Part shown: positions 1-20,000 of the stretch, in pieces
Numbering within the stretch: the first letter of the stretch is position 1
Layout: each line of letters begins with the position of its first letter
Virus record (IMG/VR): IMGVR_UViG_3300046314_000298
Direction: 5' to 3' (one strand)
DNA from: an uncultured virus (IMG/VR IMGVR_UViG_3300046314_000298)
Lineage: Duplodnaviria; Heunggongvirae; Uroviricota; Caudoviricetes
Length of the DNA: 20,000 nucleotides
Translations under genes and position numbers: made by a program
Notes under the pieces: model-generated
The model's database searches: none
What the model was told of the DNA's origin: nothing
What the model saw: the letters and a program-made list of their open reading frames with translations, nothing else

Positions 1-427
1 CTGTGTTGATGTTAGTCACCACAGTCGCCAGACTGTTCAGATCTGCTGCATTGGCCTTATCGGCCAGAGCAGTGACTAATCCCACCACCTCTGTGAGTTG
101 ATGAGTATGACCTGCTGCTGACAGAGTAGCTGCTAATGCAGTTAACTGATCGGTAATATACTGCACCAGCCCTGGCACATCTGCCATGGCGTGAGTATGG
201 CCCATATTAGATTTACCTGCCAGTGCGGCTTGGGTAGCCGTAGAGATAGGTTTATCTGCGTCTGAAGTATTATTGACAAGATCCAGTCCCAGATCAGTTT
301 TAGTGATCAGAGACTTGATAGCGTTCAAAGTGACACGGTGGTTGACACCACCGATGGCTACTACAGTTTGCTCAAGACCTGATGGGGTCGTAAGCATCAG
401 AAATTCACTGATTTTTTTACTAGGCAT
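1..427 (-). CDS. HxH-repeat fibre protein, paralog 3 (partial; runs off the left edge; missing from the ORF track)
   Basis: Hand translation from ATG at 427 (AGAGG upstream): MPSKKISEFLMLTTPSGLEQTVVAIGGVNHRVTLNAIKSLITKTDLGLDLVNNTSDADKPISTATQAALAGKSNMGHTH...GHTH..., open to base 1. It aligns by eye with the N-termini of 3369-4913 and 4931-6094. Confidence 0.9.
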   Translation of the reverse strand, partial: MPSKKISEFLMLTTPSGLEQTVVAIGGVNHRVTLNAIKSLITKTDLGLDLVNNTSDADKPISTATQAALAGKSNMGHTHAMADVPGLVQYITDQLTALAATLSAAGHTHQLTEVVGLVTALADKANAADLNSLATVVTNINT

Positions 428-455
428 AATAACCTCTTTGTTAGTGACTTAGTCA

Positions 456-465
456 GTCATAGCAT
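456..465 (-). promoter_or_regulatory. Putative late (TATG-type) promoter, ATGCTATGAC
   Basis: Intergenic TATG about 30 nt upstream of the fibre gene. The identical 10-mer occurs at 13852-13861 (+). TATG is the known core of phiKZ non-virion RNAP late promoters. Confidence 0.55.
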
Positions 466-470
466 GACCG

Positions 471-1064
471 TTAAGTCAATGTGCTATAATTTACCTGTAA
501 ACGATTACTTGTACCCATACCTGCTGAGACAAGTCTTTTGACATTACTAGGTAAGGCCATAAGATTTCTCTCTATTTCATAACGTTCTCTTTGTTGTCTG
601 TAGCACAAAGCACCTGCCTTGATATAAAACAAAAGAACATCTGAAGTAGAAGCAGACTTGACTCGTTTATCGTCTAAGGTCAATAGAGGAGATGTGGCTC
701 CTGGTATGACCATGGTATTCTGAGCAGAGATAGTGCTGTCAAAGAACCAGAACTTACAGATGGTATCAGATATATAAGCTACCTGAGGTCTTGCTAATTG
801 ATCAAAAGCAAAAGACAATTCTCTAATATTACTATCAGAGAAAAGAAGACTTGGATTAGACTGATTATCTACCGAAGCTAAGAAAGCTGATAAACCATCT
901 GTCCAGACTCGCCAAGGCTTAAACATCAATCCTTTTGAAAGATCGGTTAAGCTGGCTGGTCCTATTTCAAAGTCTTCTTTGTTATGTCTTCTGATATTGT
1001 TATCCGGAGCAAGCACACTGGAAACTATGGTGGTGGAGTTAAACAGTATGTTGTCAGGTAGCAT
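471..1064 (-). CDS. Phage tail-associated hypothetical protein (197 aa)
   Basis: Tightly packed ORF. The motifs 'EDFEIGPASLTDLSKGL', 'LSFAFDQLARP' and 'YRQQRERY' resemble a family I recall from tail modules of proteobacterial phages and prophages. Confidence 0.6.
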   Translation of the reverse strand: MLPDNILFNSTTIVSSVLAPDNNIRRHNKEDFEIGPASLTDLSKGLMFKPWRVWTDGLSAFLASVDNQSNPSLLFSDSNIRELSFAFDQLARPQVAYISDTICKFWFFDSTISAQNTMVIPGATSPLLTLDDKRVKSASTSDVLLFYIKAGALCYRQQRERYEIERNLMALPSNVKRLVSAGMGTSNRLQVNYSTLT

Positions 1065-1065
1065 A

Positions 1066-2004
1066 TCAGACCTTGTCCCAGTTATATCTGAAGGAAATAG
1101 TCAAGGACTCACTGGCTGACTTAGTTACAGCCTGATCAAATTCATAAATGTGAACAGGATTATGGCCGACTACTATTGTGTCAAAACTAACAACACCTTC
1201 AGCTGGTATCAATGTTCGATAAAAATCTACAAATTTATTACCTGGGACGTATGTCTTTTCATGATCGTAAAAAGCACTACCGTAAGTTTGGAAAAGACTA
1301 GGCCAAGATCCAAGTACATCAGCATAATCCAACTTACCAGTGCAAAAACTTATAACGCCAGGTTTTTGAAATAGATCTGGCTTACCACTATTTAGTAACA
1401 CATTCTCTTTATCTATAAAAGATCTGACTCTACCTGTTCTAGCGACTCCGTTTATGTTAATGCTAAAAGGTTGATTTATGGGACTAAATGATGTTTTTAA
1501 ATAATAATAAACATCTAAGTACTCATCGTTGGCCACAGTCAGTGTGGTTGGATTTCCGTTTGTGTCTTTAATTAACGCTCTGGAAAATACTTTCATTTCC
1601 CCAGTTTGTGGATCACCTTGATATAATCCTATTTCAGTCAAATTACCCGAAACAATACCGGGTGTAAAGTTAGCAACTGCTGATATTTTGTATTCGTAGG
1701 GAAAAGTAGTTTCCTGAATAGGTGTAGGTGTACCATTCCAATTCACATACGTCCAAGCCAATTGACCAGAACCGTCTAACACAGGCTGCTCCAGTTGTAA
1801 ATTGCTGGCTGCTGGTGCTGTTGTACCTGTGCCTAAAGCACAATATGTGGGTCTCCAAAAACCACCGGCATTATCTAGTGTAATGCCGAAAGTGGTAATG
1901 AGGTTATCAAAATCTGCTACTATCTCAGACACATCTGAATCTTTTTTACGTTTCGCTATGGTGTAATGTCCAGAGTAAACGTTGTTACCGGTTTTCTTTG
2001 TCAT
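1066..2004 (-). CDS. Putative tail/fibre-associated protein (312 aa), paralog of 2465-3367
   Basis: FDNLIT...ALGTGTTAP...LTEIGL...FSRALIKDTNGNPTTLTV motifs typical of phage tail-fibre N-terminal/baseplate-linked domains. ATGA overlap with the upstream gene. Confidence 0.7.
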   Translation of the reverse strand: MTKKTGNNVYSGHYTIAKRKKDSDVSEIVADFDNLITTFGITLDNAGGFWRPTYCALGTGTTAPAASNLQLEQPVLDGSGQLAWTYVNWNGTPTPIQETTFPYEYKISAVANFTPGIVSGNLTEIGLYQGDPQTGEMKVFSRALIKDTNGNPTTLTVANDEYLDVYYYLKTSFSPINQPFSININGVARTGRVRSFIDKENVLLNSGKPDLFQKPGVISFCTGKLDYADVLGSWPSLFQTYGSAFYDHEKTYVPGNKFVDFYRTLIPAEGVVSFDTIVVGHNPVHIYEFDQAVTKSASESLTISFRYNWDKV

Positions 2005-2465
2005 GATTTAACAATCGAGGTTAGAGTTAGGGATCTGGTAACTGCATCATCAGCATGCTGATGGTGTATGACCAAGAGTTCTTGTTTTGAAACACCTGTC
2101 AATTGAAGACTTCTGGTAACAACATCGTCATTTACAGAAGCTTCGTGGTAGGTAAATAGTTGTTTAGATATACTTATCAACTGTAAGCTAGATGTAACTT
2201 CCTCAATTGGAATATTTACCGTATGGAAGTTACTAGCCGCTATACTCACAGATGTCAGTTCAAGACTGCTACTTACAGTATCTGTTGCGCTAGGTATTAT
2301 GTCTACAGAAACATTAACAAGATTGAAACCAGGTTCTATCATGTCAAAAGTTTCTAAGCCGTATAGCTTACTCAATACCTTAGTTAAGGGCTGAGTTTTA
2401 AAAGAACTGGAAACTATGCGAGTTTCAGTATTCTTTTTCAAAGGTCCTGTTGTGTTGATTAACAT
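2001..2465 (-). CDS. Hypothetical protein with internal repeats (154 aa)
   Basis: Overlap-coupled to both neighbours. About 4 degenerate repeats of type (D/E)xV(T/S)(R/S)SLxLxS/G(V/I)S. Confidence 0.7.
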   Translation of the reverse strand: MLINTTGPLKKNTETRIVSSSFKTQPLTKVLSKLYGLETFDMIEPGFNLVNVSVDIIPSATDTVSSSLELTSVSIAASNFHTVNIPIEEVTSSLQLISISKQLFTYHEASVNDDVVTRSLQLTGVSKQELLVIHHQHADDAVTRSLTLTSIVKS

Positions 2466-3367
2466 CAGACTACACCTTTCCGCATCCAGCTTGTTTCAAT
2501 CGCCAAAGACAAAGAGTTTTGATCTGTCTTCATGATAGGTGGATTGAACTCTAATTGATAAGCACCCAGAAACCTAGAACTACTTGCTATAAAAATAGTC
2601 TTGATCCCGTTAGGGAAGTTACCTCTGTCTCTATTGAACTTCAGATAGTGAGTTCTCTTATTAGACAAAGGTACGTAAGGATCAGACCTAAACTTATCAG
2701 CAGAGTAACTGGTGTTATAAACCGCAGACTCTAAGTTATCCACCATAGGTGTATCAAACGCAGTGGCGAAGTTACCTGAGTCTGTGTCCAAACCAGTCTT
2801 AAGCGGAGTCCAAGCACTACCTACGTTTAACATACTAGGTCTGATAGTGACTACGGTGTTGATGCCGTTGATCACCATGTTGACTGTAGACTCAGCTGGG
2901 TTGACATGAGTCTCTATCGTGTATGTTACGTTAAGACCTTCGTCTGGTCTTACAGTTAATACAGTTGGATTTCCGTTAAAGTCACGTATCAAAGCTCTTG
3001 AGAATATATCAGCATTAAGTGCATTACCTACTGATATTTCTCTGATAGGTTGTGTGATGTAACCAAATGGAAAAGAAAAAGAAACGTTAGTCTCTAGCAC
3101 ATAGGGTTTAATCTGGGAATGACTGAAGCTTATGGCTTCAGTCACCAGACTCGTATGGCTATTCAATACTTCTAGAGATGTATCTGTCGGTAAAGCTGGA
3201 TTATTACCCACACCCACTTGACAGTCAGTAAGTAATACGTTGCTATTACCTATCTGTTCAAGTCCGTTATCGACCACCATGTTGTCGAATACGTGAGTGT
3301 TACGGATACCTTCTTTACCGACTATCTCTAGCTTGTATCTGCCTGAAAGTCGGTGATTGAATTTCAT
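2465..3367 (-). CDS. Putative tail/fibre-associated protein (300 aa), paralog of 1066-2004
   Basis: FDNMVVDNGL...CQVGVGNNPA...IREISVG...FSRALIRDFNGNPTVLTV, collinear with 1066-2004. Confidence 0.7.
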   Translation of the reverse strand: MKFNHRLSGRYKLEIVGKEGIRNTHVFDNMVVDNGLEQIGNSNVLLTDCQVGVGNNPALPTDTSLEVLNSHTSLVTEAISFSHSQIKPYVLETNVSFSFPFGYITQPIREISVGNALNADIFSRALIRDFNGNPTVLTVRPDEGLNVTYTIETHVNPAESTVNMVINGINTVVTIRPSMLNVGSAWTPLKTGLDTDSGNFATAFDTPMVDNLESAVYNTSYSADKFRSDPYVPLSNKRTHYLKFNRDRGNFPNGIKTIFIASSSRFLGAYQLEFNPPIMKTDQNSLSLAIETSWMRKGVV

Positions 3368-3368
3368 T

Positions 3369-4913
3369 TTACATGTTCAAAGCGTAACCGACACAATACA
3401 GATAAGGCGTGACTCCATCAAAGGACTCCACCATAAAGCTGAATGTATCGATTTTGTTGTTGATCAAAGTAAGAGCTGGAGCTGCACCATCAGGGAACTT
3501 CACGTTAGCTGGGAATACAAGATCACCACCTTTGTGAATAATAACCACTTTGTAGTCAAAACCTATCCGTGTGAGATCTAAGTTCTGAATATTGAAGTTG
3601 GTTACGTTAGAGATTAACTCTATACGGATAACCTGATGAGTATCTAAATCCCAAGAAACAGTACCCGAAGCTGGCTGTACTTTATTGGTAGTAGAGACTT
3701 TCTGTGGTTTGGTGAAGTTATTCTCTGCGGAAGGAGACATGTAGTCTGTACCAGCAGCAGCTAAAGTCAATATGTTGTTGGTAGTCTTTAACAGACCTGT
3801 TCCGGCAACGTTGATACCACCACCCACACCGCCACCTGTGCTTATTACACTGATGGCGTCTGATAAAGCCACCATATCGGTTATGATACCGTTACCAGTA
3901 ATACCTGGGGTGATGCCGTTAACTATGTCTGATAAAGCAGTTAAGCTTGTGATGTCAGCTTTTAAAACATTTATACCATTGACTGTGTCAGTCAATGCAT
4001 CTAAGGCAACCTGACTGGCTTTACTCAGAGAAAGAGCATTTACCGTATCACTTAAGACATCAAGATCTACCTGCGTAGCTTTAAGCTGATTAATTTGATT
4101 AACCAAATCACTCAATGCATCCAAATCTACTTGACTTGCTTTACCAGCTATCAATACAGAATGCGATTGAATAAGGGTAGTCAGTGCGGTGATTTCAGCA
4201 TTTATAGCTGTAAGGTCTACAGTACCGCCACCGCCACCACCGCCCCCAGCTTGTAAGTTTGTTACTGCTGTTTGCAGATTGGTAATGATAGTAGACAAAC
4301 CAGAAGTGTCAGCAATAGCGTGTCCATGACCAATAGCTGATTTACCTGCTAAACTGGTTTGGATAGAACCTAAACTATCATTCAGTCCCGATATGCTAGA
4401 CATGTCATGAACATGACTAACAGCTGCTTTACCAGCCAATGCTGGTGATAATCCAGCTATAGTAGTCATGTCGTGTACATGACCAGTTTCAGCTTTCATA
4501 GACAAAGTCTGTGCTAAGAGACTGATATCATCTATAGCGTGCGTATGGCCTAAAGCAGCCTTACCAGCCAACGACAGATCAAGACCACTTATCTCAGAGC
4601 TAACGTGCGTATGTCCAAAATTAGACTTGCCAGCCAGAGCCGTCATCAAACCTGAGATATCATCTGTAGCTAGGGTATGTGTGTGATTTGCATCAGCTTT
4701 ACTTAGCAAAGCAGTCAGCACAGCAGTTGATACTGGCTTATCGGCATCACTTGTGTTGCTGACATTACCCAGACCCACATCTTGTTTAGTGAGTATAGAT
4801 TTAAAAGTATTCAGAGTCATTCGGTAATTCTGATTACCAAATATCAAAGACACTTGTTCCAGACCTGTGGCTGTGGTTAACAGCGAAAAGTCACTTATCT
4901 TTCTATTAGCCAT
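3369..4913 (-). CDS. HxH-repeat fibre protein, paralog 2 (514 aa)
   Basis: MANRKIS N-terminus; VGLGNVSNTSDADKPVS motif; six ~22-aa KxxxxHxHxxxxIxGL repeats; poly-Gly linker; coiled-coil-like repeats; beta-rich C-terminal domain. Confidence 0.85.
   Translation of the reverse strand: MANRKISDFSLLTTATGLEQVSLIFGNQNYRMTLNTFKSILTKQDVGLGNVSNTSDADKPVSTAVLTALLSKADANHTHTLATDDISGLMTALAGKSNFGHTHVSSEISGLDLSLAGKAALGHTHAIDDISLLAQTLSMKAETGHVHDMTTIAGLSPALAGKAAVSHVHDMSSISGLNDSLGSIQTSLAGKSAIGHGHAIADTSGLSTIITNLQTAVTNLQAGGGGGGGGTVDLTAINAEITALTTLIQSHSVLIAGKASQVDLDALSDLVNQINQLKATQVDLDVLSDTVNALSLSKASQVALDALTDTVNGINVLKADITSLTALSDIVNGITPGITGNGIITDMVALSDAISVISTGGGVGGGINVAGTGLLKTTNNILTLAAAGTDYMSPSAENNFTKPQKVSTTNKVQPASGTVSWDLDTHQVIRIELISNVTNFNIQNLDLTRIGFDYKVVIIHKGGDLVFPANVKFPDGAAPALTLINNKIDTFSFMVESFDGVTPYLYCVGYALNM
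3905..4142 (-). repeat. Four 20-aa (60-bp) intragenic coiled-coil-like repeats
   Basis: KASQVDLDALSDLVNQINQL / KATQVDLDVLSDTVNALSLS / KASQVALDALTDTVNGINVL / KADITSLTALSDIVNGIT. Confidence 0.85.
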
Positions 4914-4930
4914 TTTATCTTCTTTCTAAA

Positions 4931-6094
4931 TCAATAGCCCACAGGCCCTACAGTAGTAGCGTCTAACAGTATCAGATGTAACTTTAAGTTACGCACCCTA
5001 AGAAAAGGTTCCTGACCAGGAACTCTAGAAGATACAATAGCGTGTACTTCTGTATTGACATTTAAAAACCTAGGGTAAGCAACATTCTCTAAAGGTTCGG
5101 CATTATAACCTAAACCTTCAGGATCTTTAGACTGATTATAGAGAGTAGGTATAATCAGCTTACCTATATTTAAGTAATCGGGAACCGTTGATAATTCACC
5201 AGTGACAGGGTCTGTGTTATAGGACATATCACTTTGAAACAGACCCGGTACTTGGTTAAGAAGTACTTCCACTTGATCAAGACCCTCGTTACCTAATACT
5301 GGATATTCAGTTGTTATACTTGCGTCAACAACAAAACAGTCAAAAGGTATATAGAACTTATGTGTTCTATATAGAGTATCCATACTGATACCACCGTCAA
5401 AGTTTTCATAAAACTTAGGTGTCAAGTCTACAGTGTAAGGTATTCTTATCTGCTGGGTAGGGTGAGAGTGATCACCTTTAGCTGCCTCAAGTATTTCACC
5501 TGGATTAGGATAAACATTAGGGGCGGAAGGAGTACCTGAGAAAAAGGTAACTCCAGAACCAGTGCTTAGTCCGGCTATCTGTGCTTGCAATGTGGCTATC
5601 AATGCAAAAATATCTGCTATAGTCGTAGTCAATCCAGATACTTCAGATTGAGCGTGGGTGTGTAATACAGCAGCTTTACCCGCTAAGGCGTCCACTAAAC
5701 CTACTACTTCAGACAAAGCATGGTTGTGTACAACGGGTGACTTACTAGATAAAGCTGTGTCTAAGCCATCTACTTGAATCATAGGGTGATTATGACTGAC
5801 GTTAGCTTTAGTGGCTAAAGTGTCTAATAAACCTAAGATGTCTGCTACAGTGTATACATGGGTGTGATTGACATCCGCTTTATTCATTAAAGCGTTAACA
5901 ACAGCTGTGGATAAAGGTTTGGTAATATCTGAAGTGTTGTCTACATTACCCAACCCTACCATAGCCTTAGTGACTAAAGCAGCTATAGAGTTAAGTGTGA
6001 CTCTATAGTTCTCATTACCATATATGACAGCAGCTTGTTCTAAACCACTTAAGGCTGTCAACATTTCAAACTGACTTATTTTTCTATTAGCCAT
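4931..6094 (-). CDS. HxH-repeat fibre protein, paralog 1 (387 aa)
   Basis: MANRKISQF N-terminus; VGLGNVDNTSD motif; HTH/HNH/HNH/HTH repeats plus 'AAKGDHSHP'. The C-terminal domain is unrelated to that of paralog 2. Confidence 0.85.
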   Translation of the reverse strand: MANRKISQFEMLTALSGLEQAAVIYGNENYRVTLNSIAALVTKAMVGLGNVDNTSDITKPLSTAVVNALMNKADVNHTHVYTVADILGLLDTLATKANVSHNHPMIQVDGLDTALSSKSPVVHNHALSEVVGLVDALAGKAAVLHTHAQSEVSGLTTTIADIFALIATLQAQIAGLSTGSGVTFFSGTPSAPNVYPNPGEILEAAKGDHSHPTQQIRIPYTVDLTPKFYENFDGGISMDTLYRTHKFYIPFDCFVVDASITTEYPVLGNEGLDQVEVLLNQVPGLFQSDMSYNTDPVTGELSTVPDYLNIGKLIIPTLYNQSKDPEGLGYNAEPLENVAYPRFLNVNTEVHAIVSSRVPGQEPFLRVRNLKLHLILLDATTVGPVGY

Positions 6095-6120
6095 GATGAC
6101 TCTTTCCTATTTCGTGTTTA

Positions 6121-6153
6121 ATAGATACTAAGCCTTTACAGCTTAGTATCTAT
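6121..6153. terminator. Intergenic hairpin (terminator or processing site)
   Basis: Perfect 13-bp stem ATAGATACTAAGC / GCTTAGTATCTAT with a 7-nt loop. No long U-tract. Confidence 0.6.
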
Positions 6154-6160
6154 GTAAGAA

Positions 6161-6628
6161 TTATTCTGTTAACAGATATTCACCATTCTCGCCTAAGATA
6201 GGTGTGCCATCTTCAGCTAGGATTAAACTCATCATTTGTTCAGGACAATCATAAAGGAACTGTTCCTTCAGGTAACCTGACTCAAGATGATAAACGTCTA
6301 AGGTACCCAGAGTCACCCAAACTTCATCTTCAGATGTGGCGTTGTGATAAGGTGCGTTTACTTCCAGTTTAAAAGGAAGTAGATTATCGGCTTTACCTAT
6401 CTTTAAATAAATCCGCAAACGTAGAAAGTCATCTGCTCTTGTGGTGTATGCTTCAAAAGCAATAGGGTAATCAGCTTTTTTAGCGATGCAGATCATATCA
6501 AAATCTGTAACGCGTAGGTTTCTGTTAAACTGATTGTTGAACAGAGTCAACGCCATCAGTTTAATATGGTCATGTTCTTTCATCTGGACCTCTGTTAAAT
6601 AAGGTTGTCTTTGACTGATTACAATCAA
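6161..6628 (-). CDS. Hypothetical virion protein, possible fibre adaptor (start codon uncertain)
   Basis: 155-aa ORF with a TTG start. The C-terminal 'LILAEDGTPILGENGEYLLTE' motif is a type often seen next to phage fibre genes. Confidence 0.65.
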   Translation of the reverse strand: MIVISQRQPYLTEVQMKEHDHIKLMALTLFNNQFNRNLRVTDFDMICIAKKADYPIAFEAYTTRADDFLRLRIYLKIGKADNLLPFKLEVNAPYHNATSEDEVWVTLGTLDVYHLESGYLKEQFLYDCPEQMMSLILAEDGTPILGENGEYLLTE

Positions 6629-6689
6629 CTTCTGTAAACGATAAGAGTTATCGCTATAGTCAAAGGATTACTTTTTAAAGAGATGGAAC

Positions 6690-6734
6690 AAAAAAAAAAT
6701 AAAAAAGAGGTGCCCGAATTACCGGGCACCTCTT
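6690..6734 (-). terminator. Rho-independent terminator
   Basis: 12-bp perfect stem AAGAGGTGCCCG (6705-6716) / CGGGCACCTCTT (6723-6734), followed by a long T-tract on the minus strand. Confidence 0.9.
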
Positions 6735-6789
6735 AACCGAAGTAGAACAACCATTCTACTTCGGTCAGGGTGATTTCACGGACTTCCAT
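6733..6789 (-). CDS. Small ORF, 18-aa peptide MEVREITLTEVEWLFYFG
   Basis: AAGGAG Shine-Dalgarno (6795-6800) 5 nt before the ATG. The TAA stop overlaps the terminator stem. A promoter-like motif lies upstream. Confidence 0.6.
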   Translation of the reverse strand: MEVREITLTEVEWLFYFG

Positions 6790-6847
6790 GATAACTCCTT
6801 CAGCATAGCGTATATTCGAATGAATATTTGAACCTAAGCTCAAGTTA

Positions 6848-6864
6848 AGTATATGTGACTGAAA
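6848..6864 (-). promoter_or_regulatory. Putative early (virion RNAP) promoter
   Basis: The minus strand reads TTTCAGTCACATATACT, an imperfect match to the AT-rich TATATTAC-type early promoters of phiKZ-like phages. Confidence 0.45.
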
Positions 6865-6882
6865 TCTTTTACATGAGGATAA

Positions 6883-7134
6883 TCAAGGGTAGATCCATTT
6901 ATTGGCTTCCATGATACGGAAACTATAAACCACATTCTCAAATCGCTTCATGATCTGTTCATGAGTCTCACCCAGAACTTCTATGGCGGTGTTCACCCAC
7001 GAGTAATCGTAAGTATTACCATTTATAAGATCAAGAGCTGCTTTCTTGATAGTTGTGTAACCTACCACAGTAACCAAGATAAGGTTATCATTGGTTTCCA
7101 GTTGCTTCATCATACCTTGCATTGTAATCAACAT
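6883..7134 (-). CDS. Hypothetical protein (83 aa)
   Basis: ATG with AAGGAG 7 nt upstream; same strand as its neighbours. Confidence 0.75.
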   Translation of the reverse strand: MLITMQGMMKQLETNDNLILVTVVGYTTIKKAALDLINGNTYDYSWVNTAIEVLGETHEQIMKRFENVVYSFRIMEANKWIYP

Positions 7135-7154
7135 TTCTTTACTCCTTGGGATAT

Positions 7155-7188
7155 TACAGACACCAGCCTCTATGGGCTGGTGTCTGTA
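7155..7188. terminator. Intergenic hairpin
   Basis: 14-bp perfect stem TACAGACACCAGCC / GGCTGGTGTCTGTA directly after the dcd stop codon. Confidence 0.7.
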
Positions 7189-7194
7189 TGGGGT

Positions 7195-7854
7195 TTACAT
7201 AGGGGGGACAGGTTCGGCAGGTTGATTTTGATACTTACCATTCCGATCAGCATAGCTCACCAAACATTGCTCATCCGACTGGAAGAACTGAAGTTGAGTG
7301 ATGCCCATACCAGGATAGATGCGCACAGGAAGATCTGTGGTGTTGGTGATTTCCAGTGTAATGCTTCCAAACCAACCAGATTCAAGAGGTGTTACAGTCA
7401 CGATAATACCAGCTCTTGCCACAGTGGATTTACCCATGCAGACAACAGAGACATCACGAGGAACGGTCACTTTTTCGACGGTGTGTCCCAAACAAAAGCT
7501 CTTTGCTGGTAGTTCAATCCAAGCCAGGTCTTCAAAAGAAGTCAGTTCGCAAGTGTTAGCAAAGTCAGCAATGTCGATAGAGCGACCCAGCGTACTTGCC
7601 AATACAGGTGTATTAACAGACAGACCACCACCGGAGTTAGGACTGGTGCGTACTAGGTAAGCCTCATGTCCACGGAAGAACTTGAAGTTAGGACCCAGGC
7701 GTACATCGTAACCGTAAGAAGAAAGGCCAAAGCTAGGTACTTTCTTTTCCTCACCATGAACAACGATCTTGTTTTCATTGTCCATCACAAACGGAACAAT
7801 CATGTCCCGCAACAGAGAATTCTCACGAATCCATTTATCAGACTTGATGCTCAT
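7195..7854 (-). CDS. dcd: dCTP deaminase
   Basis: MSIKSDKWI start; SFGLSSYGYDVRLG; GKSTVARAGIIVTVTPLESGWFGSITLEITNTT; SYADRNGKYQNQ. All are characteristic of proteobacterial-type Dcd. Confidence 0.95.
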   Translation of the reverse strand: MSIKSDKWIRENSLLRDMIVPFVMDNENKIVVHGEEKKVPSFGLSSYGYDVRLGPNFKFFRGHEAYLVRTSPNSGGGLSVNTPVLASTLGRSIDIADFANTCELTSFEDLAWIELPAKSFCLGHTVEKVTVPRDVSVVCMGKSTVARAGIIVTVTPLESGWFGSITLEITNTTDLPVRIYPGMGITQLQFFQSDEQCLVSYADRNGKYQNQPAEPVPPM

Positions 7855-8245
7855 GTTTTCTTTTCCTTAAGATGGTTAATATGTCAGCTAAAGCATGTGC
7901 TTGGTTGACTGGTGTCGATGCAAATCTGTCTCTCAGACAATTGTTATGGTTGTAAGCTTGTATGTCAAGTTCTCTCAAAAGCTCAAGGTTATTAACACTC
8001 CAGCATTTCCAAAGATCGAGATACTCGTGATATAGATCGGTGTTTGGAATAAGACTCGGTTTACCTTTTCCCAAACGCCAGTTTATACCACCTGGATCCA
8101 TTCCTTTGACATCACATTGATAATGCATCTCTATACTTCTGCCGTCATACATGATGGCGTTAAAAGCAGAGAAACGTTTATCACCTTGGCTGCTTATTTC
8201 ATAACCCTCTGTTCTTGACCATCTTACGTCTGAATCGACTGACAT
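7838..8245 (-). CDS. Conserved phage protein, possibly NADAR-like (135 aa)
   Basis: GYEISSQGDKRFSAFNA...DGRSIEMHYQCDVKG...L.D.FA...NQAHALADIL, a motif set I recall from many lytic phages. The fold assignment is tentative. Confidence 0.6.
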   Translation of the reverse strand: MSVDSDVRWSRTEGYEISSQGDKRFSAFNAIMYDGRSIEMHYQCDVKGMDPGGINWRLGKGKPSLIPNTDLYHEYLDLWKCWSVNNLELLRELDIQAYNHNNCLRDRFASTPVNQAHALADILTILRKRKHEHQV

Positions 8246-8571
8246 GATGCATTTACGTAACTACCATCTGGATTATCACCCCAGCTTTGGATGACATTGA
8301 TGTCTATACGAAGACCATAACCGCTTTCACGATCGAAATCTTCAGCTAACCAAACATCTCCCATGCGAGAAGCACCTGTCACCAGGTAAACTTTGCCTTC
8401 AAAAGTAGCAAACAGTTTATGAGCTTTTACAAACTTATCAAACTTAAACCTCAGATTCGCCGGAAACCTGAAATGATTAAGTATCCAAGCTGCATAGGTT
8501 TCCGATTCTGACATCTGGGAACAAGGAGCATCAATGAAATCATCGACATGTTTGTAGGTTCGATCAGACAT
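8224..8571 (-). CDS. Conserved phage hypothetical protein (115 aa; start re-called)
   Basis: The ATG at 8571 has AAGGAAGGA upstream and avoids overlap with 8576-8971. Contains the motif VTGASRMGDVWL. Confidence 0.75.
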   Translation of the reverse strand: MSDRTYKHVDDFIDAPCSQMSESETYAAWILNHFRFPANLRFKFDKFVKAHKLFATFEGKVYLVTGASRMGDVWLAEDFDRESGYGLRIDINVIQSWGDNPDGSYVNASCQSIQT

Positions 8572-8575
8572 GATA

Positions 8576-8971
8576 TTAAAGTCCTTCCTTGGTTCCGTTG
8601 ACAAAGTACTCTTTATGTAGCATAGATACACCATACTTGTTAAAAAGTTGCTTATATTTTTCCTGGAACTCAGAATTAATATCAAAGTTACTTCTATCTT
8701 TGATCAAAGCCATGCATTCCATATCAAACATAGCGTAAGTCATGTTCTCACGGAAACATTCATCAATGCAAGACTGATGAAGGAAGATCCAGCCTAGATG
8801 TGTTTTCAGACTGCTGTCTTTTTCACGAACATAGATCAGACCTGTAGACATTTCCAGATAAGTGAAATTACCTACAGTACCAAAGTTAACCACATGACCA
8901 GGTATAGCCACAGGTGTGAGGGTCAGAGTTTCCTGACCAAGGTCTTGATAATCATCTCTAAAATAGGGCAT
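8576..8971 (-). CDS. Hypothetical protein (131 aa)
   Basis: ORF in operon context, preceded by the recurrent leader AAAGAATGTATC-ATG. Confidence 0.7.
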   Translation of the reverse strand: MPYFRDDYQDLGQETLTLTPVAIPGHVVNFGTVGNFTYLEMSTGLIYVREKDSSLKTHLGWIFLHQSCIDECFRENMTYAMFDMECMALIKDRSNFDINSEFQEKYKQLFNKYGVSMLHKEYFVNGTKEGL

Positions 8972-9002
8972 GATACATTCTTTTCTTGAAGTGGGTAAAT
9001 GA

Positions 9003-9407
9003 TTAAGTTGTTCTGGTGGTCAGATTGTAAGAACGGTACCCCATGGCGTTAAGAGCGTCACGAATACGACTCACGTCATTCATACTGGCATTTGCTATCA
9101 CAGCTGTGATGGTAATACTGTCGATAAGCTCCACACTGGCCATGTCGATCCACTGGTCGGCATAGATGAATCGTTCCCCTGATTCCCCAATGAACTCATA
9201 GTACGTACAGCTGTTGACATCATCAGGTGTGCCTGGTGGAAGCAAAGGAAAAATCTTCCGGTATTGAAGATCGATGTTGTTGGTCTTTCTGGCAGTGTCG
9301 GCTACCATAATACCAACCAACTTGGCGTTGATAACAGATGCACCCAGAATACTGGGTGCTCTTGTGACAAAGGTAAAGGTCTTATTCAGACTAAATTGAG
9401 CAGCCAT
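9003..9407 (-). CDS. Conserved phiKZ-like phage protein (gp42-like/SH3-like, tentative)
   Basis: The pattern 'APSILG...IFPLLPPGTPDD...WID...IRDALNAMGY' resembles the ~130-aa protein I recall downstream of PhuZ in phiKZ-like phages. Confidence 0.65.
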   Translation of the reverse strand: MAAQFSLNKTFTFVTRAPSILGASVINAKLVGIMVADTARKTNNIDLQYRKIFPLLPPGTPDDVNSCTYYEFIGESGERFIYADQWIDMASVELIDSITITAVIANASMNDVSRIRDALNAMGYRSYNLTTRTT

Positions 9408-9409
9408 TT

Positions 9410-9871
9410 TTAAAAGCTTTCTATGATACCAGAGAGGTGATTGGGTTTATAGATCAATCCGATACTAAACTGATCTACATATTTGACATCAACCAAATAC
9501 ATACCCTGGGGTTTGTTTCTGGCGATGGCAAAGAACATGAAGAGACCTAAGTCTTTCAATGCGTGGCTAAGTCCTGTCAATTCTCTTTCTTGTCGATAAG
9601 CAAAAGGGTGGATTTCACCTTTAGTACCAAATCGCAAGCCAGAGTAATTAGGCAGAGACAACAGATTGAAACAGAAATCAGAGTGATCGTCTGAAGTATT
9701 CATAACTACCTGAGACACCATGTCCCTAAAGGTATTGTCACAAAGCTCAGACAGAACACCTCTGTTGACAGAATTACCCAAACACTCATACATCTTTTCA
9801 GTTATATGAGTATGTAGGATCTGTCCCAGTCTGTCGTCTATGGAAATCATCAACAAAAAACCATTAGACAT
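9410..9871 (-). CDS. Hypothetical protein (153 aa)
   Basis: Overlap-coupled ORF in the minus-strand operon. Confidence 0.7.
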   Translation of the reverse strand: MSNGFLLMISIDDRLGQILHTHITEKMYECLGNSVNRGVLSELCDNTFRDMVSQVVMNTSDDHSDFCFNLLSLPNYSGLRFGTKGEIHPFAYRQERELTGLSHALKDLGLFMFFAIARNKPQGMYLVDVKYVDQFSIGLIYKPNHLSGIIESF

Positions 9872-10238
9872 GATACACGTAGAGGTTATTGGGTTCTGTG
9901 ATGGTCATACCTCTTATCTTGATAGGATCGAGATTAACTTTTTGGAGTCTGTCAACGATTATCTGATAGAGCTGATCGTAAGCTTCCTCAAATGCTTCTG
10001 TGGTTTCATGAAGCAAAAGAGCAGTCAGTATGTCTGTAAGAGCTTTGTGCGAAGGTAAGGACTTATGCTTTTTAAGCTTGTTGATCAGGATTCTATTCCT
10101 AAGCAGACAAAGCCAGATAAGATTCATCCAATCTTCGTTACTCATTTCAGACTCTGTATCCAACTGGACCAAATCCAGATTGGTAATCGCAACAGGTATG
10201 TCTATTACATACAGCTTCAGTTTTGATTCAGGTGACAT
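9864..10238 (-). CDS. Hypothetical protein (124 aa)
   Basis: Overlap-coupled ORF; GAGG upstream of the ATG. Confidence 0.7.
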   Translation of the reverse strand: MSPESKLKLYVIDIPVAITNLDLVQLDTESEMSNEDWMNLIWLCLLRNRILINKLKKHKSLPSHKALTDILTALLLHETTEAFEEAYDQLYQIIVDRLQKVNLDPIKIRGMTITEPNNLYVYHV

Positions 10239-10597
10239 GGTGACCTCATAAGAACTGTGGTGGGGTCAACCCAACCAACGAAATAGGATTCACCAGGGTC
10301 TACTCCGTGAGGAGCTTGTTTTATATTGGCTTGGTCCAACGATATTTTCATATCATCTACCCAGTAGTCAATACACTGTAGTAAATACCCTTCGTAAAAG
10401 ATGTCTGGATTCTCATCTATTGTGCTTTCTATGGCTTGCCAGACATACTCTTCATCATCAAGATTACCAGGTACTGTCAGTATATGCTGAACAAGATTAT
10501 TCAGCGGGACTGCTGAGTACATGGGGTGAAGCTCTTCCACAGTTCTGTAATACCCTAACTCAGATCTGAGGTCTAAGGTGTACAGAGTCGGAGTCAT
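10217..10597 (-). CDS. Hypothetical acidic protein (126 aa)
   Basis: ATGA overlap with the upstream gene. Confidence 0.7.
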   Translation of the reverse strand: MTPTLYTLDLRSELGYYRTVEELHPMYSAVPLNNLVQHILTVPGNLDDEEYVWQAIESTIDENPDIFYEGYLLQCIDYWVDDMKISLDQANIKQAPHGVDPGESYFVGWVDPTTVLMRSPCHLNQN

Positions 10598-11313
10598 GGT
10601 TTCTTAAAGTCAGCGAAAGCTTGACAGATAGCCAACATAGAACTTTCGTCTGTGTCAGGTTGCTCACGTTCCCACTTCATTCGATACCAATCATAGATCC
10701 GGAAGTCCACAGTCTTACTGATAACGATAGCTGTGCCACGTCTTTTGGTGAAATAGAAGTGCCAGCTGTCAGGACCTACAAAGCTAGAGACTTCATCGAT
10801 TACAGCAATCAGATCTGTTTCCAGATTGCCTATGGCTGTTTCACGTTTCTCTTCTTTGACATCCTGTCGAAGCAGCTTGTCTAAGTCAAGGTTATTGGCT
10901 GTGGTGTGAGTATGAGGACACAGACGGTACAGATAATCATCAATGATTTTCTCTACCACAGACAGAAGTCTCAAATCAAATACAGGCTTTTCACAGATGT
11001 TTTTCCTGATCATCAGATTTTGAGGTGTGGGCTTCTGAATAAACCCGATAGCTTCACTATAGATGATACCAGTACAAGTCTGAAAATCCCTCATGGTGGT
11101 CAGTTGTTTCTTTGTGCCGTCTTTCATGATGGTAGAATACTCAACGTCAGCACTAAACACCAGCTCGTTGTTTACACGGTTGTAATACCCTTTAGCCAAA
11201 GGTAGCATCAACTCACTGAAGTCAGTGATATGAGAGACCTTATCCATCAGGTCTATTACAGTCACATCAGACACCTTGGTCAGCAGCTCGTTCAAGTCTT
11301 TATAATCGTACAT
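10594..11313 (-). CDS. Hypothetical protein downstream of PhuZ (239 aa; start re-called to MYDYK)
   Basis: ATG at 11313 preceded by AAAAGGAATGTAAC, 1 nt after the upstream stop. Size and position fit a conserved phiKZ-like gene (tentative). Confidence 0.7.
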   Translation of the reverse strand: MYDYKDLNELLTKVSDVTVIDLMDKVSHITDFSELMLPLAKGYYNRVNNELVFSADVEYSTIMKDGTKKQLTTMRDFQTCTGIIYSEAIGFIQKPTPQNLMIRKNICEKPVFDLRLLSVVEKIIDDYLYRLCPHTHTTANNLDLDKLLRQDVKEEKRETAIGNLETDLIAVIDEVSSFVGPDSWHFYFTKRRGTAIVISKTVDFRIYDWYRMKWEREQPDTDESSMLAICQAFADFKKP

Positions 11314-11314
11314 G

Positions 11315-11686
11315 TTACATTCCTTTTGAAATAAATAAGACATCCCCACAAACCATCAGTTTATACGGACAGTTTGCGGAACCTGGGTGGGACATATTGA
11401 CATCCCTCATTCTGTCTCTTAAGAACATAGGCATCGTGTATTTAAAATGACTATCGTAAACCACTCTAAACACATCGTGTCTGTAGTGAGTACTGAGTCT
11501 ATACACACTTCCTTGCATAAGGCTGCTGAAGCTTTCTTGCACTAGCCAGTCAAACAAGTCTTCTAACTCATCTGATCTGATAAGATAGGATTGCACTATC
11601 TCAGGTAGAAGCTGAGTATACGCCACACGCATCGTGGCTATCGATATCACGTATGTTGTATAGTTAGCTAGAACTTTAAGATCCAT
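11315..11686 (-). CDS. Hypothetical protein (123 aa; start re-called to MDLKV)
   Basis: ATG at 11686 preceded by AAAGAAAGAATGTAAC. The upstream TTG start in the ORF track lies inside a leader hairpin. Confidence 0.7.
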   Translation of the reverse strand: MDLKVLANYTTYVISIATMRVAYTQLLPEIVQSYLIRSDELEDLFDWLVQESFSSLMQGSVYRLSTHYRHDVFRVVYDSHFKYTMPMFLRDRMRDVNMSHPGSANCPYKLMVCGDVLFISKGM

Positions 11687-11736
11687 GTTACATTCTTTCT
11701 TTGATTGAGGGGGTGGTATCAATCAAAGTATGTATC

Positions 11737-11753
11737 GTCATAGTACTTTTTAA
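11737..11753 (-). promoter_or_regulatory. Putative TATG-type promoter
   Basis: The minus strand reads TTAAAAAGTACTATGAC, just downstream of the PhuZ terminator and upstream of the next operon. Confidence 0.5.
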
Positions 11754-11781
11754 AAGCCTCTATATAAGGTATTAATTAGAC

Positions 11782-11825
11782 AAAAAAAAAATAACACCCC
11801 GGCCTTTTGGGCTAGGGTGTTATTT
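11782..11825 (-). terminator. Rho-independent terminator after PhuZ
   Basis: Stem AAATAACACCC (11789-11799) / GGGTGTTATTT (11815-11825) with an inner GC extension, followed by a T-tract on the minus strand. Confidence 0.85.
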
Positions 11826-11829
11826 ATGT

Positions 11830-12804
11830 TTACAGAATCAAGCCGTCATCTGTAGATGCAGCAGAGTTCTTGACGATAGACTTCTCCACCACCACAGCAC
11901 GAGCCTCATCATAGACAGCCAGACGCGCTTCCAAACGAGCCACTGTCTCATTGAACACACCACCCACGATAGAAGCGTGGATAGGCATTTCCATCGAAAT
12001 AGCCTTTTGAGCTTCAGGAGACACGTAACCTACGCACTGATATTCCACAGGCACTTCAGTACCGCTATCATGGTTATCATCAGTCAGAGTAGCCAGAGAG
12101 ATCAAAGACTGACCTTTGTTCAGCTTGATAGTACCTGAGTGGAACTCCAACAGGTTCAGCTTAGGGCTGTAGCTGGTCACGCGGTTGTAGTTGATCCAAT
12201 TACCCAGGTCAGCAGATTCCAACTCACGGTTAGCACCGGAGAAGATAGCTGCTAAGATGACCACTGCGGTTTGCATCTGGTTATCCACCGCACCACGAGG
12301 GGTGTCTTTTGTGTTCTCACGATAGAAGCAGATGACAGGTTTGTCACGCTTTTGTGAGATGACTTCGTACGACTGGAGAGTCTTCTTGGTGTTCTCAGTC
12401 TCGATCTTGGAAGCAGTACCGCCACCCATTAGAACGATCACAGTCTCATTACGAGACAGAAGCTCAGACACGAGAACGGGACCTAGGACAGAACCCGATC
12501 CGCCGCTCCCTGAGTGGATAACGATGTTGACATCAGCTGGTTTGAACTTGTGCAAGATTTCCTTGCTCTTCTCAGCAATGATGCTGTAGTTGCTATTGCG
12601 CAACTTACCAGAGCCATCAAGCCCATCTACCAAGTAGGTATTAGCCGGAACTTCATCCAGCATATTGCTTTTACTGGTGTCGATGAAGTAAGGTACGATC
12701 TTGGCAAAGCCAGGGTCTTTCTGCCCAGCAAAGCGTTGGAACTGCTGGGTGATGTTGATGCCGAAACCACCAGCACCGTAGATAGCGATCGTTTTGTTGC
12801 TCAT
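11830..12804 (-). CDS. phuZ: Phage tubulin PhuZ (TubZ/FtsZ-family GTPase)
   Basis: T1 loop IYGAGGFGINI; IDTS; DGSGK; tubulin signature HSGSGGSGSVLG; short acidic-hydrophobic C-terminal tail (DDGLIL); 324 aa, as expected for PhuZ. Confidence 0.93.
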   Translation of the reverse strand: MSNKTIAIYGAGGFGINITQQFQRFAGQKDPGFAKIVPYFIDTSKSNMLDEVPANTYLVDGLDGSGKLRNSNYSIIAEKSKEILHKFKPADVNIVIHSGSGGSGSVLGPVLVSELLSRNETVIVLMGGGTASKIETENTKKTLQSYEVISQKRDKPVICFYRENTKDTPRGAVDNQMQTAVVILAAIFSGANRELESADLGNWINYNRVTSYSPKLNLLEFHSGTIKLNKGQSLISLATLTDDNHDSGTEVPVEYQCVGYVSPEAQKAISMEMPIHASIVGGVFNETVARLEARLAVYDEARAVVVEKSIVKNSAASTDDGLIL

Positions 12805-13271
12805 GATGTTACTTTCTTTTGATTGAGATCAGCTAAGACCTTTTTTACCTTACGTACATACCGAGGATCACCACCGCCGTTATAGCAAACCAATGCTAGA
12901 CTTAGATTACCTCGTCGCTTATCCATACACTCTTTCAAGATGTATGTACCTACGTATACATTAGCGTATACGTTCATAGGGTTGGTTCCTTTGAACTTCT
13001 CCCGATGATACCTCAGGTTCACCTGCATCAACCCTTTATTACTCATGTTCTGAGCTTTAGGGTTAAAGTTAGACTCTACCTGCATCACTGCGATTATCAC
13101 ATTAGGTTCTACCTGATGTGATTCTGAGGCTATCTGCACTGCCTCGTTGATCATGTTGCCAACATGAGTACATTTGTTACCGCAGCGACCGTCGATGTAG
13201 TCTGTGATATTGTTAGCACTTACAGGTGCCAGAGCAATCAACAGACTGAACAATACGGACAGCTTAATCAT
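12801..13271 (-). CDS. Soluble lytic transglycosylase (SLT domain) with signal peptide
   Basis: Hydrophobic N-terminus ending in VSA; catalytic motif VMQVESNFNPKA; GLMQV; CYNGG. Confidence 0.9.
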   Translation of the reverse strand: MIKLSVLFSLLIALAPVSANNITDYIDGRCGNKCTHVGNMINEAVQIASESHQVEPNVIIAVMQVESNFNPKAQNMSNKGLMQVNLRYHREKFKGTNPMNVYANVYVGTYILKECMDKRRGNLSLALVCYNGGGDPRYVRKVKKVLADLNQKKVTS

Positions 13272-13851
13272 CTATATCCTTTCAGAGTTAAGACTTAAGT
13301 AAAGACATTCTACCTAAGCACATTATAGTCATAGTCCAAATAAAGTTTAAGTCATCAACTATAACTAGAAAGCCCTTCGGCTCACAGACTGCGGTCTCGA
13401 AAAAATCGCGCCCCTATAAACGTGGATACCAGATTTGTTATATTTTAATAGTTAAGTAAGTGTAGACTTTATTATTTTTATTTCTCTAAAATAAAAATAA
13501 ACTATCAGCTACTACCGATAACTTATACTCTATAACTCTCTTAAGCTATCCTAGACTCTATATCTCTTACTTCTTAACTCTTTAAATTTCATTGGCTAAA
13601 TGAAATTTAACTATTATTCTTTTTTTAATACTATCAGCTATATGTTATAGAGGCATTCATAAGTCCTGCATAAAGCAAAGAGTAACGGTCATAGCTATAT
13701 TAGACTATATAACTAGGCAACATAGAGAACCACCAGCTGCTAAATATAAGGGGCGGAGCCCCTTATATATAAGCGTGGACTAAGTATTACCCTCATACAT
13801 TGTTAGTAATAAATTATTTTTTCCCAAAAAGTTAGAACAGCTTAATTTACA

Positions 13852-13861
13852 ATGCTATGAC
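13852..13861 (+). promoter_or_regulatory. Putative late (TATG-type) promoter for the virion/terminase block
   Basis: ATGCTATGAC, identical to 456-465 (-), about 60 nt upstream of the ATG at 13918. Confidence 0.55.
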
Positions 13862-13898
13862 AGCTGCTTGACGGCAGCTGGATAGCTTTCTTTTTTTT
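13854..13898 (+). terminator. Terminator-like hairpin with U-tract
   Basis: CAGCTGC-TTGACG-GCAGCTG core extended by GCTAT/ATAGC, followed by TTTCTTTTTTTT. Confidence 0.55.
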
Positions 13899-13917
13899 GT
13901 CTTTGTCGGAGAGTGTC

Positions 13918-14442
13918 ATGGGTATATTCAATCTGAGTAATGTATCGGAACCTGCACAGAAGCCTGTGTTGCAGTCTGATAATGAGTTTAAAGCTGGTCA
14001 AATGGTAAAACCACAAGAGCCTGAAGCTACACAAAAGAGTCAGGATGGTGAGTCTAAGAATAAGACTGTGGTGATGACGGGTCCTTTGAGCAAGATCTAT
14101 AGTGAAGCTCTGCATCTTGTGTATGGTAAAGAATCTATTGACATGGTAGATCCTGATGAAATCGATGGTGTTGGTGGTGTGACATACGGCGAGGAAGATA
14201 AAGAACTGTATGTTTATACCACCGATGGTGATAAGATGGATGGTAGTGAGATGGTAGACGCTGGTGATAAGCTTAGGGTGGCTCTAGACAGTAAAAAGTA
14301 TAAGAAAGTACTTTTAGCTGTAGAGTGTAAAACGCCTAGTAGAAAAGTGGCTTTACTGCACGAGATGGCTACCAGCATGGGTGTAGATGTGGTATTCAGC
14401 AGAAGAACTGCTATAGAGAGTATGAAAGCTTATTTGTCATGA
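13918..14442 (+). CDS. Hypothetical phiKZ-like protein, probably virion-associated (174 aa; start re-called)
   Basis: ATG at 13918 with GGAG upstream. Low-complexity N-terminus followed by the motif GPLSKIYSEALHLVY. ATGA overlap with the next gene. Confidence 0.7.
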   Translation: MGIFNLSNVSEPAQKPVLQSDNEFKAGQMVKPQEPEATQKSQDGESKNKTVVMTGPLSKIYSEALHLVYGKESIDMVDPDEIDGVGGVTYGEEDKELYVYTTDGDKMDGSEMVDAGDKLRVALDSKKYKKVLLAVECKTPSRKVALLHEMATSMGVDVVFSRRTAIESMKAYLS

Positions 14443-15656
14443 AAAATCTTTATGAAGCTTTTCAGAAAAACTTTAATCACGTTAAGTTTGATGGTAGATT
14501 GGCTGATCGGCTTTATAAATTTCAAATCGGGTATATCAACCAAAACTCTGAACATTTGGAGTTCTTTGGTGGGAATCTGTTGGGTGTACAGGTAGTTAGA
14601 TTCAAAGATAGTGATTTGAAGAGATTTTATGAAGAGGTGTTAGATGTTGATTTGAGTATATTGACTGAAGATATACGAAGTCTTGACACCATAGATCACA
14701 GCCATAAGGTCGGTAGCGACATACTTAACTTAACCTGCATGTACTTGATACACGGGTTTCTGAGAAGTAATTTAGTTAATGAGACCAAGAAGAAAAGAGC
14801 TACCTATGACGTGGCTGTTATATTTTTCTGTAGATGTTTAGCTGCTTTACTGAGTCATTACTTTAAATATCCTGCTGATCCTCATGTGGCTCAGATGACT
14901 TATGCTAATTTAAGTAATAAGTATCTCATTAAGAAACTAGGTAGCTGGCATGCTGTGGTAGACTACAGATCTAAAGAGATGACAGGTAAGGATAGCATAC
15001 ACCTTTCTAATCTGTATAAATTCTCTGATGACAGCACAATCACTTATGCTGTTTCTGATGGTCAAGGTCGTATCAGAGATATGATCAAGAACTATTATGC
15101 TGAGTTTGCTTTGGTGTTAGAGTCTGGTGGTAGAATCAACACCACAGGCGGTACTTACTTTGATGCAGATGGTGAAGAGACATTGAGGGATAAAACCCGT
15201 TCTGTGGAATCTGATGTTCAGTACATGCTTCAGATACTGAGCGATAGAAACTCTTTCATCAAACATGATTTGGTGCAAGTCATCGTTGGTATCAACAAGA
15301 ATACATCAGCTAAGATGTTAAACAGTGTTCTTCAACTGGTGCATGACGGAAGTATGAATGAACATTCTTCTCTGATGCAGGATTTTGTTCAGAGGGTGGT
15401 GATATATAGTTACCATCTGTTGAATCAAAGTCAGATAGAGAACATGAGAGACTACCCTAAGATTCTCACCAATCTGAAGAATTTATATCTATCCACACGG
15501 TCTACCGACATAGAGTTGTTAAAGATCAGGGATATGGGTGCTAAGATAGTTAAGCTTTCAAGTAAGAGTAAATTCTCTGAAAGTTTGATGATGGCTACTC
15601 GCACTTCTTTGATTCTCTACATCTGTTTAAGGGCTTTGATAGGACGAAATAGTTGA
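14439..15656 (+). CDS. Conserved phiKZ-like virion structural protein (gp32-like, tentative; 405 aa)
   Basis: The motifs EHLEFFGGNLLGV, LSNKYLIKKLGSW and DGQGRIRDMIKN match a core protein I recall from phiKZ-like phages. Confidence 0.7.
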   Translation: MKNLYEAFQKNFNHVKFDGRLADRLYKFQIGYINQNSEHLEFFGGNLLGVQVVRFKDSDLKRFYEEVLDVDLSILTEDIRSLDTIDHSHKVGSDILNLTCMYLIHGFLRSNLVNETKKKRATYDVAVIFFCRCLAALLSHYFKYPADPHVAQMTYANLSNKYLIKKLGSWHAVVDYRSKEMTGKDSIHLSNLYKFSDDSTITYAVSDGQGRIRDMIKNYYAEFALVLESGGRINTTGGTYFDADGEETLRDKTRSVESDVQYMLQILSDRNSFIKHDLVQVIVGINKNTSAKMLNSVLQLVHDGSMNEHSSLMQDFVQRVVIYSYHLLNQSQIENMRDYPKILTNLKNLYLSTRSTDIELLKIRDMGAKIVKLSSKSKFSESLMMATRTSLILYICLRALIGRNS

Positions 15657-15682
15657 TCGTATGGTAATCTAGAGAGGACCGT

Positions 15683-16093
15683 ATGTTCAAAATGTTCAAA
15701 AGACAGATATTGAAGATTTATGTCGGTATGAAAGGGATTCGCTTTTATACCACAGATCGCACTCCGGTCAGCCCTGAATTCATGAAATCTGAGTTCCTGG
15801 TCGTGGGTGGGAAAAAAGTAGAATTCTTCTTCTATAAAGAAGTATATACGGACTATGTTAGAAAGTATTTCTCTACGATGGAAGTGCAGCATGTGGCCTA
15901 CTCGATCCGCATGCAGGTAGATGATACCGTGCCTAACCATCTTAGACAATTTAACAATCTTAAAGTAGTCTTTAAATACGACAGCATAGCAGAGTTTCTT
16001 GAAGACGATCTCCACAGGATCCTTCTGGTGCGATATCTTCACTTTCTCGAAGACCTGATCCAAAAGCAAACGCTGAAACCAACAATACCTTGA
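15683..16093 (+). CDS. Hypothetical protein (136 aa)
   Basis: AGAGGA Shine-Dalgarno upstream of the ATG; co-oriented with its neighbours. Confidence 0.7.
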   Translation: MFKMFKRQILKIYVGMKGIRFYTTDRTPVSPEFMKSEFLVVGGKKVEFFFYKEVYTDYVRKYFSTMEVQHVAYSIRMQVDDTVPNHLRQFNNLKVVFKYDSIAEFLEDDLHRILLVRYLHFLEDLIQKQTLKPTIP

Positions 16094-16106
16094 TCGTTTC
16101 AATTTG

Positions 16107-16143
16107 ATACACACCAGCCTCACAAGGGCTGGTGTGTATTTTA
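16107..16143 (+). terminator. Hairpin / Rho-independent terminator
   Basis: 13-bp stem ATACACACCAGCC / GGCTGGTGTGTAT followed by a T-rich run. Confidence 0.75.
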
Positions 16144-16184
16144 TTATGTATTTTTATTTTATGTTTATGAAAGATACATAAAAA

Positions 16185-18317
16185 ATGACCATACTTTTTG
16201 CTGATGACTGGAAAAGTTATCCAGATGCTATCGTAGATGACAGAACGAACAACAAGTCGTTTGTTAGAATGGCTGCCATGTATAGAGACATGGGTATTAA
16301 AAACCATGCCTTCCCTTTGGCTTTACATAACCCAAGATTACAAGGTATAGATCCATACGACTACAGTAGTTTGACTGTAGAGATAATGGCTGATATACTT
16401 TTTGAATGTAAGAGTAACTATTGGTACTACTTAAGAGAGATAGCCAGGGCACCTGGTGGTGCAGTAGATGATCCTATCGTTTACAGAGCCAATAGAGGTG
16501 GTATAGCTTTACCGTGGTTGTTCTTTAACCACATGACTCTATTCTTGATACAGCCTCGTCAAACAGGTAAGTCTTTCTCTTCTGACGTATTAGATGCTTA
16601 TTTGTTAAACATAGGCATGACCCATGGTAAGATTAATCTACTTACCAAAGACGATAAGCTCAGATCAGCTAACTTGATACGTCTTAAAGACATCATAGAT
16701 GAACTACCTTTCTATCTTAACATGCGTAAGAAAGGTGATATAGCCAACACTGATAAGTTAATAGTCGGTAATCTGGACAACTCCTATGAAGGTCATTTAC
16801 CTAACAAGTCGCCTAAAGCTGCTTTGAACGTAGGTCGTGGTCTTACATCACCTATTTTTAAAGTAGATGAGATCGCTTTCTTATACAACGTAGGTATTAC
16901 TTTACCAGCAGCTTTGGCTTCTACCACAGCTGCTCGTGCTTTGGCTAAAAGAAAACATGAACCTTACGGAAACGTATTTACCACAACAGCTGGTAAAAAA
17001 GACGATCCGGATGGTAAGTACGCTCATGAGCTAATGGCTGGTAGTGCTTTATGGTCTGAGAAGTTATTGGATTGTGTAAACATAGATGATCTATACAGAA
17101 CAGTTAGAAAGAACTCTCCTAAGGGAGAAGCTCGTGTTAACTGTACGTTTAGCCATAGGCAGCTAGGTTATACAGATGATTGGTTAAGAGAGACTCTTGA
17201 GATCACTGGTGCTAAAGGTGAGGATGCTGACAGAGACTTCTTTAACAAATGGACCTCTGGTAGCATCACTTCTCCTTTTACAGTGGAACAATCTGAGAAA
17301 ATAAGAAACTCCCAGAGATTAGATTACTACAGTGAGATGTCTAGTAAGTTTGGTTACATCACCAGGTGGTATATACCTGAGAATGAAATCAACATGAGAA
17401 TGGCTAGAGGTCATTACTCTATGGCTCTTGATACCAGTGATGCAGCTGGTGGGGATGATATAGCTCTTACCATGAGAGATGTACAGACAGGTGAGGTAGT
17501 AGCTGTAGGTAACTACAATGAGACCAACCTGATACTATTTGCTCAATGGTTGGTGGAGTGGTTTGTTCGGTTTGAGAACTTCACTTGTATTATAGAAAGA
17601 AGATCTTCTGGATCTGCTATTATAGATTACTTGTTATTGATGCTGCCTGGCAAAGGAATAAATCCTTTCAAAAGACTCTATAACAAAGTCGTACAGCTGT
17701 CTGTGGAGAATCCGGGTCCTCTGAATCGCATAGAGAAGTTATTAAGATATAACCTATTGGCTTTACCTGATCTACTTATAGAACATAAGAAAGATTTTGG
17801 TTTTGCTACTTCAGCTTCTGGTATGACAAGCAGATCTGATCTTTATAGCAATACCTTACAGAACGCTACCAGACTTACAGCTGATAGTGTACGTGATGTG
17901 ATGTTGATAGATCAGATGTTGTCTTTGGTTATTAAAAACAGTAGGGTGGATCATGCTGATGGTTCACATGACGACTTGGTTATCACTTGGATATTGTCAT
18001 TTTGGCTTATCAGTAAGGGTACAGGGTTAACCTACTACGGTATGAATCCCAAAGATATCCTTATAGACAACAGACAAAACAATCAGGACAACGATCCAGC
18101 TAAGTTAAGACAGCAACACCAGCAAGCTCAGCTTCGTATATCTATCGAGAACACAGTGGACGAGATCCGAAAAGAAAAAGATCCGTACATTATCCATCGC
18201 TTAGAGCAGAAGTTAAGACATTTGGCTGTGAGTCTTACTGATGAGGATAAGAAAGTCCTGTCTGTGGATGAGCTGATACAGAACATCAGAGACAGTAAAA
18301 GATACAAAAAAATATAG
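16185..18317 (+). CDS. terL: Terminase large subunit (phiKZ gp25 type)
   Basis: Walker A QPRQTGKS; Walker B FKVDEIAF; motif III TTTAG; RNase H-like nuclease motifs ALDTSDA, IERRSSG and HDDLVI; characteristic ILFxxDW...TxNxSF N-terminus; 710 aa. Confidence 0.93.
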   Translation: MTILFADDWKSYPDAIVDDRTNNKSFVRMAAMYRDMGIKNHAFPLALHNPRLQGIDPYDYSSLTVEIMADILFECKSNYWYYLREIARAPGGAVDDPIVYRANRGGIALPWLFFNHMTLFLIQPRQTGKSFSSDVLDAYLLNIGMTHGKINLLTKDDKLRSANLIRLKDIIDELPFYLNMRKKGDIANTDKLIVGNLDNSYEGHLPNKSPKAALNVGRGLTSPIFKVDEIAFLYNVGITLPAALASTTAARALAKRKHEPYGNVFTTTAGKKDDPDGKYAHELMAGSALWSEKLLDCVNIDDLYRTVRKNSPKGEARVNCTFSHRQLGYTDDWLRETLEITGAKGEDADRDFFNKWTSGSITSPFTVEQSEKIRNSQRLDYYSEMSSKFGYITRWYIPENEINMRMARGHYSMALDTSDAAGGDDIALTMRDVQTGEVVAVGNYNETNLILFAQWLVEWFVRFENFTCIIERRSSGSAIIDYLLLMLPGKGINPFKRLYNKVVQLSVENPGPLNRIEKLLRYNLLALPDLLIEHKKDFGFATSASGMTSRSDLYSNTLQNATRLTADSVRDVMLIDQMLSLVIKNSRVDHADGSHDDLVITWILSFWLISKGTGLTYYGMNPKDILIDNRQNNQDNDPAKLRQQHQQAQLRISIENTVDEIRKEKDPYIIHRLEQKLRHLAVSLTDEDKKVLSVDELIQNIRDSKRYKKI

Positions 18318-18326
18318 AACACAAGA

Positions 18327-18355
18327 CTCTACTCACCCCAAAAGGGTGAGTAGAG
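18327..18355. terminator. Hairpin between convergent genes (bidirectional terminator candidate)
   Basis: 12-bp perfect stem CTCTACTCACCC / GGGTGAGTAGAG. Confidence 0.75.
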
Positions 18356-18383
18356 CTATGTGCTTAACTTTTAAAACATCTTT

Positions 18384-19559
18384 TTAAAACATCTCAGCTT
18401 TCATGAGGTCGATTTGGAGTTCGATGGACTTGTAGTCTTCATCCCCAATGGTGGAATCTACCACATACCCACGAGGGGTGATGGCCAAGTTTACAACATG
18501 TTCGTGCGCAAGACGAATCAAGCGCATAGACCAGAAGTAATCATCCGTCATGTTAGTGAGGATGGTCTTGAAGGTACGACCGTGTGCACGGAAGTACTTG
18601 GTATTGATACTACCGTTGATTTTGTGTTGAACAAACCGCACGTAATCTCGGAAGTTTTCAACATCATTTTCACGCAGATTACCCTGCTCATCAATCACGT
18701 TGCGTGGTTTGAATTTTCGATTGGGTGAAACAATCGAAGCTTCCGCCAGCTTCATGTTGGTGTACAGGAGTACCAGTTGCTTCAGAGTCAGATCCTTCTC
18801 ATAAATGCGGTTGACTGCATAAGACAGTTGATCGATCACAGAGAACAGAGCATTCTCTGTAGGGATAAGGTCATCGCAGACTTTGTGGAACAACGAAGGT
18901 GCTGACATATAGTCATGACCTTCATTATCCACCCAATAGAAGTCCATGTTCTCCGGATACTCTAGTTTGACATTACCAAAGATACGAGCCAAGATGTCAT
19001 CAGGTCCTTCCACCTTACGCATTCCAATTATAACATATTTTTCAATGTTAGTCGGTATGGTCTTGATAGAGCTGTAAACAACGCAGTTAGCCGTGTTGCT
19101 TTTATAGACAGCAGCAGCCAGCATGGCATCCAAGCTAAAATGGTTATAAACCACACAGACTGCTGGTTTCCGCATCATGTCCACTTTTGGTTGCGGTATT
19201 GGTTTGTCGACGGTAGGTGCTTCCTCAATGTAATCAATCAAGACCACACCAGAAGAAACAGACCGACCGTGTTGATGAATGCCGTTGATCCACCATTCAT
19301 TACGACCGTCGACGTGACCATCGCTATAAATAACCGCCGGACCGTCTGCGCGATGGCGTTCGCCGTTAACCCACCATGCCTTATACCCACCACACGCTTC
19401 TTCAACAGCTGGGCCATCTATGCGATGTCGTTTACCATGACGATACCAAGCTTTGAAACCGCTTGTCATTTCAACAGCCGGACCGTCTTCTCTGTGATAT
19501 TCCCCATTCTGATACCAATGAACATCACCGTTCGCACTTACAGTTTTTCCGTTTTCCAT
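18384..19559 (-). CDS. HRxDGPA-repeat protein fused to a degenerate DHH-like domain (391 aa)
   Basis: Three W(Y/W)xxGxxHRxDGPAV repeats at the N-terminus. 'VVYNHFSLDAMLAAAVY' resembles DHH phosphoesterase motif I. Confidence 0.65.
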   Translation of the reverse strand: MENGKTVSANGDVHWYQNGEYHREDGPAVEMTSGFKAWYRHGKRHRIDGPAVEEACGGYKAWWVNGERHRADGPAVIYSDGHVDGRNEWWINGIHQHGRSVSSGVVLIDYIEEAPTVDKPIPQPKVDMMRKPAVCVVYNHFSLDAMLAAAVYKSNTANCVVYSSIKTIPTNIEKYVIIGMRKVEGPDDILARIFGNVKLEYPENMDFYWVDNEGHDYMSAPSLFHKVCDDLIPTENALFSVIDQLSYAVNRIYEKDLTLKQLVLLYTNMKLAEASIVSPNRKFKPRNVIDEQGNLRENDVENFRDYVRFVQHKINGSINTKYFRAHGRTFKTILTNMTDDYFWSMRLIRLAHEHVVNLAITPRGYVVDSTIGDEDYKSIELQIDLMKAEMF

Positions 19560-19619
19560 GATACATTCTTTCTTTAATGAGACAGGATTGCCAGATAGAG
19601 TTTAAATGGTTATAAAAGT

Positions 19620-19997
19620 TTACAAACCTATCCAGTCAAAAAGCGTCTGTGATAAATATCCTTCTTTGATTAATTGTAAAGCCTGTTCACAGGCATATCT
19701 TTCTAAGGTACTACTCAGATACTTCTCAGGCTCATTCAGATCCAGGTAGTAATCTATAAGTTCTTTTTGATCTATGTCTAAATTACCTAGATCACTCACT
19801 AACACAGTTTTACACCACTCTGTCACAAATCTCTTACCCACATTAGAGGTAAGTAGACTTTGCACATGAGAAGGTTTTAAAGTACCTGAAACATAAACCA
19901 AAGAAGATTTAACTTCTCCATTAGTCAGAGTCCTATCTCGTATCCACACCCAACCATTTGTAGTAAGCACAAATGAAAAGATATTGTTGTCTTCCAT
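19620..19997 (-). CDS. Hypothetical protein (at least 125 aa; start may lie beyond the window)
   Basis: ORF on the locally coding strand; its upstream context is cut off. Confidence 0.6.
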   Translation of the reverse strand: MEDNNIFSFVLTTNGWVWIRDRTLTNGEVKSSLVYVSGTLKPSHVQSLLTSNVGKRFVTEWCKTVLVSDLGNLDIDQKELIDYYLDLNEPEKYLSSTLERYACEQALQLIKEGYLSQTLFDWIGL

Positions 19998-20000
19998 CGT

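Follow-up and report, generated by a model that had tools for sequence, protein, structure and literature searches.

The window analysed here is a 20,000-nucleotide stretch of DNA from an uncultured tailed phage. Between ORFs of 83 and 140 residues on its minus strand lies a compact unit comprising, in order, an early promoter motif, a leader, a Shine-Dalgarno (SD) sequence, an 18-codon ORF and an intrinsic terminator (Table 1). A first-pass annotation had described an AAGGAG ribosome-binding site, an 18-codon ORF, a 12-bp inverted repeat and a terminator at this locus, and all were recovered on the minus strand. The early-promoter-like motif that it placed at 6848-6864 does belong to an early-promoter family, but the interval was drawn too short, as the motif spans about 6873-6838. 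The description of the unit as stand-alone holds insofar as it has its own promoter and terminator. However, no terminator was seen between the end of the 83-residue ORF (6883) and the promoter, so transcripts from upstream may also enter the unit. In the related genome G006, a hairpin and U run lie directly in front of the unit, and the gene upstream has its own signals before and after it, so that the unit is insulated on both sides there.

Table 1. Features of the unit and its flanking genes in the window.
Feature	Position	Strand	Remarks
83-aa ORF upstream of the unit	6883..7134	-	no family found; a 208-220-aa repeat protein gene stands in its place in G006
Early promoter motif (virion-RNA-polymerase type)	6838..6873	-	PWM scan; repeated family
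5' leader, predicted weak hairpin	6801..6840	-	folding; putative start site near 6840
Shine-Dalgarno AAGGAG	6795..6800	-	5-nt spacer to ATG 6789-6787
18-codon ORF MEVREITLTEVEWLFYFG and TAA 6735-6733	6733..6789	-	2263 Da, net charge -3
Small 5-6-bp hairpin over AUG	6776..6791	-	predicted in all three genomes
In-ORF hairpin	6734..6767	-	perfect 12-bp core 6765-6754 / 6747-6736, 6-nt loop
Intrinsic terminator with U run (13-bp stem, 6734-6705)	6697..6734	-	terminator scan of the window
140-aa ORF downstream, before tail-fibre genes	6161..6583	-	conserved; synteny anchor

The core of the in-ORF hairpin pairs the codons for TEVE with those for FYFG, and the hairpin folds as 14-15 bp when G-U pairs are counted. 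The terminator stem begins inside the stop codon and heads the list of 17 terminator-like sites detected in the window. Each record has one copy of the unit. When five records totalling 661,884 bases were searched with a covariance model, no paralogue appeared apart from the three copies used for training and the strands opposite them (the next best hit scored 20.5 bits), and a search of five unrelated large contigs, run without a positive control, gave no match. Elsewhere in the window, hairpins at 7150-7187 and 16106-16140 share a common core, CACCAGCC...GGCTGGTG; the former lies between the dCTP deaminase gene and the 83-residue ORF and has no U run.

Genome-wide comparisons used G001, a virus record identical to the window over 6100-7900. 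G004 overlaps G001 by 28,835 bases at 100%, and the joined G001/G004 contigs are referred to as the own phage. A 622-residue protein of G001 matched solved structures of chimallin/PhuN (E 5e-27 to 3e-20; chimallin 9e-21), which marks the phage as nucleus-forming and phiKZ-like. The window encodes the PhuZ tubulin (phrog_4733, E 8e-88) together with the large terminase, dCTP deaminase and tail-fibre-like proteins. Judged by its encoded proteins, this is a jumbo phage carrying both chimallin and PhuZ, as expected of a member of the Chimalliviridae. Its nearest cultured records are distant, with 32-36% identity for a 405-residue protein at 14439-15656, and are led by Burkholderia and Ralstonia phages. 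The dCTP deaminase of the G002 phage (L002 5001-6659) contains an in-frame insert of ~333 residues that the window copy (7195-7854) lacks; the insert starts with Cys, ends with His-Asn, has an HNH-like core and is intein-like by eye.

All 24 sequencing runs listed were freshwater metagenomes. Among the assembled contigs of three RNA runs and one DNA run from this list, none spans 6712-6812, the DNA run included, which makes the lack of RNA coverage uninformative. Short matches of these contigs at 6837-6878 correspond to other promoter copies. Two RNA contigs stop at 6644 and 6647, upstream of the 140-residue gene, but the DNA run is discontinuous there too, and these ends were given no weight.

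The promoter motif occurs once in the window, against 0 expected from 200 shuffles. A position weight matrix (PWM) seeded from nine distinct sites returned sites scoring >17 in G001 (14), G002 (18), G004 (18) and G003 (14), with 0 in each reversed control, and 24 sites in G006 (control 0). In the joined own-phage contigs the unit's site ranks first of 27, a rank that is partly circular because the training set of the matrix included this site. No sigma-70 site was detected on the minus strand between 6900 and 6790, and the whole window contained 55 such sites versus 51.9 by chance. The early motif described in PMC7598289 has an AT-rich core at about -10. By this reference the RNA would extend from near 6840 to near 6697.

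Promoters of this family are also found in front of remnants of four codons, six codons or none, so the case for the unit rests on conservation and not on its anatomy. Such emptied cassettes, with near-consensus promoters and full leaders, were seen at G004 72145 and 8533 (minus strand) and at G006 68100 (plus strand), and hold four codons, nothing or six codons. A second micro-gene cassette with a promoter of this family lies at G004 44814-44731 (minus strand) and G002 49216-49299 (plus strand). Its hydrophobic peptide of 28/30 residues is 79% identical between the two, and the cassette has a 9-bp in-ORF hairpin and a terminator-like stem; the G006 fragment contains no match. In G006, an enlarged family of repeat proteins, one with a weak DUF6745 match, sits behind near-identical early promoter-leader modules (L047 3072-3698; 32117, 32826, 33388, 68323, 73108, 97096 and 113015). 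Relatives of these proteins are encoded in the window at 18384-19559.

We compared the unit across three genomes, the own phage, G002 and G006, the first two of which are nearly identical. The G006 locus, L047, was found through its 140-residue downstream protein (67% identical), one of seven homologues at 54-100% identity; five of the others are protein records with no DNA attached. Both the ORF and the hairpin, whose conservation in relatives the first-pass annotation had proposed as a check, are kept in the two relatives at the same genomic place. Around the locus, G002 shares about 92% nucleotide identity with the window, and its ORF differs by a single base (R4H), leaving 17 of 18 residues identical. 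This sole change is non-synonymous, yet improves a base pair. The G006 ORF encodes MEAYEIILTEEEWNFFFG, a peptide of the same length with 12 of 18 residues identical. There the upstream gene encodes a different protein from the 83-residue ORF. The promoter belongs to the same family, the leader has diverged and carries a 1-nt indel, and the terminator has another sequence but the same architecture. By contrast with the indels in leader and terminator, the ORF is free of indels and stops across the genomes. The SD, spacing, start, frame and stop are fixed in all three, with 18 identical nucleotides running from the SD into codon 3. The terminator loop (window 6717-6722; L002 about 7133-7138) appears in G002 as the reverse complement of the window sequence, the kind of micro-inversion that template switching typically leaves.

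Own phage and G006 share 63 reciprocal best hits with a median amino-acid identity of 72% and a pS of 0.74, and 46% of four-fold sites are identical (n=5508). G006 is near saturation at synonymous sites relative to the own phage. Against the 46% four-fold baseline, the 40 of 54 ORF bases kept in G006 exceed expectation (binomial P 3e-5). They resemble 18-codon windows of core genes, in which the median is 39 of 54 (n=1072). Among the own-phage long-leader early ORFs of >10 residues, three of eight were matched in G006, at 67% (the unit's ORF), 46% and 37%; as G006 is a 43%-complete fragment, the absent early genes may sit in its missing part. The ORF has a pN of 0.22 versus a pS of 0.52, values based on only nine and five changes. 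At unpaired ORF positions alone, 11 of 16 are conserved, which is not significant (P 0.06). Within the 6-nt hairpin loop the Trp codon is wholly kept and the next codon wholly changed, and Leu8 is retained despite two base changes that in G006 lengthen the stem. Both the peptide and the RNA fold look to be under constraint.

The predicted RNA (6697-6840) folds at -62 kcal/mol (z -8.5), which 0 of 200 shuffles equalled, and the ORF alone at -23.3 kcal/mol (z -5.3). Synonymous recodings of the window peptide folded as well in 10 of 3000 cases, and those of the other two ORFs in 1 and 5 of 3000. The predicted probability that the AUG is unpaired was 0.00, 0.00 and 0.19 in the three genomes. The hairpin over the AUG shows two one-sided G-U changes and one lost pair across the genomes. 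In the 14-bp in-ORF stem one pair has switched from U-A to A-U on both sides and two more show G-U changes; in G006 this stem is a perfect one of 16 bp. The 22 named pairs of these two helices comprise 14 invariant, four one-sided, two double-sided and two that are broken in some sequence; 95.5% of cells are paired. All four one-sided changes are G-U on the sense strand, and the sense strand out-folds the antisense in all three genomes. A DNA operator palindrome was rejected, as the G-U changes favour a sense RNA. Taken by itself the covariation falls short of significance, as only three sequences were compared and 47 of 500 shuffles reached its score. Of the two double-sided pairs, one is separated by a mismatch from the stem of the window and falls outside it. 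V11E together with Y16F is precisely the pair-keeping change, so RNA pairing overrides residue 11. Glu and Phe codons, like Val and Tyr codons, pair by the nature of the genetic code.

Folding of early coding regions was assessed in 57-nt windows of real genes versus synonymous shuffles, with 45 randomly drawn other genes of each genome as comparison. Early genes of the own phage folded at -18.0 kcal/mol versus -13.1 when shuffled (7 of 7 genes), and those of G002 at -17.4 versus -13.0 (8 of 8 genes). Other genes gave -9.8 versus -8.5 and -10.1 versus -8.7, respectively. In G006 the effect was weak (-13.0 versus -11.7; 8 of 10 genes). The excess amounts to about -5 kcal/mol per 57 nt in the early genes of the own phage and G002, and to about -1 to -1.6 elsewhere. 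The unit sits in the upper tail, with 8.6% of own-phage early windows reaching -23.3. In G006 only 3% of early windows reach -20, yet the unit's hairpin is kept there. The hairpin, to which the first-pass annotation had drawn attention, is indeed conserved and in the upper tail, but it is less distinctive than it seems, because folding is the rule among the coding regions that follow such promoters in this phage. The hairpin is, by that token, partly the house style of these mRNAs. Such folding possibly stabilises early mRNA that is uncoupled from translation, or hides it from RNA-targeting defences.

The three peptides have a net charge of -3 to -5, a mass of 2.2-2.3 kDa and a GRAVY of 0.03 to 0.38. 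Type I membrane toxins form hydrophobic, often cationic transmembrane helices, and we rejected this class in view of the peptide's acidity and these GRAVY values. The peptide contains an L-T-E-x-E-W stretch, which we take to be a helix-start motif; the pattern also occurs inside unrelated phage proteins. On a helical wheel, W13, Y/F16 and F17 fall on one face (240-340 degrees). Both radical substitutions lie off this face (V11E at 100 degrees, L14N at 40 degrees), and the conserved F15, at 140 degrees, lies on the otherwise variable side.

Searches for relatives of the peptide gave no match in Pfam, NCBIfam or PHROGs, where power is low at 18 residues. At this length power was also low in 50,697 cultured phage records, which held no sequence relative, and in a protein collection and the ESM Atlas, which held no peptide match. 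The PDB contained no homologue of the peptide, its one match at E 2.8 being a chance hit. Rfam returned 16 matches at E up to 10 over 6000-7500, all far below the gathering score. A scan of viral sequences with the hairpin pattern found one locus. The C-terminal codon pattern occurred at 12 loci, two of which were the unit and ten of which had, by eye, neither an SD-AUG nor the hairpin. The E-I-x-L-T-E-x-E-W pattern occurred at 108 viral loci in 66 contexts, only two of which were the unit. A metagenome scan recovered the G002 contig only, again, and a genome scan one spurious short match. In the part of the literature that was searched, neither a peptide of this kind nor the folding of early mRNAs of nucleus-forming phages was found described.

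The unit is most likely a micro-gene without known family that belongs to the known class of jumbo-phage early small genes. With the early small genes that the virion RNA polymerase of phiKZ-type Chimalliviridae transcribes, as portrayed in PMC7598289 and PMC13282480, it shares the setting of chimallin and PhuZ and the repeated AT-rich motif. It likewise shares the monocistronic arrangement of promoter, ribosome-binding site, ORF and terminator without a known family. It differs from them in having only 18 codons and in the joint conservation of frame and in-ORF hairpin. For phiKZ itself, the transcriptome study in PMC8244752 reports that all eight predicted small ORFs of 30-150 bp were discarded on inspection.

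Other readings of the locus were weighed against a translated micro-gene. That the ~140-nt folded RNA is what matters, as a trans-acting sRNA or protein decoy with an incidental or secondary peptide, seems to us unlikely, though it deserves serious attention. Six of the 22 named pairs vary yet stay paired, and 95.5% of cells are paired. Sense folds better than antisense in the three genomes, synonymous recodings seldom match the fold, and G006 keeps the hairpin though its early genes barely out-fold shuffles. In addition, phiKZ makes structured early and UTR-derived ncRNAs that, according to PMC8545117 and PMC10914365, are likewise short (100-200 nt) and terminator-ended. In both sources, however, those RNAs are defined by the absence of an SD-led ORF, whereas in the unit a consensus SD, the AUG and the frame persist across the three genomes. 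The SD, spacing and AUG are identical although the SD is paired only in the window and G002 folds, and the hairpin loop, the likely seed, varies between genomes. The covariation score that 47 of 500 shuffles equal and the double-sided pair outside the window's stem weigh on the same side, as do the lack of a gathering-score match in Rfam and a search of the phage's own contigs that yielded no notable complementary match for a trans-acting sRNA. A structural remnant, in which a promoter-leader cassette minus most of its gene persists as a terminator or insulator with two hairpins, separating the early/middle block from the tail genes, strikes us as improbable. Its corollary, that the apparent compensation reflects template switching between hairpin arms, is to us no less so. 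Empty and 4-6-codon cassettes do occur behind the same promoters, codons 9-12 recur in reverse complement as the C-terminal codons, and the inverted terminator loop is a footprint indicating that template switching acts at this locus. The upstream gene has been swapped between lineages, as at the PeSL cassettes of T4-type phages, which according to PMC2839356 also combine repeated early promoter modules at gene-swap points with remnants and empty cassettes. A PeSL cassette is nonetheless a sigma-70-like early promoter joined to a terminator stem-loop, the unit's promoter is not sigma-70-like, and the unit differs further in its single-copy hairpin inside the ORF and in a payload that is conserved rather than shuffled. 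An insulator would have no need of a near-consensus promoter, an SD, an AUG and an 18-codon frame fixed across saturated synonymous divergence. Arm copying does not yield changes of the G-U type, the in-ORF hairpin has no U run, and no longer parent protein was found among the 108 pattern loci or in four genomes.

A more specific proposal makes the peptide a core-less mimic of a double-glycine leader. It would occupy the groove of the C39 peptidase in peptidase-containing ABC transporters of the host and so prevent bacteriocins or peptide signals from being exported. If true, this would be a phage decoy, truncated at the first glycine and hence uncleavable, and translated in the first minutes after injection from an mRNA that its own hairpins stabilise; we hold it to be a long shot. 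Its appeal lies in the register LSX2ELX2IXGG of class II bacteriocin and microcin leaders given in PMC7494827, which both peptide types fit as L8-T9-x-x-E12-W13-x-x-Y/F16-x-G18, sharing the L-T-x-x-E-hydrophobic-x-x-hydrophobic-x-G arrangement. With G18 as position -2, L8, T9 and E12 of all three peptides fall at -12, -11 and -8, and a length of 18 agrees with the 15-18-residue signals mentioned in PMC10233263. The relaxed pattern had 0 hits in 192,964 residues of four phage proteomes, its first half 71, but the pattern was loosened after the peptide was known. PMC10885120 gives L, I, V, M or A as the usual residues at -7 and -4; here these positions are taken by W13 and Y/F16, which are hydrophobic but aromatic. 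A second Gly and a core are absent, a single Gly being followed by TAA in the three genomes. No Pfam or NCBIfam leader model matched, and the first half is a generic helix start of unrelated phage proteins. The peptide fails as a member of the double-glycine leader class. An attenuator classically consists of a promoter, a short ORF with many aromatic codons, a hairpin and a terminator, and all of these are present in that order. Ribosome stalling at W, F or Y codons, of the pheL/trpL type, might then control read-through into the 140-residue and tail-fibre genes. We rejected this reading, which has next to no credibility in our view. Pairing of the second arm with the terminator 5' arm yields -5.4 to -7.5 kcal/mol versus -20.7 to -24.4 for the terminator. 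Blocking the ORF in the fold test left terminator pairing unaffected, and no competitive antiterminator emerged. Early transcription in a vesicle away from host machinery, as depicted in PMC13282480, also speaks against it. Equally far-fetched is an RNA that CsrA/RsmA controls or that titrates CsrA, for which the start codon lies in a CANGGANG word beside an SD with ANGGA. The stretch CAUGGAAG is identical in the three genomes and matches the high-affinity word quoted in PMC4894983. The CANGGANG word is nevertheless predicted within a stem rather than a hexaloop, and it results from C-AUG-GAA-G alone. There are only two ANGGA words, 6 nt apart end to start, and ~18 nt is quoted as optimal for the dimer. 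An Rsm sponge, that is, an sRNA titrating CsrA/Rsm through several GGA words in hairpin loops, was rejected on the same two grounds, the paucity of ANGGA words and the predicted pairing of the CANGGANG one.

By these comparisons the unit is a real, selected element. Most likely it is an early micro-gene that is translated and whose mRNA fold has been selected along with it. Beyond this, we lean, with somewhat more belief than doubt, towards a real early micro-gene whose folded RNA would encode an acidic peptide that docks its aromatic helix face on a host protein. According to PMC13282480, phages of this class have their early genes transcribed by the polymerase that they inject, within a membrane vesicle keeping phage and host machinery apart, and the transcripts are still exposed to RNA-targeting defences. 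Right after injection, the virion RNA polymerase would make an RNA of ~140 nt from the early promoter to the terminator. Made apart from ribosomes, this RNA is predicted to fold nearly end to end, through leader, start-codon hairpin, in-ORF hairpin and terminator. Such a fold may protect the RNA en route to the cytoplasm and render it long-lived, while the AUG hairpin would throttle translation initiation. Host ribosomes would then produce the acidic 18-residue peptide, which would most likely bind a hydrophobic groove of a host protein and act as a competitive inhibitor in host takeover or defence evasion. The groove of a larger protein appears the most plausible partner because the peptide is acidic and carries one aromatic helix face, and the early timing suggests a host target.

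The function of small early genes in jumbo phages is treated as an open question in PMC13282480. At 18 codons, the unit falls below the working length of gene callers. Its conservation equals that of core genes and exceeds that of the other early accessory genes open to comparison. Should the peptide prove inhibitory, it would provide a ready-made binding motif and an example of a very small host-takeover peptide from a phage. The locus also points to a wider trait, namely that the earliest mRNAs of a nucleus-forming phage have strongly folded coding regions.
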